A stretch of 64,000 nucleotides of DNA from IMG/VR virus record IMGVR_UViG_3300020431_000008, positions 13,603 through 77,602 of that record; one strand, 5' to 3'. The translations under genes were made by a program, and so were the position numbers. Shown here piece after piece: positions 1-64,000 of the stretch. The notes under the pieces are model-generated. The model had not been told where the DNA came from. It searched no databases and saw nothing but the letters and a program-made list of their open reading frames with translations. The stretch comes from a virus. Taxonomy: Duplodnaviria; Caudoviricetes. Positions within the stretch are counted from its first letter, which is position 1. Each line of letters opens with the position of its first letter.

Positions 1-1651
1 CCTCTAGACCTCCTTTGTGTGATATTACAAAAATGTTTGCATCCTTGATGACATACCTAATAATTTTTAGAAACTCATCAGTTCCTAATCCATCAAGGGA
101 AGAATCAAATACCTCATCCATGATGAGGAGATTTGTATTGACTGAATTCTTAATTCTTGCTATCTCTCTCCAAGTAAACAATAGAGATAAGTCTATTCTC
201 ATTTTCTCACCCTCAGAAAAAGAGGAATAAGAAAAGTCTTCATGTATAGGTGTTTCTATAGTTTCATTGAACTCTTCATCCAATTTAAAGTTTATATAGA
301 AATCCATCATCTGGAGATATTTATTAACTTGCTGATTAATTAAAGGAAGATACTTCTTAATGATTTGAGATTTTACTCCACCATCTTTAAGAAGATTGTA
401 AGTGAAGTCGTAGTAGGAAATACTTTCTTTTTTCTCAGCAAGCAACTCATATGTGTCATGAAGACCATTTCCAAACTCTTCTAGTTTCTCATGTTCAGTA
501 TTTCTATTTGCAATTTGATTGGCAATAGTTTGAATTTCAGATTCAAGTCCTCTGACTTGTCTTTGAAACCCAGAAATCTGAGCATTGTTTGTAGAAATGT
601 CATTAAGTACTTTACTGATGTCTCCTGTTATTAACTTAAAATGTGACTCTCTTTGCTCTTCATCTTTAATTGCCTCTTGAAGTTGCTTAAATCCTTCTTG
701 CAATTCCTGTGCTTTATTTTGAGAGTCATCAATTCTATTTAATCGAAATTGCTCCTCAATATCCTGCTCACATGTAGGGCAAACCCTATTTTCACTAAAG
801 AATTTATGTTCCTTAACAATAGAAGTAATCTTCTGAGATAGTTTACCTTTAATACTACCATACTCACGAAGTTTTTCAGTAGAATCAGAGAAATCTGTAA
901 GGTCATTCTGAAGTTGGACTAATTCAAGATTTAAATTTTCATTACTATTCATCTTCATACACTCTTGGTCCAGAAGTTTTTGAATATAATTTTCTTTCTC
1001 TTTGATATCAGTCTTACTCTTATTCTCAATTTTTTCAATAAAGTCTTTTTGCATATCAACTTTATCTTTAAGTGACTCTTTCTTAAGTTCAAGAGTTTTT
1101 ACTTCTTCTTTGATAAGACGTATTTTACTCTTCACAATATCATTCATAGAGGAAAAGATCTTAATATCTAAAAGATCTTCTACAACTTCCCTTCTACTAT
1201 TAGTAGGTAATTGCATAAAGGGAATGAAAGAACTACTACCCAAAATAACAATTTGAGTAAATGACTTATAGTTCATCTTCAAAACATTCTGTTCCAACCA
1301 CTTTTGTTGATCTACAGCAGAGGAACTCTGATCAAGAGGTTCACCATTCCTATAAATCTTAAAGATATTAGGTTTAATTCCTCTCTCCACCTTCCAGTCA
1401 ACACCATTGACACTAAACTCAATCTCTACCAGACAGTTCTTCTCATTAGCAGTATTGATAAGTTGAGCTTTATTAATACGCCTAAACGCCTTTCCATATA
1501 GCACAAAACATAGAGCATCCAGAATAGTTGATTTGCCAGCACCATTAGTGCCAATAATCAATGTAGTTGAATCCTTATTGAGTTCTACCTCTGTAAAATG
1601 ATTTCCTGTTGACAGTAAATTTTTCCATTTAATCTTCTCAAATATAATCAT
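1..1651 (-). CDS. gp46: Recombination endonuclease ATPase subunit (SbcC/Rad50-like); 3' end runs off the window
   Basis: Missing from the ORF track and translated by hand from ATG at 1651: MIIFEKIKWKNFLSTGN..., Walker A GTNGAGKST, zinc hook CPTC, signature FSEGE, Walker B LLIMDEVFDSSLD; follows gp47. Confidence 0.96.
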   Translation of the reverse strand, partial: MIIFEKIKWKNLLSTGNHFTEVELNKDSTTLIIGTNGAGKSTILDALCFVLYGKAFRRINKAQLINTANEKNCLVEIEFSVNGVDWKVERGIKPNIFKIYRNGEPLDQSSSAVDQQKWLEQNVLKMNYKSFTQIVILGSSSFIPFMQLPTNSRREVVEDLLDIKIFSSMNDIVKSKIRLIKEEVKTLELKKESLKDKVDMQKDFIEKIENKSKTDIKEKENYIQKLLDQECMKMNSNENLNLELVQLQNDLTDFSDSTEKLREYGSIKGKLSQKITSIVKEHKFFSENRVCPTCEQDIEEQFRLNRIDDSQNKAQELQEGFKQLQEAIKDEEQRESHFKLITGDISKVLNDISTNNAQISGFQRQVRGLESEIQTIANQIANRNTEHEKLEEFGNGLHDTYELLAEKKESISYYDFTYNLLKDGGVKSQIIKKYLPLINQQVNKYLQMMDFYINFKLDEEFNETIETPIHEDFSYSSFSEGEKMRIDLSLLFTWREIARIKNSVNTNLLIMDEVFDSSLDGLGTDEFLKIIRYVIKDANIFVISHKGGLE

Positions 1652-1910
1652 ATTCGCTTTCTGGTGGAATCACAATGTCATTTTTACTTATTATAGCATA
1701 CCTGTGATCATGTATCTCACAAGTTTTTACCATCAATTCATCATCAATTTCTACTACATGCATTTCAGGGTAACCCATATCTTCCAGTTGAATGGCATAT
1801 CTGATAGCATCATCATTCTCAATAAAGATGTAGAGAACTTGCTGTCCATCATCATCTACAACAGAATATGCACCATCTTTTTCCTTACCCTCAACTGTAA
1901 TAATAAACAT
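1638..1910 (-). CDS. Acidic hypothetical protein between gp47 and gp46
   Basis: 90-aa ORF overlapping both neighbours; position typical of T4-like cyanophages. Confidence 0.8.
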   Translation of the reverse strand: MFIITVEGKEKDGAYSVVDDDGQQVLYIFIENDDAIRYAIQLEDMGYPEMHVVEIDDELMVKTCEIHDHRYAIISKNDIVIPPESEYDYI

Positions 1911-2956
1911 TATACCAACTCACATGCCTCCTGATAAATTTCTCTTATTACAGTTTGAATCACAGATTTGTCCAAATTAATCTCTGCTTCTTCAATATAT
2001 CTATTCAAGATAGAAAGTGTATCTTCTGTTTGGAGATCTTCATTATCTGCATCATACCATCCACTAAAATCAAAGTTCTCAACAATCTTCAATTCAGCAA
2101 CACCTGCAGAATATAGTTTATCAATAAATTTTTCAAACTGTGTAGGATTAGTCTTATTTTTTACAATCACCTTCACTATTTTATTCTCATAAGGTCTTGT
2201 ATCAAATATTTGATGATCGTCATCATCATAGTAAATGTTTTTGAATAGTTGATATGGATTATCTACTGGAGTTTGTTCCAGAGTCTCTGTATCAAAGAAG
2301 TGGAATCCTCTCCTATCACCAACATCGTTCCAGAACATCTCATATGGGTTTCCGAGATAGAAGACTGTTCCATTATCTGATCTTGTATGGTAGTGACCAG
2401 AGAACACTTTAGTGAACTTCTCAAATAGTTTGCTCTCCAAACCATGATCCATGACGATTTGTTTATTAACTCTAAATCCTGAGAGCTCAAGGTGCCCCAT
2501 CGCACACTTGCTATTTGTATTTTGAATAAGTTTAAGAGTCTCTTTCTGATTTTCTTCATTAATCCAAGGTATGAATAGTGTTTTTAGTTTACCTAGTTTG
2601 ACTTCTGTTGCTGAAGAGTACACCTTTATATTGTCATACTCTTTCAGCAAAAGATCAATAGCATTGATATCGTTTGTATTCTTATAATATGCATCATGAT
2701 TGCCAACCATCAAGTGCATAGTAATACCTCTGTCTTTAAGAGGATCGAATACAACTCTTTTTGCCCACTTCAAAGCTTTAAATTCAATACCTTTTCTACT
2801 ATCAAAAGCATCACCCATGTGAACAACAGTAGTAATGCCTTCTTTATCTAGAGATGGAAAGAATACATCATTGTAAAACTGTTCAAAGTAATCATGAAAT
2901 AGTTTGGAACCTTTTCTGGCTCCATAGTGAGTATCTGTGATAATAGCAATCTTCAT
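1910..2956 (-). CDS. gp47: Recombination endonuclease nuclease subunit (SbcD/Mre11-like)
   Basis: Metallophosphoesterase motifs DTH, GDAFD, GNHD, GHYH; adjacent to gp46. Confidence 0.96.
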   Translation of the reverse strand: MKIAIITDTHYGARKGSKLFHDYFEQFYNDVFFPSLDKEGITTVVHMGDAFDSRKGIEFKALKWAKRVVFDPLKDRGITMHLMVGNHDAYYKNTNDINAIDLLLKEYDNIKVYSSATEVKLGKLKTLFIPWINEENQKETLKLIQNTNSKCAMGHLELSGFRVNKQIVMDHGLESKLFEKFTKVFSGHYHTRSDNGTVFYLGNPYEMFWNDVGDRRGFHFFDTETLEQTPVDNPYQLFKNIYYDDDDHQIFDTRPYENKIVKVIVKNKTNPTQFEKFIDKLYSAGVAELKIVENFDFSGWYDADNEDLQTEDTLSILNRYIEEAEINLDKSVIQTVIREIYQEACELV

Positions 2957-3462
2957 TATTGATATCTAAGTTTGCTATGGACAGCATCTTTGATACTGTT
3001 ATACTCTGAATAGTTTCCACTGTCAAGGTCATTAGCATCAAAGACTTCATCAAAATCTGTCCTTTCAAGGATTTTGTTCTTGATTTCTAGTTGCTTCTTC
3101 TCTTGTGAAATTCTTCTCAAGAATGCATAGTAGATAATCTGAGTAAAATAAGCAAATGGATTCTTAGATTTCTCTGGATTAAAGTTATGAATATATCTCA
3201 CACAATTCTCAATACCATCACAGATCATATCATCCTTGAACATGTAGTTCACAAAGTTAGGTTTATATGAAAGATGATTGGCGATCTTCAGAAAACACTC
3301 ACCAACATACCTAGGGATCCGTGGTTTAGGTTTATCATTCAACTTTGCTTTCTCTACATCTAAGGCATATGCTTCTAGAGCAGCAAGAAACTCTTTGTTA
3401 TTGACATAGTGTTCTGACTTCTTAGGTCTAGGCATGACTGTATACGCTTTAGAGAAACCCAT
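2956..3462 (-). CDS. gp55: Late transcription sigma factor
   Basis: HYVNNKEFL, YKPNFVNY, NFNPEKSKNPFAYFTQIIYYAFLRRI motifs characteristic of gp55. Confidence 0.96.
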   Translation of the reverse strand: MGFSKAYTVMPRPKKSEHYVNNKEFLAALEAYALDVEKAKLNDKPKPRIPRYVGECFLKIANHLSYKPNFVNYMFKDDMICDGIENCVRYIHNFNPEKSKNPFAYFTQIIYYAFLRRISQEKKQLEIKNKILERTDFDEVFDANDLDSGNYSEYNSIKDAVHSKLRYQ

Positions 3463-3483
3463 AATGATACTTTATCTGTTCAT

Positions 3484-3512
3484 ATTATAACAGATAATTG
3501 AATAGTTGACAA
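3484..3512 (-). promoter_or_regulatory. sigma70-like promoter for gp55 (TTGTCA-N17-TATAAT)
   Basis: Plus-strand attata 3484-3489 and tgacaa 3507-3512; -10 lies 22 nt upstream of the gp55 ATG. Confidence 0.75.
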
Positions 3513-3534
3513 CCTAGTGAATCTGATATAGACT
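3506..3534 (+). promoter_or_regulatory. Overlapping opposite-strand sigma70-like promoter (TTGACA-N17-TAGACT)
   Basis: TTGACA 3506-3511, TAGACT 3529-3534; points antisense into ORF 3562-3948. Confidence 0.5.
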
Positions 3535-3561
3535 AGGTTTGTCCTGGATGAAAGATAAGTT

Positions 3562-3948
3562 CTAGCTTGATTCGTAAAGCTTCTCTAAAACTTCCTTTGC
3601 ATCATTAACAGAAGATAGATAACCCATCTTTCTATCTAATTTAGAATGATTATTCTTATTTGATTTACGAACATATTCTTGATAATAAAGAATCATCTCA
3701 ATATCTTCTGATTCAGACATAGTAAGAACATCTTCAAGATTTATAACAAACATATCTTCCTTAGTTGTTTTTAACCAGGGTTCAAACTTGTAACCAGTTA
3801 CTTTACCTCTCATCATAATCTCTTCAATCACAATTGGATTAGAGACTAAAAGCATTGTTCTATCATCTTCTTCTGAAGCTGCTACCTTTGCAAATACTTC
3901 ATCACCACATTTAAACTTGATAGTGCAATAGAAATCATCTTCGATCAT
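3562..3948 (-). CDS. Hypothetical protein downstream of uvsW
   Basis: 128-aa ORF preceded by AGGAGG; position conserved in T4-like cyanophages. Confidence 0.85.
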   Translation of the reverse strand: MIEDDFYCTIKFKCGDEVFAKVAASEEDDRTMLLVSNPIVIEEIMMRGKVTGYKFEPWLKTTKEDMFVINLEDVLTMSESEDIEMILYYQEYVRKSNKNNHSKLDRKMGYLSSVNDAKEVLEKLYESS

Positions 3949-3963
3949 GCACTTCCTCCTTTT

Positions 3964-5427
3964 CTATTCTTTTATGTTAATTGATATAATGTCATAGTTG
4001 AATTGCTCCTGGACATATATTTTCACTCTTTCTATAAAGTGATTTAATGTGTAGTTTTTCCTTGATCCTAGAGTTAGATCATCAGCAATATCATATAGTT
4101 TTGCTTTCACTTTGTTTTTGCCTTTTCTTAGGACTCTACCAATAGACTGTAGATTACGAATTCTAGACTTTGATGGAGAGGCAAATATTACATTGTGAAG
4201 ATTCTTGATATTGATTCCTGTACTGAATGTTCCATATGATGCAACAATAATTGCATCATTTTCTTGTTCTGTAATTTCTCTTACTTTTTCTCTATCTTCA
4301 GCACATACACCACCATGAATAAAGAAGACCTTTCTACCTTCCTTAACTTTTTTATTTAGCATTTCAAAAAGAATAGCACCATGTGATTCAACTCTACTGA
4401 ATAGAATTAGACTATTGCCACTCAAATCATCAGCAAGATTTACTATGAATTTGCTTCTATTTTCATTGCCAATTATGAATTGAATTTCATCTTCATAAGT
4501 ATCAAACTTCTTTGGTTTATACTTTAAAACTAAACACTGAATATCTAGTGTAGCAAGATGTCCTTCATCAATAAGTTTCTTAGTATGAGTGACTTTATAC
4601 GAAGGACCAAAGAGACCCTCTAACACCCACTTATGGGTCTGTGTGCCATCTAAAGTTCCTGTGAACCCATATCTATACTTGGCATGGTGTAACTTATCCA
4701 TGATTCCAATGAGAGACTTACTTTTAAAAAGATGAGCTTCATCTCCAATTATGACATCGTAATCTTCAAAAAATGATCTATCCAATTGATATACAGATTG
4801 CCAAGTTGTAATAGTAACTTCACTAGTATTAATTCTCTCTCTACCAGCATAGATCCTATGACAGTGATTCTCAGCATCCCACCCATAGTCCTGGAAGTCC
4901 TTGAACATCTGCTCTACAAGAGATGTAGTGGGTACTACTAAGAGTATCTTTTTACTAGAATTTACAAAATATCTCACAATAGTGTAAATCATAAATGACT
5001 TACCAGATGCTGTAGGAGATATAAGAAGTTTCCTATTATATCTTAGAGCATCATTTACAGCTTCAATTTGATAATCTCTTGGTTTGAGGTGAGTAATAGA
5101 ACTCATAAAGTCCTTTACTCCCTCTTCTGAGATCATATCATTGACTTCAAATGGGAGACCATAAAACTTATTTGGTTCAAATTTATATGAATAACCTGCG
5201 TTCTCGCAAAATGCTACAACCTTATCTAGAAGACCAACATAGATCCTCTTAGTCTTCATATTGAATAAGTGAACATATCCATCCCAGTATTTGCTTCTAT
5301 ACTGAGGCATGAATTTCTTATTAGGAACCTCAAATGTGAATCTATCTCTCAGTTCATGCTCTACATGAGGTTCAGTTGTAATCTTCAGGTAAACTTCATT
5401 TACCTTCTCTATCACCAGATCAGACAT
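3964..5427 (-). CDS. uvsW: SF2 RNA-DNA/DNA-DNA helicase UvsW
   Basis: Walker A SPTASGKS, DEAH box, GRVLR motif VI; next to uvsY. Confidence 0.96.
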   Translation of the reverse strand: MSDLVIEKVNEVYLKITTEPHVEHELRDRFTFEVPNKKFMPQYRSKYWDGYVHLFNMKTKRIYVGLLDKVVAFCENAGYSYKFEPNKFYGLPFEVNDMISEEGVKDFMSSITHLKPRDYQIEAVNDALRYNRKLLISPTASGKSFMIYTIVRYFVNSSKKILLVVPTTSLVEQMFKDFQDYGWDAENHCHRIYAGRERINTSEVTITTWQSVYQLDRSFFEDYDVIIGDEAHLFKSKSLIGIMDKLHHAKYRYGFTGTLDGTQTHKWVLEGLFGPSYKVTHTKKLIDEGHLATLDIQCLVLKYKPKKFDTYEDEIQFIIGNENRSKFIVNLADDLSGNSLILFSRVESHGAILFEMLNKKVKEGRKVFFIHGGVCAEDREKVREITEQENDAIIVASYGTFSTGINIKNLHNVIFASPSKSRIRNLQSIGRVLRKGKNKVKAKLYDIADDLTLGSRKNYTLNHFIERVKIYVQEQFNYDIISINIKE

Positions 5428-5447
5428 AATATAATCCTACCTGGTAT

Positions 5448-5455
5448 TATTTATT
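5448..5455 (-). promoter_or_regulatory. T4-type late promoter (AATAAATA) upstream of uvsW
   Basis: Near-match to the gp55-dependent TATAAATA, about 20 nt upstream of ATG. Confidence 0.55.
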
Positions 5456-5636
5456 AGTAGTTCTCAAACTGATGTTCTAAAATAATTCTATAAAAATTAT
5501 CTCTCATAGCAATAAGTTCTACCTGCTCATGTGGTTCCCCACCAGGCCATTTTTGAACAGCAATAGTTAGACCCTTATGTATTATACGAATTCCTTCAAT
5601 AGGAGTTTCTATATTATAGTAACTGTCTTCATCCAT
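5454..5636 (-). CDS. Small hypothetical protein
   Basis: 60-aa ORF translationally coupled to the uvsY stop. Confidence 0.65.
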   Translation of the reverse strand: MDEDSYYNIETPIEGIRIIHKGLTIAVQKWPGGEPHEQVELIAMRDNFYRIILEHQFENY

Positions 5637-6079
5637 TATCCTAGTCCAGAACTGAATTTCATATATTCTATGGCGTTCTTTATTTGGTAAGTTCTATTGG
5701 TAATTTGCTTAAGTATCTCCTCAATAAACTTCAACATGACTTCGTAGTATTCTATTTTTAATGAAAGTCCTGAGAGTTTTGTATCTGCATCCAAATACTT
5801 TTGCATAGTGTCTTTATCTCTAATTTTTTTAGGAAAGGGACTCTCAATGTATACATCTGGATCTGCTTTTCCAGAATAATATTCATATCTTTCATGCCTA
5901 ATATTTTTTCTTTGTTGCTCTGCTTTCTTTCTTAGAAGCATTAAGTTATTATATATGTCATAATATTTTGAATGTAGTACAGGTATATTAAGAGACTCAG
6001 TATGAAGATTATCTGGATCAATTTTTGAGTCACCTGCCCACATGTTTTGGAGTGTATCCAAGTCAATCATTAACAGCAA
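5636..6079 (-). CDS. uvsY: Recombination mediator UvsY
   Basis: DSKIDPDNLHTESLNIPVLHSKYY, YYSGKADP, IKNAIEY motifs; between gp3 and uvsW. Confidence 0.92.
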   Translation of the reverse strand: MLLMIDLDTLQNMWAGDSKIDPDNLHTESLNIPVLHSKYYDIYNNLMLLRKKAEQQRKNIRHERYEYYSGKADPDVYIESPFPKKIRDKDTMQKYLDADTKLSGLSLKIEYYEVMLKFIEEILKQITNRTYQIKNAIEYMKFSSGLG

Positions 6080-6699
6080 CCAATATCACGAATATGGTAT
6101 ATAGTATACTTGAATCTAACCTCTGCTGTAAAGTATTGAACATCAGGAACTGTAGCGTCAAATTCAATTGTGCTTAATGAATAGGGAAATAAGTCTTCAA
6201 ATACAACTTTAAAATTAGGATTATTCATTGAATCCAAGACAGTAAGAGTTCCATCTGAATATATGTTCATTCCAGTTTGATATTCTGGATTAGAAACACC
6301 AACAGTTTCTTCTTGGAGTTTATAGATTTGCTTTAGATCTTCAGGAAAACCTATCCCCCTAATCCAATTCTGCATCTCCATATAATTTGACAGATCTTCA
6401 TCAACTAAAAATCTAAATGTCAAATCCTCAAAGTCGATGACATCACCTGGTTGAGGAATTTCCTTCAGGTAAGTAGGTTGAGATGTTGTTCTCAACTCTA
6501 ATGAAGGTATATTGACTGCATTGCCAAAGTAAGAAACATTAGGTGCTCTAGTCACCTGAAATTTAAACCCTTGTGGTTGTAAGAAATTTCTATTTTCTAT
6601 CTGACTACGAGATAGATTAGCATTAGTCCTAGTAGGAACTCTTTTTCTAATCTGTGCTGCAGTTGCTGTGGGTTTTAGATTGGGATTACCAGATGCCAT
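6070..6699 (-). CDS. gp3: Tail tube terminator / tail completion protein
   Basis: gp19-like fold motifs NFLQPQGFKF, FEDLTFRFLVDEDLSNY, FPYSLS; follows gp23. Confidence 0.88.
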   Translation of the reverse strand: MASGNPNLKPTATAAQIRKRVPTRTNANLSRSQIENRNFLQPQGFKFQVTRAPNVSYFGNAVNIPSLELRTTSQPTYLKEIPQPGDVIDFEDLTFRFLVDEDLSNYMEMQNWIRGIGFPEDLKQIYKLQEETVGVSNPEYQTGMNIYSDGTLTVLDSMNNPNFKVVFEDLFPYSLSTIEFDATVPDVQYFTAEVRFKYTIYHIRDIGCC

Positions 6700-6711
6700 A
6701 TCCTTTCTAAT

Positions 6712-6718
6712 TATTTAT
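6712..6718 (-). promoter_or_regulatory. Late promoter (ATAAATA) upstream of gp3
   Basis: tatttat on plus strand, 13 nt upstream of ATG. Confidence 0.65.
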
Positions 6719-6728
6719 GTGAAGACGT

Positions 6729-6756
6729 AAAAAAGGAGACCCTTTTGGAGTCTCCT
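6729..6756 (-). terminator. Rho-independent terminator after gp23
   Basis: Minus-strand RNA AGGAGACUCC-AAAA-GGGUCUCCU followed by a U-tract. Confidence 0.85.
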
Positions 6757-6781
6757 GTAAGATGTGCTTAAAGCACCTGAC

Positions 6782-8200
6782 TCACATCAGGTTCTTCACA
6801 GCAACTCTTCTGTAGTAACGGTTCTGGTTGACACCAAGTCTTCCCATTCCCTGATTGGTTCCTTCTGCGAAGGGGTTAGCAACAAGACCATATCTGGTCT
6901 TAAAGCCAATTTTGGGTTGGAAGCTGTTCTCACCAACGGCTCTCACCATTTGGAGAGGAACATAAGGACAATAGAACAGACCTGCATCATAAGGGGAAGA
7001 ACCCTTATAACCAACAACATAGTACTGGTTGCCACCAGATGTGTTGGTGGGGGTCAGGTTTGCAGAATATGGGTCAATGTAGACTCTGAACTTACCATTG
7101 ATTGTTCCAGCAAAGGTGTTGCCAGTGTCATCAACATTCAGGTTTGCATTCAATGCAGGGGTGTAATCAAGGATACCAGCCATGGTCAGTGCAGAAGCAA
7201 CGTCTGCAGAGCACATGACAATGTTGCCTTTCCCTCTACGTGTTCTTTGAGCGATTGCATTAGCATCTCTCTCAATCTGGAAAAGAAGTCCTTTGAACTT
7301 CTCAACAGACCATCTACCATTGGAGTCAATGTCAAGGTCAAATGTACCAGCAGTGGCAGTGTTTGTAACAGCACCCTGTTCAGCAACCTTGTAGATTGTT
7401 CTGATGACTTCTCTGTTGATCTCAGCAAGGATCTCAGTGGAGAGAATGTTAGCAAGTTCTGCTTCAGCATTAAGACCATGAATTGCCTTAAGGTCTTGTG
7501 CCAGTTCCAAGGAGTACTCTGCTTTCAGAGCTCTTGACTTAGCAGTAACAGTGACTTTCTCAATAGAGAATGCCATCTGGTTGAAGGCATTGCCTGCAGC
7601 ACCATCAAGTGCTTCAGCATCACCAGTCTGCATCCCCTGACCAACATTATATGCTGTGGAGGAAGCAGAACCAACTGGGTTCAGGACAGAAGGATTAGGT
7701 CCTCTCTGTGCAGTTGTACCCATACCAGCATTGGTATCGGATTGTCCACCAGTGAGGTCAAATCCAGCATCCTGACCAGAGAATGCAGAATTAACTTCAT
7801 TGTAGAATGTCTCATCACCACTCTGATTGGTGTAGCGAGAGCGCATTGCAAAGATCAGTCCAGTAGGACCAGACATTGGCTGAACACCAGCAAGGTCATA
7901 AGCGACCAAGTTGGGCATTGAGCGTCTGATCAAAGAGATCAGGACTGGATCAAAACCAGCAACAGGACCTGTTGAGGTTGCATCACCACTGAAACCAGCA
8001 GGGTTAGACCCAGCAGAGTTAGTGGGAGATTCCATCAGGTTTCCACCTGAATTGAATGCTGATTCCTCTCTGAGGAATTTTTCTTGGTTCTCTAGCAGGA
8101 CTGCGGTCACTGCTCTTCTGTGATTGTCCTTGATTGAATCAAGACCTTCATAGTCCAGAAGAGGTGCCCACTTTTCCTGCAATTGTTCAGATTGGAACAT
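6782..8200 (-). CDS. gp23: Major capsid protein
   Basis: QEKWAPLL, GVQPMSGPTGLIFAMR, SRALKAEYSLELAQDLKAIHG, YCPYVPL, GFKTRYG. Confidence 0.98.
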   Translation of the reverse strand: MFQSEQLQEKWAPLLDYEGLDSIKDNHRRAVTAVLLENQEKFLREESAFNSGGNLMESPTNSAGSNPAGFSGDATSTGPVAGFDPVLISLIRRSMPNLVAYDLAGVQPMSGPTGLIFAMRSRYTNQSGDETFYNEVNSAFSGQDAGFDLTGGQSDTNAGMGTTAQRGPNPSVLNPVGSASSTAYNVGQGMQTGDAEALDGAAGNAFNQMAFSIEKVTVTAKSRALKAEYSLELAQDLKAIHGLNAEAELANILSTEILAEINREVIRTIYKVAEQGAVTNTATAGTFDLDIDSNGRWSVEKFKGLLFQIERDANAIAQRTRRGKGNIVMCSADVASALTMAGILDYTPALNANLNVDDTGNTFAGTINGKFRVYIDPYSANLTPTNTSGGNQYYVVGYKGSSPYDAGLFYCPYVPLQMVRAVGENSFQPKIGFKTRYGLVANPFAEGTNQGMGRLGVNQNRYYRRVAVKNLM

Positions 8201-8247
8201 TTGCTTTACCTATTGTTAAAAGTTATTTGGTTTGAATTGTATAAAAT

Positions 8248-9327
8248 TCAATTTTGCTTGAAAGCACCCAGTGCTCTCATGTATGACTCCATCCCCTGTG
8301 AAACAGGAGCGGTTGTGCTGTCTACACCCTCAGAAAGGGTTTGAGTAGCAGGGGTAGATGCTTTAGCAGCTGGAGTTCTGGAGAAGTAAGACTCCTTCAG
8401 TGTTTCCAACTTTTCACGATACTCTTGCTCACATTCAAACTCAACACTTTCAGCAAGTGAGGCGAGCTTTTCTTTTTGAGTCTGTGCAAGACCCTCAGAA
8501 ACTTGATCAAGAACAGAATCAGCAGTAGACTCAGCGAGTCTCTTGTTTAATCCAATATTCTTGTCAATTTGCTCATTGAGCTTGGTCTCCATTTCATCAA
8601 GTTTTTCTACCATGCTTTCTAGTACATCATATTTTTCTTCAGGGATTGTTACATAATGTTCTTCAAAAAGACCTCTCATTCCTGTAAGGAATGATTCAGT
8701 CAGTTCAGTCTTAAGACCTGCTTCAACAGCAAGTTCATTCTCAGTCATCCACTCTTCGCAGACATACTCAAGATATGCATCAACTCTATCAGTCAATGTT
8801 TCCTTAAGACCTTCTTTTTCTTCTTTTAGTGCTTGCTCATATTGAGCTTCCAGGGTTTCCTGGATTTCTTTAATCTTAGAATTCAGAGCAGCTTCAAAGA
8901 TGACCTTTGCTTTTTCCCTGAACTCTTCGGAGAGTTCTTCACCACCCAACAATGCATTGACATCTTCTTCAATGTCAATACCATCATCAAGCACTTCCTC
9001 TTCAACAGTTTCCTCTTCAGAAACTTGGTCCTCTTCAAGAACTTCTTCCTCAGTGGAATCAATTTCTTCTTTGGCCATTTTCTTCATTGGGTCTGCTGCT
9101 TTGGCACCCTTATTTACTATGTCTTTGACAGTAGCAATTTTGGGTTCTCTTAGTTTTGCTGAATCATTATCTGGTTTGTAGTTCTCAGGAGTAGGACCTC
9201 CCAAATCTTCTACCGAACCTAGCTGAGTACCTGGATCAGCCATTTTAGGCATTGATTCAGCAGGCTTAGCGTTCGCGTTCACAGCAGTCTTAGATTGCTC
9301 CATTTCTTGTAAATCTCCACGAGACAT
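8248..9327 (-). CDS. gp22: Prohead core scaffolding protein
   Basis: Acidic coiled coil with FREKAKVIFEAA, YLEYVCEEWMTEN; between gp21 and gp23. Confidence 0.93.
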   Translation of the reverse strand: MSRGDLQEMEQSKTAVNANAKPAESMPKMADPGTQLGSVEDLGGPTPENYKPDNDSAKLREPKIATVKDIVNKGAKAADPMKKMAKEEIDSTEEEVLEEDQVSEEETVEEEVLDDGIDIEEDVNALLGGEELSEEFREKAKVIFEAALNSKIKEIQETLEAQYEQALKEEKEGLKETLTDRVDAYLEYVCEEWMTENELAVEAGLKTELTESFLTGMRGLFEEHYVTIPEEKYDVLESMVEKLDEMETKLNEQIDKNIGLNKRLAESTADSVLDQVSEGLAQTQKEKLASLAESVEFECEQEYREKLETLKESYFSRTPAAKASTPATQTLSEGVDSTTAPVSQGMESYMRALGAFKQN

Positions 9328-9365
9328 TTGAACTTACTCCGATTAACCTATGTATAATCTATATT

Positions 9366-9373
9366 TATTTATA
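9366..9373 (-). promoter_or_regulatory. Late promoter TATAAATA upstream of gp22-gp23
   Basis: Perfect T4 late consensus, with an overlapping second ATAAATA. Confidence 0.8.
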
Positions 9374-9394
9374 ATTATGATAACTCTGTTACAA

Positions 9395-10045
9395 TCAGAG
9401 ATTGTTTAAGAAGTTATTGAACAGATCAAGCTTCTGCTCATCAAGTTGCTTTTTACTTACCAAAGTATTAATAGTTTTATATGTTTTGGCAGCTTGTTGT
9501 TCTCTAAGGATTCCTCCATCCCAGATCCAGTTCTTGCCTTCCATGATTCCTTCAACAAAAGCATCAGGTGCAGAAGGGTCTGCAACAATATCAGCAGCAG
9601 TAGAAAGCATAAAATCGTCACTAACGATATTTACTCCTTCTCTTGTCTGTTTAAGAGAACCAATTCCTCTAGAAGAAACTCCTAATTTGACTCCTTCACT
9701 AATGAGGGATTCAGCAATCTTGCCCATTGGAGTACCAAGGATCTTTGCTTTACCAATAAAATTGTTGCCATTTTCCTTGAGTGAAACAATTTTATGACTA
9801 ACACGATCAAGATTAACTGTTGGTCCATCTGGATGTCCAAGTTCTCCAAGAGCTCTCCCAGAATTTACATGGTTTTCAGTGTACCTTTGGACTTCCTTTC
9901 TCAGGGTTTCCATGGGATACATACGACCATTTCTATTCTTGAGATCTCCCTGTAGGAATATTCCCTCAATAAACAGATTTTTTTTACCGTTTCTTTCTTC
10001 AACGATAAAATCAACTTTTTCTATTTCTTCTCTAATTAATTGCAT
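9395..10045 (-). CDS. gp21: Prohead protease
   Basis: IEGIFLQ, NRNGRMYP, ALGELGHP, GVSSRGIGS, DIVADPSAPDAFV. Confidence 0.96.
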   Translation of the reverse strand: MQLIREEIEKVDFIVEERNGKKNLFIEGIFLQGDLKNRNGRMYPMETLRKEVQRYTENHVNSGRALGELGHPDGPTVNLDRVSHKIVSLKENGNNFIGKAKILGTPMGKIAESLISEGVKLGVSSRGIGSLKQTREGVNIVSDDFMLSTAADIVADPSAPDAFVEGIMEGKNWIWDGGILREQQAAKTYKTINTLVSKKQLDEQKLDLFNNFLNNL

Positions 10046-10056
10046 TGATTGTTACC

Positions 10057-10605
10057 TCAGGATACTTGTACTTGTTGGATAAAGACCTTCCCAGTTCCAG
10101 TCTCTGTTTTGACTGCAACTTTAAGTGACCTTCTTAAGGTTGCTCCTGCATCATTAAATCCAGCAGTTACAGAACTGGAGTCATGATCAACAGTAATTCT
10201 TGTATTATAGTATCCACTAATACCAGGAGTACTATCTACACTACTAACAATTTTATGAGAAAAATCATAAGTAGATGCATTCACCACTGTAAGACTTACA
10301 GCATCACCCACTCCAAAAGGACTTCCTGTTCCTTCAGGGAAATCAATAATTGTTGAAGTACCAGTAGTAACACCAACAACTCTTTGAGAACCAACTGGTC
10401 CTATTGAAATAACTTCTGATTCAGTTGATGAAACATAGAAATTACTATTTGTTGCTGTTGGATTGGTGCCAATTGCAACATAGACACCAGATGTTTCTGC
10501 TAAAACTCTAATAGAGTCAGTTTTCTGAGGAATAGCAGCAGTTTGAGCAGATGCTGTGCTGGTAGCAGCAGTTATATTAACACCTACTGGCTTTAACGCA
10601 GACAT
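10057..10605 (-). CDS. Hypothetical protein, probably virion-associated
   Basis: 182-aa Ser/Thr/Val-rich ORF between gp20 and gp21 with its own late promoter. Confidence 0.8.
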   Translation of the reverse strand: MSALKPVGVNITAATSTASAQTAAIPQKTDSIRVLAETSGVYVAIGTNPTATNSNFYVSSTESEVISIGPVGSQRVVGVTTGTSTIIDFPEGTGSPFGVGDAVSLTVVNASTYDFSHKIVSSVDSTPGISGYYNTRITVDHDSSSVTAGFNDAGATLRRSLKVAVKTETGTGKVFIQQVQVS

Positions 10606-10633
10606 TATTTTTAATTACAAGGTTTCTATACAA

Positions 10634-10640
10634 TATTTAG
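10634..10640 (-). promoter_or_regulatory. Late promoter (CTAAATA)
   Basis: tatttag on plus strand upstream of ORF ending at 10605. Confidence 0.55.
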
Positions 10641-10643
10641 TAT

Positions 10644-10832
10644 TTACTCTGATTCAACCTCAGAAGACTCATCACTTTCTACTCCTTGAATATCATCAAA
10701 GATAGAAGAGGCAACATTAGGTCTGATTGCTTCAATTCTTTCTGCTGATTTTGCAAACAACATATCTTTGATTTGATCACTAATTTGTGAAGGTGATTCA
10801 TCTTTCACCATTGAATTCATTAATTCTTCCAT
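10644..10832 (-). CDS. Small acidic protein, positional analogue of the T4 prohead core proteins gp67/gp68
   Basis: 62 aa, acidic C-terminus, directly after portal; the T4 analogy rests on position only. Confidence 0.7.
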   Translation of the reverse strand: MEELMNSMVKDESPSQISDQIKDMLFAKSAERIEAIRPNVASSIFDDIQGVESDESSEVESE

Positions 10833-10858
10833 TGTCTATAAAATGACTTCTTTGTTAT

Positions 10859-12538
10859 TTAGAAGTCCCCACCTTTGGGGGGTTTAATTTCAGGAGTAGT
10901 TGGAATTTCTCCAGACATCCCATTGATAGAACTTCCTGCACCATTTGGGGCAATGCCTCCCATTTCAGGTGAAGCAGGTTGGCCAGTCATTGGGTCAACA
11001 GGCATTGCATTTGGGTCAGGAATTATTCCCTCTTCAATCTCACCTGCAATCAACTTATCCTGTTCAAGAATCTCAGCATCACTTTGTTGGAGGATATTTC
11101 TTCTGACATAATCATTAGAGTAGTACTTACCAACATAAGGTTCAACCAATGAAGCAAGATTAATTCTTTCAGTGGTCAGTTCTGTGTTCTTAAGTTCTGC
11201 AAAGTGATTATCATATAAGAAATCATACTGAATATGATCTTCCATGATCTCCCAATCATCTGTAGTGATAATATTTTTAAGTAGAAGTTGAGTCTTCAGC
11301 ATATCATTGAACAGATCAGAGAATCTTTTTCTCATTCTTCCAACAAACTTGGAGAACTTGATCTCATCTCTTAGAATCTCAGAAGAACGACCCATTGAAA
11401 AACCTCCCTCTTGTTGAAGTCTGGTCTCAGGGACATTTAATGATCTATAAAGTTTCTTCTGAAAATAATTAATATCAGTAATTTCACCAAGATTTTGTCC
11501 ACCAGGAAGTGTAGTAATTTCTGTTCCTCTACCACCTTCTCTTCTAGGTAACCAGAAATCTTCTAGCATACTCATATGCTTTTTATCATCTCTGACCTCA
11601 CCAGTTGATGAGTCATAAACCAACTTGTTACGATATCTCATCATAACATCACGCAGATACTGTTCTGCTTTTACCTTTGGAAGATTGCCAACATCAATAT
11701 AGAAAATTCTTCTTTCTGGTGCTCTTGAGAGTCTGTAAATAACTAGACTATCTTCAATCATCATTAACTGATTGAGAGGTTTAATTGCTTTATGTAACCA
11801 GGAAAGAGTTGATCCTTTGTTTCTATCTACCAAACCTGAAGTACAATAGGCAACAGAATCACGAGTCATTCTGATTCCCTTTCCATCACTAGTATTACCA
11901 GTTCCATATCCATTGGTATTTCCTGTCTGAAATCCTCCTGGATTGTATATAAAATACTCTTCAATTTCAGGAAAATTATATGTTGAAGGGTTGTTACTAT
12001 TGACAGCTAATCCAGTTTCTTTTGGTTTTTGTGCTTGACGAATATAACGCATCTTAGACGCATCAATATATCTTAGTTCTTGGATACCATCTTGTGGTCT
12101 CTTTTGGTCAATGACCTTGTTATAGTATAGTCTCCCATCAATATACCAATTCCTAAAAATTTCATGGGATTTACTATCAAAGTCTAGAAGTTCAAGAATA
12201 TATTTGAATTCTTCTCTTATCTTTCTTTTGATGCCATCACTTGCTCTAAGATTTGATAACTCAAGACTAACTGGGCTATCATTTGTATCTGAAACAATTG
12301 CTTCATTTACGATATCTTCAATGGCACTATCACATTCAGGGTAAAGTGCCATTGATCTATATCTTCTGATCAATTCATTTTCATTTTTGTAGACACCTTC
12401 AATATCTACATAAGAACCATAAAACCCAGAGCTAACATAGTGATCCGATCCATCCTGGTTAGAAGGAGGGACCGGTGATACTAGACCTGGGGGATTCTTT
12501 TCATTATCCTCAATTGAGAAACCAAATAATCTCGCCAT
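10859..12538 (-). CDS. gp20: Portal vertex protein
   Basis: WYIDGRLYY, IYRLSRAPERRIFYIDVGNLPK, EDFWLPRREGGRGTEITTLPGG. Confidence 0.97.
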   Translation of the reverse strand: MARLFGFSIEDNEKNPPGLVSPVPPSNQDGSDHYVSSGFYGSYVDIEGVYKNENELIRRYRSMALYPECDSAIEDIVNEAIVSDTNDSPVSLELSNLRASDGIKRKIREEFKYILELLDFDSKSHEIFRNWYIDGRLYYNKVIDQKRPQDGIQELRYIDASKMRYIRQAQKPKETGLAVNSNNPSTYNFPEIEEYFIYNPGGFQTGNTNGYGTGNTSDGKGIRMTRDSVAYCTSGLVDRNKGSTLSWLHKAIKPLNQLMMIEDSLVIYRLSRAPERRIFYIDVGNLPKVKAEQYLRDVMMRYRNKLVYDSSTGEVRDDKKHMSMLEDFWLPRREGGRGTEITTLPGGQNLGEITDINYFQKKLYRSLNVPETRLQQEGGFSMGRSSEILRDEIKFSKFVGRMRKRFSDLFNDMLKTQLLLKNIITTDDWEIMEDHIQYDFLYDNHFAELKNTELTTERINLASLVEPYVGKYYSNDYVRRNILQQSDAEILEQDKLIAGEIEEGIIPDPNAMPVDPMTGQPASPEMGGIAPNGAGSSINGMSGEIPTTPEIKPPKGGDF

Positions 12539-12565
12539 TATTATTTAAACTAGTTCTGTTCTAGT

Positions 12566-12572
12566 TATTTAT
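12566..12572 (-). promoter_or_regulatory. Late promoter (ATAAATA) upstream of gp20
   Basis: Overlaps the gp19 stop; followed by a short aactag/ctagtt inverted repeat. Confidence 0.65.
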
Positions 12573-13207
12573 CATTGAATCAGAGTCTGCCCTGCTGCTC
12601 CTCTGTTTGCCTGTGTAGAATTGCCAACTGTGAAGTACTGAACCTGGAAGGTTACAGTAAAATCTTCAATCTGGTCACTGTTATCATAACTAAGTTCAAT
12701 AGCACTGACTTCAGTGGGGAAGATGTCATAGAACTTATAAGTTCTAAGTTCTGATGAAGTTCCGCCAACATTTTTGGCAGAATTAGCAGTTCTTCCTCTA
12801 CCAAGTTGTGTTACATATGCATCAGTCATATATGATGAAGGGTTAGTAACACCAGTAGAATCACTTAGTCTATTCATAGTATTCATCCAAATCTCAAAAG
12901 CAGTTCTGAGTTGGAAATCCTCATCATTGATGACTGTAACAGTCCAGGGTTCAAAGGTCCTGTCACCTGCAACTTTCAGAGTTCTACCTCTGAAAGGAAC
13001 AGGCACTTCTGCCATCGTTGATGCAGGAAGTTGAGCTGCCTTTGCTAAGAAACTGAAAGTTGATGCTTCTCTGCCTGAACCAGTTCTCCAAACTCTATCA
13101 CCTACTGCAGATGGGAAAGATGGAAGTGTGACTTCGAATAGATTGGAACGGGCACCACCGCCCGCCAATCTGTTCTTAAACTGAGAGAGTGTTCTTGTGT
13201 CTGCCAT
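12572..13207 (-). CDS. gp19: Tail tube protein
   Basis: GGGARSNLFEV, VPFRGRTLKVAGDRTFEPWTVTVINDEDF. Confidence 0.96.
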   Translation of the reverse strand: MADTRTLSQFKNRLAGGGARSNLFEVTLPSFPSAVGDRVWRTGSGREASTFSFLAKAAQLPASTMAEVPVPFRGRTLKVAGDRTFEPWTVTVINDEDFQLRTAFEIWMNTMNRLSDSTGVTNPSSYMTDAYVTQLGRGRTANSAKNVGGTSSELRTYKFYDIFPTEVSAIELSYDNSDQIEDFTVTFQVQYFTVGNSTQANRGAAGQTLIQ

Positions 13208-13240
13208 TGTTGTGTCCTCTTATAAGTTAATTAGTAGATA

Positions 13241-15442
13241 TCAAAGTGAACCAACAACTTCATCAAAACTGACTCCAGTTCTGGTAGCAACAAATGTCAG
13301 AGTGACATAGTTGATTGCTCTGGTTGGCTTGATAAAGATGTCTGCTCTAAACTCATTGTTATCAATAATGTCAGGAGTGTTGTTTGTGGTGTCACAAATA
13401 ACAACAAACTCAAAAATACCTCTCTGTGCCTGAACATCCCTTAAGTAAGGTTCAACAATGTTAATGAAGTTTGATCTAGTCTCATCATCATTTAATTCAA
13501 AGAGTTGATCATTTGCTGCACTTTCAAGTGCTTGCTCAACAGTGAGGAACAGTCTTCTAACATTGATTCTGTCAAAGGCAGAATTGTATCCAAGACCAGT
13601 CTTGTCACCAAACAGTACAATACCTTGACCTGCTTGATTAATTACAGAGTTAATTCTGTTACCATACAGAACATCTCTTTGTGCTTTGTTGGGGTTAAAT
13701 GCTAACTTAACAGCATTGTTAATGGTTCCTCTTTGTTGTCCAGCAGGGGAGAACCAAGGGAATGCTTCAATGCTTGTTCTTACCATTAATCCAGCAATAT
13801 CTCCATTAAGTGGGATATATCTAAAGGTATTATTGAATCTGTCATACATGTACTTGTATCCAGAATCAAATACTGCATATGAGGAAGATGTCAATGGTGA
13901 GTAGAATTTCACCAGTGCATTCTGTTGCTCATTAGTGATTGTTTGACCAACAATATTTGTCCTATCAGGTGAAATAGTAGCAATACAATCTTTTCTTTGT
14001 TCAGCAATAGAAATCAGAAGATTTGCTTTTGCTTGTGTTTCTACAAGACTTCCGCAACCAGGACCCATGATAATATAATCAACTGAAATCTCATCCCTGT
14101 TAGAGAAGAGATTATATGATTCAGTCAGATCACCTAGATCTGCATTCATACCCCCATTTGCACTATAATCTTGACCACCTAAGAATGCATAGGTAGCATT
14201 GCCAATTACAGCATACTGTGTTCCTTGAGCATTTTGTCCCCAAAGACCACCACCAGGGGTGATTTTTGTAAATCCAGAACTAAATCCAGAAGCAGTTGGG
14301 ACTGTATTGTTGTAGGAATCATTGTCAACTGATAGATTTCTTCCTGCAAACACATACTGCGAATTCAGTGCAATAAAATCTTTATACCAGGACTTGGATG
14401 GTGCATCACCATCAGTCTCTCCATCAAGTGCCTTAGACAAGAAAGTATGTCTCTCCAGGATATTACCTTGAATGCCAGTTACCTTGCCTTCATCATCAAT
14501 CACTGCTACATGAAGAGCATCATTTCTACCCTTTCTCTGTGCAACATAATTTGTTGTAAGAGGTTTTGGAGCAATAGACTTCCAATATAATGTAGAGTTA
14601 GTCAGACCAAGTGTCTGCTCATCATACCAGTCAACTGCAGTGACTGCAGTGAAACTTTCAGCTACTGCTTCCTTACCTGTTTGTATTCCAGCATTGTTAT
14701 AGATCTCAATGGAATCTAATGCCTCAACAGATCTAGCAGGATCATTCTGTTGATAATCCATAACTGTTTCAGTTCCAGCACTTGAAACTCTTGAAACAAT
14801 TCTTACATCAATAGAACTGTTGCCACTTACAGTATCAGTGGTAACACCTGTGATAATGCCTTTGATATATCCATTGAATAAAGATGTTGTACCTGCTCCA
14901 GGAATAACTGCACTTGAAAGAACTGCAGTTATCCCATATCCAGTGAGAATATTTGATTCAGCAAGACTTGTTGTATTGATTCCAATAATTTGATCTGCAG
15001 CATTATCAATGAAGCAAACTTTTAATCCATCTGCCCAAGAACCTGGGTTTCTAGCTGCAAAGTTGAAATCCGATGCTGTAGAGTAATTTAGAGTGTAGTC
15101 ATCATAACTCTTAATTTTCAGAGTAGTGGTAGATGCTATACCAACTCCTGAATTAGAATTCTTGAGATTGTCTCCATCTGTTCTTACAACCTTAAGGACT
15201 CCTCCATAGGTCAAGTACTCAGAAGCTGTGAGCCAATACTCATAGTGTCTATCATTATTTTGAGGTTCTCCAAATGCTTGAAGAAGTTCTCCTTGAGTAT
15301 TGATATCAGTAGGTTCATCAATTGGACCCTGTGTAAAGGGTGCAGCAATTGCGCCAATGTTATCCAGTACGTTATCAGCTCTTCCGACTGTTAAATCAAC
15401 CTCCCTGACTATTACGCCTGGAGATAATTGAGGAGTCGCCAT
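13241..15442 (-). CDS. gp18: Tail sheath protein
   Basis: SPGVIVREVDLT, PWFSPAGQQRG, FDRINVRRLFL, IKPTRAINYVTLTF. Confidence 0.97.
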   Translation of the reverse strand: MATPQLSPGVIVREVDLTVGRADNVLDNIGAIAAPFTQGPIDEPTDINTQGELLQAFGEPQNNDRHYEYWLTASEYLTYGGVLKVVRTDGDNLKNSNSGVGIASTTTLKIKSYDDYTLNYSTASDFNFAARNPGSWADGLKVCFIDNAADQIIGINTTSLAESNILTGYGITAVLSSAVIPGAGTTSLFNGYIKGIITGVTTDTVSGNSSIDVRIVSRVSSAGTETVMDYQQNDPARSVEALDSIEIYNNAGIQTGKEAVAESFTAVTAVDWYDEQTLGLTNSTLYWKSIAPKPLTTNYVAQRKGRNDALHVAVIDDEGKVTGIQGNILERHTFLSKALDGETDGDAPSKSWYKDFIALNSQYVFAGRNLSVDNDSYNNTVPTASGFSSGFTKITPGGGLWGQNAQGTQYAVIGNATYAFLGGQDYSANGGMNADLGDLTESYNLFSNRDEISVDYIIMGPGCGSLVETQAKANLLISIAEQRKDCIATISPDRTNIVGQTITNEQQNALVKFYSPLTSSSYAVFDSGYKYMYDRFNNTFRYIPLNGDIAGLMVRTSIEAFPWFSPAGQQRGTINNAVKLAFNPNKAQRDVLYGNRINSVINQAGQGIVLFGDKTGLGYNSAFDRINVRRLFLTVEQALESAANDQLFELNDDETRSNFINIVEPYLRDVQAQRGIFEFVVICDTTNNTPDIIDNNEFRADIFIKPTRAINYVTLTFVATRTGVSFDEVVGSL

Positions 15443-15477
15443 GTTTTTCTCCTAAAGTGTCTCAGTTTAACTAAAAA

Positions 15478-15484
15478 TATTTAT
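15478..15484 (-). promoter_or_regulatory. Late promoter (ATAAATA) upstream of gp18
   Basis: tatttat on plus strand; AGGAG Shine-Dalgarno before ATG. Confidence 0.7.
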
Positions 15485-15524
15485 GAAAAAAGGCATTTTG
15501 AGTGGGGAAAATTGTGGTGAACAT

Positions 15525-15758
15525 CTACCAATCAGGATACTGCCAGTCCACAAATGGATTAAGATTCTTTCTGCTTTCTAATATTCTCCTTATAGTGCAG
15601 TCTTTGCATTCATATGAATAAGAAGATGCTACTGGTCCTCTATCCTTTCTAGTTCTATAGAAACCAGAAATCAAGTCTTTACTCTCTCCACAGGATCTAC
15701 ATGTTCTTATGTCAAGTAAGAGATGACCAAGTTTTATCTGCTCATCAAAGTTCATCAC
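15525..15758 (-). CDS. Small zinc-ribbon protein (CxxC...CxxC)
   Basis: RTCRSCG...YECKDC; overlaps the gp17 stop. Confidence 0.75.
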   Translation of the reverse strand: MMNFDEQIKLGHLLLDIRTCRSCGESKDLISGFYRTRKDRGPVASSYSYECKDCTIRRILESRKNLNPFVDWQYPDW

Positions 15759-17413
15759 CTATAGTCCCACATGTATGACAGTTCTCCGTATTCTGATGGG
15801 GATGCTGTAGACCACCTGTCTCCTTCATCATCCACAAAACTAGTATCATCAAATCCATCGCTAACAAAACCGAAGGGTGCCATATCTTGTTCAATCTGAT
15901 TTTTTTGTTCTTCATATAATCTCTTTCTGACATCTTGATCTGTAAGTTCTTTGAAGTAATCTTGTGCTACCAACCAAGCATAAATCACCAGACACATAGC
16001 AAGGTCATCATTGCAACCTTCTTCTGCTTCAAATGATCCATGTTTAGAAATAAATGTAGTCAGTTCAGATATGATTTCATAGTCACAGAAGTGTAACTTG
16101 TCTTCCTCAATCATTGTCTTGAGGTTGAGTGAACCAATCTTTTTAACTGTCTTAGACATCTTAACTCCCAACTGGGTCTTGGTTCCAGAAAAACCTTGAC
16201 CTACAACCTGACCTGCTCTACCTCTCATAGAACACATCAATATATTCTGATACTCTAAGTCATATTGCAGAATAGATGCTACTTGATCTCCAACATCATT
16301 GACTTCACAGAGAATAAATGCTTCATTATATTTCTTTGCTATATCATATATCACACTAGGAAATAGCATAGGTTTGATAGTATTGTCTCTATACTTCCCT
16401 ACAACTTTATGAGGAAATTCTGTTATATCAACAACAATAAAAGCAGAGTAATCGTTACCAACCCCACGTGCAACATCAACAGTAATTGCGTAATCATGTT
16501 TATCTCTTGGTGGTTCATAGATATCTAAACCAGCATTTGTTTTAATAGGTTTTTCATATACCAAAGCTTTCAATTTGCTTGCCGCAATTAATGTATCAAC
16601 AGATCCTAAAAATTCACATTCAAACTCAATCTTAAACTGTTGATCAGATGTGTTAGCAATAGTTTGTTCTTTCCACTTGGAATCCCTTCCAGGAACTTCA
16701 GACCAGTGAACATCTGTGGGAACATATTGATTTCTACCTCTTTCAGCATCATGCCACATTCTATAGAAGTGGTTCATGCCATGAGGCGTAGAAACAATAA
16801 TTACCTTTGTTGATTTACCAGAAGTAATAGTAGGATATACAGATGCAAAGAAGGCATCTGCAATATGGTTTGGAACAAAGGCAAACTCATCTAGGAAGAG
16901 AATGTTAAATGACATACCTCTGACAGCACTTGCAGATGTAGAAGCTGCCAATATCTTACTGCCATTCTCTAACTCTAAAGAACCTTTATTCCATGATAGA
17001 ATGCCCTGTTGCATCCATTTAGGTAAGTTTTCATATGCAATTTGCAATCTACTTAAAAGTTCTCTAGCAGTAGATGCCTTATTTGCTAGGATGCCAATAT
17101 TAACACTATCATTAAATACAGCATAATGAAGAAGAAATGATACTACAGTAGTAGACTTTCCAGTCTGACGTGGCATCTTGCAGATATTAAATCTATTCTC
17201 ATGGAAGTTCCTTACTAACTTCTCTTGGAAGTCATACAATTTAAAAGGTTGAAGACCATGGTCCAGAGTCACAATCTGGACATAGTTTTTAGCAAAGTAA
17301 ACTGGATCTTGCTTGCACTTAATATACTCCTGAATTTGCTCTTGAGTAAATTCAATGGAAGTATTTGCTTTTTTTAAATTAGGATTTCCTAGATATATAT
17401 TCTCATTATTCAT
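15755..17413 (-). CDS. gp17: Terminase large subunit
   Basis: MPRQTGKST Walker A, LFLDEFAF Walker B, IVSTPHGMNHFY, DVARG, NDDLAM nuclease motifs. Confidence 0.98.
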   Translation of the reverse strand: MNNENIYLGNPNLKKANTSIEFTQEQIQEYIKCKQDPVYFAKNYVQIVTLDHGLQPFKLYDFQEKLVRNFHENRFNICKMPRQTGKSTTVVSFLLHYAVFNDSVNIGILANKASTARELLSRLQIAYENLPKWMQQGILSWNKGSLELENGSKILAASTSASAVRGMSFNILFLDEFAFVPNHIADAFFASVYPTITSGKSTKVIIVSTPHGMNHFYRMWHDAERGRNQYVPTDVHWSEVPGRDSKWKEQTIANTSDQQFKIEFECEFLGSVDTLIAASKLKALVYEKPIKTNAGLDIYEPPRDKHDYAITVDVARGVGNDYSAFIVVDITEFPHKVVGKYRDNTIKPMLFPSVIYDIAKKYNEAFILCEVNDVGDQVASILQYDLEYQNILMCSMRGRAGQVVGQGFSGTKTQLGVKMSKTVKKIGSLNLKTMIEEDKLHFCDYEIISELTTFISKHGSFEAEEGCNDDLAMCLVIYAWLVAQDYFKELTDQDVRKRLYEEQKNQIEQDMAPFGFVSDGFDDTSFVDDEGDRWSTASPSEYGELSYMWDYR

Positions 17414-17429
17414 AAATTAATCTTTCAAA

Positions 17430-17436
17430 TATTTAG
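17430..17436 (-). promoter_or_regulatory. Late promoter (CTAAATA) upstream of gp17
   Basis: tatttag on plus strand, 17 nt upstream of ATG. Confidence 0.55.
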
Positions 17437-17437
17437 A

Positions 17438-18766
17438 TCAACAGTTCCAAGCTCTGAGTGATTTGGACAGTCTATCATCACCAGTGTTATTGGAAGGTTT
17501 CTGCCTCTTTCTCATCCCTTTCATCCTTGCACAGAATGATGTTCTTCTCTTGTTGCCAACCTTCTTTGAAGGTGCCTTCAAATCAGAACCAGGATTTTCT
17601 TTTTCATAAGACTTACGACCCTTCTCATTTAAACCACCTGAAGAGTTTTTACCAGACTTTTTTGTCCAAGCAGCTCCTTCACTCATATCACCACCTTCAC
17701 CTTCATCATGATCTTCATCTTTCATCAAGTCACCATTTGGCATTACATGATAACCTTTAGGAATTGACTTACATTTTTTGGAATCATTGCAGTAGTACTC
17801 ACCTTTAGAGCAACTCTTACTAGATTTTTCATGTTCTTCAACATGAAGAAGTGTTTCTCCAGGTTGAAAGGGAGTGATTTCATATCTCATCACTCTAGAA
17901 CCAGGATAGATTCCATCAAGCGCTTTTTCAACTTCTTCTCTAGCAGGTCTTTTAATTTCTGGAAAGAAGATCTTCATCATCATATACTTGCCTCTCCAGG
18001 TAAATCCAACTAGATAGACATTGCCATTCTGTGAAGGCATTCTTACTGCTTCAGTCACCTCTTCAGTATAGTAACCTGTGTTGTTGCAATGTCTACAACC
18101 TTCACCCATACACTTAGGACATTCTTTCTTCATTTTTTCTCCATGTGTCACACATGGATCTTTGCCACACCCACAATTCTTCTTCTCCTCTATTACTTCT
18201 ACTTCTTCTTTGACAGATTTCCATCCACCACCTTTTGACTTATACCACTTAGATGCATATCCGTTAGCATAAGCAGAGGGGTATACATCAAATTTTGCTC
18301 TTGCCTTTGCTTTTGCCTGTGCCCATAATTTTGGATTAGTGGGTTTATTTTCCTCTTCAAAATATTCTAGATCTTCAGTTGCAAAGTGTCTATCCAGAAC
18401 TCTTGCAACAATAGGACTTGATTCTTTCATGGGGTTAAATGATTCGTGATTGTCTCCAGATGGATGCTTGTCATAGTCATCAGTATCTTTGAAAGTTCTG
18501 ACCATTGTTGGTTTAGCACCACCAGATTTCTTTTGTTGACCTTTGTCTTCAGATCTCTTTCTTCTCACAGCAGAGTTGATCTTTGCTTCGCCTTTTTTGC
18601 CCTGTGCCTTAAGACTTGCAAGTCTTTTAGAAGAGAAACACTTAGGTGTTTTGCCTTTGTCTTCTTTTTCATTAGCACATGGAGATCCATCTGATTGAAC
18701 CCAACCAGGTTTTCCTCCTTTTGATTTGGATTTACCAAACCAATCTCTAAGGTCTTCGTTAATCAT
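17438..18766 (-). CDS. Modular Lys/Cys-rich late protein, putative internal head protein
   Basis: 442 aa of short basic modules separated by Glu-rich linkers; preceded by perfect TATAAATA; function inferred. Confidence 0.75.
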   Translation of the reverse strand: MINEDLRDWFGKSKSKGGKPGWVQSDGSPCANEKEDKGKTPKCFSSKRLASLKAQGKKGEAKINSAVRRKRSEDKGQQKKSGGAKPTMVRTFKDTDDYDKHPSGDNHESFNPMKESSPIVARVLDRHFATEDLEYFEEENKPTNPKLWAQAKAKARAKFDVYPSAYANGYASKWYKSKGGGWKSVKEEVEVIEEKKNCGCGKDPCVTHGEKMKKECPKCMGEGCRHCNNTGYYTEEVTEAVRMPSQNGNVYLVGFTWRGKYMMMKIFFPEIKRPAREEVEKALDGIYPGSRVMRYEITPFQPGETLLHVEEHEKSSKSCSKGEYYCNDSKKCKSIPKGYHVMPNGDLMKDEDHDEGEGGDMSEGAAWTKKSGKNSSGGLNEKGRKSYEKENPGSDLKAPSKKVGNKRRTSFCARMKGMRKRQKPSNNTGDDRLSKSLRAWNC

Positions 18767-18785
18767 ACCAAATGAGAGTTTCTTT

Positions 18786-18793
18786 TATTTATA
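18786..18793 (-). promoter_or_regulatory. Late promoter TATAAATA
   Basis: Perfect consensus 20 nt upstream of ORF start 18766. Confidence 0.8.
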
Positions 18794-18800
18794 ATTAATA

Positions 18801-19259
18801 CTAATTTTCAATAGTATCAGTGAGATCATCTGGCCAAGTTACCATTTCTGGTTCAGATACTGAAGATGTGATATCTCTCAGTTTTTGCATATAAGTATCA
18901 AGTTTACTGATACTATCTGTTGTGGTTGTTATTCCAAGTCTTACTTCACTTTGATATCTAAAAATTCTCCATTCAGCTTCTTTAATTTTTTCATTTCTAG
19001 TTTCTCTAATTTCTCCCCAAAGAGCAAGAGTTTTAGATGCAATTTCTTCTTCAGTTAAAGCAATAACTTCCCATGCTGATCCATTCCAAATAACTTTTTC
19101 AGTATCACTAAATGATGGATTTTCTCCAGCAAGCACATATCCAGCATCAGTAATTTCTTCTTCAGTAAATGTAGAAGAATCTGTGCGAGTAAGACCAGAG
19201 GAAAGACGAATTCTTTCTGGTAAAGGTCCTGGGAATTGATTGTTATGTGAATAAAGCAT
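18801..19259 (-). CDS. Tail-fibre assembly chaperone-like protein
   Basis: C-terminal W..IR..RN..I.EAEW...Y.QKLRDIT...VTWP pattern typical of phage tail assembly chaperones. Confidence 0.7.
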   Translation of the reverse strand: MLYSHNNQFPGPLPERIRLSSGLTRTDSSTFTEEEITDAGYVLAGENPSFSDTEKVIWNGSAWEVIALTEEEIASKTLALWGEIRETRNEKIKEAEWRIFRYQSEVRLGITTTTDSISKLDTYMQKLRDITSSVSEPEMVTWPDDLTDTIEN

Positions 19260-19267
19260 TTTAGATT

Positions 19268-20437
19268 TTAATAAACAGCAACATATAAACTATCAGTGGG
19301 GTCCATTACAGAGCTAGCGTATCCAGTTAAAGCATGAATTACTCTAATATATTCACCACCAGAAAATGTATATGTAGGACTTCTCATAACAGCACCACTA
19401 TATCTAGTAGATGAACTGGTTTCACGATATGCATAATATTTGGAGTTGTCTTGAGCAATCTGTGCATCTCCCACTGATACAATAGTACTAGATCCCCCAT
19501 CTGCAGTTAATTTATATGTATCACCAATACCATTATCTGCACCAGTGTATGGAGAACCTGTTGATGTTGCTGTAGAAAATCTACCAGTACCAAGAGTGGT
19601 GGACATAGTTGAATAAGTATAACCAGATGCTGTCTGAGGAGTCACAGGAAATCCTAGTGAAGAAGTTCCAGATATTTGTGATGTATAGGTCTGCCATCCA
19701 GAACCACTACCTCCATTAGGAGTATTAAATATCCAGGATGATACAAGAGTGGTGCCACTTAAAACTTGAACTCCTGCAATTGGAATATCATTATAGTAAA
19801 CTGTTGATGCAGTAACTTTCACTCCAATATATACTCTCCCTGTTCCAGAAAAGTTTGTTTGAACCTCTCCAACATCATATGGACCATTATAATCAGCGTT
19901 GGTGTTACTCATATATGCACCAGAATCAATAAATCTATTACTAATTTCATAGAATGATGATGTAATATCTTGTCCTATTGCAGTAGCAGCATCTGCTATC
20001 GTTAAATTTCCTGTCTCAGATAGGATATCACCACTAATTGAACCTCTTCTAATTTCAATTTTAACAATATTTGATTCTGATAGATCATCTCCAACTGGTC
20101 TAATAGAAAAACTTCCAGAATTATTAGTAATTGCAAAACTTCCAGATACTGATCCACTATTAAAATCAGAACCAACTACCGTTGTTCCAGAAACAGTTGC
20201 AATACTATAATACAATGTTGTACCATCGGGCATGCCGGATGTAGTCACAGTAATTGTATTATTTGTTTCCTCATTTAAAGAAGTTCCATTACTATTTGAA
20301 ACAGATTCTACTTGAAATTGAGGCCATTTATCAGAAATTTTTGAATTGTATTGATCATAGGTATCAAATAAACCACCAGCAGCGGTTGTTGATGTTGATT
20401 GTTTTGAACCAATAATTCCTGAATTACCTCTCATCAT
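19268..20437 (-). CDS. Putative fibre / receptor-binding structural protein
   Basis: 389 aa, Ser/Thr/Gly-rich, N-terminal GNSGIIG motif, Ig-like middle segment. Confidence 0.65.
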   Translation of the reverse strand: MMRGNSGIIGSKQSTSTTAAGGLFDTYDQYNSKISDKWPQFQVESVSNSNGTSLNEETNNTITVTTSGMPDGTTLYYSIATVSGTTVVGSDFNSGSVSGSFAITNNSGSFSIRPVGDDLSESNIVKIEIRRGSISGDILSETGNLTIADAATAIGQDITSSFYEISNRFIDSGAYMSNTNADYNGPYDVGEVQTNFSGTGRVYIGVKVTASTVYYNDIPIAGVQVLSGTTLVSSWIFNTPNGGSGSGWQTYTSQISGTSSLGFPVTPQTASGYTYSTMSTTLGTGRFSTATSTGSPYTGADNGIGDTYKLTADGGSSTIVSVGDAQIAQDNSKYYAYRETSSSTRYSGAVMRSPTYTFSGGEYIRVIHALTGYASSVMDPTDSLYVAVY

Positions 20438-21402
20438 ACATCTCCAGTATTAGTTGATGGGAATGCTCTTCCAGCACCCCAAATAATTCTTACTGCTCCA
20501 GGTCCACCCTTACCACCTTTGTTATCAGTGCCACCGCCGCCACCACCACCAAAGTCACCACCAGTTCTTGGTTCGGTTCCATCAACAGGATTATAGAAAA
20601 TACTTGATGTTGTTATATCACCACCACCGGCATATCCATCACCACCATCAGATCCTCCACCACCAGCACTATTATTTGTCACAGTTCCACTAGAACCCTC
20701 TCCAAGGAGACCTGTTCCACCACCTCCATATCCCTTGTCAACACCATTGTTTCCTCCACCTGCACCGCCGCCACCAGATCCATCGGTGGGATAATTTCCA
20801 ATTCTATCATATCCACCATTGCCACCATTACCAGAATATCCTCCAGCTCCACCACCCCCTTGTGGACCATATCCACTAGAGACTGGTGCAATTACTCCAC
20901 CACCATTACCACCACCATCACCAGTATAAGTTCCACCACTACTGGTTGAGTTGTATTGTCCACTACCTCCTCCTCCTCCTTTTACAGTAGAATTGTTGAT
21001 GAAATAACTAGCGCCACCAGAACTATTACTGTTGGGGTAATATCCAGCATCACCGCCATACCCAATAGCAACAATATATGATTGTCCAGGTGTTACAGGA
21101 ATATTATTTTTCCATCCAAGACCACCACCTCCGCCAGCACCTATAGAATGAGTTCCGCCATTATAGTACAATCCGCCACCTCCACCACCAATACAAACAA
21201 CACAAACAGAAGTTACACCAGCAGGAGCAGTCCAATAATAGACAGATGTTGTATTACCAGATGATCCTGAATGTGTATAAGTTGCCTGTCCTCCCAACAC
21301 ATTTGGGTTTAAAAATATTGAATTTGCATCATAAATGGCACTGTCACTAGAAGATAACTCACCTTTCCCTACTATACTTCCGTTTCTGGTATAAAATGGC
21401 AT
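20434..21402 (-). CDS. Glycine-rich putative fibre-tip / adhesin protein
   Basis: 322 aa with many GGGGG runs, WTAPAGVTSVCVVCIGGGGGG and GGPGAVRIIWG motifs. Confidence 0.7.
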   Translation of the reverse strand: MPFYTRNGSIVGKGELSSSDSAIYDANSIFLNPNVLGGQATYTHSGSSGNTTSVYYWTAPAGVTSVCVVCIGGGGGGLYYNGGTHSIGAGGGGGLGWKNNIPVTPGQSYIVAIGYGGDAGYYPNSNSSGGASYFINNSTVKGGGGGSGQYNSTSSGGTYTGDGGGNGGGVIAPVSSGYGPQGGGGAGGYSGNGGNGGYDRIGNYPTDGSGGGGAGGGNNGVDKGYGGGGTGLLGEGSSGTVTNNSAGGGGSDGGDGYAGGGDITTSSIFYNPVDGTEPRTGGDFGGGGGGGTDNKGGKGGPGAVRIIWGAGRAFPSTNTGDV

Positions 21403-21404
21403 AA

Positions 21405-21779
21405 TTACTCACTAATCTCTTCGTATGAACAAGTTGCGCTTAAGTCGCCAGCAACACTTGCCTGAACATATAATGACATATCTTCCTCTAAGTAAATTGA
21501 AGTATCTTTTGAAATAACAACCAAAGTTGCATCTCCAGGTACACTAATTGTATTTGCTAATGTGGAAAAGGTACTATTGCCAGCAGCATTTCTGAGTGTT
21601 ACAGTTATATCAGCAGCGTTTGATCCATCAATATTGGCAATTATCAATGAATTTATTTTAAATATTTTTCCTGATGATGCAGCATTATTTACAAGAGAAG
21701 CGGCACTTGACGCAATATCAGCATCATATGCAGTCTTTCCATATATACTTGCAACAGATACTATATTTGGATTCGCCAT
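21405..21779 (-). CDS. Small beta-rich virion structural protein
   Basis: MANPNIVSVASIYGKT...SYEEIS, 124 aa; SD GGAG and late promoter upstream. Confidence 0.7.
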   Translation of the reverse strand: MANPNIVSVASIYGKTAYDADIASSAASLVNNAASSGKIFKINSLIIANIDGSNAADITVTLRNAAGNSTFSTLANTISVPGDATLVVISKDTSIYLEEDMSLYVQASVAGDLSATCSYEEISE

Positions 21780-21799
21780 TATTTAAATTCTCCTTTGTA

Positions 21800-21810
21800 T
21801 ATTTATTTAG
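21800..21810 (-). promoter_or_regulatory. Tandem late promoter motifs (CTAAATA/ATAAATA)
   Basis: tatttatttag on plus strand upstream of ORF start 21779. Confidence 0.6.
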
Positions 21811-21812
21811 AA

Positions 21813-24464
21813 TTAGCCAAAAACCATTGCTAACGCAATTGACTTTCCTGCAGTGATACCGCCACCTCCTCCACCACCAGAAGAAGCAAGCGTTATGGTA
21901 TCTGTACTTGCATCAGTAGTAATGGTCATATTACTACCAGCAACAAGTGTTAAGGTGTCAGTAGCACTATCAGCAACTACATCACTTTGTCCAGAGACTG
22001 AAATAGTTTTAAATGAATCTGAAGCACTTCCACCTCCACCAGAAATGGTAACCTCAGAAATACCAGTAATTCTACCATTAGCATCTACAGTAATGGCAGC
22101 AACATTAGATGCATCCCCATAAGTAGCAGCAGAAGCCCCAGTCAATCCTGTAAGATTAGCACCACTAGAAGCAGGCAAAGTCGCAGGGAATCTAGCATCA
22201 GGAATAGTTCCAGAACCTAAGTTTGATGCATTCAATGAAGTAAGACTTGCACCACTTCCATCACTTAGAAGAAGTGTTCCTGCAGTTGCTGGAAGTTTTA
22301 TAATTGGATTTCCACTAAAATCACCATGATCCGGTGCTTGAAGTCTGGCATAATGTACATTGTTTGACTCACAATATAAATCAAGTCTACCAGAAGTTCC
22401 ATCATCACTTTTGATAGAAACAATATTTGTTGCAGTAATAATACCAGTGGTGTTGATAGAAACTGTCGTACCAATTCCAACTGATGCTTTCTTTCCCTCT
22501 CTGTCACTAAAAGAAATTTCTCCTGAAGTAGACTGATGTATTCTAACAGTTGTTGCAGTACCAATAATAATTTCATCAATACCTTCAATTTTTTTTGCAA
22601 TTGGATCTAGAGTGATTGATCCTTGACCAATAGTAAGAACACCAGTAACCCTAGCATCACCATCAACTAGTAGTGTAGTTGATCCAACCCCAAGATGAAT
22701 TGTACCAATACCAGTACTGATTGTAGAGACACCTACTACATTAATACCTCCTGCCAGAACATCAATACCAGTTCTTGCAGTTATAAGACCAACAGAGTCA
22801 ATGTTAGTTACATCATCATAAGTAATTGTTCCACCAACACTCAGATTACCAGTAAACTGACCATCACCAGCAACATGAAGAGCAAAGTCAGTTCTTGCAG
22901 TAGCACCAATACCAACATTTTTCGTTGTGTGAATACCGGCAGATCCCACTGTCCAAGTTCCTCCCGCACCAGTCCCACCACCACTCGGAGCAAATTTAAA
23001 TTTCTTATGCTTATCCTCTCCAGTTTGACTTAAGTCAATCTGAAGAACCATTCCATCATAGGCATTGATGTTTGTAGTAATGCCTGCGATATCGTCAAGA
23101 TATTGAAGTCTCGTTTCTCCACCACCGCCTATGGTAGAGAGTTGAGTTGTGATTCTATTGATGAATAATCTATAATGATTTGATAGATCGTCAAGAGTTG
23201 CAAAATTCTGATCAAGTGGTGTTATTGGATCAGTTTGTCCACCTGCCTTTTCTTTTACTGATGGTGGTTCATTGAGAAGATAATTTTCTTCTAATGTTTT
23301 TTGATCTTTTTTGATTAAAGATGATATCTTATTTAATTCTTTCAGTCCCAATTTCAATGAGAATATATCATCCTTGATATTTGAGATATCATCATCATAG
23401 TATTTAACTTTGGGTAAAAGTGAAACCTCCTCCTTCAAATTATTGAAAAACTGAAAAAGTGTTTCGTCTGTTTTTACACTTTGCTCATTAAATTCTTTGA
23501 TTTCACTCTTAAGAGATTGCTTTAATTTATTTTGCTCACCAAGAATAGATTTTTTTAATTTCTTATCATCATCTTTAAACTCTCTATGATATTCCCAAAT
23601 TTTTAACGATGATTTGCTGAGTTCAGAATATATATTACACTTTGTTTCTTCTAATTTAGAATTTGTAGTCTTAATGCTTTCATTTAGACTTTCACTTAAG
23701 TTTTTAACATTAATATTTTGTTCAAATTCTTTAACACTGATTGTTTCAGAGAGTTCGGATACCTCTGATTCAATTTTATTTTTAATTGATGATAAATGAC
23801 CTTGAACTTTTTCAAAATCTTCATCAATAGTGTTAAAAGTATTTCCAATCCATCTAAAGTCAGGAACATCACGATCTTTAACTTCTTTTAATTGCTCATT
23901 AAGTGACTGTATGTCATCATCATATTGTTTGATTTCTGGAAGATTTTCAATTCCTTCAAAAATTTGTTGAATTTGTTGACAAATTGATTCAATATCTGAA
24001 TCATAATACTTAATTTCTGGAACTTGGGGTATTTTTGATTCAATTTCAGATAATTTTACCTTTAATTCCTCATTTCTTTCATCTAACTCATAAATTTTAT
24101 CACTTTTAACATCGAACAGTGACAAATTTTCTTGAATTTCGACAATCTTTTCACTTATTTCGCATAATTCTGTATCATAATATTTAATTTCAGGTATTTC
24201 AGGTATATTTTTTCTTACATCATTAACCAGACGCACTAATTCTGACCATTCAGGTGCTTTTATAAGATCAACTACTTCTAAAGATGACCCATCATCTACA
24301 TTTTCTGTGGTTTGAGTATCTTCTTCAATAATATTTTGATTTGATTCTGAAATATATTCTTCTACTGAAGGAAATACTTCCTTCTTTCCCATCAAATCCT
24401 TATAAGATGGTAAATCATTACTTCCAAGGTAATCATTTATTGATGGCAGATCTTTTTTAGACAT
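21813..24464 (-). CDS. Long coiled-coil plus fibre-like virion protein
   Basis: 883 aa; helical N-half with PEIKYYD-type repeats; Gly/Thr-rich fibre-like C-half ending GKSIALAMVFG. Confidence 0.75.
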   Translation of the reverse strand: MSKKDLPSINDYLGSNDLPSYKDLMGKKEVFPSVEEYISESNQNIIEEDTQTTENVDDGSSLEVVDLIKAPEWSELVRLVNDVRKNIPEIPEIKYYDTELCEISEKIVEIQENLSLFDVKSDKIYELDERNEELKVKLSEIESKIPQVPEIKYYDSDIESICQQIQQIFEGIENLPEIKQYDDDIQSLNEQLKEVKDRDVPDFRWIGNTFNTIDEDFEKVQGHLSSIKNKIESEVSELSETISVKEFEQNINVKNLSESLNESIKTTNSKLEETKCNIYSELSKSSLKIWEYHREFKDDDKKLKKSILGEQNKLKQSLKSEIKEFNEQSVKTDETLFQFFNNLKEEVSLLPKVKYYDDDISNIKDDIFSLKLGLKELNKISSLIKKDQKTLEENYLLNEPPSVKEKAGGQTDPITPLDQNFATLDDLSNHYRLFINRITTQLSTIGGGGETRLQYLDDIAGITTNINAYDGMVLQIDLSQTGEDKHKKFKFAPSGGGTGAGGTWTVGSAGIHTTKNVGIGATARTDFALHVAGDGQFTGNLSVGGTITYDDVTNIDSVGLITARTGIDVLAGGINVVGVSTISTGIGTIHLGVGSTTLLVDGDARVTGVLTIGQGSITLDPIAKKIEGIDEIIIGTATTVRIHQSTSGEISFSDREGKKASVGIGTTVSINTTGIITATNIVSIKSDDGTSGRLDLYCESNNVHYARLQAPDHGDFSGNPIIKLPATAGTLLLSDGSGASLTSLNASNLGSGTIPDARFPATLPASSGANLTGLTGASAATYGDASNVAAITVDANGRITGISEVTISGGGGSASDSFKTISVSGQSDVVADSATDTLTLVAGSNMTITTDASTDTITLASSGGGGGGGITAGKSIALAMVFG

Positions 24465-24506
24465 TTTATAAGTAAATAATACTTTAGGATTTCTCTCCCT
24501 GAGTAT

Positions 24507-24514
24507 TATTTATA
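24507..24514 (-). promoter_or_regulatory. Late promoter TATAAATA
   Basis: Perfect consensus upstream of ORF start 24464. Confidence 0.75.
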
Positions 24515-24531
24515 CTGTAATCATATAATAG

Positions 24532-24963
24532 TCAATCTTCTTTTTGTTGTTTTGCCCATTCATCGGGTATTAAATTATGCTTATTTTTAAACTGATTATG
24601 CAATTGAGTGGGAGTTATCTTATATTCAGAGCAAATACCTCTCATCAACCTATCAATTGACTTATAGGAGGCATTTTTGAGGTTTAATAATTCTTTTTCA
24701 AGAACTATTATTGCTTTTGAGATCTTATCTTCATCTTTTTTGACCTCTGAAAACAAAAATGTCTCAAAAACTTTTGCACTTTTTAATAATTGTTCTTTTT
24801 CTTTTGATTTTTTATTACTCTTTTTTTCAATCTTCTTTTTTTCTTCACTTAAACTTGCGAAAAGATCTCCTAGAGACACTTCTCCAATTAATTCTTTCTT
24901 CTTTTTTTCTTTTTGCTTCTTCTCTTCACTAACAAGACTGAAGAAATCTCCTAAATTACTCAT
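24532..24963 (-). CDS. Hypothetical Lys/Glu-rich protein
   Basis: 143 aa with duplicated LGDF/LF.S.SEEKK motif. Confidence 0.7.
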   Translation of the reverse strand: MSNLGDFFSLVSEEKKQKEKKKKELIGEVSLGDLFASLSEEKKKIEKKSNKKSKEKEQLLKSAKVFETFLFSEVKKDEDKISKAIIVLEKELLNLKNASYKSIDRLMRGICSEYKITPTQLHNQFKNKHNLIPDEWAKQQKED

Positions 24964-24988
24964 TTTATAAGCAAAAAATTTCTTTTTA

Positions 24989-25411
24989 TTATTTATCTTG
25001 TTGAGCTTGCTTCAACATTTTCTGAAGGTCAGCAGTGGAACCAACAAATAAAGCATTGTTAACTGTAGTGGGTCCTTTTTGGTCCTTTTCTTCACTAACA
25101 TCCTTCAGTTTCTTTTGAAGATCCATCAGTTTGTCTGTTGCATCTGAAACACTTTTGATTAATTGACCAGCAACTTCATATGCCCTGGGCATTTCACTCT
25201 CTTGAGCAAGTTCAAGAATACCATTTATAGCTTCTTGACCCTTTTCAATGATTGAATACAAATTACCCCTGGTATATTCATAGTCTTTACGAATATCTTC
25301 TGAGGTGCTTTTAATTTTTTGGATTTTTTCATCAAAATCCTCCTTCTTTACTTCTAGTGTTGTTGGCGTAACATCAAATGTTTCATTCAATTTATCAAAC
25401 TTGTCAGACAT
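24989..25411 (-). CDS. gp16: Terminase small subunit
   Basis: DYEYTRGNLY, PRAYEVAGQLIK, NNALFVGSTADLQKML; follows gp15. Confidence 0.93.
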   Translation of the reverse strand: MSDKFDKLNETFDVTPTTLEVKKEDFDEKIQKIKSTSEDIRKDYEYTRGNLYSIIEKGQEAINGILELAQESEMPRAYEVAGQLIKSVSDATDKLMDLQKKLKDVSEEKDQKGPTTVNNALFVGSTADLQKMLKQAQQDK

Positions 25412-25424
25412 GATTCAATCTCCA

Positions 25425-26435
25425 TCAAAAGGTGTTGCCATCAAATCCAAAATCGTCTCCTGATTCAATGTATGTTGCATCTATTTTAGTGATACTGTAA
25501 ATTGCAGCACCTGATGCATGAATTTGTGGTTTTGTGTTATCTTGAGCTCTCCTGACAGTGATCCTATTTCCACTGATATCTTTAATGTACATATTCTCTT
25601 GTCCAATGTAGACATAAGATCCAACAGGGACTAATGTCCCATCATCAACTGTAATTACAGTTTCGTCTTTTTCAACATTAACCGCAAGTTGAGTTAGTAA
25701 TGACTCATCATAGTCTTTAGTTGCTCTTGGTTCAACCTTGTAACTAACATCTCTTGAATATGTTGTTCCTGATGCAGTTGCTTTTGTTCCAGAAATATAA
25801 CCAACCTGGACTTTCTTAATGACATCACCAGTGACATCAGATATAGGACCATACAACATGGTTTTTGCAGTGAATCTTATTGTATATACAAGTGATCTTC
25901 TTGTATCAAAGTTTCCTTCATAGTCATCTTCCATAGAAATGGATTCAAGTTGAACAGGAACATTTTGTACTTCTTTTAGTTCACCTAAAAACTTGATAGG
26001 AAGGGTGTATGCAGGTTGAAAATATGGTAAAATTTGCTCTACAATTTGAAGCATATCATCATTGAGTTTGGTCATAATAGACAACTCAATAGTCATATTG
26101 TAAGGTACAGGCATAAAAACCTTTTTGACCTTCTCACCATTATCAGTTACAACATAAAATGCTTGTGTTTGAGTAGCCTTTCTAGAAGGATCATACTGTA
26201 GATCAGTAAACTCAAAAGACATTCTAGGAAGAGTGATCTGAACTGGTTTGTTCAGGTCTCTTTCCTGCTCTAATCTAGCAAGAAACTTCTGTGTGGGTCC
26301 ATAAGCAAGAGGGACTTTGACTACACTGAATACATCTTGGCTAGAATCTTTCTGCTTGATCTCAATGCCATTGAAGAGAGATCCAAATCCAATAATTACG
26401 GATCTGAAAATCTCATTATAGAAATATTCAAACAT
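25425..26435 (-). CDS. gp15: Tail sheath terminator, with C-terminal extension
   Basis: KVPLAYGPTQKFLARL, LPRMSFE, VPYNM, QILPYFQP. Confidence 0.94.
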   Translation of the reverse strand: MFEYFYNEIFRSVIIGFGSLFNGIEIKQKDSSQDVFSVVKVPLAYGPTQKFLARLEQERDLNKPVQITLPRMSFEFTDLQYDPSRKATQTQAFYVVTDNGEKVKKVFMPVPYNMTIELSIMTKLNDDMLQIVEQILPYFQPAYTLPIKFLGELKEVQNVPVQLESISMEDDYEGNFDTRRSLVYTIRFTAKTMLYGPISDVTGDVIKKVQVGYISGTKATASGTTYSRDVSYKVEPRATKDYDESLLTQLAVNVEKDETVITVDDGTLVPVGSYVYIGQENMYIKDISGNRITVRRAQDNTKPQIHASGAAIYSITKIDATYIESGDDFGFDGNTF

Positions 26436-26457
26436 TGTTACAACTTGACTATACTTC

Positions 26458-26464
26458 TATTTAG
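26458..26464 (-). promoter_or_regulatory. Late promoter (CTAAATA) upstream of gp15
   Basis: tatttag on plus strand between gp14 and gp15. Confidence 0.6.
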
Positions 26465-27868
26465 TTAAGGCATTCCAAATGGATTTCTGGTATTGAAATC
26501 AATGATTTGATCTGCTGCAAATTCAATATTATCATTGTCTGCATATGGTGAGACAAGATCATCTGTATTAAGAGAATTGATTACATGTGTAGCACCTGAT
26601 TCTTGACCAATAATTGTTTCTCCTATCCCATAAGTTCCAGAAACAATGGAAATCTCTAATGTATTAGCAGAAGCATCATATTGCTTAACTCTGGCTTCTG
26701 TAAGAGATGTCTGACCAATAACAACTTCATTGAATATAAAAGATCCACCAAATTCTGATCCAATACCTGAAGCAGAGGGGAATGTGACATTAGGTACAAT
26801 TGTATACCCACAACCAGCATTAGTTATACAGACATATGTGACTATTCCTGCTTTATTAACTACACCAGTTCCAGTAGCAGTTATAAATCCAGAATTAGTT
26901 GCTCCTGTATACCCAATTGAAATATCTACATTACCTGTATAACCAGATCCAACATTGGTAACATTAATAAATTGTACTGAACCACCTGTGCATATACCTG
27001 TTGTAGCAGCAGCACCAGTTCCTCCACCACCTTCGAAGGTGACCATAGGTTCAACTGTATACCCACAACCACTATTAGTCATACAAACTGTGAATACCTT
27101 ACCAGTACCAATACCTTTACATCCAATGTATTGATCTGTAATTGTTACAATACCCTCTGCTGTTACACCACCAGATGGGGCAGAACTAAATGCAACATGA
27201 GGAGTACTAGTGTATCCCCTTCCCATATTTGTGATATTGATGTTCTGGACAGAACCACTTGTGCATATTCCAGCAGCTGCAGTGGCAGTTGCTCCAACTC
27301 CTATGAGACCAAGAGTTTGAATATATCCAAGTTGTTCAATTTCCTTATCAATCTCATCAATGCCAGTGTCTAGAACCTCATCCTCATATCTGAAGAGTTC
27401 ACATCTTAACTGATAAACATAGTTCTTCTGTAGTTGATAGAAAGGTAATTCATGCTCTACATATTTAATCTCCATCAATCTATCCCCAAGAGGAAAATAG
27501 ACCAAATCGCCTTCTTTAGGTCTCTCTGCTAATTCAATATTAGGTAAATCTCTAATTAATGGAGTGATGTATGATTCATATCTTTCTCTTGATATAATAA
27601 GAGTCAGATCGTCATTATTCTGAATACCAAACTTGGATAACAAAGTTCCTTGACCGCCATATCCTTCATAGTTATCCACATATGCTTCAATTGGATAAGC
27701 ACTAGTAAATTCAGATTGAATGACCTCTTTAATTACAGTGTTCTTTTTTAAATATTTTCTAGGAATATAATATACTTCAACGCCATACATCTTCAATTGT
27801 TCATTGACCAGACTCTGAATCAGACCCTGTTCACCTTTACTGCCGTTTAGAAAAAATGGATTGAGCAT
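26465..27868 (-). CDS. gp14: Neck protein with internal insertion
   Basis: LNPFF, YGVEVYYIPR, RPKEGDLVYFPL, FYQLQKNYVYQLRCELF, NPFG terminus. Confidence 0.93.
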   Translation of the reverse strand: MLNPFFLNGSKGEQGLIQSLVNEQLKMYGVEVYYIPRKYLKKNTVIKEVIQSEFTSAYPIEAYVDNYEGYGGQGTLLSKFGIQNNDDLTLIISRERYESYITPLIRDLPNIELAERPKEGDLVYFPLGDRLMEIKYVEHELPFYQLQKNYVYQLRCELFRYEDEVLDTGIDEIDKEIEQLGYIQTLGLIGVGATATAAAGICTSGSVQNINITNMGRGYTSTPHVAFSSAPSGGVTAEGIVTITDQYIGCKGIGTGKVFTVCMTNSGCGYTVEPMVTFEGGGGTGAAATTGICTGGSVQFINVTNVGSGYTGNVDISIGYTGATNSGFITATGTGVVNKAGIVTYVCITNAGCGYTIVPNVTFPSASGIGSEFGGSFIFNEVVIGQTSLTEARVKQYDASANTLEISIVSGTYGIGETIIGQESGATHVINSLNTDDLVSPYADNDNIEFAADQIIDFNTRNPFGMP

Positions 27869-27872
27869 AACA

Positions 27873-28745
27873 TCAACCTATAAGATCTAATGGTGGAAGT
27901 TCATAAGTACTCATCATCTTTTGTTTAATTTCATCAAGTTCTCTTTGTCCATCGTCAAATATTGCTCTACCATTAAACTCAAGACCACCAGGCAATTTAA
28001 CACCTTGGAACTTGATAAGATTCTGCCCCCATTGTCTCTTAATAAGAGCAGTCAAATACGGTTTCAAGAAAGAATCATTCCAAACTCTTGCATATTCATT
28101 GGGATCCATTGATCTCCAACAATCAAGAACAATAAATTCACCTTCTTTAAGAGTACTCCAGTCAATATCAAGATACATTCTATCTGACCTTTGATTAAAT
28201 CTAATCTGCTTGTGAGTATTGAGGACAAAATTCATTGTCTCCAAATAACTCATAGTCATATCATATGATAGAAGATCAAAACCACCTGATCCTCCCCACG
28301 TTCCAAAATAATCACTAAGCATCAATTGATATTTTACATTCCACATCCCACTTCCACTGTAGGAACCATCAAATTGGAACACCTTATTGATTCCAATAAT
28401 ATCTGGTGTTACTTGTATATAATTATTGTTCTCATAATATGTAAATGTTTTAGCAGTTCCTGCAATAGTTGATGAAGCACTAGTAGAAGTGATTCCTGTT
28501 GTTCCTGCACTACTTGTAGGAGCACCAGGAGGACGTGCTCTACCTCTATCTACATCTTCCTGAGAAATTCTGTATTTTAGATATACCTGTTCAACACCAT
28601 CAAAGTGTCTTTCTTGAAAAAACTGAATAGCGTCATCTACTAAGTCTTCAACTTGCTCTTCAGCAACATTGATTTCTAAGACAGGTGCTCCCAACTGTCT
28701 TAAGCAATAATCTATTAGTTCTTGTCGTGTAGTAGGTTGAGCCAT
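27873..28745 (-). CDS. gp13: Neck protein
   Basis: PTTRQELIDYCLRQLGAPVLEINV, QWGQNLIKF.GVKLPGG. Confidence 0.95.
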   Translation of the reverse strand: MAQPTTRQELIDYCLRQLGAPVLEINVAEEQVEDLVDDAIQFFQERHFDGVEQVYLKYRISQEDVDRGRARPPGAPTSSAGTTGITSTSASSTIAGTAKTFTYYENNNYIQVTPDIIGINKVFQFDGSYSGSGMWNVKYQLMLSDYFGTWGGSGGFDLLSYDMTMSYLETMNFVLNTHKQIRFNQRSDRMYLDIDWSTLKEGEFIVLDCWRSMDPNEYARVWNDSFLKPYLTALIKRQWGQNLIKFQGVKLPGGLEFNGRAIFDDGQRELDEIKQKMMSTYELPPLDLIG

Positions 28746-28764
28746 TATACACTATATTTTTTAC

Positions 28765-28771
28765 TATTTAT
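28765..28771 (-). promoter_or_regulatory. Late promoter (ATAAATA) upstream of gp13
   Basis: Overlaps the stop codon of ORF 28768-29154. Confidence 0.55.
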
Positions 28772-29154
28772 GGGGCAGATGAAATGCCACCTTGAACCAG
28801 TACGTATCCTTCTGCTAATCTGTAAAGACTTGATCCTGAACTGACAAGAATGTCATAAACATATCTTCCTGGTGTAATAGGATCAGTTTGTGTAGAACCA
28901 AGGGAAATTTCAAATCTGCCAGAAGTTGCACTGGTAAATCCTACATTGAATGTAGCTACAGAAACTGATGAAGATCCAACAGAAACTGATTTGGTCATCT
29001 GTGATGATCCACTATAACCAGTAAAATCAAAATCAGTGGAATCATTATTCTTTACATGGAATGTTGATCTAAAATCAGCACCACTAAAGACAGATAGGTT
29101 GACTCCATATGCTACACCAGCAGCAGGGTCAAATGTAATAGTATTATTTGCCAT
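28768..29154 (-). CDS. Small structural protein (beta-sandwich-like)
   Basis: 128 aa with GADF, PGRYVYDILV motifs; in virion operon. Confidence 0.7.
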   Translation of the reverse strand: MANNTITFDPAAGVAYGVNLSVFSGADFRSTFHVKNNDSTDFDFTGYSGSSQMTKSVSVGSSSVSVATFNVGFTSATSGRFEISLGSTQTDPITPGRYVYDILVSSGSSLYRLAEGYVLVQGGISSAP

Positions 29155-29374
29155 TTTGCTTTATGATGGTTTGGAGCATTGATTTTATGTCGTTTATATT
29201 GTCAGAAAGGTCATCAACTTTTTCTTCAAGATCATCAACTCTCTGCCTTTCAGAAGAGAGTTTATTCCTAGTATTCATATAGGATTGAAATTGAGACTGG
29301 TCAGTATTGATAACTGCTCTAGAATTTGAGTCTCTAAAGTAGTTATCTTTTCCTTCTACTGGTAATAAATTCAT
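29144..29374 (-). CDS. Small coiled-coil hypothetical protein
   Basis: 76 aa; coupled to both neighbours. Confidence 0.75.
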   Translation of the reverse strand: MNLLPVEGKDNYFRDSNSRAVINTDQSQFQSYMNTRNKLSSERQRVDDLEEKVDDLSDNINDIKSMLQTIIKQNGK

Positions 29375-32300
29375 TATGCTAAGGCAATAACTCTAAGGTT
29401 TCTAAACTGAGGAACAACAGATTGATTAGTTGATGTACCAATCAATTTAATTCTAAAATTCTTAAATGGTTGAAGTTTATCAATAGTAAATGTATACTCC
29501 TTAAACAGATTAATAGAAGGTTCTTGAGTATAAGAATCAGATTTTCTGACCTCAATATCAGAAGTTCCATTACTAACAGTTGGATTAATTACATTACCAA
29601 AATCATCAATGTTGCCATATCCAGGGAATGCAGTAAATATTGTATCCTGAGCAGTTGTCTCTTGGTTTAGAGCATACAACATTCTGATGTCATTATAGTT
29701 AGAAACATAACCATCTATGTATACTCTCAAAGAAGATGCAGGATTCTCAAGTGTGATCAATTTAGTCACATACATTAGACTATTGGGATCATTTGGAACC
29801 CTATTTATTCTTGAATCAGTTGCATAATTAGTGATAGGAGAATTGACTCTGTTAGAAATAAAGATAACAGATGACTGATCAAGATCAATAGTAGGAGAAA
29901 TTCTCTTGTCGAAAGAATTCATATTTAAAGACATTGAGAATGACTTATTTCCAGGTAGTGTGGAGAGATATGTTTGTTCATTTGTCTTAGAAACAACCAT
30001 TCTCTGAGTTTCAAAGTAATTCTTCTCTTTCAGAGCAATTTCCTGATAACCTTGATCAATATATGATACTTCAGAACCAGAAACACTAGTTTCACTAACA
30101 GATCTCACAGCACCAAATACAGTTGTTCCTGTAGGTGATGTATTATTGATATTTGGAACAATCAAGCTATATGGAAGGTTATATGACCCTCTTGCATTGA
30201 TACCACCACCAAGTTTTATTTCAGTAAGATATCTTGCTCCAAATGTATTAGAAGAATCACTCTTATTAGTTCCATCTTTTGACATATCAATTTTGATATG
30301 ATAGTGGTCAATCCCAATAGCATCCTGAACTGTAGCATCAGAAAGAATATGAGTTTTATTAATTCTTCTTAGTGATATACCTGAGAACTCATACTTAGTA
30401 ACCAAATCATTCACCCTATGAATAGAAGAAAGTGTGTTATCAACTCCTCTACTAGTAATGCCAGTTAAAGTATTTGTATCACTTACACCAGTATATTCAA
30501 TAATCTCTGAACCAATTTTTATATAACCAGGATTGGTGATAGCAACTCCAACACCTTCAAAGATACTAAAGTTGGCAGTATTTCCAACTGAGATTGTACC
30601 AGTTTCAGTCTTTTGATAATCTAATATGAGTGGTGTTGCAGGAATATCAGTTTCAATATTTTTGAGAGTAACTCTATTGATTTCAGAATACATTCCATGA
30701 TTTCTTTGGAAGATCTTGAGATGTAGACCGTCACTGTTGACTCTGTAAGGTCCTATTGGGAATACACTACCACCAATACCAGCATTAATATCAGTAGCAA
30801 TGCCTGATGTGTCTGTGTATTGAAGTCTGTTGTTGGGACCAAATGTGCCCTGAACTTTATCAACGATCAGTTCATTAAACCCTTGCAGTGCAGGGACAGA
30901 AAGTTGCATACTAGCACCAAGATCTTCAGTTCCAACGATGAGAGGAGTCAGAACATCTCCAACTTGATATCCTTTACCACCTGAAACAACAGTAGCAGCA
31001 ATGGCAACACCATTAGATATTGTGATATCTGCAGTTGCATTAGTTCCTCTTCCAGTTACAGAAGTTAGAGCAATACCACTATAAGAGAATTGACCATTTC
31101 CTGGAGTATATCCTGTACCAACATTAGTTAGTGTCAGATTTCCAGTGATTGAACCAGCAAATCCAACTAGTTCTCCAGTTCCATCAGAATCAACCTGAAT
31201 AATAGTATTACCAATTTTCATATCATTATCTGCAACTGTGGTTCCAATACCAATACTGAGATTTCTAGGAACTGCTGTTACACCATTTCTGCTAATTCTT
31301 TCAAGTGCAGTTGGGAGTTGTGGGTTAAAGAACTCAACATTACCAACTCCAACAAAATCAGAACGATATATGGAGAATTTAAGATCCTCATACTGACTAG
31401 GAGTCCATACAGAAGCATTCTGTGACTTAAACAATGAACCAAGAATAGGTTGAGAAGTTACAAGAATTTGACCTGCTTCTGTTCCCAGAGTTGTAATGTC
31501 TGTTTCACCAAGTCTTGAGATGTAAACATTGTACTCAGTTGAGTTAGAAAGAAGCACAATAGCATATTCTTTTCTTCCCTCAAGAAATACAGGTGCTTCA
31601 AACGTAAATGTTGTTGGTGTTGAAGCATCATCTGATAAAAATATTTTATCAGGAGTAATGTCTACTTCAGAATAAGGAAGGACTGTAGAGGTAGGTGTTC
31701 CAATTAAAGTTTCTCTAATCTGGAGTGTTACAGGTAGACTTTCTGCCTTAGTTCTGAAGAATATATCAACTTTAGTGATGAATATACCAGTAGTATCACT
31801 AACACGGAATGTCTGGGCAAGAGGATCTCTTCCTCTCCATGGGGGTGCTGCTGGAGGTGCTGCTGGAGCTGGAGGGGCTGGTGGTGGTGGAGGTGGAGGT
31901 GTTGGTCTAAAGGTACTGCCAGTAACTAATTCAAATTGGAAGTCATCAGTTAATTGTCTAGTATCTCTAAAGTCATCATTAGTAGTGACAGTAGCATTTC
32001 TCAGTGATAGAGTGACCTCTTGTGTGTTATCAATATCACCCTGTGAGTAGAAAATCTCTTCAGCAGAAGTAGTTGTTGTACCTCTAATGGTACTATTGAC
32101 TGGACTACTAGAAAATCTAAATACATTTCTTCCTGTTTCAAACAAAGGATTAGAAATATTAGAACTGTCTGGAACAAAGAAAGAAGCAATTAATGTTCCT
32201 ACATTATCAGTCAATAATCTTACACTAGTTACAGTTGCTTCAGCACCATTTTCTCCTCTCAGAATCATACCTTGCTGAATATAACCACTAAACTGTGGGA

Positions 32301-35300
32301 AATCTTCAGATTGCAGACTAAATGTATCTACATTGAGCAGACTTGAAGACTGGGTATATCCATTTGGTATTACATTTGACCTTGAATATGGATTAGATGT
32401 ATAAAAATCAGTTGGAATATTAAATGGACCATACTTATGATTTGTATTAGCAACTCTGAATGAAATTTCAGCACCAGAAGAAGAGGTACGTATTGATTGT
32501 TCAGAGGAAGGCATTACACCTGTTACTGTTTCTCCAACAACAAATGTTCCAGTGTTCATTTGAATTTGAATCAGTTTAGGAACAGTAAATCTTGTTACAT
32601 CAACACCATCAAAGAAAGAATATAATGTTGTAAATGGTTTAAGCTTGGTTCCAGTAACTTGAATGTTACGAGATCTCATAAAGTGTAGAATGTCTCTATT
32701 GACAATCCTATCTCCTAATGATTCAGTATTAATTACTTCATTAATTGTCTGTTGAATACCAGTTCTATTCTGAGCTAGTGAAATTGCACCATCAACAGTT
32801 GTTGATTGAACTTCACTTAAAGCGCCATTTGCCCAACCAGGAGCAGCAATTGCTCCATTTCCAAGTCTTTGTCTTGCAGCAGTAAGAGACTCTGTTCTTT
32901 GTCCACTCGAAGAGGCATCTAATGTGACTCCAGTAGTTTCCCAAGAATCCCAAAGAACAGGAGTGACTCCAATTCTAGAACCATCAGCAGCATCAGTGAT
33001 TTCAGCACCAAGTGCTTCAGAAACACCTCTGAAAGATCCTTCCATAGACACATTACGCATCTCTTGCCTATTTGTGTCTATCCAAACATCAACAGTAGGT
33101 TCAAGAGCAACAGAACCTTGATAATATGTAATAAGGAAAGGAGTAACATTCTCAACTCTTGTAGAGAATGGTTGAGTCAACCAAGGAACATTAGTATAAT
33201 CAAGAGTGATCATTGAACCTGATCTTCTAATTCCAGATCCATTCAAACCCTCAAATCTAGAGTCAGCAGCAGTATCAACAGCATTCAACTGGAGATTAAA
33301 TGCTGTTGAATAGTGAGAAGGTCTTAGGACTTTTCTCTTAGTATCAATACTATTTCTGATACCAATGGTTGTATCTTGCGGTTGAGTTGTTGTAAAGTTA
33401 TCAACAAAGATTCCAGACTTGAACCTGTTGAATCCATTGATATCAGAAACAAAGGTATTAAGTGTTGACTGCTCAAGAAGATTGAGTGAAGTGTAATACT
33501 CAAGATTTTTTATTCTCTGTTCTAGTTTAGAAATATCATTCATCTGATATCTCTTATGCTCAATAGTCCTAACTCTTGCATCCTCTACATTATAGAGATA
33601 GGCAGGCATATAGATATTAGCAATGTTGAGTGATCCACTCTCTTCTTCTGGGAGAGAAGGAATATCATCAGGAGAACCATATTTTACATTAACATTTCCT
33701 TCTTTGTTTAAATAGATTCTATCTGCTCTAGCAAGGTAGTATTTGTAATCAAGTGTTACTGACTCATCAGATGCTATGATTCTACTAGAACTATGATTGC
33801 CATCATCAAACTTTCTTCCTGCATATTCTAGAGGAGAAGCTATACCATCTGCTACTGTATAATTACTTACTCTTGGTCTAGCATCAATAATATCAGTTAT
33901 TCTAACACCATTAATTGCTCCAATTTCAGTAGCGTAATCGAAATCATTATATGAGTTTACAGTAGTAATATCACCAGTATCTATAGAATCATAATAACCG
34001 TTTGTAAAGTAAACAATCAATTTTTTAGTAGGATTAGATAAAGTACCTCTTCTTATGATCCTACCATAATCATAAAAACTTTCTTTTTGTCCATTATAGA
34101 AGAGATAATCTCCTGTTACATTAACAGATCCAATATTGATTTGATTTGCCGTTGCTCTAACTGCAGAATCAGAGAATGATATAGGTTCATTATTTTCAAA
34201 AACATTCTCATTCTGATAGACGAATCCAATTGTATTATCAGTCTTTCTAGTAAGATAAATTGCTTTTGCACCACTAATTGATCCTGTAAGAGTTTCTCCA
34301 ATAATTAGATCATCAGTAGAAGCAGATGGTCCATTCATTGATGCAAGAGTCATAAATGGCGACTCTGGATCATTTAAATCAGTTGATTCATATACACCGT
34401 AAACTGCTACAACATCAGGAACATTTAATGAAATGATTGGGTCTTGAACTCTTGTTCCAAATGGGAAATTGCCATATGTCAAACCATCATTTAATGTGGT
34501 TCCACCAATACCTGATCCAGGAAGAGTTGACTTATCAATAATAATTCTATTTGATATATTCTTTAATTTAGTCTTTGAACTAACACCTTTTTTGCGAATA
34601 GTAGCAATCAATGTTGCACTAGGATCAGGTCCACTCAAACCATCTATGGTAAGAATTGTAGATCCAGCAGCAAAGTTGAACTTATCTGAAGTAAGAACTT
34701 CTGTTTTGCCATCAGATGTGATTAGAGAGTATCTTTCATCATCAAAGGGCAAAAATACATCAGTATTAGCATCTGGTACATTAATAGCAGCAGAAGATCC
34801 TACAGCATCAATAACAGCAGTGAAACTCTGCCTAAAGATAATATCAGAATCACTGAGATCTACAGACTCAATATTCTGTCTAGGAAGAATACTGTAAAGT
34901 GCTTCACTATTAGATTGGTTGCCAGAACCATTTGAATTTTGAAGTTTGCTGCTTACAATTTTAAGATCACTAGATGTGAAATCTGCACTAGGAAGAGAAC
35001 CATCATATACTCCATTAACACTTTCAACACTAGTAACAGTCAATGATGATGATTTTACTTCAGTAATTCTTGCCAAAGAGAAATCATTAAATCCTGGTCT
35101 TGAATACCTTACAAGGTTATTGACAGTAGCAATACCAGTAAATGATCTACCACCTAGAGCAGGACTAGTGATAGTAGATACTCCCAAACTTCCTGCTGTA
35201 ATTTGAGCAACCTCAAACGAGAATGTGGGACTTTGAATGATATCTGCTGTAAATGTATTGGATGTACCTACAACACTGTATACAGATTTTACGTCACTAA

Positions 35301-36927
35301 TCTTATAATTTTTAGCATCTATTAAGAATCTAGAATTATCTAGGAGACCATTAAACTTAAGTCTCTCTCCTTGAAAGAAATCACCTCTAACACTATATGC
35401 TGTAAGAGCAGTTCCTGAACTTACATCATACTTAAGAAACCCAGTAGCACCACTGGATTCTCCTTCAATATGAAGAGGTGTGGTCAAAATTGCTTCTATA
35501 TTGATATTGAGATCTTGATAAGTATCAATATCAAACAGAGAAAGATCCCATTGATTGATATTAGAATTTGTATTATTGTATGATCCAGACTCCAATGCAA
35601 AGTCATATAGTCTAGCTTGACCAATTTCCTTACCAGGAGCAGTTATGCTATCTATTCCAACTCTCTGACTTCTTAAACTAAGCGAATTAGTAGTATTAAA
35701 ACCAATAATTGGTGAACCATAAACTCTATTTGCCCCCAAAGTGGGACCAAATCCAAAATTTATACCTTGGTTTTTGACAAGTCTGGATGTTCTTGGTTTT
35801 GGAACATCAATTAGAGAAGATGTACGTTTTTCTACTAGATATCCTCTGACATATGCTTTACCAGGAGCAAGTTTGTAGACCATCAGATCATCTGTTGGAA
35901 CTTGACCCTGGGCAGTGATTTGTCCAGGTAAATATACTCCTCTATTTCCTTCTTGATTATCTAAACTCTCTCTAACAGTGGTTACAAACTCTTTTACATA
36001 ATAATGACCTGATTCATCAAAGGTTCTCTTTGCTAATTCATCTCCTAAGGTATTATATTGTGTAGTAGTGAGGATTGCGCTCAAAGATCCATCAGTAACT
36101 TCAGCAAGTTGAACAAATCCCTGGTCTGCATAGTTGTCAGGGAGCTTTTTGCTCAAAGTTGCTGTAATTTTGAGTCTATCAGCACCAGGTGCTGTATAAT
36201 TATTATACCCTTGAGCATTGTCATTTAGAGTTGGGTCAACATCTGAAGAAACTACCTCTTCGTTAACTGTAAGTCCAATTCTATAATTAGAGTTTGTGCT
36301 ATATTGATCCAGAATTAGAATCTGGCTGTCTACATTGACAAAATATCCTCTAAGGAAATAAACTCCTTGATTTAGAGTAAATGCAGACCCAATTGCAGCA
36401 GCATTAGTGGAAATTGTGTTGGCAAATCCCTCTCCAGCAGCAATAAATGTGGTTGCATATGAAATAGTAGTATTAGTTACCAGGACTTCGTCATCTTGGA
36501 AGGTATCTGTCGAGTTATCGTCACCTGAATCTTCATAATTCAAGTAAAGAGTATACAATCCTCTTACAGATTGCTGATTTGTGATATATGTTACTACAGT
36601 TGCAGTTACTCCTGATGTTCTGCCTGTGATTCTCTTACCAATTAATTGGTCTAGATATAGAGAAACAGGTATACCTAAGTATTCTGCTTGAATTTGAATA
36701 CAATAAAATCTATCATTATACGTCAGTTGCCCTGGAATAATTACAGAACCTTCTTTGAAAAGGTTATCTCCCATATCTTCAATTTGATTCTGAAGAATGG
36801 ATTGAAGATTATTTAATTCTCTAGCCTGTATAGGATATGCAGGCTTAAAAAGAACCTTATTATAGTTACTCTCTTGATCAAAGTCGTCAAAATAAGGAGC
36901 AACGTTGAGGTTTGTTTCCTGTGGCAT
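29374..36927 (-). CDS. Very large virion structural protein (DUF4815/VrlC-like, by recollection)
   Basis: 2517 aa; MPQETNLNVAPYFDDF, PGADRLKI, RYQMNDISKLEQRIKNLEYYTSL, DPLAQTF; follows gp8. Confidence 0.85.
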   Translation of the reverse strand: MPQETNLNVAPYFDDFDQESNYNKVLFKPAYPIQARELNNLQSILQNQIEDMGDNLFKEGSVIIPGQLTYNDRFYCIQIQAEYLGIPVSLYLDQLIGKRITGRTSGVTATVVTYITNQQSVRGLYTLYLNYEDSGDDNSTDTFQDDEVLVTNTTISYATTFIAAGEGFANTISTNAAAIGSAFTLNQGVYFLRGYFVNVDSQILILDQYSTNSNYRIGLTVNEEVVSSDVDPTLNDNAQGYNNYTAPGADRLKITATLSKKLPDNYADQGFVQLAEVTDGSLSAILTTTQYNTLGDELAKRTFDESGHYYVKEFVTTVRESLDNQEGNRGVYLPGQITAQGQVPTDDLMVYKLAPGKAYVRGYLVEKRTSSLIDVPKPRTSRLVKNQGINFGFGPTLGANRVYGSPIIGFNTTNSLSLRSQRVGIDSITAPGKEIGQARLYDFALESGSYNNTNSNINQWDLSLFDIDTYQDLNINIEAILTTPLHIEGESSGATGFLKYDVSSGTALTAYSVRGDFFQGERLKFNGLLDNSRFLIDAKNYKISDVKSVYSVVGTSNTFTADIIQSPTFSFEVAQITAGSLGVSTITSPALGGRSFTGIATVNNLVRYSRPGFNDFSLARITEVKSSSLTVTSVESVNGVYDGSLPSADFTSSDLKIVSSKLQNSNGSGNQSNSEALYSILPRQNIESVDLSDSDIIFRQSFTAVIDAVGSSAAINVPDANTDVFLPFDDERYSLITSDGKTEVLTSDKFNFAAGSTILTIDGLSGPDPSATLIATIRKKGVSSKTKLKNISNRIIIDKSTLPGSGIGGTTLNDGLTYGNFPFGTRVQDPIISLNVPDVVAVYGVYESTDLNDPESPFMTLASMNGPSASTDDLIIGETLTGSISGAKAIYLTRKTDNTIGFVYQNENVFENNEPISFSDSAVRATANQINIGSVNVTGDYLFYNGQKESFYDYGRIIRRGTLSNPTKKLIVYFTNGYYDSIDTGDITTVNSYNDFDYATEIGAINGVRITDIIDARPRVSNYTVADGIASPLEYAGRKFDDGNHSSSRIIASDESVTLDYKYYLARADRIYLNKEGNVNVKYGSPDDIPSLPEEESGSLNIANIYMPAYLYNVEDARVRTIEHKRYQMNDISKLEQRIKNLEYYTSLNLLEQSTLNTFVSDINGFNRFKSGIFVDNFTTTQPQDTTIGIRNSIDTKRKVLRPSHYSTAFNLQLNAVDTAADSRFEGLNGSGIRRSGSMITLDYTNVPWLTQPFSTRVENVTPFLITYYQGSVALEPTVDVWIDTNRQEMRNVSMEGSFRGVSEALGAEITDAADGSRIGVTPVLWDSWETTGVTLDASSSGQRTESLTAARQRLGNGAIAAPGWANGALSEVQSTTVDGAISLAQNRTGIQQTINEVINTESLGDRIVNRDILHFMRSRNIQVTGTKLKPFTTLYSFFDGVDVTRFTVPKLIQIQMNTGTFVVGETVTGVMPSSEQSIRTSSSGAEISFRVANTNHKYGPFNIPTDFYTSNPYSRSNVIPNGYTQSSSLLNVDTFSLQSEDFPQFSGYIQQGMILRGENGAEATVTSVRLLTDNVGTLIASFFVPDSSNISNPLFETGRNVFRFSSSPVNSTIRGTTTTSAEEIFYSQGDIDNTQEVTLSLRNATVTTNDDFRDTRQLTDDFQFELVTGSTFRPTPPPPPPPAPPAPAAPPAAPPWRGRDPLAQTFRVSDTTGIFITKVDIFFRTKAESLPVTLQIRETLIGTPTSTVLPYSEVDITPDKIFLSDDASTPTTFTFEAPVFLEGRKEYAIVLLSNSTEYNVYISRLGETDITTLGTEAGQILVTSQPILGSLFKSQNASVWTPSQYEDLKFSIYRSDFVGVGNVEFFNPQLPTALERISRNGVTAVPRNLSIGIGTTVADNDMKIGNTIIQVDSDGTGELVGFAGSITGNLTLTNVGTGYTPGNGQFSYSGIALTSVTGRGTNATADITISNGVAIAATVVSGGKGYQVGDVLTPLIVGTEDLGASMQLSVPALQGFNELIVDKVQGTFGPNNRLQYTDTSGIATDINAGIGGSVFPIGPYRVNSDGLHLKIFQRNHGMYSEINRVTLKNIETDIPATPLILDYQKTETGTISVGNTANFSIFEGVGVAITNPGYIKIGSEIIEYTGVSDTNTLTGITSRGVDNTLSSIHRVNDLVTKYEFSGISLRRINKTHILSDATVQDAIGIDHYHIKIDMSKDGTNKSDSSNTFGARYLTEIKLGGGINARGSYNLPYSLIVPNINNTSPTGTTVFGAVRSVSETSVSGSEVSYIDQGYQEIALKEKNYFETQRMVVSKTNEQTYLSTLPGNKSFSMSLNMNSFDKRISPTIDLDQSSVIFISNRVNSPITNYATDSRINRVPNDPNSLMYVTKLITLENPASSLRVYIDGYVSNYNDIRMLYALNQETTAQDTIFTAFPGYGNIDDFGNVINPTVSNGTSDIEVRKSDSYTQEPSINLFKEYTFTIDKLQPFKNFRIKLIGTSTNQSVVPQFRNLRVIALA

Positions 36928-36933
36928 AATTCT

Positions 36934-38487
36934 TTAGAACTGCAAGATAATCTTTACGTCTTCTTTCTGGGATGACGACCTTGTGACTGATGGTCTGTTG
37001 TCTACATATACAATATTTCCAGAATATTTTTTAGATTCTGGTTGAGCAACACCTTTAGTAAAGTCCTGACCCAGGTTATATGTTCTATTATTTATTACAG
37101 TTGTCAAACCTGTAAATCCAGTATCTATGCCCAAAATTGAACTTCCTCCACTAATGTCTAAACTTCCGTTTATACTTGGTGTTGCAGTAAATTCTAATAC
37201 TTCAAATCCATATGTTGGAGAAGAGTCTGCTTGCCCATTAAAAGAAAAACCTGAGTTTGTTCTATCTTGCCAATATTTTAGAACACCAGTAGTTTGATCA
37301 TAAGAAACAACTCTACCAACAGCAGTAGATGCAAGACCTACTGTTTGGGTTATGAGTGCATCACTAGTGAAAGCTGCTGAACTATAACCAGTCCCAGTCA
37401 ATCTTAGGGCATATACAGCACTTGCTTTATCAGTGTTGAGAATACTTGAAGAATTGTATGCTAAAGGATTTTCAACTAAACCTACTCTTGCAAACTGATT
37501 TCCTGTAATAAAATCAGGATTTTCAGTATCATTTTCAAATCTAGCATAAGTTAGAACATTATAAGCACCAAGTTCATTATAAACATCAGCACCATGACCT
37601 CCACTAGGTGGGATAATTACATTAAAGACAGGTATTGTGGAACCAGTAGGAACACCACCAGCAGCCAGGTCAATTGTGCCAAATGTGTAACCAGATCCAC
37701 CCTTTGAAACAGTTACTGATTCAATTTTAGCATCAGCATTAATTACAACAGTTGCTTCTGCTTCTGCTCCATCACCTGTAATAGGAACTTGTGTGTAAGT
37801 TCTAGAAGTGCCAAGTCCTGCGCCACGATTTCTAATAGTCACAATCTTTAGCTGACCACTTGTTGAGGCATTCTGTCTCACAGCAGTATTATCAATGCCA
37901 CTATCCCAATCATTGGGTACAGGAATATAGTTTGTAGAGTCAAACTTAATTGCCTGACTTGGTTTGATAGTATAAAGATATTTCCAAATATATGAATCAC
38001 CACTTGAACCAGCAGCTCTTGGTTCTAGGTCAGTAAATGTTGGCTCATCAAGAGATGGACCACCTTGAAAGTTATTTTCTGGAGTTGCATTATTATAGAG
38101 ACAAACATATACTCTATAGTCACTGTTCATTACATAGTAATTTGCAGAATAGATATCAAAAGAACCAGATGGTTGCGAAGAATTGCTTCTTGAAATATCA
38201 TTCCTCCACATATCATATGTAATACCAGACTGCCAGTTGATCTTTCTTACAACCTGACTAATATCACTTGCATTGATTTTTTTCAATGCAATCATAGTAT
38301 CCCAATAATCATTAGATTGATCTAGATTATCTTTAGGAGATGGTGGATTTATGTCCCAATCTGATTGATAATCAGAGGCATTAGGAAGACCAAGAAATGC
38401 ATAATAAGAATTTGTGCTGGACTGAACACCAGCGATAAAATTCTTGGCATTCAAGATTCTCAGTTGATCAGTAATTATCGCTGCCAT
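36934..38487 (-). CDS. gp8: Baseplate wedge subunit
   Basis: MAAIITDQLRILNA, YIWKYLYTI, YVDNRPSVTRSSSQKEDVKIILQF. Confidence 0.92.
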   Translation of the reverse strand: MAAIITDQLRILNAKNFIAGVQSSTNSYYAFLGLPNASDYQSDWDINPPSPKDNLDQSNDYWDTMIALKKINASDISQVVRKINWQSGITYDMWRNDISRSNSSQPSGSFDIYSANYYVMNSDYRVYVCLYNNATPENNFQGGPSLDEPTFTDLEPRAAGSSGDSYIWKYLYTIKPSQAIKFDSTNYIPVPNDWDSGIDNTAVRQNASTSGQLKIVTIRNRGAGLGTSRTYTQVPITGDGAEAEATVVINADAKIESVTVSKGGSGYTFGTIDLAAGGVPTGSTIPVFNVIIPPSGGHGADVYNELGAYNVLTYARFENDTENPDFITGNQFARVGLVENPLAYNSSSILNTDKASAVYALRLTGTGYSSAAFTSDALITQTVGLASTAVGRVVSYDQTTGVLKYWQDRTNSGFSFNGQADSSPTYGFEVLEFTATPSINGSLDISGGSSILGIDTGFTGLTTVINNRTYNLGQDFTKGVAQPESKKYSGNIVYVDNRPSVTRSSSQKEDVKIILQF

Positions 38488-38506
38488 TTTGTTAGGACTT
38501 TTTTCT

Positions 38507-38514
38507 TATTTATA
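38507..38514 (-). promoter_or_regulatory. Late promoter TATAAATA upstream of gp8
   Basis: Perfect consensus. Confidence 0.8.
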
Positions 38515-38528
38515 AGACAATTTAAATA

Positions 38529-40193
38529 TTATTTTGTGACTGATCTATTTGTTCTAGGATACTTCACCCCAGACACATCAGCATTTCTATTACCAAATGT
38601 AGTTTGTTGGAGAGAACCACTTGATCGTCTTTTCCTTTTGATAAAAAGGTATCTATTGTGACTAGATGAACCAAAAGTCTCATAATCATCATTTTCAGAT
38701 CCACTAGAACTCCCAACTTCAGGTAATGAATTTTCTTTTAAATATTGAAGAGCTTCAGAATTAGTGATATTAGGTTTATTTTGAGCAATACATGCTATGA
38801 CACCAGCAACTTGTGGACCTGACATACTGGTTCCACTAATTGAAGCAAGATAATATGAAGAATTTCTTGAGTCAGCAACTAGAGGAGTATAACCCTCACT
38901 TGTAGCACTGGCACTATCATAAACAGCAGAAATGATATCACTACCAGGACCCCAGATATCTACTCTTGATCCCCAATTACTAAAGTTAGATTTATATTCA
39001 GCAACTTTTGAACCAATTGATCCGACACAAATAACATTATCAGCTGATCCTGGTGATGAACCTCGTGAATGATATACTGTACTACTGTAATTAAGATAAG
39101 TATTGTCATAATCAGGATCACCTGAAACAGCACAATTCCAATAACTATTTCCAGCAGATGCGATAACAATTACACCGTCATCAATAGCATCTTGAATATC
39201 AGCATCTACTGCTGTAATCCTAACTGGAACCCTATACAAGTAACTACTAGCTGGAACAGGAATACCATTACTTTCTAATATTGCTCTTTTCTCAGAAGTA
39301 GTTCCATCAACAGCAGTAGTTGTTCCTCTATAATCTACTGATGAAATATTTGAAAGATAAGCACTATAATTTCCACCACTATAACCCCAACTATGATTGG
39401 TGATTGTTGGATTTCTTCTGCCAGTTTCTGGGTTAATTGGTTTATTTTTATGAAAATGTCTCAAATAATCCCACAACTTTTCAGCCCAATTACTTGTTCC
39501 TGATAAAGTGGAAGAGAAAGCCATATTATAAATGTTGGCATCTCTTGCCCATCCTTGTGTATTGCCAGCAACAGTTCCTGCTACATGGGAACCATGATTA
39601 GTATTTGGCGAAGATCCACTAGTACTGTAAGTGTAAGTACCGTTAGCTCCATATCCCAATACTGAATTGTATTGATACCAGTTAAACTGAACAACTCTAG
39701 ATCCACCAGTTCCATCAGAGTTAACAGCAAATTCTATATGATCTGGATTGATGTGTCCATCAACAATTACAACATCTACATTTTTTCCTGATACAGATGT
39801 TGCTATAGATTTATTTGTTATCTCAGTTGTTGAATCACTACCCCAGTTAGAAACACTATCACCTTCAATTACTCTATAAAGTCCCCAATTTTTGTCATCA
39901 CCAGCAAATGTTGATGTTGTTTTATTAAAATCTCCAGTCTGCTCCCATAGGTACTCTGGTGTAATACCTCTATCCTGTGCTGGACGCTCACAAGCAATCA
40001 CTCTAGAATCTTTTCTAATCTCTACTGCTTCCTCTTCAGTGAGCATGTAGTGAGTGTTGCGACTTATCTCTCTCCTATCAATAAGATCAACTGCCCTATC
40101 AGGAATATAAAAGGATCCTCCAGAAGTTTCTAAATCATCATATAAATCTTGTAAATCAGTTCTATTTTTGCAGGTTACTATGTATTCGTTCAT
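38529..40193 (-). CDS. Subtilisin-like S8 serine protease with N-terminal propeptide-like segment
   Basis: Triad motifs VDVVIVDGH (Asp), NHGSHVAGTVAG (His), GTSMSGPQVAG (Ser); oxyanion ASAGNS. Confidence 0.9.
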   Translation of the reverse strand: MNEYIVTCKNRTDLQDLYDDLETSGGSFYIPDRAVDLIDRREISRNTHYMLTEEEAVEIRKDSRVIACERPAQDRGITPEYLWEQTGDFNKTTSTFAGDDKNWGLYRVIEGDSVSNWGSDSTTEITNKSIATSVSGKNVDVVIVDGHINPDHIEFAVNSDGTGGSRVVQFNWYQYNSVLGYGANGTYTYSTSGSSPNTNHGSHVAGTVAGNTQGWARDANIYNMAFSSTLSGTSNWAEKLWDYLRHFHKNKPINPETGRRNPTITNHSWGYSGGNYSAYLSNISSVDYRGTTTAVDGTTSEKRAILESNGIPVPASSYLYRVPVRITAVDADIQDAIDDGVIVIASAGNSYWNCAVSGDPDYDNTYLNYSSTVYHSRGSSPGSADNVICVGSIGSKVAEYKSNFSNWGSRVDIWGPGSDIISAVYDSASATSEGYTPLVADSRNSSYYLASISGTSMSGPQVAGVIACIAQNKPNITNSEALQYLKENSLPEVGSSSGSENDDYETFGSSSHNRYLFIKRKRRSSGSLQQTTFGNRNADVSGVKYPRTNRSVTK

Positions 40194-41761
40194 TAGTCTT
40201 CCAGTTTAACTACGGTTAAATCAACAGTAATCGTTGATGATACTGATTCATTATTTGTTATTGCAGAGTAGATTGTAGTCTCAGAAGGAACATTATTATT
40301 CCATCCAATAACTCCAGGAGTCATTAAGAAACTGGTTGATCCAGTAGATACTGAACGAACTTCTGCAATCAATCCTGATCCTGGAGATGGATCCACTAAG
40401 TGAGATCTTGAAGAATCAGAAGTTCTAGATGCTGCATCAACATACAATCTTACCCAAGCAGCACTACTAATTCCAACTTTTAAAAGTCCATAAGATTTAA
40501 ATCCACTTAGATCTAAATTAGTTGTAGCTCCAACTGATACAGATCCTGTAGTTGCTGATACTACAGATCTTGAACCAACAGCAGGTTCAGTTCTTGGTAC
40601 AATGTAAATTTTGCCACCCATGTTAGGATGAGCAGTACATTGATAATAGAGTTCATTTGGAGCATCAAACTGCACATCCCAAGTTAAAGTTCCATTAGAT
40701 ACATCATTAACAGGAATTCCATCATTATACGGAGTTCCAGCTGATCCATTTGCAGTGCTCTGAATCCTAAATGGATGAGCATTCATATTATTGGTGAATT
40801 TATATTGCTGTCCTCTTGTCAAATATATTGGAGGATCACTTTCTGCTCCAGTTAAACCAGGACCAGTAAATGTATAATTATTAACTCCATCAGCACCTAG
40901 AGTCCATTCAGAAGTATAAGTTGCAATGCCAGCAACTTCTGCAAATGCTGAACCACCACCGCCTCCGCCAGATGCAGTTACAGTTACAACACCAGCTGAT
41001 ACAGGAGTTACATCTAAGTTTGTTGAGAAGTCAATTGTGCCAGCAGTTCCAACTACAGATCCATCATGTTTAATGATAATACCAGAACCTGATGCAGTGA
41101 TACCAGTAATTCCTGAACCATCACCAATAAAAGTAGTAGCAGTGATAACACCAACAGTAATATTAGGAGAACCAGTCAATCCCTGAGCATTAGTAGCAAC
41201 TGTTGCTGTTGCAGAGTTTCCACTGCAAGACCCAGAGGATCCACTAGCATTACCTGTCACATTGCCAGTTACATTGCCAGTTACATTGCCAACAACTCCA
41301 CCATTTGCATTAAGAACTCCAGTTGATGTAGTAACACCAGAGATTGATAAATTATTGCTATTAAGAGTTGTAGATATTAGTTCATTTACTGTAATATTTG
41401 GAGTTCCAGTCAGTCCCTGTGCATTAGTTGCAGTGTCTGAGTTACCAGTTACATTACCAATTACATTACCAATAAAGGATGTTGCAGTGACAACTCCAGT
41501 TACAATTACAGTGTCTGACTTGATATTCGCAGTTTGTGCAATACCAGTATTATTGACAGTTACATCTCCAGAAGAATTGCTGATTGAGATGCCACTTCCA
41601 GCAATAATAGAATTAACAACACCTGATGATAAATTATTTCCATCCCCAAGAAGAGTGTAAATTTCATCAAAATTACTAATGATCTTTTCCGCACCAGATA
41701 ACAGAGTATCACCTGCACCATCATTAGGTGTAGTACCTGTGCTTATACCTTGCTTTGCCAT
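40193..41761 (-). CDS. Fibre-like virion protein with cupredoxin-like domain
   Basis: N-terminus MAKQGISTGTTPNDGAGDTL resembles T4 gp9/gp10 N-termini; GNVT repeats; HPF...LYYQCTAHPNMGG motif. Confidence 0.8.
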   Translation of the reverse strand: MAKQGISTGTTPNDGAGDTLLSGAEKIISNFDEIYTLLGDGNNLSSGVVNSIIAGSGISISNSSGDVTVNNTGIAQTANIKSDTVIVTGVVTATSFIGNVIGNVTGNSDTATNAQGLTGTPNITVNELISTTLNSNNLSISGVTTSTGVLNANGGVVGNVTGNVTGNVTGNASGSSGSCSGNSATATVATNAQGLTGSPNITVGVITATTFIGDGSGITGITASGSGIIIKHDGSVVGTAGTIDFSTNLDVTPVSAGVVTVTASGGGGGGSAFAEVAGIATYTSEWTLGADGVNNYTFTGPGLTGAESDPPIYLTRGQQYKFTNNMNAHPFRIQSTANGSAGTPYNDGIPVNDVSNGTLTWDVQFDAPNELYYQCTAHPNMGGKIYIVPRTEPAVGSRSVVSATTGSVSVGATTNLDLSGFKSYGLLKVGISSAAWVRLYVDAASRTSDSSRSHLVDPSPGSGLIAEVRSVSTGSTSFLMTPGVIGWNNNVPSETTIYSAITNNESVSSTITVDLTVVKLED

Positions 41762-41780
41762 GTGCAGAAGATTTTAAAAG

Positions 41781-41787
41781 TATTTAT
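41781..41787 (-). promoter_or_regulatory. Late promoter (ATAAATA)
   Basis: Overlaps the stop of the 4034-aa ORF; drives the fibre and protease genes. Confidence 0.65.
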
Positions 41788-44700
41788 TAAGTATAATTGT
41801 TATATTTTAGAGAAGCTGATCTAGTTACCAGAGAACCTGTTGACAGTCCTGATATTCCCCTATTGTTATATGAGTTAAACAGATTGTTGCCAGATCTATT
41901 AGAAACATTGATTTTACCCCAACTAAACTCACCAAAACTGAAGTTAGAACTAATACCACCTTGATAAACAGAAATTATTCTGCTATCAAATGTATAGTCA
42001 ATACTATCAAATGTAATATTAGTTGTACCAAAAGTTACAGTACTGATTCCCCCAACATTGGTTATAATTCTTCTAATAGCAGTCATTCCTACTCCAAGAA
42101 CATCAACTTGTAGTATTTGTGCTGATTCAACTTGGTAGGTACAGTCAATAAATTGTGTTGTGATACCAAGAATAGATTGATCATTATATTGACTGATGAC
42201 ATCATTACCTACAAAAGGAACAACACTCAGATTAGAATTAAAAATAGTAAAGAAATCACCAGTGCCAATACCACTGACTGTAATGCCAGATCCAACATAA
42301 TTAGGATCTCTCATAAATGAATCTTTATCAATAAAGAAGTCCAAGATAAATTTCTGAGAATTCCCAACAGTAGTAATACCAAAACCAACAACTGAACCAT
42401 AGTCACCCGAATAGGAAGATACAGTCATTTCTTCTTTAGATAAGACAGGAGGTTCTATAAGAACAACAGGAAGATTTGTTGATGTATATCCTGTTCCTGC
42501 TTCAGATATATTGAATGAAGTTACATGTCCATTTGTTACAATTGCACTTGCTAAAGCATTTGTTCCAATTCCAGAGGAAATGGAGACATTTGCAGTAGAA
42601 GATGTATAACCAGCACCTGCATTAGAAATATTCAAAGCAGTGATTGAACCACCTGCAGATACTATTGCTGTTGCACTTGCTCCTACTTTTGCATCTTGTG
42701 ATACAATTTGAATTGCATTCTGAAATGCCTTGTTAGCAGCTTCATTATTGGAGTTAAAGAAAGGTCTTACATTATCAACATAAGCAATTGTTGTGCTTAC
42801 ACCAAATGATTGAATCAAATATGATGCAGGATAAATTTGTGGTTCATATTCAATTCTATCCTTGCCGATATATTTTCCATTGATAAATTTATCAACAGAT
42901 TGCTTACACCAAGTAACAGGTCTAAGTATAGATTGGTCACTAGTGACTCCAGGACCAGGATAGTTATTTGTTTCAGTAGAATCAAGGGTATTGATACCTG
43001 TAACTGTTCTTGAATTTTGATTTAATGTAATTGGTTGACCTAAATCTGGATTATTATCAATATCTAATAGATCACCAATCTTAATAGTCTCCAAAACATC
43101 TGTAAAGATAACATCTACACTACCAGAACCTTTGTAGAAAATAATTTTAGAAGTATCACTACTATTTTCAACATCAGTTAATCCTGATTTAGGTGCTTCA
43201 GCAAATGTGATCACACTACCACCTTCAAACTGATATGCAACACCAGGTTGCTGGAGGATATCATTGATGAATACTAATAGGGTCTTATCCACTTCAATGT
43301 TTGAACCAGCTTGGGATCTGATTGAAATTGGTTGACCATTAATAGTAAGTTTAAATGACTTTTGAGTTCCATCAAACTGACTATCTAGTGCATCAAATAC
43401 TTCAAACTCTCCAACACTCCAACCATTAAACTGATCACTGTAAATATCCTCAATTGTAATTTGGAACTCTTCAAATGGCAAACTAGAATTGACTGGAATA
43501 CCATTGAGTCCACCAACAGGAACAGTTAAAATCTGTCCAGGTCCAAAAGCATAACCTGAGTTTCTAAGTTCAAAATTAATAATACTTGATCCTTGACCTA
43601 CAACAATATCAACTGTTGCACTCTGTCCAATTCCTGCAGGACTAGAAGCAGAATACTCAAGTGGAATATCTATGTAACTCAAAGGTGAATCAAATACTAC
43701 AACAGGTGTATTGGATGATGTATAACCAGAACCAGGATTAGTGATATTGATACTTACAATATGACCACCTTGAATAGTTGCTGTTCCAATATTCTCAATT
43801 GAAGGAATGACTCCATTGAATGTCTGAACACCAACATTAACAATTTGAGAACCTGACCTGTATCCAGAACCACTATTGCCAATGCTGACAGAAGAGATAG
43901 TACCAACACCAGATATAGTTGCTGTTCCTGCAGCAGATACTAATGGTTGGTATCCATTTCCTTCTGTTGATCCAACAGAAATAATCAGTCCTCCTGCTGG
44001 GAACTTAGACTTGTTGGGATCATAACCTTCTGGTGTTCCAGAACCATTATATCTGATTGAAGTAATTCCACTATCTTCAATAATCTGATAATCACCTTGA
44101 GTTGCTTGAATACCTTGTGGAGACTGGTATATGTTATTTGTAAGAATAACAGTATCATAAGAAATTCCAGAAAGATCAGAACCAGAAGATTGAAGTGTAA
44201 AAATACTACTTACTCCAGTGAAACTGCTAGAGAAGTCATCAAAGACATTATTAAGATGATATGTTTCTAGAGTTGTGCCTGAACCAGCACGCTTCATAAA
44301 GGTTCTACCCTGGAATGAAGAACTGGATGTGATACCAGTCCAATCTCTCTCATCTGGAGGATTAGTTGTTGAACTTAGTGGAATATTGCCGTAAGGAGGA
44401 GAAGAGAAAATAATTGAATTTCCTACAATATTATAATTACCAGAATACTTGGTGATTGTTGCTCCAGCAAGATGGTTTGTTAGTTTAGTCCCTAATTCTG
44501 GTCTAGTTACTAAAAGGTTACTGGCAACACCAAAAGTTCCAACTGATTGAACAATCATAAATTCATCATCAATCTTAATAATATCACCAGAGGCAAAAGA
44601 AGAAACTCCCACAGTATCCAAAACTAAATCAAACAAAATATTTTGATTAAGTATAGTTGTAATTTTAGTTGAAGCAACTGGTGCCTGAATCATATTATCA

Positions 44701-47700
44701 ACAGCAAGTAGTGCTTTTGCGTTTGCATTCTTAGCAGTGATTGTATGTGATGCCCCTATGCCAACAGAATTAAGAATAAGAGTAGATGGAGGAACAGAAA
44801 GAGCATCTTCTGCAGTAGCAGCAAATCTCAATTTACTTTCATCAAGCTTAACCAAGAAGACCTCTTCTGGAAGTAAGTCAGTTGAACCAATGCCAGGAAT
44901 GACAGCAGTGACAATGCCAATACCAGATGTATGACCCACCCCTGGTGCTCCATATGTAACACTCTCACCACTTACAAAGAAGTGATTGGGGATTTGAATA
45001 AAGTCATTTTGCAGGTCAACAACAGTTGAACTTGATCCATCAAATATTCTTCTGAAAATTGGGTTTCCTTTATGATTAAGTTCAAATGATTTCTTAAGAC
45101 TTAGTTTTGTGCCTGAATAAGTGTCATTATTTGTATTAATAATAACATTGTTAAGATCAATATCTGTTGGATTTGCATTTTCAGTAGTAATCTGCAATTG
45201 ATTGAAATATGCCCTAACCTCAACTGCTTTGTTAGCAACTGGAGTATAAACAATATCAAGACCATCAGTAATTTTACTTATTCCAACAGTTCCAATGCCT
45301 GATCCTGTTGATGTATTTGCATATTCAACACAAAATTCATTAGATGATGAATTGATGGCAGCAAATTCAAACATCTCATACTCACTATCAGTGGTATTCT
45401 CTACAACAACAATGCAGTATGTTGCCTCATAAGGTGTTATATAAGATGAAATTACATTAGTTGTTGGTGAAGCTGAAGCAGAGATTGATGAATAAGAAGA
45501 ACCTACTCTAGTAACGTCTAAGTCAAAAGAACCAGTAGAAGTTCCATTGTCAGAGATTGCCATAACAGCAGAGTTACAATGAAGTGTCTTTGTAGTATTA
45601 CTGTGGAATTCAACAATAATATTTCCACCACTAATTCTTGCACCAAATGTGCCTATTCCTGAACTATAAGTATTTTCCGACTCATTGATGCTTCCGTACT
45701 CTAGAAGCGAGACATCTGTGCCATCATGTATGATGTTAAGTTCAGTTGAGTAGAAAGTATCTGTAGGAACCTCTTCAACCATTGAGAGGACCTTAAGTGC
45801 TCTATATGTGGTTCCTACAGAAACAAGTGTGCCTGTGGAACTTGGGGGTATAATAGATCTTTGGCTGAATACACTAGATACATCACCATAACTTCTAGTC
45901 CCAGTAGTAGTCTTATCATCTAAGATACTAAAAGCAACAGATGACACATCATATGAGTTTACTTCAAACTTGACTGGGAAGAATGTAAGATCCCATCCAC
46001 CAGCAGTAGCAATATAATCAAAATACCCTAGGTATGGGTAAGTCTCAAGAGTTGCATATTGATTAATATATCCAATATTGTCATTCTGAATTATAGAGAC
46101 AATAGAGAATTGCCTTTCATCAGTAAATACTTGATCTCTTGCAAGAGTTACAATTTTATTGTAGGTATAGTTTGATTCAAATGATGCAATTGATTCATAG
46201 GGTTCTGCTCTCTCATTGCTATTAAATTTAGTAGAAACATCATCAATACTCAAAACTCTATTACCAACAGACTGAAAGTAATCTGATAGAATTCTATTAT
46301 CAAAGATAATCTCATTTGAGAATTCTTTACCATTTACAACAAAACTTGTTTCAGTTACATTATCATAATCATAGAAACAGTTTAGATCACCCTTTCCAAT
46401 AATATCTACAACTGTCTCAATATTAGAATCAATTGCATTGACAGGAACTGATGCCTGTCCAACAGGTGCTGCAGCACTCTCAATTTCAAAATCAGCAAAT
46501 CTCTTAAATCCTGCAGTGTGATTCAATGCTCCAACTGCATTATTCCAACTATTAAAATCAACATTAGACTTTAGTGAATATGAGAAATTTTGGTAGTACT
46601 CATTATTGGGAATTCTTTGCAGATTGTCATTAAGGAATCCAGTATTTCTATTCCAACCATTGACGATAGTTGTGCCAGCACCTGTTTCAATTTCTGCTTT
46701 GAAATCATATTTGGTTCTAACAATACCTTGAGTATTTGAAGTGAGACCTCTAATATTCTCACCAAGATTAAATTCAAATGGTGTAGATACTTTGAGGATT
46801 TCTGTATTTTTATTCCAACTCTCTACAGTTCCATTACGCTCCCCATTAGTTACTTGCTCATCTAGGAAATAATCATTTTTCTTAAGAACTACATCAAAGA
46901 TTGGGAACTGTGAAACTGGTACAATTCTTCCCCTTATAGGTGTAGTAACATTTCCAGGTTCTTGAGTGCCACTAATGACCTCAGACATATCATAATCAAT
47001 AAATGAACCAGTACCACCAAGATTTGTCTGAATCCCAATTACAGGGAAATATGCATAATTATATTGTGAAGAGTTATAACCAGTTCCTGTAGTTCCAACA
47101 CCTACATTAATTCCTTCAACAAAAATGTCTTCTCCAACAACAAAAGGGAAGTCCTCTTCATCGCTGAATATTGTATTGAAGAATACCCTCACATTCTTGT
47201 TGGAATTGGTATAAACTATTGAATTGATTCCTATGCCATTAGTATTATTGGTTGGTACAATTCTAGGCAATGTCTCATATAAACCAGTTGAATTTTTGAT
47301 AATCGAAACTTGATTATCACCAAGAGTATATGTAATTTTAATATCTTCGTTGATCTTATTAGTATATCCATCAATTACTACCAAATCAGGTGCTAAGAGA
47401 TAGTTGATACCATTTGATGTAATTCCAATTCTTTCAATTGAATTGAGTGATTCAATTTCAAGAATTTCAGGAAGATTTGCCACTACTCTCAAAGTATTAT
47501 CATGAGGATAATCAAAACCAATATTATTGGATGAATATTTGTAATTTAAAATCTGACCAATATTCTTACTCTCAGGATAAAGAATAGCATCAGTTCCAAA
47601 ACCGCTTCTTACTGTAGTAATTCCAGGAAGACTTCTATATCCTGACCCAGAATTGCTAATCTCTACATCAGAAATAGCACCATATGCGGTAAGAGAATCA

Positions 47701-50700
47701 GTATCATATAAAGGTAATGCATTAGTTCTATCATATGAAAGAATATCAGGAACTTTATTGATATTATAAGTGAATGATATTGTTCCTATTCCAGAAACTT
47801 TTTGTAAACCATCATAATCAGTAGGAACCAGATTGATTTGATTATATGAGGATACCTCACTGTCAATGATCATCTCTCTATTGACTAGAGGAGAGAATGT
47901 AGTGTTTGTATTGCTGAATGAGTACCAAAGAACTGAAGGGACATAATCAGAAACAAACAAAGTTAAGTTTGCTGTTGCATCTACTCCAGGTTGACCACTT
48001 TTTGTAACTTCAAACTTGTTATCCTTTCCTGAGGTAAGATAAAGTGACCTATAAAAAGAATCAGAATATATGTTTAAATCAAATGCAGAATATCTATTGC
48101 TGTTAGACACAAAAGACAGTGATGAATCTGAAAGGTCAAACTTAAGAGTACTATTTTTGCTTACATTGATGAGGGGGTTAATTTTAGAAAGAGTGCCAGC
48201 AGAAGATGTCTTGATGTTTACAAATCTAGGTTCAACCTGATTGATCTCTGATCTTTCTTCTACAAGTTTAATCCTTACAGGTGTGTGAACAACAACATAG
48301 TAGATACCTTCATTTACTAAACCACCAGAAGGAGTTGATGATGTATAAATGACTTTATCACCAGTCTTGAATGGGTTGTTGTTGAAAAGTATGGAATCAT
48401 CAAAAGTTGAAATATCTCCAGATACAAATGATTTTGGATTAAATACTATCCTTCTATTGAATTCATCATACTTTACAGTTACAACTACTTCATTACTTGG
48501 TTTAAGATCAATATTAACTTCATCTCCAACAAATAGACCATGTGTTGATGCTGTAGATACTGTGACTACATTCTTTTGTATTTGACCAGTAACAACATCA
48601 TTACGTCTTGTTCTAAGGTTATGGTAAACTCCTGTTCCAACATTGGTGAAGTAGAGAAGTCCATTAGTGTCATTTACACCAATATATCTACCAGTTATAG
48701 TAGAAAATCCAACTCTATTAGTTGAAAGTCCCACAAATCTATTTGAGATACGAACAGCATAGAATGTTCCTAAACCTGAAAGTGGTACAGTACTTGATGC
48801 TCCTACAGCACCGTTCCAAGTATTGATAGAGTCACCACCATTGGTAGAATACTCCACAATCTCATTCATCAAAAGACCATGGTTTGGATAGTATATTGAT
48901 TGTGGTGGGATTGACACAACCGAAGCACCTGCTCCTGGATTAGAGAATGTGACTGTTGTTTCATTTCCTGTTCCCAATGCTGTTCCAAGTCCCAATGCTT
49001 CAGCAGGATTGAAATACAATACACTATTAAGTCTCAGTGTCTGTGTAGTTCTCGCAATACCAGAATTAATAGTAAATTTTCTTGGATCTTTGAAGATCTT
49101 AGTTAACACATTATGAGAAGTTCCAATAGTGCCAGACTGCTCTCTCAGAACTTGAATTCTTTGATTTCTTCTGTCAAGAGTGAGAACTCTGACCTTCTCA
49201 CCACCAACTTCCATAATATCATCAGGTCTAACATATGGATATTGAATAGCGCCACCCACATCAAAATAGGTTGTCATTCCTGTTACAGAAGTATCTCCCA
49301 CACCAGTAAGAAGGACAAATGAACCAGTGCTTATACCAATTTGATAGTTGCCATCTAATCCATCATAATATCTAGATAGACCAGAAATATTGACAAGATC
49401 ACCATCAGATAATTTATGAGGATCTGAACTATATCCAACAAACTGTCCTCTTGATTCATATGGAATGAACTCAATATCATAGACTTCTGTTGACGCTGCA
49501 CTTACAGAACTTACTTTTTTGCCAAGTACTCTTTCTACCCTACCTGCAGCATTGTTTCCTCCAGTGAAAGAGTTGTCAAAAACAAGTTGATCATTTACTC
49601 TATAATCTTTACCTCCAGTAAAGATTCCAACACCTTGAATACCACCAGCAGATGCTGATATAATATCAATTTTCTGCTTCTTGTATGTATTTGAGTTGAA
49701 AATATAATCATAACCACTCAATGAATTATTCATATGATATGGAGTGGTATTTCTAAACCAACCATCTTTTTCAATATTAAAATCTACATGATTAGAAGAA
49801 GAGGAGAAGTTGAATTTATTTGGATCAGAATTAAATGTATTGCCAATTACATATGGAAATACTGGTCTTCTATAGTTTTTGAAAGATCCAGAAGTATCTG
49901 AAGTTTCTCTGATGGTAGTGAAGTAAGCGTATGTTCCTTCTGGATAATCAGGTGTAACGCAGTATCTTCCATTATTCTTATCTAAATCACCAGTTGCTTT
50001 GAATACAAAGTCTTCAACAAAGAACCCATCTGTATATTGTGAAATAGGTGGTCTGTTTGTGCTATTCAGAGCAATCTCATAACCAGATATCATTCTCTTA
50101 ATAGATCCGCCAGAAGCAGAACTAAATCCATATGGTCCATAGATTGGGTGACCATCATATGCCCAACCAAGAATTGGAGAGTGTTTTACAGAAGTAACTT
50201 CAATATCGTTCTCTTTCTTCAGATCACTCTCTGTGTAAATTGTATTGCCATTGGCATCAATTGCATATGTGCTTTCTCTCAGATATCTGGATGGATATAG
50301 ATGTGAATATTCTAGTGTTTTGCCACTAATTGAAGTATCAACTATGCCATCATCTCCTAAAATATTAGGAAGATTTCTAGCAAATAGATTAATAGTCCAC
50401 TGATTGATATCTGTAAAAACAGTTGCATCGATTCCAGAAGGTTTGACAATAATATCAGTATCACTAGAGTATCCTGCTCCACCGCTAATAACTTTGACCT
50501 CTGTGATCACACCATTCAAAGTAATAGGTGTTAGTCTTGCAAAAGAACCTATTCCACTGATAGAAAGATCTGGAGGTGAATTATATTCTTTACCACCTTG
50601 ATTGACTAGGACTTCTACAATTCTTCCATTAGAAACGATAGGAGTTAGTTGAGCTCCAAATCCACTATTGAATGTGACAACAGGTTGTCTATTGAAGTTT

Positions 50701-53700
50701 AAAACTTCAGAAGCACCATATCCAATACCTTCATCTATAATATCAATAGAATCAATAGAACCTCTAAAAACTGGTTGAACCTTACAGGAGAAGTCTTGAT
50801 TAGTTAGTGTATTAACACCAATAGTTCCTTGTATAGTAACTGCAATTGGGTTATAGTTAAATGTGCCATTGCCCTCAGATTTAATATTTGTGAAAATATT
50901 ATTATCATAGAAATAATCAGATTGAGTTTGACCAGTTCCTACCTCTGAGAGTGAGAATGTATTATCATCAATCTTGACCACATAGTATTCAGTGGTGGAA
51001 TCAATACCATCAATGGCAGTTGCTCCTGCTGTATATCTTACAATTTCCTTTTCGTTATAACCATGATTAGTGATGGTAATCTGATCAATTGCAGTATTGA
51101 CTCCAACAATAAGTCTCTTTTTATTCTTATAACCAGAACCTGCATTATCTACAATGATATTGGAGACAATTTTCTTTCTTTCATAGGACTTGAACTCTTG
51201 TATACCAACACCATAACCTGTAATTACAACAGTATTGATTCCTACATTGGCATCATTAAAATTATCATGTAGTGTGACAGTTAAAGAATCAACTATATTT
51301 GCATAATAATCAGCACCTGTAGTGAGTCCAGCAACACCTGTGACACCTTCTGTCAAATATACAATTCTTTCATTCTCTCTAAACTTATGATATGTTGAGA
51401 AACCAATAGTGTTATTTGAAAGACTCAATCCACTCTTAGTTCCAGGACCAGAGTTGAACTGAACACTGTGGTCAATAGAAGCAAGATTGACCTTAGCAGA
51501 TGCATCAATACCTTGTCCTCCACTAATAATAACAATAGGGTCATCTGTATAGTCAAACCCATTATCAATCACCCTGACCTCTTCTAGAGACCCCTCAACA
51601 GCAACTATACCAGTAGCACCAATACCAATGATATCATTGACCTTCATGATTGGTGGATTGATTACATCATATCCTTGACCAGTATTATTAATGACTATTC
51701 CTTTAATGCCACCATAGAAAATAGTATCAGGTGATTTGTAGTTAATAAGTTCAACACCATTAATTAGAATTCCATTATATCCTGGCGAAGTTCTATATTC
51801 CCCAACCTTTGTGGATGGATTATTGATTTCTCTATAGATCTTCTGAGGAGATATATTTTTTTGATAGAAGTCATAATAGCAGAACTTATTATCAGTTACA
51901 GTTCCAATAGGTGAGATGTATCTGTTATTAAAGATATCTGATGTACTTCTAGCAAGTTTAATAGTAGTAGAACTTACTCTCTTAACATAATAAACACCTT
52001 CTGTTACATTATCAAAAGCATCAACAGTCTCTGATGTAAATGAAATGCCGTTAGATGTGGTTGTAGTAACAATATTTACCTTTGGACTATAGTATACAGG
52101 ATCTCCTGTATACAACCCATGATCAGATATTGGAGTAACAACTAGATTATCTCCAATAGCGCTACCAGAGAAATTAAACTCTCTATTGTATGGATTAGTA
52201 GGTATTGAATTGTAGTTTGGGACAGAGTTGGATGCTACAATAAAATCTCCATTAAACTTCTCATATGTGTTGAGAACATTAGCATTAATATTGTTGAGTG
52301 CAGGATACTTTGTAGAAGAACCCTTAAGAATCTGATTCTCTAGAGTCCAAGTAAGAGAAAACTGTGATTCTGAGATATTCTCAGAAAGGATAGCAGTGAA
52401 CTCAGTCTCAGACAGAACAGCAGATATAGTAAGTGATCTTTCAAGACCAGTATTACTCCTAAGAGATAATCTGTAACCAGATTTTAAAAATATGCTATCG
52501 AATGTTTTTATTGTAAATATTTTCTCACTAGAATCAACTAAAGTGAATGTTGAAACTTTCCAATTTGTCTTAATGTTATAATTCCAAGATTTAGATTTAT
52601 TTTGTTTTGACTCTAAACCTATTGACTTAACATTGACAGTATCGTCTTTCTTGAAGAAGTAGGTATCACTATTGATTTTGAAATTTGTAAGAGATGTGAC
52701 AACTCTTACCTGCACCTGTCCTTTAGGTGTATCAGAATAACTATAATTATTGAGACAGATGTCAGTCTTTGAATTTATTGCAGTAGTTGCAGTGGTAACA
52801 CCTAAAAACTGAGTTAATGTCTTTTCAGAATACGCAAGAATATCCTCATCACCATCAACATTAACTACTGAGAGTGCTCCAGATGCTGGGAAACTTACTG
52901 TAGAATCTACGTCTATTACTGTTGATCCAACTGAAACACTATTGAGAATTTTAGTTTTAGGATTTGGTTCAAACTTGCCATAAATTGTTCCTTCAACATT
53001 GCTATCTCTTCTATACCCATAGTCAATAGCAATTTGATAGAAATCTCCTTCAGTATAATTAATCTTCTCTACATTAGTTACAGTTCCTCTAGCACCAGTT
53101 CTATTCTGATAGAACGTTTGATTCTTCAGTTCAAGAGGATCACCAAGATATCCTTCAACCACATAGTCCTGTGTGAGTTTGTAATCAGCATCAGATGGTT
53201 TAATCAAGAACTTGCTAGGTCTAATGACCTCTACATCAGCACCATATAATGCTCTGAACAAAATCTCAAATGATTGATCTGTTCCTTTTGATTTATAAAA
53301 ACTGTCAGAAGAAAATATGAAATTTCTTTGATCCAGACCAGAATGAAGCGTTCTCTCTGAGAAACCTGGAATGAATTGATTTTTAATTCTTTTGAAAAAT
53401 TCTTGTAAGAATCTTATATTGAGATTGTAGATAGTAGAACCACTTACGTGGTCAGCAGACTCTGTTCTCTCAAATGTTAGTTGGTCAGGGGTATTGGTCC
53501 CAATATAGTCTGTGATGCCACTGAACCCCCTTGTACACCCCTCAAAAGTGGTCTTTGTCTTGGACTCATATGAAATGATTTCATTATCAATTTGAATCAA
53601 ACCATTAGATTCTGGAAACCCATCAGTAAAGTTTTGATCGGCAGACGTAACAATAGTTGTATCTAGGAAAGTTATATCTCCCAACAAGATAGTAGAATCT

Positions 53701-53891
53701 TTGAGATTGAATAACTCATCAACCTTTACATACTGATCTAAATTTCGAATAAGATCATATGTTCCACCTTGATATTCTTGTGAAACATAATATTCTTTTA
53801 GGAAATCAACAAGAAGTGGAAAGTCATCCTTTACAAATTCAGGAACTTGACTCGCTATAATATCTTGAAACTTAACTCTATCTACTGCCAT
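41787..53891 (-). CDS. gp7: Giant baseplate wedge initiator-like protein
   Basis: 4034 aa directly after gp6; FYKSKGT.QSFEILFRALYG, HSPILGWAYDGHPIYGPYG, LNHTAGFKRF; many GxGY repeats. Confidence 0.8.
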   Translation of the reverse strand: MAVDRVKFQDIIASQVPEFVKDDFPLLVDFLKEYYVSQEYQGGTYDLIRNLDQYVKVDELFNLKDSTILLGDITFLDTTIVTSADQNFTDGFPESNGLIQIDNEIISYESKTKTTFEGCTRGFSGITDYIGTNTPDQLTFERTESADHVSGSTIYNLNIRFLQEFFKRIKNQFIPGFSERTLHSGLDQRNFIFSSDSFYKSKGTDQSFEILFRALYGADVEVIRPSKFLIKPSDADYKLTQDYVVEGYLGDPLELKNQTFYQNRTGARGTVTNVEKINYTEGDFYQIAIDYGYRRDSNVEGTIYGKFEPNPKTKILNSVSVGSTVIDVDSTVSFPASGALSVVNVDGDEDILAYSEKTLTQFLGVTTATTAINSKTDICLNNYSYSDTPKGQVQVRVVTSLTNFKINSDTYFFKKDDTVNVKSIGLESKQNKSKSWNYNIKTNWKVSTFTLVDSSEKIFTIKTFDSIFLKSGYRLSLRSNTGLERSLTISAVLSETEFTAILSENISESQFSLTWTLENQILKGSSTKYPALNNINANVLNTYEKFNGDFIVASNSVPNYNSIPTNPYNREFNFSGSAIGDNLVVTPISDHGLYTGDPVYYSPKVNIVTTTTSNGISFTSETVDAFDNVTEGVYYVKRVSSTTIKLARSTSDIFNNRYISPIGTVTDNKFCYYDFYQKNISPQKIYREINNPSTKVGEYRTSPGYNGILINGVELINYKSPDTIFYGGIKGIVINNTGQGYDVINPPIMKVNDIIGIGATGIVAVEGSLEEVRVIDNGFDYTDDPIVIISGGQGIDASAKVNLASIDHSVQFNSGPGTKSGLSLSNNTIGFSTYHKFRENERIVYLTEGVTGVAGLTTGADYYANIVDSLTVTLHDNFNDANVGINTVVITGYGVGIQEFKSYERKKIVSNIIVDNAGSGYKNKKRLIVGVNTAIDQITITNHGYNEKEIVRYTAGATAIDGIDSTTEYYVVKIDDNTFSLSEVGTGQTQSDYFYDNNIFTNIKSEGNGTFNYNPIAVTIQGTIGVNTLTNQDFSCKVQPVFRGSIDSIDIIDEGIGYGASEVLNFNRQPVVTFNSGFGAQLTPIVSNGRIVEVLVNQGGKEYNSPPDLSISGIGSFARLTPITLNGVITEVKVISGGAGYSSDTDIIVKPSGIDATVFTDINQWTINLFARNLPNILGDDGIVDTSISGKTLEYSHLYPSRYLRESTYAIDANGNTIYTESDLKKENDIEVTSVKHSPILGWAYDGHPIYGPYGFSSASGGSIKRMISGYEIALNSTNRPPISQYTDGFFVEDFVFKATGDLDKNNGRYCVTPDYPEGTYAYFTTIRETSDTSGSFKNYRRPVFPYVIGNTFNSDPNKFNFSSSSNHVDFNIEKDGWFRNTTPYHMNNSLSGYDYIFNSNTYKKQKIDIISASAGGIQGVGIFTGGKDYRVNDQLVFDNSFTGGNNAAGRVERVLGKKVSSVSAASTEVYDIEFIPYESRGQFVGYSSDPHKLSDGDLVNISGLSRYYDGLDGNYQIGISTGSFVLLTGVGDTSVTGMTTYFDVGGAIQYPYVRPDDIMEVGGEKVRVLTLDRRNQRIQVLREQSGTIGTSHNVLTKIFKDPRKFTINSGIARTTQTLRLNSVLYFNPAEALGLGTALGTGNETTVTFSNPGAGASVVSIPPQSIYYPNHGLLMNEIVEYSTNGGDSINTWNGAVGASSTVPLSGLGTFYAVRISNRFVGLSTNRVGFSTITGRYIGVNDTNGLLYFTNVGTGVYHNLRTRRNDVVTGQIQKNVVTVSTASTHGLFVGDEVNIDLKPSNEVVVTVKYDEFNRRIVFNPKSFVSGDISTFDDSILFNNNPFKTGDKVIYTSSTPSGGLVNEGIYYVVVHTPVRIKLVEERSEINQVEPRFVNIKTSSAGTLSKINPLINVSKNSTLKFDLSDSSLSFVSNSNRYSAFDLNIYSDSFYRSLYLTSGKDNKFEVTKSGQPGVDATANLTLFVSDYVPSVLWYSFSNTNTTFSPLVNREMIIDSEVSSYNQINLVPTDYDGLQKVSGIGTISFTYNINKVPDILSYDRTNALPLYDTDSLTAYGAISDVEISNSGSGYRSLPGITTVRSGFGTDAILYPESKNIGQILNYKYSSNNIGFDYPHDNTLRVVANLPEILEIESLNSIERIGITSNGINYLLAPDLVVIDGYTNKINEDIKITYTLGDNQVSIIKNSTGLYETLPRIVPTNNTNGIGINSIVYTNSNKNVRVFFNTIFSDEEDFPFVVGEDIFVEGINVGVGTTGTGYNSSQYNYAYFPVIGIQTNLGGTGSFIDYDMSEVISGTQEPGNVTTPIRGRIVPVSQFPIFDVVLKKNDYFLDEQVTNGERNGTVESWNKNTEILKVSTPFEFNLGENIRGLTSNTQGIVRTKYDFKAEIETGAGTTIVNGWNRNTGFLNDNLQRIPNNEYYQNFSYSLKSNVDFNSWNNAVGALNHTAGFKRFADFEIESAAAPVGQASVPVNAIDSNIETVVDIIGKGDLNCFYDYDNVTETSFVVNGKEFSNEIIFDNRILSDYFQSVGNRVLSIDDVSTKFNSNERAEPYESIASFESNYTYNKIVTLARDQVFTDERQFSIVSIIQNDNIGYINQYATLETYPYLGYFDYIATAGGWDLTFFPVKFEVNSYDVSSVAFSILDDKTTTGTRSYGDVSSVFSQRSIIPPSSTGTLVSVGTTYRALKVLSMVEEVPTDTFYSTELNIIHDGTDVSLLEYGSINESENTYSSGIGTFGARISGGNIIVEFHSNTTKTLHCNSAVMAISDNGTSTGSFDLDVTRVGSSYSSISASASPTTNVISSYITPYEATYCIVVVENTTDSEYEMFEFAAINSSSNEFCVEYANTSTGSGIGTVGISKITDGLDIVYTPVANKAVEVRAYFNQLQITTENANPTDIDLNNVIINTNNDTYSGTKLSLKKSFELNHKGNPIFRRIFDGSSSTVVDLQNDFIQIPNHFFVSGESVTYGAPGVGHTSGIGIVTAVIPGIGSTDLLPEEVFLVKLDESKLRFAATAEDALSVPPSTLILNSVGIGASHTITAKNANAKALLAVDNMIQAPVASTKITTILNQNILFDLVLDTVGVSSFASGDIIKIDDEFMIVQSVGTFGVASNLLVTRPELGTKLTNHLAGATITKYSGNYNIVGNSIIFSSPPYGNIPLSSTTNPPDERDWTGITSSSSFQGRTFMKRAGSGTTLETYHLNNVFDDFSSSFTGVSSIFTLQSSGSDLSGISYDTVILTNNIYQSPQGIQATQGDYQIIEDSGITSIRYNGSGTPEGYDPNKSKFPAGGLIISVGSTEGNGYQPLVSAAGTATISGVGTISSVSIGNSGSGYRSGSQIVNVGVQTFNGVIPSIENIGTATIQGGHIVSINITNPGSGYTSSNTPVVVFDSPLSYIDIPLEYSASSPAGIGQSATVDIVVGQGSSIINFELRNSGYAFGPGQILTVPVGGLNGIPVNSSLPFEEFQITIEDIYSDQFNGWSVGEFEVFDALDSQFDGTQKSFKLTINGQPISIRSQAGSNIEVDKTLLVFINDILQQPGVAYQFEGGSVITFAEAPKSGLTDVENSSDTSKIIFYKGSGSVDVIFTDVLETIKIGDLLDIDNNPDLGQPITLNQNSRTVTGINTLDSTETNNYPGPGVTSDQSILRPVTWCKQSVDKFINGKYIGKDRIEYEPQIYPASYLIQSFGVSTTIAYVDNVRPFFNSNNEAANKAFQNAIQIVSQDAKVGASATAIVSAGGSITALNISNAGAGYTSSTANVSISSGIGTNALASAIVTNGHVTSFNISEAGTGYTSTNLPVVLIEPPVLSKEEMTVSSYSGDYGSVVGFGITTVGNSQKFILDFFIDKDSFMRDPNYVGSGITVSGIGTGDFFTIFNSNLSVVPFVGNDVISQYNDQSILGITTQFIDCTYQVESAQILQVDVLGVGMTAIRRIITNVGGISTVTFGTTNITFDSIDYTFDSRIISVYQGGISSNFSFGEFSWGKINVSNRSGNNLFNSYNNRGISGLSTGSLVTRSASLKYNNYT

Positions 53892-53896
53892 TTCTA

Positions 53897-55957
53897 TTAA
53901 TAGGAGTATGTTGTGGATTGTGAAGAACCAGCATTCCCAGTTGTAACAGTTACTCTAGTTGTAGTATTTGGTACGTCTGTGTCAGCAGGTGCTGTGACTG
54001 TTTGTGTAGTTGTAAGAACAGGTGTTCCTCTAACAATACTTCCATTGGAGTAACTAGATGTAACAATATAGTTACTTCCTGAAACATCATCACCAGATGC
54101 AATTTGATCTGATACTGTATTGACTACAACATTTCTTGTATCAAGTTGAAGATACAAATCTTGTAGTCCTATAACATCATTTGAATATGGAACAGCAGAT
54201 ACTTCAATGAGGGGTGTACCTCTATTTACGCTAGTAGAAATGATCTTAATTGGGTTCAATTTAATCTCACCCTTCACATAATCAATAATACCAATATTCT
54301 GTTTAACAACAACTGGTTCAGAAGGTGAATTCAACTTGAACAAGAATATACTACCAGTCTTCAAACCAGGATTGGGTTTATCTCCTAGATATACATCACC
54401 AGAAATACCACTTACTTTGAAAGCAGATGTCTTGATGTTATATCCAACAACAGTTCCATTGGAAACTGGAGAGTGTCCATGATTCTTGATATAGAATCTA
54501 TTTCCAAAACACAACTCGTATTCAGCAAATGTATTCAAAAGAGGTTCCATATCTCTTCTCATCTGAACAGTAGTAATGTTAGATGTAATTGAAACCTGTG
54601 TATCATCAATAATCTTCTGATACTTACTAAACTTAAACCTAGCACCAAACTTATTCAACTCTGTAGAGTTGGCATATGCATCAATATTATTAGTCACAAG
54701 CGAACCAACTACACTAGCAGATGGTGCTTTGTTCTCATTATAATAAACATAAGAATCAGTCTCAATATACAGATACTTGAGATCAACAATCTCACTTACA
54801 ATACCTGCTACTGAATACTTTCTCAGTTCTCTGGAAATATCTTCCTTAATAGTACTAGAAAGATAAACACCATTCTCAGGTTTGACACTGATGAATACCT
54901 TACCATATTGTGGAGGACTAAGTTCTTCACCACCAAATGCTGAAACAGACTCTGCTTCTGAGTAAATTCTTGGTATTAATACTTCATAATCTGCTGCAGT
55001 TACAGCACGATTTTGTGATGCATAGATTAGTGGAGCATTCTTTTTAATTGATTCAACAGTTTCAATATCAGAACCACCAAAAGATTTCTGATCTGTTGTG
55101 ATTAATGAAATACCATTTGTAATTGGTGTATTGTTATTATCTGCTAACTGAGCAGCAAAAGTAAATTCTGAGATATTATTGCCAGATTCACCACTTGATG
55201 TGATATATCCAATCTCTACAATATTAGGTTCTTCTAATTTTGTGCCAAATATTCCATCACCAAAAAGTAATTCATATCTCTCATTATCAACCTCTTGAAT
55301 AAAATAGACAGGAGAAGTAGAATTTACTTCATACAGACTACTGAACTGTTTATAGACTCTTGTAATAGTAGATCCAGATCCTTCTCTTACTAATACTGTG
55401 ATTAAATCAGTATCAATGCCACTATTGGTAAGGAGGTATTTTTGATTGGGCGTTCTAGAACTTACATTGAATGATTGAGTAATATGTGTTCCTTCATAAA
55501 TCTCAATATCATTAAAGATGGCAAGTCCTTCACTGTTTACTGCAACTGTAATATCATCAGGGATAGAAAATACATAACTCTTATTTGAAAAACTATTGGA
55601 AGAAAGTGCTACAATGCCTCTCTTAAGAGTTACAGATACTGCTGTAGTTGATGATGTATCTACTGAAAAAGATATTAATGCCTTTGCTGCATTCCTCGAC
55701 TTAGGAACATATCCTATATTTCTTGCTAAAGAAACAACATTCTCTCTGAGTGTTGCTCCATCAATAAACACCTCATTGGTTACCATATTGGCATTGTATG
55801 AGGTGATGTAAGTATTATAGGCAAGTGTGTCTATAATAGTAGAAAGATTGGATCCTTCATAATCATAATCTGTGAAGTTTGAATTCGCACGAAGATAGTC
55901 CTTGATGGACGTCTTTATTTGATCAAAATCTAAATTGCTGAAATTAACTAACGGCAT
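53897..55957 (-). CDS. gp6: Baseplate wedge subunit
   Basis: LDFDQIKTSIKDYL, FTDYDYEGSNLS, LRENVVSLARNIGYVP, QNRAVTAADY, YGKVFISVKP. Confidence 0.95.
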   Translation of the reverse strand: MPLVNFSNLDFDQIKTSIKDYLRANSNFTDYDYEGSNLSTIIDTLAYNTYITSYNANMVTNEVFIDGATLRENVVSLARNIGYVPKSRNAAKALISFSVDTSSTTAVSVTLKRGIVALSSNSFSNKSYVFSIPDDITVAVNSEGLAIFNDIEIYEGTHITQSFNVSSRTPNQKYLLTNSGIDTDLITVLVREGSGSTITRVYKQFSSLYEVNSTSPVYFIQEVDNERYELLFGDGIFGTKLEEPNIVEIGYITSSGESGNNISEFTFAAQLADNNNTPITNGISLITTDQKSFGGSDIETVESIKKNAPLIYASQNRAVTAADYEVLIPRIYSEAESVSAFGGEELSPPQYGKVFISVKPENGVYLSSTIKEDISRELRKYSVAGIVSEIVDLKYLYIETDSYVYYNENKAPSASVVGSLVTNNIDAYANSTELNKFGARFKFSKYQKIIDDTQVSITSNITTVQMRRDMEPLLNTFAEYELCFGNRFYIKNHGHSPVSNGTVVGYNIKTSAFKVSGISGDVYLGDKPNPGLKTGSIFLFKLNSPSEPVVVKQNIGIIDYVKGEIKLNPIKIISTSVNRGTPLIEVSAVPYSNDVIGLQDLYLQLDTRNVVVNTVSDQIASGDDVSGSNYIVTSSYSNGSIVRGTPVLTTTQTVTAPADTDVPNTTTRVTVTTGNAGSSQSTTYSY

Positions 55958-55958
55958 T

Positions 55959-56360
55959 TTACCTAGTGGGTTCTAATGCAAATGTGAGTTCTTGTTTTTG
56001 TGCATCTGCACCTACAATAATATATTGAATCTTAACATCAAAAGCATTTGAATCTACATTTGCTTTGACTATAACATCAATTAAATTTACTCTAGGTTCA
56101 TAATTTTCAATAGTATTACGTATTTGAAGATCAATACTAGCAGCAGTAAGTGCATCTAGATTGTCAAATAATAATTGTCTGACCCTAGATCCTAATGCAG
56201 GACTGAATGGTCGCTCACCAGGACCAGTAAGAATCAAATTACGAACAGATCGTGCTATAGCATTCGCATTAGTTAACCCAATTAAATCATAATTGAGTGG
56301 ATTAACTAGAAAGCTAGCACTTATATCCTTAAATGGTATACTAGTCCTTTGAACTGGCAA
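55959..56360 (-). CDS. gp25: Baseplate wedge subunit / sheath initiator
   Basis: AIARSVRNLILT.PGERPF.P.LGS, IENYEPRV. Confidence 0.94.
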   Translation of the reverse strand: MPVQRTSIPFKDISASFLVNPLNYDLIGLTNANAIARSVRNLILTGPGERPFSPALGSRVRQLLFDNLDALTAASIDLQIRNTIENYEPRVNLIDVIVKANVDSNAFDVKIQYIIVGADAQKQELTFALEPTR

Positions 56361-56381
56361 ATTTACACAAGAATTCTACCT

Positions 56382-56388
56382 TATTTAG
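56382..56388 (-). promoter_or_regulatory. Late promoter (CTAAATA) for gp25-gp6-gp7
   Basis: tatttag on plus strand, 22 nt upstream of the gp25 ATG. Confidence 0.65.
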
Positions 56389-56392
56389 TAGA

Positions 56393-56581
56393 CTAATCTT
56401 CAGTTAATACGTTCTTTGCACCACAAATACATTCATGATTGGGATCAGAGCAATCAGTTGTCTCAAATAATCCATCAGTATTCTTTTTATTCTTATTCTT
56501 AGGTGTTAGATTATCATTTGCAATCTCACGTAACATATTATTAGGTGCTTGACTCCAATAGTCTCTATGTAAATCATCCAT
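56393..56581 (-). CDS. Small hypothetical protein
   Basis: 62-aa ORF overlapping the upstream ORF stop. Confidence 0.65.
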   Translation of the reverse strand: MDDLHRDYWSQAPNNMLREIANDNLTPKNKNKKNTDGLFETTDCSDPNHECICGAKNVLTED

Positions 56582-57173
56582 TAATTAAAAACCCCTTTCT
56601 ATAAAAGTCATCATCATCAATGTATCTATACCCCTTAGGTATTACCTCAGGAACTTTATCCCATACAGGTATAGCAATAGTATTCCCATACCTAAAATCA
56701 GCATTAGGACGAAAGTGTACCTCTATTAATTTGTCTCCAATTATCTCAACATTAATCCATTCATACCTATCCTTTAAATCATCTAACACTGGACTCAAAG
56801 GAATCTCTTCATTTATTATTTCCCACTTATCCCATTTATAACATGTTTCCGCGGATTTTAAACCATAGACAACTAATGTACATTCTCCCCAATGATAATC
56901 AATGGATTTATGTTGTCCCTCAAAGATCTCACACCAAAACTCACCTGGATGTAAATGTTCTGTAGAATTAGACAAATATTCCTTTCTGGCATATCTACCC
57001 ATCCCCATGAAATTCATAGATGGCCTTACAATATAAAAACCAGGTGATGGTACTTCTAATCCTGCAGGACCACAAGTATAACCACACACCTGGCTGAGTT
57101 GTAATTTATTATATACCCACAGATCTTTAGGTGAAATAGAATTCCATTCCTCTGATACTGTGAGTTTATACAT
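56574..57173 (-). CDS. Hypothetical protein, ATP-grasp-like
   Basis: YIVRP..N.MGMG, E.FEG.H.SIDY, WINVEIIG..LIEVHFR pattern; fold inferred. Confidence 0.7.
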   Translation of the reverse strand: MYKLTVSEEWNSISPKDLWVYNKLQLSQVCGYTCGPAGLEVPSPGFYIVRPSMNFMGMGRYARKEYLSNSTEHLHPGEFWCEIFEGQHKSIDYHWGECTLVVYGLKSAETCYKWDKWEIINEEIPLSPVLDDLKDRYEWINVEIIGDKLIEVHFRPNADFRYGNTIAIPVWDKVPEVIPKGYRYIDDDDFYRKGFLING

Positions 57174-57319
57174 TAACGTCCTTGACCTCTATAACGTTTC
57201 TTCTTACCATTACTGCTAGTTGCAGCATACTTTGTATGCTTCCCTGTACCCTGTCTAGTTTTCTTGGGTTGGGATTCAATGAATACTGTACCCAACAGTG
57301 ACTTTCTTACTCTTGACAT
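57173..57319 (-). CDS. 48-aa highly basic peptide
   Basis: Hand-translated MSRVRKSLLGTVFIESQPKKTRQGTGKHTKYAATSSNGKKKRYRGQGR; TAATG coupling to next gene; TAAATA at 57322-57327. Confidence 0.8.
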   Translation of the reverse strand: MSRVRKSLLGTVFIESQPKKTRQGTGKHTKYAATSSNGKKKRYRGQGR

Positions 57320-57339
57320 AATATTTACCTATAGAAAAA

Positions 57340-58113
57340 TTAAATTACACGCATCTTTTCATGTCCCACACGAATTCGTGGATCACACCAAATCTCATAT
57401 CCTGCTTCAATAGCATCTAAACAGAAACTTACATCCTCTCCACACATATCCTGTACTGCACCAGATTCAAATACTTGCATCTTTGGTGCAAACCATGGAT
57501 ACTTCATATCAGTATTCTCAAAAACACCCTTCTGAATCATTACCCATCCAAATCCAGTATAGTCTACAGTAAATGGCTTCTTACGCTTACTAATACCTTC
57601 TACCATCTCATGATTCATGACCCCACCATTATTACGGAAATCATCCTCATCTAACCAATGTGCTACTGATGTGGTCTGACCATCTTCAGTACTATACCAT
57701 CCAGCACTAATAGGCTTCTCTGTTCCATCCTCACTTAATGCAACATCACATAATTGCCAAAACTTCTCAGTGTTGAAAACAATATCACTATCAATCCATA
57801 ACTGATAATCATACGCTAACTTTCCATCCCATGGAATTTGATCAGGACCACGTAATACATTCGCTCCTAAACACTTACAACGAGCGAAATTTACCATAGA
57901 ACTATAGTCCTGACTAATCTGAATACTCATCCCATTCTGTACTAGATCAAAACATAACTGTACAAAGTTCTTCATAAACGTGTAACTACATCCACGCCCA
58001 GGTAAACAAAATACAATTCCCTTTCCTTTCATTCGCGCCTTGATAGCATCATAATCCCATTCTGCTTTCTTCTCTTTGGGCGCTGTCGCTTTCACAGTAA
58101 ATCCTTTTGCCAT
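57340..58113 (-). CDS. Glycosyltransferase-like protein (GT-A fold)
   Basis: IVFCLPGRG, LWIDSD (DxD), CGEDVSFC, IWCDP..RVGH. Confidence 0.75.
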   Translation of the reverse strand: MAKGFTVKATAPKEKKAEWDYDAIKARMKGKGIVFCLPGRGCSYTFMKNFVQLCFDLVQNGMSIQISQDYSSMVNFARCKCLGANVLRGPDQIPWDGKLAYDYQLWIDSDIVFNTEKFWQLCDVALSEDGTEKPISAGWYSTEDGQTTSVAHWLDEDDFRNNGGVMNHEMVEGISKRKKPFTVDYTGFGWVMIQKGVFENTDMKYPWFAPKMQVFESGAVQDMCGEDVSFCLDAIEAGYEIWCDPRIRVGHEKMRVI

Positions 58114-58161
58114 GATTGATAATTCACTACAATGTCATTTTATCAGGTTATATATCCTCTG

Positions 58162-58365
58162 TCAATAGGAAGATTCTTCAATACTAGGTGTGGTTTCTAC
58201 AACCTCATATGAAAGATCATCCCTATCATACACAGTCTGTAACATACCTACCATCGCATTTAATTCAGTCCACTTTCCCTCAAAGTTCTCTTCCTTTATA
58301 CTAGGTAATATACATTCATTTTTTAGGTATATGTGGTAAAATTTTTCTGGAGCAATTTTTTTCAT
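58162..58365 (-). CDS. Small hypothetical protein
   Basis: 67 aa; AGGAG Shine-Dalgarno upstream. Confidence 0.7.
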   Translation of the reverse strand: MKKIAPEKFYHIYLKNECILPSIKEENFEGKWTELNAMVGMLQTVYDRDDLSYEVVETTPSIEESSY

Positions 58366-58401
58366 ATCACCGTTTCTCCTTTTGAAATTATATAGTAGAA
58401 T

Positions 58402-58428
58402 AAAAAAAAAGAGATCAATATAGATCTC
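58402..58428 (-). terminator. Rho-independent terminator closing the early region
   Basis: Minus-strand RNA GAGAUC-UAUAUU-GAUCUC followed by U9. Confidence 0.7.
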
Positions 58429-58570
58429 AGAGGAATATACTTTTGTAGGTTGCCCTAGACCGGTCTTTTTCGTAGGGGGGGGGGTCCTTTCAATACCTTT
58501 AAGGTTTTACTAAGCCCACATAAGAACTTAACATAACCCCCTTAATCACTGTCGTATTCACAACACTGTC

Positions 58571-58600
58571 AGTATAACACATATGCCCCCTATGTGTCAA
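58571..58600 (-). promoter_or_regulatory. sigma70-like promoter TTGACA-N18-TATACT with extended -10 TG
   Basis: tgtcaa 58595-58600, agtata 58571-58576; internal inverted repeat acacata/tatgtgt. Confidence 0.7.
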
Positions 58601-58643
58601 CCACCAAGGGGCACTGAGTGTTACATAGTGTCACTACTAAGTA

Positions 58644-58808
58644 TCAACAAGCAATGAGGGACTGTTGTACATTTTCACGTAACTCTAAGTAATCATTAAT
58701 ATCATCACAAGTTTCATAGTGCTCCTGCAACATTTCAAACTCTTCAATGTCAATTACTTTGAGATCAATGAGGTTATATAGTGCCAGTGTAAATTGTTCA
58801 GAATGCAT
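58644..58808 (-). CDS. 54-aa acidic early hypothetical protein
   Basis: Hand-translated MHSEQFTLALYNLIDLKVIDIEEFEMLQEHYETCDDINDYLELRENVQQSLIAC; directly after repeat copy 1. Confidence 0.7.
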   Translation of the reverse strand: MHSEQFTLALYNLIDLKVIDIEEFEMLQEHYETCDDINDYLELRENVQQSLIAC

Positions 58809-58819
58809 GGACGGATTAT

Positions 58820-58860
58820 GTGGTTACACTATAGCAGACCTTTAGAGGTTACTAACGTTA
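58820..58860 (-). repeat. Early promoter-like repeat, copy 1 (most divergent)
   Basis: Minus strand TAACGTTAGTAACCTCTAAAGGTCTGCTATAGTGTAACCAC. Confidence 0.85.
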
Positions 58861-58984
58861 ACTCTCTGTGAGTTACTGATGATGATGCCTATGCAACTGT
58901 TGCAGAAGGTGTCAGATACTGTCCCCCTGTGTTTATAAGATAGTGTGTCCCCTGTGTGTTACATAGTGTCCTCTCAGTCTTTAT

Positions 58985-59013
58985 ATTATAGAGCATAAGA
59001 CTGTCCCTGTCAA
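58985..59013 (-). promoter_or_regulatory. Perfect sigma70 promoter TTGACA-N17-TATAAT
   Basis: tgtcaa 59008-59013, attata 58985-58990. Confidence 0.85.
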
Positions 59014-59051
59014 GTAAAACCCTGGGTGGTCAGAAATATATGTGGTCCCCC

Positions 59052-59080
59052 TTGACTTTTGAGAGTTTGTGTGATATAGT
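59052..59080 (+). promoter_or_regulatory. Divergent plus-strand sigma70 promoter TTGACT-N17-TATAGT
   Basis: TTGACT 59052-59057, TATAGT 59075-59080; no plus-strand ORF downstream. Confidence 0.7.
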
Positions 59081-59142
59081 GCAGTCTTAGATCGCTATAA
59101 GTATGAGGGTTTCTGAGAGATAAGAGGGTTCTTAAGTATACC

Positions 59143-59264
59143 TTTTCCACAGATTATCAGACAATAACCACACAAAAGACCCCTTTTTCCACAGGGTTGT
59201 TGAAAACTAACAAAACACTCATATACATTTATTAATACCTTTTTAATTGATTTAAGATAAAAAA
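59143..59264. other. DnaA-box-like cluster plus AT-rich tract (candidate replication origin)
   Basis: TTTTCCACA at 59143-59151 and 59185-59193; inverted TTTTCAACA at 59198-59206; 59221-59264 has 5 G/C in 44 nt. Confidence 0.5.
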
Positions 59265-59269
59265 CATGC

Positions 59270-59276
59270 TATTTAT
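59270..59276 (-). promoter_or_regulatory. Possible late promoter (ATAAATA) pointing into the non-coding island
   Basis: tatttat on plus strand; could be chance in AT-rich DNA. Confidence 0.35.
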
Positions 59277-59284
59277 GGGTGTTT

Positions 59285-59491
59285 TCAGGGGGTAATCTGG
59301 GAGATAGTATCATTTAAGGTAATATGAGTAGTAGTTACTCTATCCCCCAATTCTTCTTTAGTTGGTATAGATGAATGAGGTCTATAAGCATAAAGAATAG
59401 ATGCTAGTTGATACATCAAATGTGTATCTAACTGTGCATCTCTTAAGTGATAGATTGGGTGTGAAGGTAATGAATACATTAGGTGTTCCAT
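59285..59491 (-). CDS. Early hypothetical protein (true start probably 59479, MYSLPSH...)
   Basis: ORF track; TAATG overlap with the upstream stop favours the internal ATG. Confidence 0.55.
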   Translation of the reverse strand: MEHLMYSLPSHPIYHLRDAQLDTHLMYQLASILYAYRPHSSIPTKEELGDRVTTTHITLNDTISQITP

Positions 59492-59748
59492 TGATTAGTT
59501 TGAATAAGATACTTTTTAATTTCTGAGTATGCAAAGTCTCTCAATCTTTGGTTAGTTGATGTATCTAATACTCTATACATTTTGTTGATATAATCATTAG
59601 GAGTAGTTACAGTTACTGATTGTTTAGTAGTCAATCCTATTTGATTAAGATTACTTCCTGCCTTTACTTTTGTCTTACCAAAGTTACCTGTAACATTGCC
59701 TTGTGTTCTAAGTTTAGGTTTAATCTTTGAGAGGTTAGAGTAAGTCAT
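59479..59748 (-). CDS. Basic early hypothetical protein
   Basis: 89 aa; ATGA coupling to upstream ORF. Confidence 0.75.
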   Translation of the reverse strand: MTYSNLSKIKPKLRTQGNVTGNFGKTKVKAGSNLNQIGLTTKQSVTVTTPNDYINKMYRVLDTSTNQRLRDFAYSEIKKYLIQTNQWNT

Positions 59749-59867
59749 TGAAGTTGTTCTAGTGTTTGGTTTCTTTCCTGAATCTTTTGAGTAATGTCTG
59801 AATCAAGAACATCAACCAAAAGATTTACACCTAGGAAAGTAAAGAATACAACAAGTAAGATTCTCAT
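59745..59867 (-). CDS. 40-aa putative membrane peptide
   Basis: Hand-translated MRILLVVFFTFLGVNLLVDVLDSDITQKIQERNQTLEQLQ; ATGA overlaps at both ends. Confidence 0.75.
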   Translation of the reverse strand: MRILLVVFFTFLGVNLLVDVLDSDITQKIQERNQTLEQLQ

Positions 59868-60109
59868 AGTTCCTCAATCATTTCATCAAGTTCAACTAGG
59901 TTAAGATTAACATCATCCCATTTTACTCCATCTAAGGTTGTACCACCTTCCTCAATATACTGATTAAGGAAGTCTTGATATGAGTAACAACGTCTTGCTT
60001 GATTGTATAGACCCTCATCATTACCAATCCATAGTGCTACATTCCAGGTTTCATAGTTACTCCAACCATTGTAAGTTGTGTCTTCAATTGTAGTTTGAAA
60101 TGAGGTCAT
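59864..60109 (-). CDS. Early hypothetical protein (YNGWSNYETWNVALW family)
   Basis: 81 aa; this N-terminal motif is common in phage early genes. Confidence 0.8.
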   Translation of the reverse strand: MTSFQTTIEDTTYNGWSNYETWNVALWIGNDEGLYNQARRCYSYQDFLNQYIEEGGTTLDGVKWDDVNLNLVELDEMIEEL

Positions 60110-60192
60110 GATGTTAGATTAGTGATGTTGGTTCAGTGAAACAATTCCCAGAAACAATCTTAGAGAGAAGTGGGATAGAGAAGACTGAACCC

Positions 60193-60230
60193 TTACACTA
60201 TAGAGGACATTTAGAGGTTACTAACTTTAA
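60193..60230 (-). repeat. Early promoter-like repeat, copy 2
   Basis: 38-nt core identical to copies 5 and 6. Confidence 0.9.
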
Positions 60231-60233
60231 TAG

Positions 60234-60374
60234 TCAGAATGTAATCTCATTAAGTGTTGGTTGCTTGATTACTGATTGTTGATTAGTACCCTCAACAATA
60301 GTATTCAAAATCTCAAGGATTTCTGTTCCTGTGTTACCCTTACTAAGAAGAGCAATCATTACAGAATTAGACAT
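60234..60374 (-). CDS. 46-aa early hypothetical protein
   Basis: Hand-translated MSNSVMIALLSKGNTGTEILEILNTIVEGTNQQSVIKQPTLNEITF. Confidence 0.7.
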   Translation of the reverse strand: MSNSVMIALLSKGNTGTEILEILNTIVEGTNQQSVIKQPTLNEITF

Positions 60375-60437
60375 GATGTGAGTGTTAATTAGTGTGTTTT
60401 GAGTAAATGTTAGTTTACAGTCATCACGGACTATTAC

Positions 60438-60797
60438 TTAAGCAAAGATGAAACCATTAGTGAAATCATAGGTATTAAAGACTTTACTTTGTCCTGCCAT
60501 TCCTACAAACTTATCAACATACCACTTAAAGTTCTTTTGATAAACACATTCACCATCAATACAAAACTCATTACATAGTGCATTTAATCTACTCTTTGTT
60601 GTATTAGATTGCCAACCACCATCAAAGATTGTCATATTATCATCAGTTACTTCTGCAATAAGATTGTTATGTAGATAGACTTGAGTTACAACACATTCTT
60701 TATCATCATTGAAGAAATTAATTGTGTGAGTATTGCCAGACTTCCAATCTTTCTCAGAATTGATAGCAGCAATCATTTGAGTTTCAATCTTTCTCAT
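60438..60797 (-). CDS. Early hypothetical protein (MRKIE...GGWQSNTTKSRLNAL family)
   Basis: 119 aa directly after repeat copy 3. Confidence 0.85.
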   Translation of the reverse strand: MRKIETQMIAAINSEKDWKSGNTHTINFFNDDKECVVTQVYLHNNLIAEVTDDNMTIFDGGWQSNTTKSRLNALCNEFCIDGECVYQKNFKWYVDKFVGMAGQSKVFNTYDFTNGFIFA

Positions 60798-60810
60798 GGT
60801 TGGTTTTGTA

Positions 60811-60852
60811 GTGGTTACACTATAGATGACATTTGAAGGTTACTAACTTTAA
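60811..60852 (-). repeat. Early promoter-like repeat, copy 3
   Basis: Minus strand TTAAAGTTAGTAACCTTCAAATGTCATCTATAGTGTAACCAC. Confidence 0.9.
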
Positions 60853-60904
60853 TTAAAATATATTTGCTTAGATCAATGTTACACTAATTCCTGCTGTTGT
60901 AACA

Positions 60905-61165
60905 TTAGTTGGCAGATGTTAATGTAATTCGGTTAATCTCATCTTCAATACATTCTGCAATCTGTTCAAAAATATAATCACCTTCATGAACTTCGGTTAA
61001 TACTTTTCCAGTAATCTCTTCAGAATAATATACTTCGTCACCATCATCATTCATCGTCAATACATCATTAGCAGAGAAAATCCAATATGCTACAGGTGCA
61101 TTTTCTCCCTGTTCTTTGATCATACTATTAACACGGTCTTGAAGTTGCTTGAGAGTGTAGTTCAT
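60905..61165 (-). CDS. Acidic early hypothetical protein
   Basis: 86-aa ORF. Confidence 0.75.
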   Translation of the reverse strand: MNYTLKQLQDRVNSMIKEQGENAPVAYWIFSANDVLTMNDDGDEVYYSEEITGKVLTEVHEGDYIFEQIAECIEDEINRITLTSAN

Positions 61166-61196
61166 AATTTGTTCCTAATTTGGGTGAGATTGGGAG

Positions 61197-61391
61197 TTAG
61201 TTAGTAAATGTAATCTCATATTCATTTTCCTCTGTAATTAACCTGATACCATTATCACCAAAAGATGAGTAATCTAATAATGGTGCAATAACATCAGTCT
61301 CTAGATTATGAAGATAAACATACTCTTCATCACCATATGTGATACAGATACTATTCAATGAATCACAGATTTCAACAGTTTTGATGAACAT
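61197..61391 (-). CDS. Acidic early hypothetical protein
   Basis: 64-aa ORF. Confidence 0.65.
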   Translation of the reverse strand: MFIKTVEICDSLNSICITYGDEEYVYLHNLETDVIAPLLDYSSFGDNGIRLITEENEYEITFTN

Positions 61392-61428
61392 AATAAAAAA
61401 AGAAAAGTGTGTGGATTAATGTAAAAGA

Positions 61429-61638
61429 TTAAGCAGTTGCTGATTCATAGATTTCATAAAACATATCCCATGCTTTAGTATCATGAACAAAAGAATTAAT
61501 TCCTATCTGATCAGAAACCCAATCATATGCAAAATCAATATCTGCACCTGTTTCTAATACAAAGGATTGTAACCCTTGTAATGTGTCAATGAATTTTGGA
61601 TCTGTGTGAATCATATTGTTGTTTGATGTAGTGCTCAT
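61429..61638 (-). CDS. Early hypothetical protein (true start probably 61614, MIHTDPKF...)
   Basis: ATG at 61638 abuts the -10 of repeat copy 4 and would lie upstream of the predicted start site. Confidence 0.7.
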   Translation of the reverse strand: MSTTSNNNMIHTDPKFIDTLQGLQSFVLETGADIDFAYDWVSDQIGINSFVHDTKAWDMFYEIYESATA

Positions 61639-61672
61639 ACTATAGGGGACATTTGGAGGTTACTAACTTTAA
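61631..61672 (-). repeat. Early promoter-like repeat, copy 4
   Basis: Minus strand TTAAAGTTAGTAACCTCCAAATGTCCCCTATAGTATGAGCAC. Confidence 0.85.
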
Positions 61673-61677
61673 TCATA

Positions 61678-61857
61678 TTAATCTTTATCACTTATGTTCC
61701 ATCTAGTGATAGGTACTAACTTAATCTCACCAGAACGTAATTTGTTCCTATATTCTTCTTCCTTCTGCAATTGTAAAATATAATTCTTTAATGCTGCTTG
61801 AATAATTGGATCATTCTTTGCAGTTTCATTTTGTAAAAAGCAATCCTTTTTAATCAT
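61678..61857 (-). CDS. 59-aa early hypothetical protein
   Basis: Hand-translated MIKKDCFLQNETAKNDPIIQAALKELYLQLQKEEEYRNKLRSGEIKLVPITRWNISDKD; A/C-rich leader. Confidence 0.7.
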   Translation of the reverse strand: MIKKDCFLQNETAKNDPIIQAALKNYILQLQKEEEYRNKLRSGEIKLVPITRWNISDKD

Positions 61858-61975
61858 GGTTTTGTGGTGTAAAATGTTGTTTTGTGTGGTGTGGTGTGTA
61901 AAGATTTCTCTCCAACAATGGGTCTTATATGTAACATAGTAACCACCACAATCATTTAGTTACAATGCCCATCTA

Positions 61976-62269
61976 TCACAATTGTGAATAAACTACCTTG
62001 ATATTATTAGAGATAATAGGTTGATCACAATTTTCATCAATACTATATGTTGCAACCTTACTAATCAATCTTTTATCAATAGAACCTGAATTATCAATCA
62101 CTGTTGTATTAACAAATTCTGCACCTTTATACTCTAGTTGATTCTCAATCCATTCAAATAGTTCTGACTTACTATCAAATAGTTTTACAGTAGAAAGATC
62201 ATTGTCTGCTGTTGCAACATATGCACCACTGAAATCAGGGTTCATAGAAGAGAAAGAATAGAAAGGCAT
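61976..62269 (-). CDS. Early hypothetical protein
   Basis: 97 aa directly after repeat copy 5. Confidence 0.75.
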   Translation of the reverse strand: MPFYSFSSMNPDFSGAYVATADNDLSTVKLFDSKSELFEWIENQLEYKGAEFVNTTVIDNSGSIDKRLISKVATYSIDENCDQPIISNNIKVVYSQL

Positions 62270-62279
62270 CAGAGTTTGT

Positions 62280-62321
62280 GTGGTTACACTATAGAGGACA
62301 TTTAGAGGTTACTAACTTTAA
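62280..62321 (-). repeat. Early promoter-like repeat, copy 5
   Basis: Minus strand TTAAAGTTAGTAACCTCTAAATGTCCTCTATAGTGTAACCAC; contains the stop codon of the upstream ORF. Confidence 0.9.
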
Positions 62322-62500
62322 TAGTGAGTAGAATAGGATGCTATATGACCAGGAACACCACTTAATGCAAGTCCTGTGTTCTGATAATCCGCATAATCAT
62401 CAGCAGCATCTTCACTATCAAAAGGTCCAATAAATTGTGGTTCATCATATTCAGCAGAATAGAATCTTACATAGTATTTTTTTGAGTTGATGGAAAACAT
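62318..62500 (-). CDS. 60-aa early hypothetical protein
   Basis: Bounded by repeat copies 6 and 5; YVRF...IGPFDSEDAA motif. Confidence 0.75.
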   Translation of the reverse strand: MFSINSKKYYVRFYSAEYDEPQFIGPFDSEDAADDYADYQNTGLALSGVPGHIASYSTHY

Positions 62501-62516
62501 TTGATTGATTGAGTGC

Positions 62517-62554
62517 TTACACTATAGAGGACATTTAGAGGTTACTAACTTTAA
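62517..62554 (-). repeat. Early promoter-like repeat, copy 6
   Basis: 38-nt core identical to copies 2 and 5. Confidence 0.9.
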
Positions 62555-62585
62555 TTAAAATATATTTGCTTAGACATGATGATAA

Positions 62586-62750
62586 TTAACCTCCAAACAT
62601 TTCCTCAAAAAGAGGAGTTTCACGATTCTCTCTATCATACATCTCATTGACTAACCAAATGTTTTGTTTAATCCATGCAATCTCTTGTTCTTTTTTTGTC
62701 AACATTTGACGAAGTTCATAGAGTTGTTGATTTCTTTCTGTGATTGTCAT
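62586..62750 (-). CDS. 54-aa early hypothetical protein
   Basis: Hand-translated MTITERNQQLYELRQMLTKKEQEIAWIKQNIWLVNEMYDRENRETPLFEEMFGG; bounded by copies 7 and 6. Confidence 0.75.
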   Translation of the reverse strand: MTITERNQQLYELRQMLTKKEQEIAWIKQNIWLVNEMYDRENRETPLFEEMFGG

Positions 62751-62759
62751 AATAGTTCA

Positions 62760-62801
62760 GTGGTTACACTACAGAGGACATTTGAAGGTTACTAACTTTA
62801 A
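62760..62801 (-). repeat. Early promoter-like repeat, copy 7 (-10 variant TGTAGT)
   Basis: Minus strand TTAAAGTTAGTAACCTTCAAATGTCCTCTGTAGTGTAACCAC. Confidence 0.88.
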
Positions 62802-63002
62802 TTACCCATGATTATCCATAAACTCATCAAGAGTATAATACTCACCAGTTGATGTTTCCTCAATCAATTCTTTCACAGTAAGTTTCTCTAGATCCTTACG
62901 ATATTCTTCAGGTGTTTGATCTTCAGGGTCATAATCATCATGACAAAGATAATCCCATTCATGCACTAATGCGTCAATTAGTTGTTCTTTAGTGTAGTCC
63001 AT
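62802..63002 (-). CDS. Acidic early hypothetical protein
   Basis: 66 aa; stop immediately abuts repeat copy 7. Confidence 0.75.
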   Translation of the reverse strand: MDYTKEQLIDALVHEWDYLCHDDYDPEDQTPEEYRKDLEKLTVKELIEETSTGEYYTLDEFMDNHG

Positions 63003-63112
63003 AATTGTAATAAATTGATTTTCTCATATCCTGATGGAGATGGATGACCTATCACACCTAAACTGTCCCAATATGGAAAAATCAGTTTATGATACCCCCA
63101 AACCCCTTGCTA

Positions 63113-63994
63113 TCACTGGAATGAACCAGTGGTAAAATTTGCATAAGCAAAGCAAGGACGATCCACCAGTTTCACTGTTCCATAATCAGTAGAATGGAAT
63201 ATGAACCCCTCACCATCAATTTCTACATCATCAAAGATGAATGCTAGAGGAGCATCATTGACAATAAAACTATCAATCAGATCTTCCTTGATTTCAATCA
63301 CCAACTGATACAGATTAGCAAGTTGTGGAGAACCAAGAATATCTGTAAGAATAGAATCAGTCAAATCCCTACCTGACTTGATTACTGCATTTATCTCTTT
63401 CTTAGCAGTTTCTGCCTCTTTCTTACTTAAGAAGGCAATTGTGTCTGCATTGATGTTAGGTGCCTCTGTAGGGGCATATAACCTATCTACAGAAGGTTGC
63501 ACCCACTTAATAGCAGCAGAGTCCTCAAATGTGTCCTGCAAAGGTTCACAAACAGAATCATACAATTCATTGTGAACATAAACTTGTGTATGTGGAGCAA
63601 TCACAAGTAGTGACTCAATATTCTCTGGGAAGAGATATGAAATAGTGTTAGGTTTGAGAATGTTAGTTCCACCAAACCCAAGAAAGTCACCCCAGTAGAT
63701 GTTATCAGTCCTAGGCAGATGAGACAGACAAAGTGATAGTCTGTTTGCTAAGTCTGGTTGATGACCAAAGTGAATATCAATGTCCTCTTGTGTGTAACAA
63801 AGACGAATCTTCTTCTTGTTAAATGCTGCTTTGGTGCAGACAAAAAACTCACCATTAGCAGGATTAGTGCCCCAAACTAATGAAATTCCATCCATTTTCA
63901 TGGAGATTTCTGCTACATCATAAAGGATATTAAAGACACTAAGGTCACCTGTAAGGATAAGATCTTCAGGGTGTTCAATGTGAGTTTGAGTCAT
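63113..63994 (-). CDS. Ligase-fold covalent nucleotidyltransferase-like protein
   Basis: Motif I MKMDG, III WGDF, IV EGFIF, V VKLVD; start is near the window edge and could extend. Confidence 0.7.
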   Translation of the reverse strand: MTQTHIEHPEDLILTGDLSVFNILYDVAEISMKMDGISLVWGTNPANGEFFVCTKAAFNKKKIRLCYTQEDIDIHFGHQPDLANRLSLCLSHLPRTDNIYWGDFLGFGGTNILKPNTISYLFPENIESLLVIAPHTQVYVHNELYDSVCEPLQDTFEDSAAIKWVQPSVDRLYAPTEAPNINADTIAFLSKKEAETAKKEINAVIKSGRDLTDSILTDILGSPQLANLYQLVIEIKEDLIDSFIVNDAPLAFIFDDVEIDGEGFIFHSTDYGTVKLVDRPCFAYANFTTGSFQ

Positions 63995-64000
63995 AATCTT

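Follow-up and report, generated by a model that had tools for sequence, protein, structure and literature searches.

A repeated, strand-specific element of probable promoter type ahead of small genes in T4-like cyanomyoviruses

The small genes at one end of the window (the whole analysed stretch of 64,000 nt, taken from an uncultured virus record that covers part of the genome of a T4-like cyanomyovirus) are divided by copies of a repeated element, a strand-specific intergenic signal of about 29–45 nt which is under direct selection. Sequence comparison makes it probable, at roughly two chances in three, that this is a lineage-specific promoter-type control element of T4-like cyanomyoviruses, placed ahead of small non-structural genes in a single region.

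A pattern scan of the window with the core of the element, GTTAGTAACC-N3-AAA-N-GTC-N2-CTATAGT (29 nt), returned seven minus-strand matches (Table 1), six of them exact and one with a single mismatch, against an expectation of 0 in shuffled sequences. With a weight matrix the seven copies scored 43–54 bits and all of the remaining window, on both strands, less than 8 bits. Both scans bear out the seven near-identical minus-strand repeats described in an earlier note on this DNA, and the motif scan which that note had proposed placed them in one clustered array with nothing similar, and no eighth copy, elsewhere in the 77.6-kb record. The long identity among three copies was recovered as well: 60189–60229, 62280–62320 and 62513–62553 share 37 nt of the 41-mer, or 40 nt with three added bases of 5' flank. 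Neighbouring copies lie 233–1369 nt apart and each unit carries 1–4 ORFs of 40–119 aa, in agreement with the unit size and gene content given previously. The repeats had also been said to adjoin, in most cases, the stop of the previous ORF, which is the case for four of the seven copies (0–6 nt from stop to copy; 33 nt, 54 nt and ~430 nt in the other three), and the TAA reported inside one repeat is the stop of the 60-aa ORF (62318–62320), enclosed in copy 3. Most of the small ORFs are real genes, because 11 of the 16 located between 58644 and 63002 match PHROG or Pfam families.

Table 1. Element copies, genes and neighbouring features of the array in the window
Feature	Position	Strand	Core of element	Remarks
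DUF6267 gene, 293 aa	63113..63994	-		upstream of the array
66-aa ORF	62802..63002	-		phrog_734
Element copy 1	62760..62800	-	62768-62796	last block reads TGTAGT; heads 54-aa ORF; 45.2 bits
54-aa ORF	62586..62750	-		phrog_19748
25-nt extension	62550..62574	-		exactly identical to 60848-60872
Element copy 2	62513..62553	-	62521-62549	heads 60-aa ORF; 50.1 bits
60-aa ORF	62318..62500	-		phrog_28075
Element copy 3	62280..62320	-	62288-62316	exact consensus of the earlier note; heads 97-aa and 59-aa ORFs
97-aa ORF	61976..62269	-		no family match
59-aa ORF	61678..61857	-		phrog_14769
Element copy 4	61632..61672	-	61639-61667	53.7 bits; sole copy in the window with ATG immediately 3' of TATAGT
69-aa ORF	61429..61638	-		phrog_714; start is the ATG built into copy 4
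64-aa ORF	61197..61391	-		no family match; homologous DNA in contigs L010 and L064
86-aa ORF	60905..61165	-		phrog_1255
Second 25-nt remnant of an F8 3' end	60848..60872	-		
Element copy 5	60811..60851	-	60819-60847	heads Kyano_Gp96 gene
Kyano_Gp96 gene, 119 aa	60438..60797	-		PF23790
46-aa ORF	60234..60374	-		no family match
Element copy 6	60189..60229	-	60197-60225	followed by 87-nt leader and four-gene unit
Four-gene unit behind copy 6	59285..60109	-		81-aa (DUF7249), 40-aa (phrog_2517), 89-aa and 68-aa ORFs
Host-type promoter	58985..59013	-		perfect TTGACA-17-TATAAT; ~130 nt upstream of copy 7
Element copy 7	58820..58860	-	58828-58856	AAAGGTCTG variant; heads 54-aa ORF
54-aa ORF behind copy 7	58644..58808	-		

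The distribution among relatives showed the same arrangement. Across 61 stretches of uncultured phages 295 copies were found, none on the strand opposite to the genes and 263 of them between two called ORFs, and the distance from the end of the element to the AUG was bimodal: either 0 or 15–25 nt. Non-orthologous element copies were 87% identical over 29 nt, compared with 66–83% for orthologous genes, and the AAA and GTC spacer blocks together with the entire 10-nt 5' block were invariant in ~50 diverged contigs. A search of 185,579 prokaryotic genomes for a possible host copy found none. The cultured relatives S-B05 and SynMITS9220M01 possess sister versions, ATTACTCACC and GTTACTCACC, with the 3' half kept and the 5' block changed; the complete SynMITS9220M01 genome has 9 copies of its own version, on one strand only and within 11 kb of 190 kb. 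In Syn9, S-RIM12 and S-CAM8 an unrelated repeat occupies the equivalent places, ahead of homologues of the same genes. Syn9 itself had no match to the element within 3 mismatches and none above 8 bits in the pattern and weight-matrix scans, and an exact k-mer count in this genome found no long repeat. The strict co-orientation, the place before start codons, the conservation exceeding that of the flanking genes and the equivalent repeats of other cyanophages make the promoter-type function proposed in the earlier note likely. The GTTA-G-TAAC palindrome and the CCTCTA at 11-nt spacing, to which it had drawn attention, are both present in the element, but the palindrome is absent from the two sister versions, which disfavours a dimeric operator at this site.

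The start codons put a constraint on any promoter reading. The ATG abuts TATAGT in 98 copies and opens the next ORF in 92 of these 98, in 17 of 22 gene families, and about one third of the copies carry such an in-frame, selected ATG. In the window the alignment of the PHROG 714 profile to the 69-aa protein read from the ATG of copy 4 begins at residue 3, and the start codon of the DUF6267 gene abuts the element in at least 12 related contigs. All 222 unique copies (100%) have a purine immediately 3' of TATAGT. Transcription starting about 7 nt after TATAGT, as had been suggested previously, conflicts with these copies and cannot serve their genes, because the ATG abuts TATAGT; either their transcripts start at that point or read-through from elsewhere is needed. 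Sigma-70 promoters do not normally initiate straight after the -10 box.

A plain host sigma-70 promoter used with no extra factor (with TTAGTA or GTTAGT as -35, TATAGT as -10 and initiation at the CA seven bases downstream), its copies being alike only through recent duplication and gene conversion, appears unlikely. It would agree with the TATAGT hexamer, matching the consensus at 5 of 6 positions after a spacer of 16–17 bp, with a CA where the start would be expected (82% of copies have the A, as the seventh base after TATAGT, and 64% have the C) and with the slightly higher similarity of copies within contigs than between them (0.812 vs 0.791). However, homogenisation within genomes is weak, and the AAA, GTC and 5' blocks stayed invariant while gene identity fell to 66–83%. 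The best -35 reading matches at 2–3 of 6 positions and the best total is 7 of 12; a simple sigma-70 scan with a 9-of-12 cut-off called none of the seven copies as promoters, while three near-perfect ones are located just downstream. Start codons borne by the element would be lost from such transcripts, and the built-in ATG was equally common with no upstream copy within 2 kb (8/25) and with one (64/176). The perfect host-type promoter upstream of copy 7 belongs to another promoter class than the repeat. The transcript from the promoter at 59013 and the stretch 58566–58400 showed weak folding.

Rather than a promoter, the element might be a signal read in the RNA of long polycistronic messages that originate at other promoters: either a cleavage site releasing each unit with its 5' end at or close to the AUG, or the operator of a translational repressor, for instance RegA. 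Its confinement to the coding strand, the third of copies ending exactly at start codons, the host-type promoters nearby and the absence of terminators between units are compatible with this, as is its A/C-rich RNA, in which neither a hairpin nor other structure was found. The 5' block may resemble the RNA site of T4 RegA. Nevertheless, 29 invariant or nearly invariant unstructured bases go, by general knowledge, far beyond the sites of known endoribonucleases or RegA, the bimodal AUG distance would be unusual at a site bound by ribosomes or a repressor, CTATAGT resembles a DNA -10 element, and an Rfam search of 56–64 kb gave no match, which leaves this explanation improbable. No consistent hairpin was found in the 55-nt stretch that precedes each copy, and the single terminator-like site in 8 kb is away from any copy. 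Pairing of a small RNA with the GTAACCAC tail was also considered and rejected: only one minus-strand GTGGTTAC occurs (61939–61946), in a spacer folding no better than shuffles.

On the promoter-type reading, the host RNA polymerase would use the element, with the CTATAGT block being, or overlapping, the -10 region, and the invariant 5' block GTTAGTAACC, located 13 bp upstream, would replace the -35 and be read by a putative specificity factor. The logic would be that of a T4 middle promoter operating without MotA or AsiA homologues. Two start positions can be envisaged: the always-purine base directly after TATAGT, which would yield leaderless mRNAs where the ATG abuts, or the CA that is conserved six to seven bases beyond TATAGT. 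Transcripts would probably continue into the following units, because no terminators lie between them. A promoter with a geometry foreign to sigma-70-type holoenzymes, starting at the purine after TATAGT and giving leaderless mRNAs for about one third of the genes, can be proposed only tentatively; if it is true, T4-like cyanophages would have an undiscovered specificity factor, either one equivalent in function to MotA/AsiA or a protein delivered with the virion, that co-varies with the element's 5' block.

The element may at the same time act as a preferred site of homologous exchange, because the same ~30 nt recurs every 0.2–1.4 kb, and would then be a favoured, not the sole, seam for gain, loss and swapping of units. 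The order of units varies among relatives. An element copy precedes the homologue of the 59-aa ORF in contigs G005, L057 and L064 but not in the window, and the 86-aa ORF is in most relatives the last gene of another unit (F1 F2 F4). The orthologue of copy 7 is retained in contig L045. The downstream neighbour was the same in 16% of comparisons at element junctions vs 29% at other junctions. When breakpoints were counted as internal ends of long alignments with at least 88% identity (a count from all alignments was dominated by element-only matches, hence the restriction to long ones), 74 of 233 ends fell on the element, whose copies make up 5.3% of bases, and 68% fell elsewhere. The 3' positions of the element track the downstream gene, and its flank weakly tracks the upstream gene. 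Two deletions in the window ended 25 nt upstream of the element, outside it: the 25-nt extensions of copies 2 and 5 resemble the final 17 nt of family-F8 genes, which are missing from the window. The recombination handle suggested by the earlier note is therefore supported in part: neighbour changes and alignment ends occur at its junctions at roughly twice the rate of other gene junctions and the 3' part follows the downstream gene, but most breakpoints and both deletions lie outside the element.

A dedicated site for cassette excision and insertion, resembling an integron with no known integrase, is extremely improbable. The repeat does bound the units and their order does differ between relatives; on the other hand, a tyrosine recombinase was found neither in the record nor in the complete SynMITS9220M01 genome (positive controls matched in 14/14 genomes), folded or palindromic structure is lacking in the element, its copies are all direct repeats pointing the same way as the genes, junctions free of the element allow single genes to move about as readily, and the deletion ends lie 25 nt away. 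The integron-like array with excision put forward previously was not upheld, since no folded recombination site is present, the units each bring a signal of their own and nothing points to circular forms. The array is not a new cassette-mobility system.

A large proportion of marine picocyanobacteria die from infection by T4-like cyanophages, and how these phages launch gene expression without the MotA and AsiA of T4 is only partly understood. The element family offers a precise, testable DNA target in the hunt for the missing factor, its frequent internal start codon constrains the position of the transcription start, and its moderate role as a seam helps to explain the reshuffling of a pool of small genes of unknown function.

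Among the known systems, an integron combines an integrase, folded attC-type sites and promoterless cassettes, none of which were found here, each unit having its own signal. The T7/SP6-type promoters are similar in being long, contiguous and highly conserved and in ending with CTATAG and a purine at the presumed start. No T4-like phage is known to encode a T7-type single-subunit RNA polymerase, and a T7-type promoter was rejected, as no gene for such a polymerase was detected in the record or in complete SynMITS9220M01 (a weak negative, the controls being silent). The T4 middle promoter consists of a MotA box at -30, about 12 bp from a -10 box, and works by sigma appropriation through MotA and AsiA. 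The present element likewise has a conserved box in place of the -35 and a good -10-like hexamer 13 bp further downstream, but the box sequence is unrelated and the spacer is conserved too; homologues of MotA and AsiA were absent from the record and from complete SynMITS9220M01, again a weak negative with silent controls.

The promoter-early stem-loops (PeSLs) of the T4-type phages RB49/phi1, T4/PST and KVP40/nt-1 (PMC2839356, PMC4122927) are also repeated regulatory motifs, located between small ORFs of the hyperplastic region and co-oriented with the genes. Indels and replacements that distinguish relatives tend to have their junctions at PeSLs; at the present element such an enrichment is only about twofold over other gene junctions, and 68% of breakpoints lie elsewhere. 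In contrast to PeSLs, the element has no stem-loop/terminator half and no sigma-70-like -35, and it departs from their near-consensus sigma-70 promoter (-35, N17, -10).

The closest counterpart is the novel regulatory element that Doron et al. 2016 reportedly described for early genes of Syn9 and P-TIM40 and as conserved among T4-like cyanophages. A literature search, with the text of that paper outside its reach, returned neither a usable printed motif nor cyanophage start-site data. Elements of this kind have thus reportedly been described for T4-like cyanophages before, and the present sequence is most likely the promoter element of one lineage. Both are repeated, not host-like and situated ahead of small non-structural genes of Kyanoviridae, and in both systems near-consensus host-type promoters serve neighbouring genes. 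Homologues of the Kyano_Gp96, phrog_714 and DUF6267 genes of the window are located behind the Syn9 repeat, the candidate for the Doron element. The sequence of that repeat is unrelated and has more the look of a -35/-10 pair with a purine-rich leader behind it, whereas the version in the window is distinguished by its invariant 10-nt 5' block, its conserved spacer and the start codon built into one third of its copies.

The 77.6-kb IMG/VR virus record, of which the window forms the final 64 kb, was rated about 40% complete, and DNA similarity of the window was found only to T4-like cyanomyoviruses (Kyanoviridae), at 67–78% identity in short gene-sized pieces. All credible genes within 56–64 kb are located on the minus strand, as are the seven copies of the element (core GTTAGTAACC-N3-AAA-N-GTC-N2-CTATAGT; chance expectation 0). 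With a weight matrix built from relatives these copies scored 43–54 bits, with no further site of at least 8 bits on either strand of the window and no copy in the remainder of the record; the motif scan of the whole record thus returned the seven copies announced in the earlier note and none elsewhere. Its description of the array also held: three copies are identical across 37–40 nt, one takes in the stop codon of the ORF before it, and the copies, spaced by 233–1369 nt, delimit units of 1–4 small ORFs. PHROG or Pfam families, including Kyano_Gp96 and DUF7249, were matched by 11 of the 16 small ORFs, all without known function, and DUF6267 (293 aa) is encoded separately, upstream of the array. 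Judged from a 96%-identical contig (L027), the array extends past the record end by at least five additional units. Many IMG/VR contigs (L014, L018, L019, L028, L037, L041, L052, L062, L064 and others) start or stop exactly at an element copy, probably because of repeat-induced assembly breaks, so that metagenomic contigs give array lengths that are too low.

The 29-nt pattern was present in 61 stretches of IMG/VR contigs, which together with the window contained 295 copies by weight matrix, none of them on the opposite strand. Most (263) were positioned between two called ORFs, with a median intergenic gap of 48 nt compared to 5 nt at junctions where the element is lacking. Copies heading unrelated genes were 87% identical over 29 nt, while orthologous genes in the same contigs shared just 66–83% identity with the window, indicating that the element is itself kept by selection. 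Its relaxed pattern had no match among 185,579 prokaryote species (one genome each); it was not borrowed from a host site. Similarity was slightly higher within (0.812) than between contigs (0.791), a difference equalled in none of 1000 shuffles.

A promoter function of the element is likely. TATAGT is well suited as a -10 hexamer; for the -35, the most favourable readings agree with the consensus at 2–3 of six positions by hand count, and a consensus promoter scan called none of the seven copies. The same scan detected three near-perfect host-type promoters, a class distinct from the repeat and consistent with "host-like" promoters serving a later gene class. No hairpin was associated with the copies, the RNA of element plus leader was unstructured, and a single terminator-like site was present in 8 kb. 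Several other features of the region are listed in the table. An exact 15-nt repeat, GACACTATGTAACAC, and the main element's tail share CTAT..GTAAC. The candidate non-coding transcript has no credible ORF, and its folding did not exceed that of shuffles (z -0.5). The spacer at 61858–61975 holds the sole minus-strand GTGGTTAC, complementary to the element tail. The unusually long leader after copy 6 includes a 9-bp hairpin (GGGTTCAGT ... ACTGAACC) and is 82–89% identical in the related loci L010, L064 and G005, a conservation equal to or above that of the gene behind it.

Features of the array region and its neighbourhood
Feature	Position	Strand	Remark
Host-type promoter, 12/12	58985–59013	minus	consensus scan; directly downstream of array
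Host-type promoter, 11/12	58571–58600	minus	consensus scan; directly downstream of array
Host-type promoter, 11/12	58137–58165	minus	consensus scan; directly downstream of array
GACACTATGTAACAC	58956–58970	minus	15 nt past -10 of 59013 promoter
GACACTATGTAACAC	58618–58632	minus	just upstream of 58600 promoter
Candidate non-coding transcript	58405–58566	minus	~160 nt, between 58600 promoter and hairpin
Terminator-like hairpin	58411–58428		sole one in 8 kb
Leader after copy 6	60110–60196	minus	87 nt
Kyano_Gp96	60438–60797		
25-nt extension, copy 5	60848–60872	minus	upstream of copy
Spacer	61858–61975	minus	118 nt; separates 97-aa and 59-aa ORFs
25-nt extension, copy 2	62550–62574	minus	upstream of copy
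DUF6267	63113–63994	minus	

In 98 of 268 copies an ATG directly follows TATAGT, and in 92 of these it opens the next ORF; among 22 gene families the abutting ATG is always the ORF start in 17 and never in three (chance at most 1/3). The conserved N-terminus of DUF6267 starts at such an ATG, with at least three codon variants, and this ATG aligns with that of copies having a leader. Copy 4 of the window belongs to the same type, the long form of its ORF being supported by the PHROG profile, while in the remaining copies the start codon lies 15–25 nt downstream. The built-in ATG was equally frequent without (8/25) and with (64/176) another copy within 2 kb upstream; copies of this type do not rely on transcripts reading through from an element copy ahead of them. 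The base following TATAGT is a purine in all copies; the seventh is A in 82%, preceded by C in 64%. Two readings of the RNA start remain: directly after TATAGT, in which case TATAGT would not be a canonical -10 box and about one third of the mRNAs would be leaderless, or at the CA seven bases on, which would make the built-in start codons usable only on transcripts from farther upstream.

Sister versions retaining the AAA...GTC...CTATAGT half, their 5' block being ATTACTCACC or GTTACTCACC, were found in the cultured phages S-B05 and SynMITS9220M01; the complete genome of the latter has nine copies on a single strand, all in 38.9–50.0 kb of 190 kb. The 5' block is constant inside each lineage and varies among lineages, and the palindrome of the window's lineage is not retained in others, so that a dimeric operator at the palindrome is disfavoured; the pattern is in keeping with a reader matched to each lineage or with slow concerted change. 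Neither a T7-type polymerase nor AsiA or MotA was detected in the record or SynMITS9220M01, weak negatives given that the controls were silent. As to individual genes, homologues of Kyano_Gp96 are known from 403 phage records. Several T7-like podoviruses have theirs at the left (early) end (S-SBP1, 1566–1838; Vibrio phage R25D, 1601–1861), and the one in Burkholderia phage AMP1 is annotated "putative transcription regulator". DUF6267 has a strictly conserved N-terminal HxEHPED and, near residue 33, a K-x-D-G-like motif that, on inspection of the sequence by eye, resembles motif I of nucleotidyl-transferases or ligases.

The recombination handle proposed in the earlier note was supported in part, as a real but modest and non-exclusive role. 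Gene order in the 61 loci was loosely conserved, with numerous unit gains, losses and swaps, and the downstream neighbour was unchanged in 16% of comparisons at element junctions against 29% at other junctions. Of 233 breakpoints, defined as internal alignment ends (minimum length 300 nt, minimum identity 88%), 74 fell on the element (5.3% of bases), 90 at other gene junctions (13.8%) and 64 within genes (76.8%), an excess at the element of about two-fold per junction. Its variable 3' positions and the bases after TATAGT track the downstream gene and its 5' flank weakly tracks the upstream gene, as expected from exchanges within the invariant 5' block. The proposed variation of cassette order at the element was indeed seen, but also occurred at other junctions: single genes (families F78, F50 and F30) move where the element is missing, and differences between the window and the best collinear relative (G005/L064) occur at both junction types. 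The copy preceding the 59-aa ORF in L057, L064 and G005 is absent from the window spacer. Identical 25-nt extensions upstream of copies 2 and 5 match the final 17 nt of genes from a family with the C-terminus ...WTNIF, which is absent from the window and in relatives usually comes last in a unit; either the deletions thus had their ends outside the element, or remnant and element were copied as one piece. No tyrosine recombinase was detected in the record or in the complete SynMITS9220M01 genome, with positive controls working in 14 of 14 genomes.

The array works like the promoter-early stem-loop (PeSL) regions known from T4-type coliphages and vibriophages (PMC2839356, PMC4122927), although the defining stem-loop and sigma-70-like promoter are missing from the element. 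The T4 middle promoter has a similar layout, but the T4 factors were not detected here. The array is unlike an integron, and the analogy drawn earlier was abandoned. In Syn9 pattern and weight-matrix scans did not find the element; a different repeat (GGCACA ... CTTGC ... TACTATAAGAGTC), shared with S-RIM12 and S-CAM8, precedes genes homologous to Kyano_Gp96, phrog_714 and DUF6267 of the window. In Syn9 and P-TIM40, Doron et al. (2016) reportedly described a novel regulatory element at early genes and host-like promoters at middle genes; we take that element to be the Syn9 repeat. The Syn9-type early element has the same placement as the window element and an unrelated sequence.

Follow-up and report, generated by a model that had tools for sequence, protein, structure and literature searches.

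A conserved single-copy module upstream of the baseplate wedge operon is a candidate replication origin of T4-like cyanomyoviruses

The window analysed here is a 64-kb stretch of DNA running to the end of a viral contig of 77.6 kb whose completeness is about 40%. Its terminase and tail sheath DNA is 74-79% identical to that of T4-like cyanomyoviruses, and one protein encoded near the locus described below belongs to the Kyanoviridae Gp96 family. All credible genes of the window are carried by the minus strand where, read 5' to 3', small early genes, arrayed from 64 to 59.3 kb, are followed by a non-coding module, a few small genes and the baseplate wedge operon, with gp6 (53897..55957, minus strand), the gene for a gp7-sized protein of 4034 aa and gp8 (36934..38487, minus strand) in this order. 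The last gene before the module (59285..59416, minus strand) forms its right-hand boundary and encodes a small protein of 43 aa: a 68-aa ORF aligns there with a 43-aa ORF of the relative L005, the start being an internal methionine. This boundary protein has no family match, and comparison of ten neighbouring proteins with protein families yielded no Rep-like or replication initiator match and no repEA/repEB-like gene.

Two sigma70-type promoters stand back to back at the left-hand end of the module, as the original prediction had it. The divergent early promoter on the minus strand (TTGACA-17-TATAAT, 59013..58985) matches the consensus at 12/12 positions, heads the next minus-strand transcription unit and is identical at 29/29 positions in the relatives L004 and L007; the modules of the cultured phages P-TIM68 and S-SM2 likewise adjoin divergent minus-strand promoters. 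The plus-strand promoter (TTGACT-17-TATAGT with a TG extension, 59052..59080) matches at 10/12 positions, points into the module against all surrounding genes and is kept at 27-29/29 positions in L004 and L007. Its -35 element, TTGACT or TTGACA among the modules, is of the host sigma70 type and does not qualify as a MotA box. Also as predicted, this promoter serves no gene: the plus strand downstream of it holds no ORF beyond a frame of 6 codons. The score of the promoter was rejected as stand-alone evidence because it lies at chance level, the window containing 27 plus-strand matches of 10/12 as compared with 24 +/- 4.7 in shuffled sequences. The predicted initial transcribed region, GCAGTCTTAGATCGCTATAAG (59081..59101, plus strand), is identical at 20/21 positions in L004 and L007, and its family consensus, CTTAGATCAC TATAAG, recurs directly after the -10 element. 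No terminator for a plus-strand RNA was found, leaving its 3' end undefined.

Downstream of the initial transcribed region lies a contracted, iteron-like tandem repeat (59102..59137) consisting of two degenerate 10-nt units, TATGAGGGTT and TAAGAGGGTT, 19 nt apart. Tandem Repeats Finder (TRF) reported no tandem array in the window; relatives carry at least three units in variable copy number. Between the promoter and the first box, L004 has 94 extra bases and L007 has 35, all accounted for by extra copies of the tandem unit (a 23-nt unit present in 3.2 copies in L004), and other modules have different tandem units at this position.

The next segment holds sequences resembling DnaA boxes, which we number by their distance from the core described below. 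Two perfect boxes of the cyanobacterial type, TTTTCCACA, occupy slots -69 (59143..59151) and -27 (59185..59193) on the plus strand, and an imperfect inverted box with one mismatch, TTTTCAACA (59198..59206, minus strand, slot -14), follows the second of them after 4 nt; these three had been predicted and are all present. A fourth, degenerate box with two mismatches, ATAACCACA (59164..59172, plus strand, slot -48), lies midway between the perfect boxes, 21 nt from either. The four boxes, two of them perfect, are thus contained within 64 nt, ending 6 nt before a 20-mer core, AAAACACTCATATACATTTA (59212..59231), and the AT-rich tract (59221..59264). This tract, a candidate unwinding element about 140 nt from the antisense promoter, contains the expected 5 G/C in 44 nt; it ranks fifth in instability among the 44-mers of the 64 kb and is one of three sites with at most 5 G/C, in a genome of 35% GC where AT-rich tracts are common. 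Finally, a T4-type late promoter, CATAAATA (59277..59270, minus strand), converges on the AT tract, in agreement with the suggestion that such a promoter might face back into it. The motif NATAAATA occurs 17 times on the minus strand of the window and never on the plus strand; of the 17, only the copy at 59277 falls within the early region. The degenerate box at -48, the tandem repeat at 59102-59137, the 20-mer core and the conserved transcript start had not been recognised previously.

The window alone makes a thin case, and it is the comparison with relatives that carries it. The stretch is covered by the close relatives L004, L007 and L084 (about 83-85% identity) and by the more distant L005 and L008. 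Against L004 and L007, the core is identical at 20/20 positions, slot -69 at 19/19 and the AT tract at 30-32/33, and the flanking leader at 110-115/125; slot -69 is also kept in L008, which is only about 72% identical overall. The best-conserved block, AAAACASTMATATACATTTA (window 59212-59231), served as an exact search pattern and retrieved 36 stretches from a viral collection, 34 of them with the same architecture. The module was found in this way in 34 viral contigs and, in addition, in the cultured Kyanoviridae S-SM2, P-TIM68 and S-SCSM1. A profile of the core region finds a single copy in the 77.6-kb piece itself and in the complete genomes of S-SM2 and P-TIM68 (in these two even at E = 10), and also matches S-SCSM1. 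The same core pattern gave 15 scattered matches in 596 Gb of bacterial and archaeal genomes, none of them cyanobacterial, so that, as far as the core is concerned, derivation of the module from a host oriC finds no support.

Family statistics were drawn from 32 non-redundant modules belonging to several genera. Thirty of them contain a TTGACA-17-TAnnnT promoter (10-12/12) directed against all genes; no other conserved promoter has this direction. It lies upstream of the core at a distance of 57 to 220 nt, and the intervening sequence, with its repeat blocks and swappable motif cassettes, varies too. In every module the core is followed by AT-rich DNA. The late promoter word stands at a fixed position, +57/58 from the core and facing back, in 14/32 modules and reads TATAAATA in L005, L007, L008 and others; in others, among them S-SM2, L087, L093 and L116, its place next to the AT tract is taken by a minus-strand terminator hairpin. 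The invariant parts of the module are thus the promoter that opposes the genes, the core and the AT tract. We regard it as practically certain that the module is a functional cis-element.

The box slots are equally fixed. Three of them, -69, -48 and -27, follow one another at 21-nt intervals on the strand of the promoter, and a fourth, at -14, is inverted. Slot -69 holds TTTTCCACAG in 11 modules. Slot -48, degenerate in the window, holds perfect boxes in L099, L108, L122 and L087 and TTATTCACA in L008. Slot -27 is TTTTCCACA or TTATCCACA in the genome of the window and in L004, L007, L109, L111, L085, L087 and L122, and slot -14 holds a perfect inverted box in L096, L086, L092, L089, L103, L099, L108, L094 and L087. 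Box-bearing modules have one to six perfect boxes, the window having two. Although TTWTNCACA allows eight sequences, 39 of 48 boxes are TTTTCCACA and six are TTATCCACA. The identification of TTTTCCACA as a cyanobacterial-type box is borne out by published work: cyanobacteria have it as their species-specific DnaA box, and DnaA binds to it in vitro (PMC4674748). The boxes form a palindrome whose two arms decay independently, with a C/T mismatch between them in the window. The occurrence of boxes in both orientations, together with this independent decay, suggests that they are recognised as DNA and not as an RNA hairpin.

Counting boxes gave a divided answer to the expectation that they would be enriched. 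There is no enrichment over the window, where TTWTNCACA occurs 7 times against 11.5 expected, but the boxes do cluster in the modules, which have 53 perfect matches over 12 kb as compared with 47 over 342 kb in their flanks and so a 32-fold higher density; the modules, being related to each other, are not independent in this count. Local composition accounts for part of the box excess, as a control motif, the box read backwards, also shows a 14-fold enrichment there. In the 77.6-kb genome piece, two of the three copies of TTTTCCACA are 42 nt apart, about 0.003 such pairs being expected. In four complete cyanophage genomes (190-229 kb), 10 of 13 copies of TTTTCCACA are at or beside the module locus, and the totals per genome (1-5, versus 2-5 for the control motif) show no genome-wide excess. 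We consider it probable, though by no means certain, that host DnaA binds the boxes.

The conservation of the boxes is likewise only partial. They are kept in L004, L007 and L008 and occupy fixed slots throughout, but 12-14 of the 32 modules (about 40%) are without a perfect box and still have the promoter, the core and the AT tract. In these modules the slots are filled by other motifs: L093 and L116 have ATTCTCAA at -59, at -35 and inverted at -14; L005, L110 and L115 have TGATA-N8-TATCA, in a repeat block that is otherwise nearly the same as that of the window; and L095 has repeats of GTCCCACA. A different host initiator is not the explanation, because L093 is, judging from its flanking DNA, a Synechococcus-type myovirus. 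Between the repeats and the core there is thus a segment of about 75 nt, that of the boxes, which behaves like an exchangeable cassette. Because boxes are missing from 12-14 of the 32 modules, DnaA cannot be a general requirement or the general opener of this element; it looks like an accessory of the module, and we doubt that it is required for the firing of an origin there.

Several other signals were sought at the locus. A tRNA scan found none, and an Rfam scan of 56-62 kb returned no match up to E = 1. A structured RNA was rejected, the fold having z = -0.39 on the plus strand and z = +2.0, worse than shuffles, on the minus strand. A 23-aa minus-strand ORF starting in the core (59228..59157) was also rejected: it stops after 6-17 codons in relatives, and only its core-encoded part is conserved. 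No RNA structure, RNA family or conserved ORF therefore explains the module, which the database genomes mis-annotate as small hypothetical ORFs. The density of GATC, which would hint at control of the Dam/SeqA kind, is 4.8 versus 3.8 per kb and not significantly raised (p = 0.11). A G-rich non-template strand after the promoter, which would be prone to R-loops, was not used as evidence: the clade of the window has 15 G to 4 C, but the skew over the family is 0.13. The GC skew, from which an origin signal had been hoped for, passes the module without inflection, both in the window and in two complete genomes; none is expected, since all genes lie on one strand and replication of the T4 type is mostly recombination-driven.

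What, then, does the module do? In the window it lies about 3 kb from gp6, and in the window, P-TIM68 and S-SM2 alike the gp(25)-gp6-gp7-gp8 operon follows 2.5-3 kb downstream of it (gp25 being present in both cultured phages). A conserved promoter opposed to all genes and without an ORF to serve, followed by a core and an easily melted tract, all in single copy and at this position, points to a replication origin of the promoter-plus-unwinding-element (R-loop) kind, modulated by host DnaA, a reading to which we give a probability of about 50%. To our knowledge, the replication origins of T4-like cyanophages are unmapped. Judged by titles and abstracts, none of the papers retrieved for these phages deals with DnaA boxes or a mapped replication origin, and none of them describes the module. 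We consider the module the best candidate for the replication start of the T4-like cyanomyoviruses (Kyanoviridae).

The arrangement of the parts suggests how such an origin might work. Early in infection, host RNA polymerase would initiate at the plus-strand promoter (59052-59080) and transcribe about 130 nt through the short repeat block and a regulatory slot holding host-type DnaA boxes (two perfect and two degenerate, with 21-nt spacing) before the transcript enters the conserved core and the AT tract (59212-59264). There the unstructured RNA would stay paired with the template and prime the leading strand for the phage replisome, as at T4 oriF, oriG and oriE. Host DnaA bound to the boxes may act as an accessory, either by melting or holding open the adjacent AT tract or by gating the primer transcript, as it does at lambda pO/pR. 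The converging late promoter (59277..59270) could later silence the origin or reverse its direction. The proposal that host DnaA is recruited to an R-loop origin thus survives in part: the module is conserved and origin-like, and its place and polarity are those of oriE, but DnaA as the essential opener does not agree with the many box-free modules. It is tempting to speculate on a stricter version, in which DnaA must load on the phased TTTTCCACA sites of a cyanomyovirus origin before the primer transcript opens the AT tract, and the cassette has been replaced in relatives by sites of other factors (three ATTCTCAA copies, or TGATA-N8-TATCA). We find this rather unlikely. If it were true, the start of phage DNA synthesis would be tied to the replication and energy status of the host, and the module would be the first T4-like origin dependent on a host initiator and a route to light- or energy-dependent cyanophage replication.

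Other functions can be proposed for the same conserved parts. The module could produce a regulatory non-coding or antisense RNA and have no role in replication, the unstructured 20-nt core acting as a seed against host or phage mRNA, or its transcription colliding with, and damping, the read-through from minus-strand genes upstream. The strong conservation of the promoter and of the first transcribed bases speaks for this, as does the absence of an ORF served by the promoter; the convergent early and late promoters suggest transcriptional interference, and cyanomyoviruses offer precedents such as cfrI in S-PM2, cited in PMC5931967. We nevertheless think it unlikely: the absence of an Rfam match, a fold no better than shuffles and the lack of a terminator-defined 3' end are not what such an RNA would lead one to expect, the stretch between promoter and core varies from 57 to 220 nt and in sequence, phased boxes in both orientations rather fit protein-DNA binding, and the 77.6-kb genome piece has no complementary site elsewhere. 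Alternatively, the boxes may belong to a transcription switch, in which DnaA bound 60-120 nt downstream of the antisense promoter would block or stimulate the transcript from there, or the converging late promoter, so that the early-late switch at the start of the baseplate operon would be coupled to the condition of the host. DnaA is known as a transcription factor and acts on transcription at lambda pO/pR (PMC3985674), the boxes lie between two converging promoters, and in box-free modules their slots hold palindromic, operator-like motifs (TGATA-N8-TATCA, three ATTCTCAA). Such a switch leaves unexplained why there is a single copy per genome and why conservation is highest in the 20-mer core and the AT tract, and it would act on an antisense promoter that serves no gene. 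It is also hard to separate from the origin model, where DnaA would act through transcription as well, and as a function in its own right it seems to us quite improbable.

A further suggestion had been that the phage titrates DnaA in the manner of datA, its multiplying genomes soaking up the host protein and stopping new rounds of host replication. High-affinity boxes of the host type are indeed clustered at one locus, and every new copy of the phage genome would add to these sites. The module is a poor fit to such a sink, however, with only two perfect boxes in the window, one to six in other modules and none in many related phages; a sink has no need of a fixed place between promoter and AT tract, and the TTTTCCACA counts of complete genomes, which match those of the control motif, provide no genome-wide load. 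We hold this reading to be very unlikely. Least of all do we believe in chance, that is, in an ordinary AT-rich intergenic spacer with functionless promoter-like and box-like words. The promoter score and the window-wide box count are at chance level, and AT-rich tracts are common at 35% GC, but chance would have to produce near-identical sequence across relatives with diverged flanks, the same architecture in 32 non-redundant modules from several genera, and boxes that are 32-fold enriched and held in fixed slots.

The origin reading is of wider interest because T4-like cyanophages are among the most abundant viruses of the ocean, and most T4 origins are themselves poorly understood. The module offers one short, conserved, single-copy origin candidate that is present in cultured phages such as S-SM2 and P-TIM68. 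DnaA boxes are unexpected in a phage of the T4 type, since T4 origins need no host initiator. If DnaA acts at the module, phage replication would be wired to the replication control of the host, and the alternative cassettes in the same slot of related phages would show how this wiring is exchanged.

Among known systems, the module comes close to the origins of T4, which consist of a promoter and an unwinding element with R-loop priming and include one, oriE, that has iterons; the review that describes them makes no mention of DnaA (PMC3016281). In the T4 record, oriE is annotated at 79355; gene 6 lies 1.7 kb downstream of it, and the primer RNA of oriE is complementary to the transcript of the late gene 5. 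The module shares with this proven origin its place upstream of the gene 6-7-8 baseplate wedge operon and, in the window, P-TIM68 and S-SM2, its antisense polarity to the surrounding genes; that its RNA likewise serves as primer would follow from the origin reading. Direct repeats may be a further point in common, oriE having iterons (PMC3016281) and the relatives of the window tandem units within the module. There is, however, no sequence similarity between the module profile and T4 74-83 kb, and the module lies in non-coding DNA whereas oriE is inside gene 5. The repeats of the module are 19-34-nt units in variable number, with two degenerate units in the window, no repEA/repEB-like gene was recognised near it, and oriE has no DnaA boxes. 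The likeness to oriF (uvsY) and oriG (gene 34) is one of design: there a pre-late promoter leads into an easily melted tract (PMC3016281), as the promoter predicted for the module appears to do, without a dedicated initiator gene and with the proposed logic of a transcript that becomes a primer. The module differs in having full sigma70 -35 and -10 elements where oriF and oriG have MotA-dependent middle promoters, and in adding host DnaA boxes and a converging late promoter. Its AT tract is about 140 nt downstream, beyond a repeat block and a factor-binding slot, whereas that of oriF follows the promoter directly.

For the boxes, the parallels lie elsewhere. In lambda, two footprinted DnaA boxes are found downstream of the antisense promoter pO, beside the origin (PMC3985674). 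The position of the boxes downstream of a gene-opposed promoter is common to the module and to lambda pO (oop RNA)/pR, where DnaA acts through transcription and not as an opener (PMC3985674). Lambda belongs to another phage family with another replication machinery, and encodes an initiator of its own, O, whose gene contains four iterons; the module has no adjacent initiator gene. For the same reason the module does not resemble iteron/Rep origins of the lambda, P1 or RK2 type, in which an array accompanies such a gene, and the array is contracted in the window. Nor does it look like a datA-type titration locus, two perfect boxes falling short of a high-capacity, high-affinity array. With the cyanobacterial oriC, a cluster of TTTTCCACA next to dnaN (PMC4674748), it shares the box itself, often with the same following G (TTTTCCACAG), and the grouping of several boxes beside AT-rich DNA. 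A box cluster next to an unwinding element is indeed what an oriC-type, DnaA-dependent origin would have, but in such an origin the boxes should be kept in all homologous modules, and here they are dispensable in about 40% of them. Moreover, the window has only two perfect boxes, a strong promoter is predicted to drive through them, and the core 20-mer is found in no cyanobacterial genome of the collection. Our best reading is thus that the module combines what has been known separately, a promoter-plus-unwinding-element origin of the T4 type and sites for the initiator of the host, and it is this combination that would be new.

In homologous modules that lack DnaA boxes (L093 and L116, with the core at ~1622 and ~4968; L005, L110 and L115; L095, L104 and L112), different repeated words occupy the same slots. 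These alternatives are three copies of ATTCTCAA, two of them direct and one inverted at -14 relative to the conserved 20-mer core, the word TGATA-N8-TATCA, or GTCCCACA repeats on both sides of the core. The slot thus looks like an exchangeable cassette of putative binding sites.

The close relatives L004 and L007 lack a gene of 54 aa (58644..58808) together with its cassette promoter (segment 58651-58859); in them, position 58860 abuts 58650. Gene and promoter are present in L084, and the difference is a single-gene insertion or deletion adjoining the module. The promoter belongs to a recurring element of ~45 nt (58814-58864, minus strand) located immediately 5' of the ATG of small early genes, with several copies each in L005, L018, L079, L008 and L015; a related locus can hold up to 6-7 of them. 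With its TTAACG ... TGcTATAGT, the element resembles a cassette promoter, followed by a short leader in which a Shine-Dalgarno sequence is absent.

Words resembling GTCCCC(C)TGTGT recur around the divergent promoters (58860-58984 and 59014-59051), and in L095 the promoter is flanked by similar repeats, TGTGTCCCA. Many metagenomic contigs terminate at most a few hundred bases from the core (L088, L099, L101, L103, L108, L109, L110, L115 and L120). The variable repeats or cassettes may be what breaks the assembly there.

Further along the same strand as these genes (minus), the promoter at 58600..58571 is strong (11/12 match). About 160 nt after it comes the sole intrinsic terminator of the region (58428..58411 plus a T run), and the interval between the two has no credible ORF. 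The stretch (58405-58600), kept at 90-98% in L004 and L007, is possibly a small RNA unit; the fold of the candidate RNA is not better than that of shuffled sequences (z = -0.43).

The small hypothetical CDSs annotated in the database as SSM2_085 and SSM2_086 (S-SM2, NC_015279.1, 57841-58101) and PQC12_gp003 (S-SCSM1, NC_070962.1, 685-852) overlie the boxes, core and AT tract of the module, and are probably false gene calls. The 68-aa ORF at 59285-59491 is probably a 43-aa gene starting at an internal Met (59416), where the L005 homologue begins and from which protein conservation runs onward.

In the 194-kb genome of S-RIM32 (NC_031235.1), all five TTTTCCACA boxes (5/5) fall inside 1.07 kb (60807-61880), forming two clusters, the first of three boxes and the second a palindromic pair. 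No match to the profile of the core occurs at these clusters, which therefore represent the same idea as the module in a different layout.
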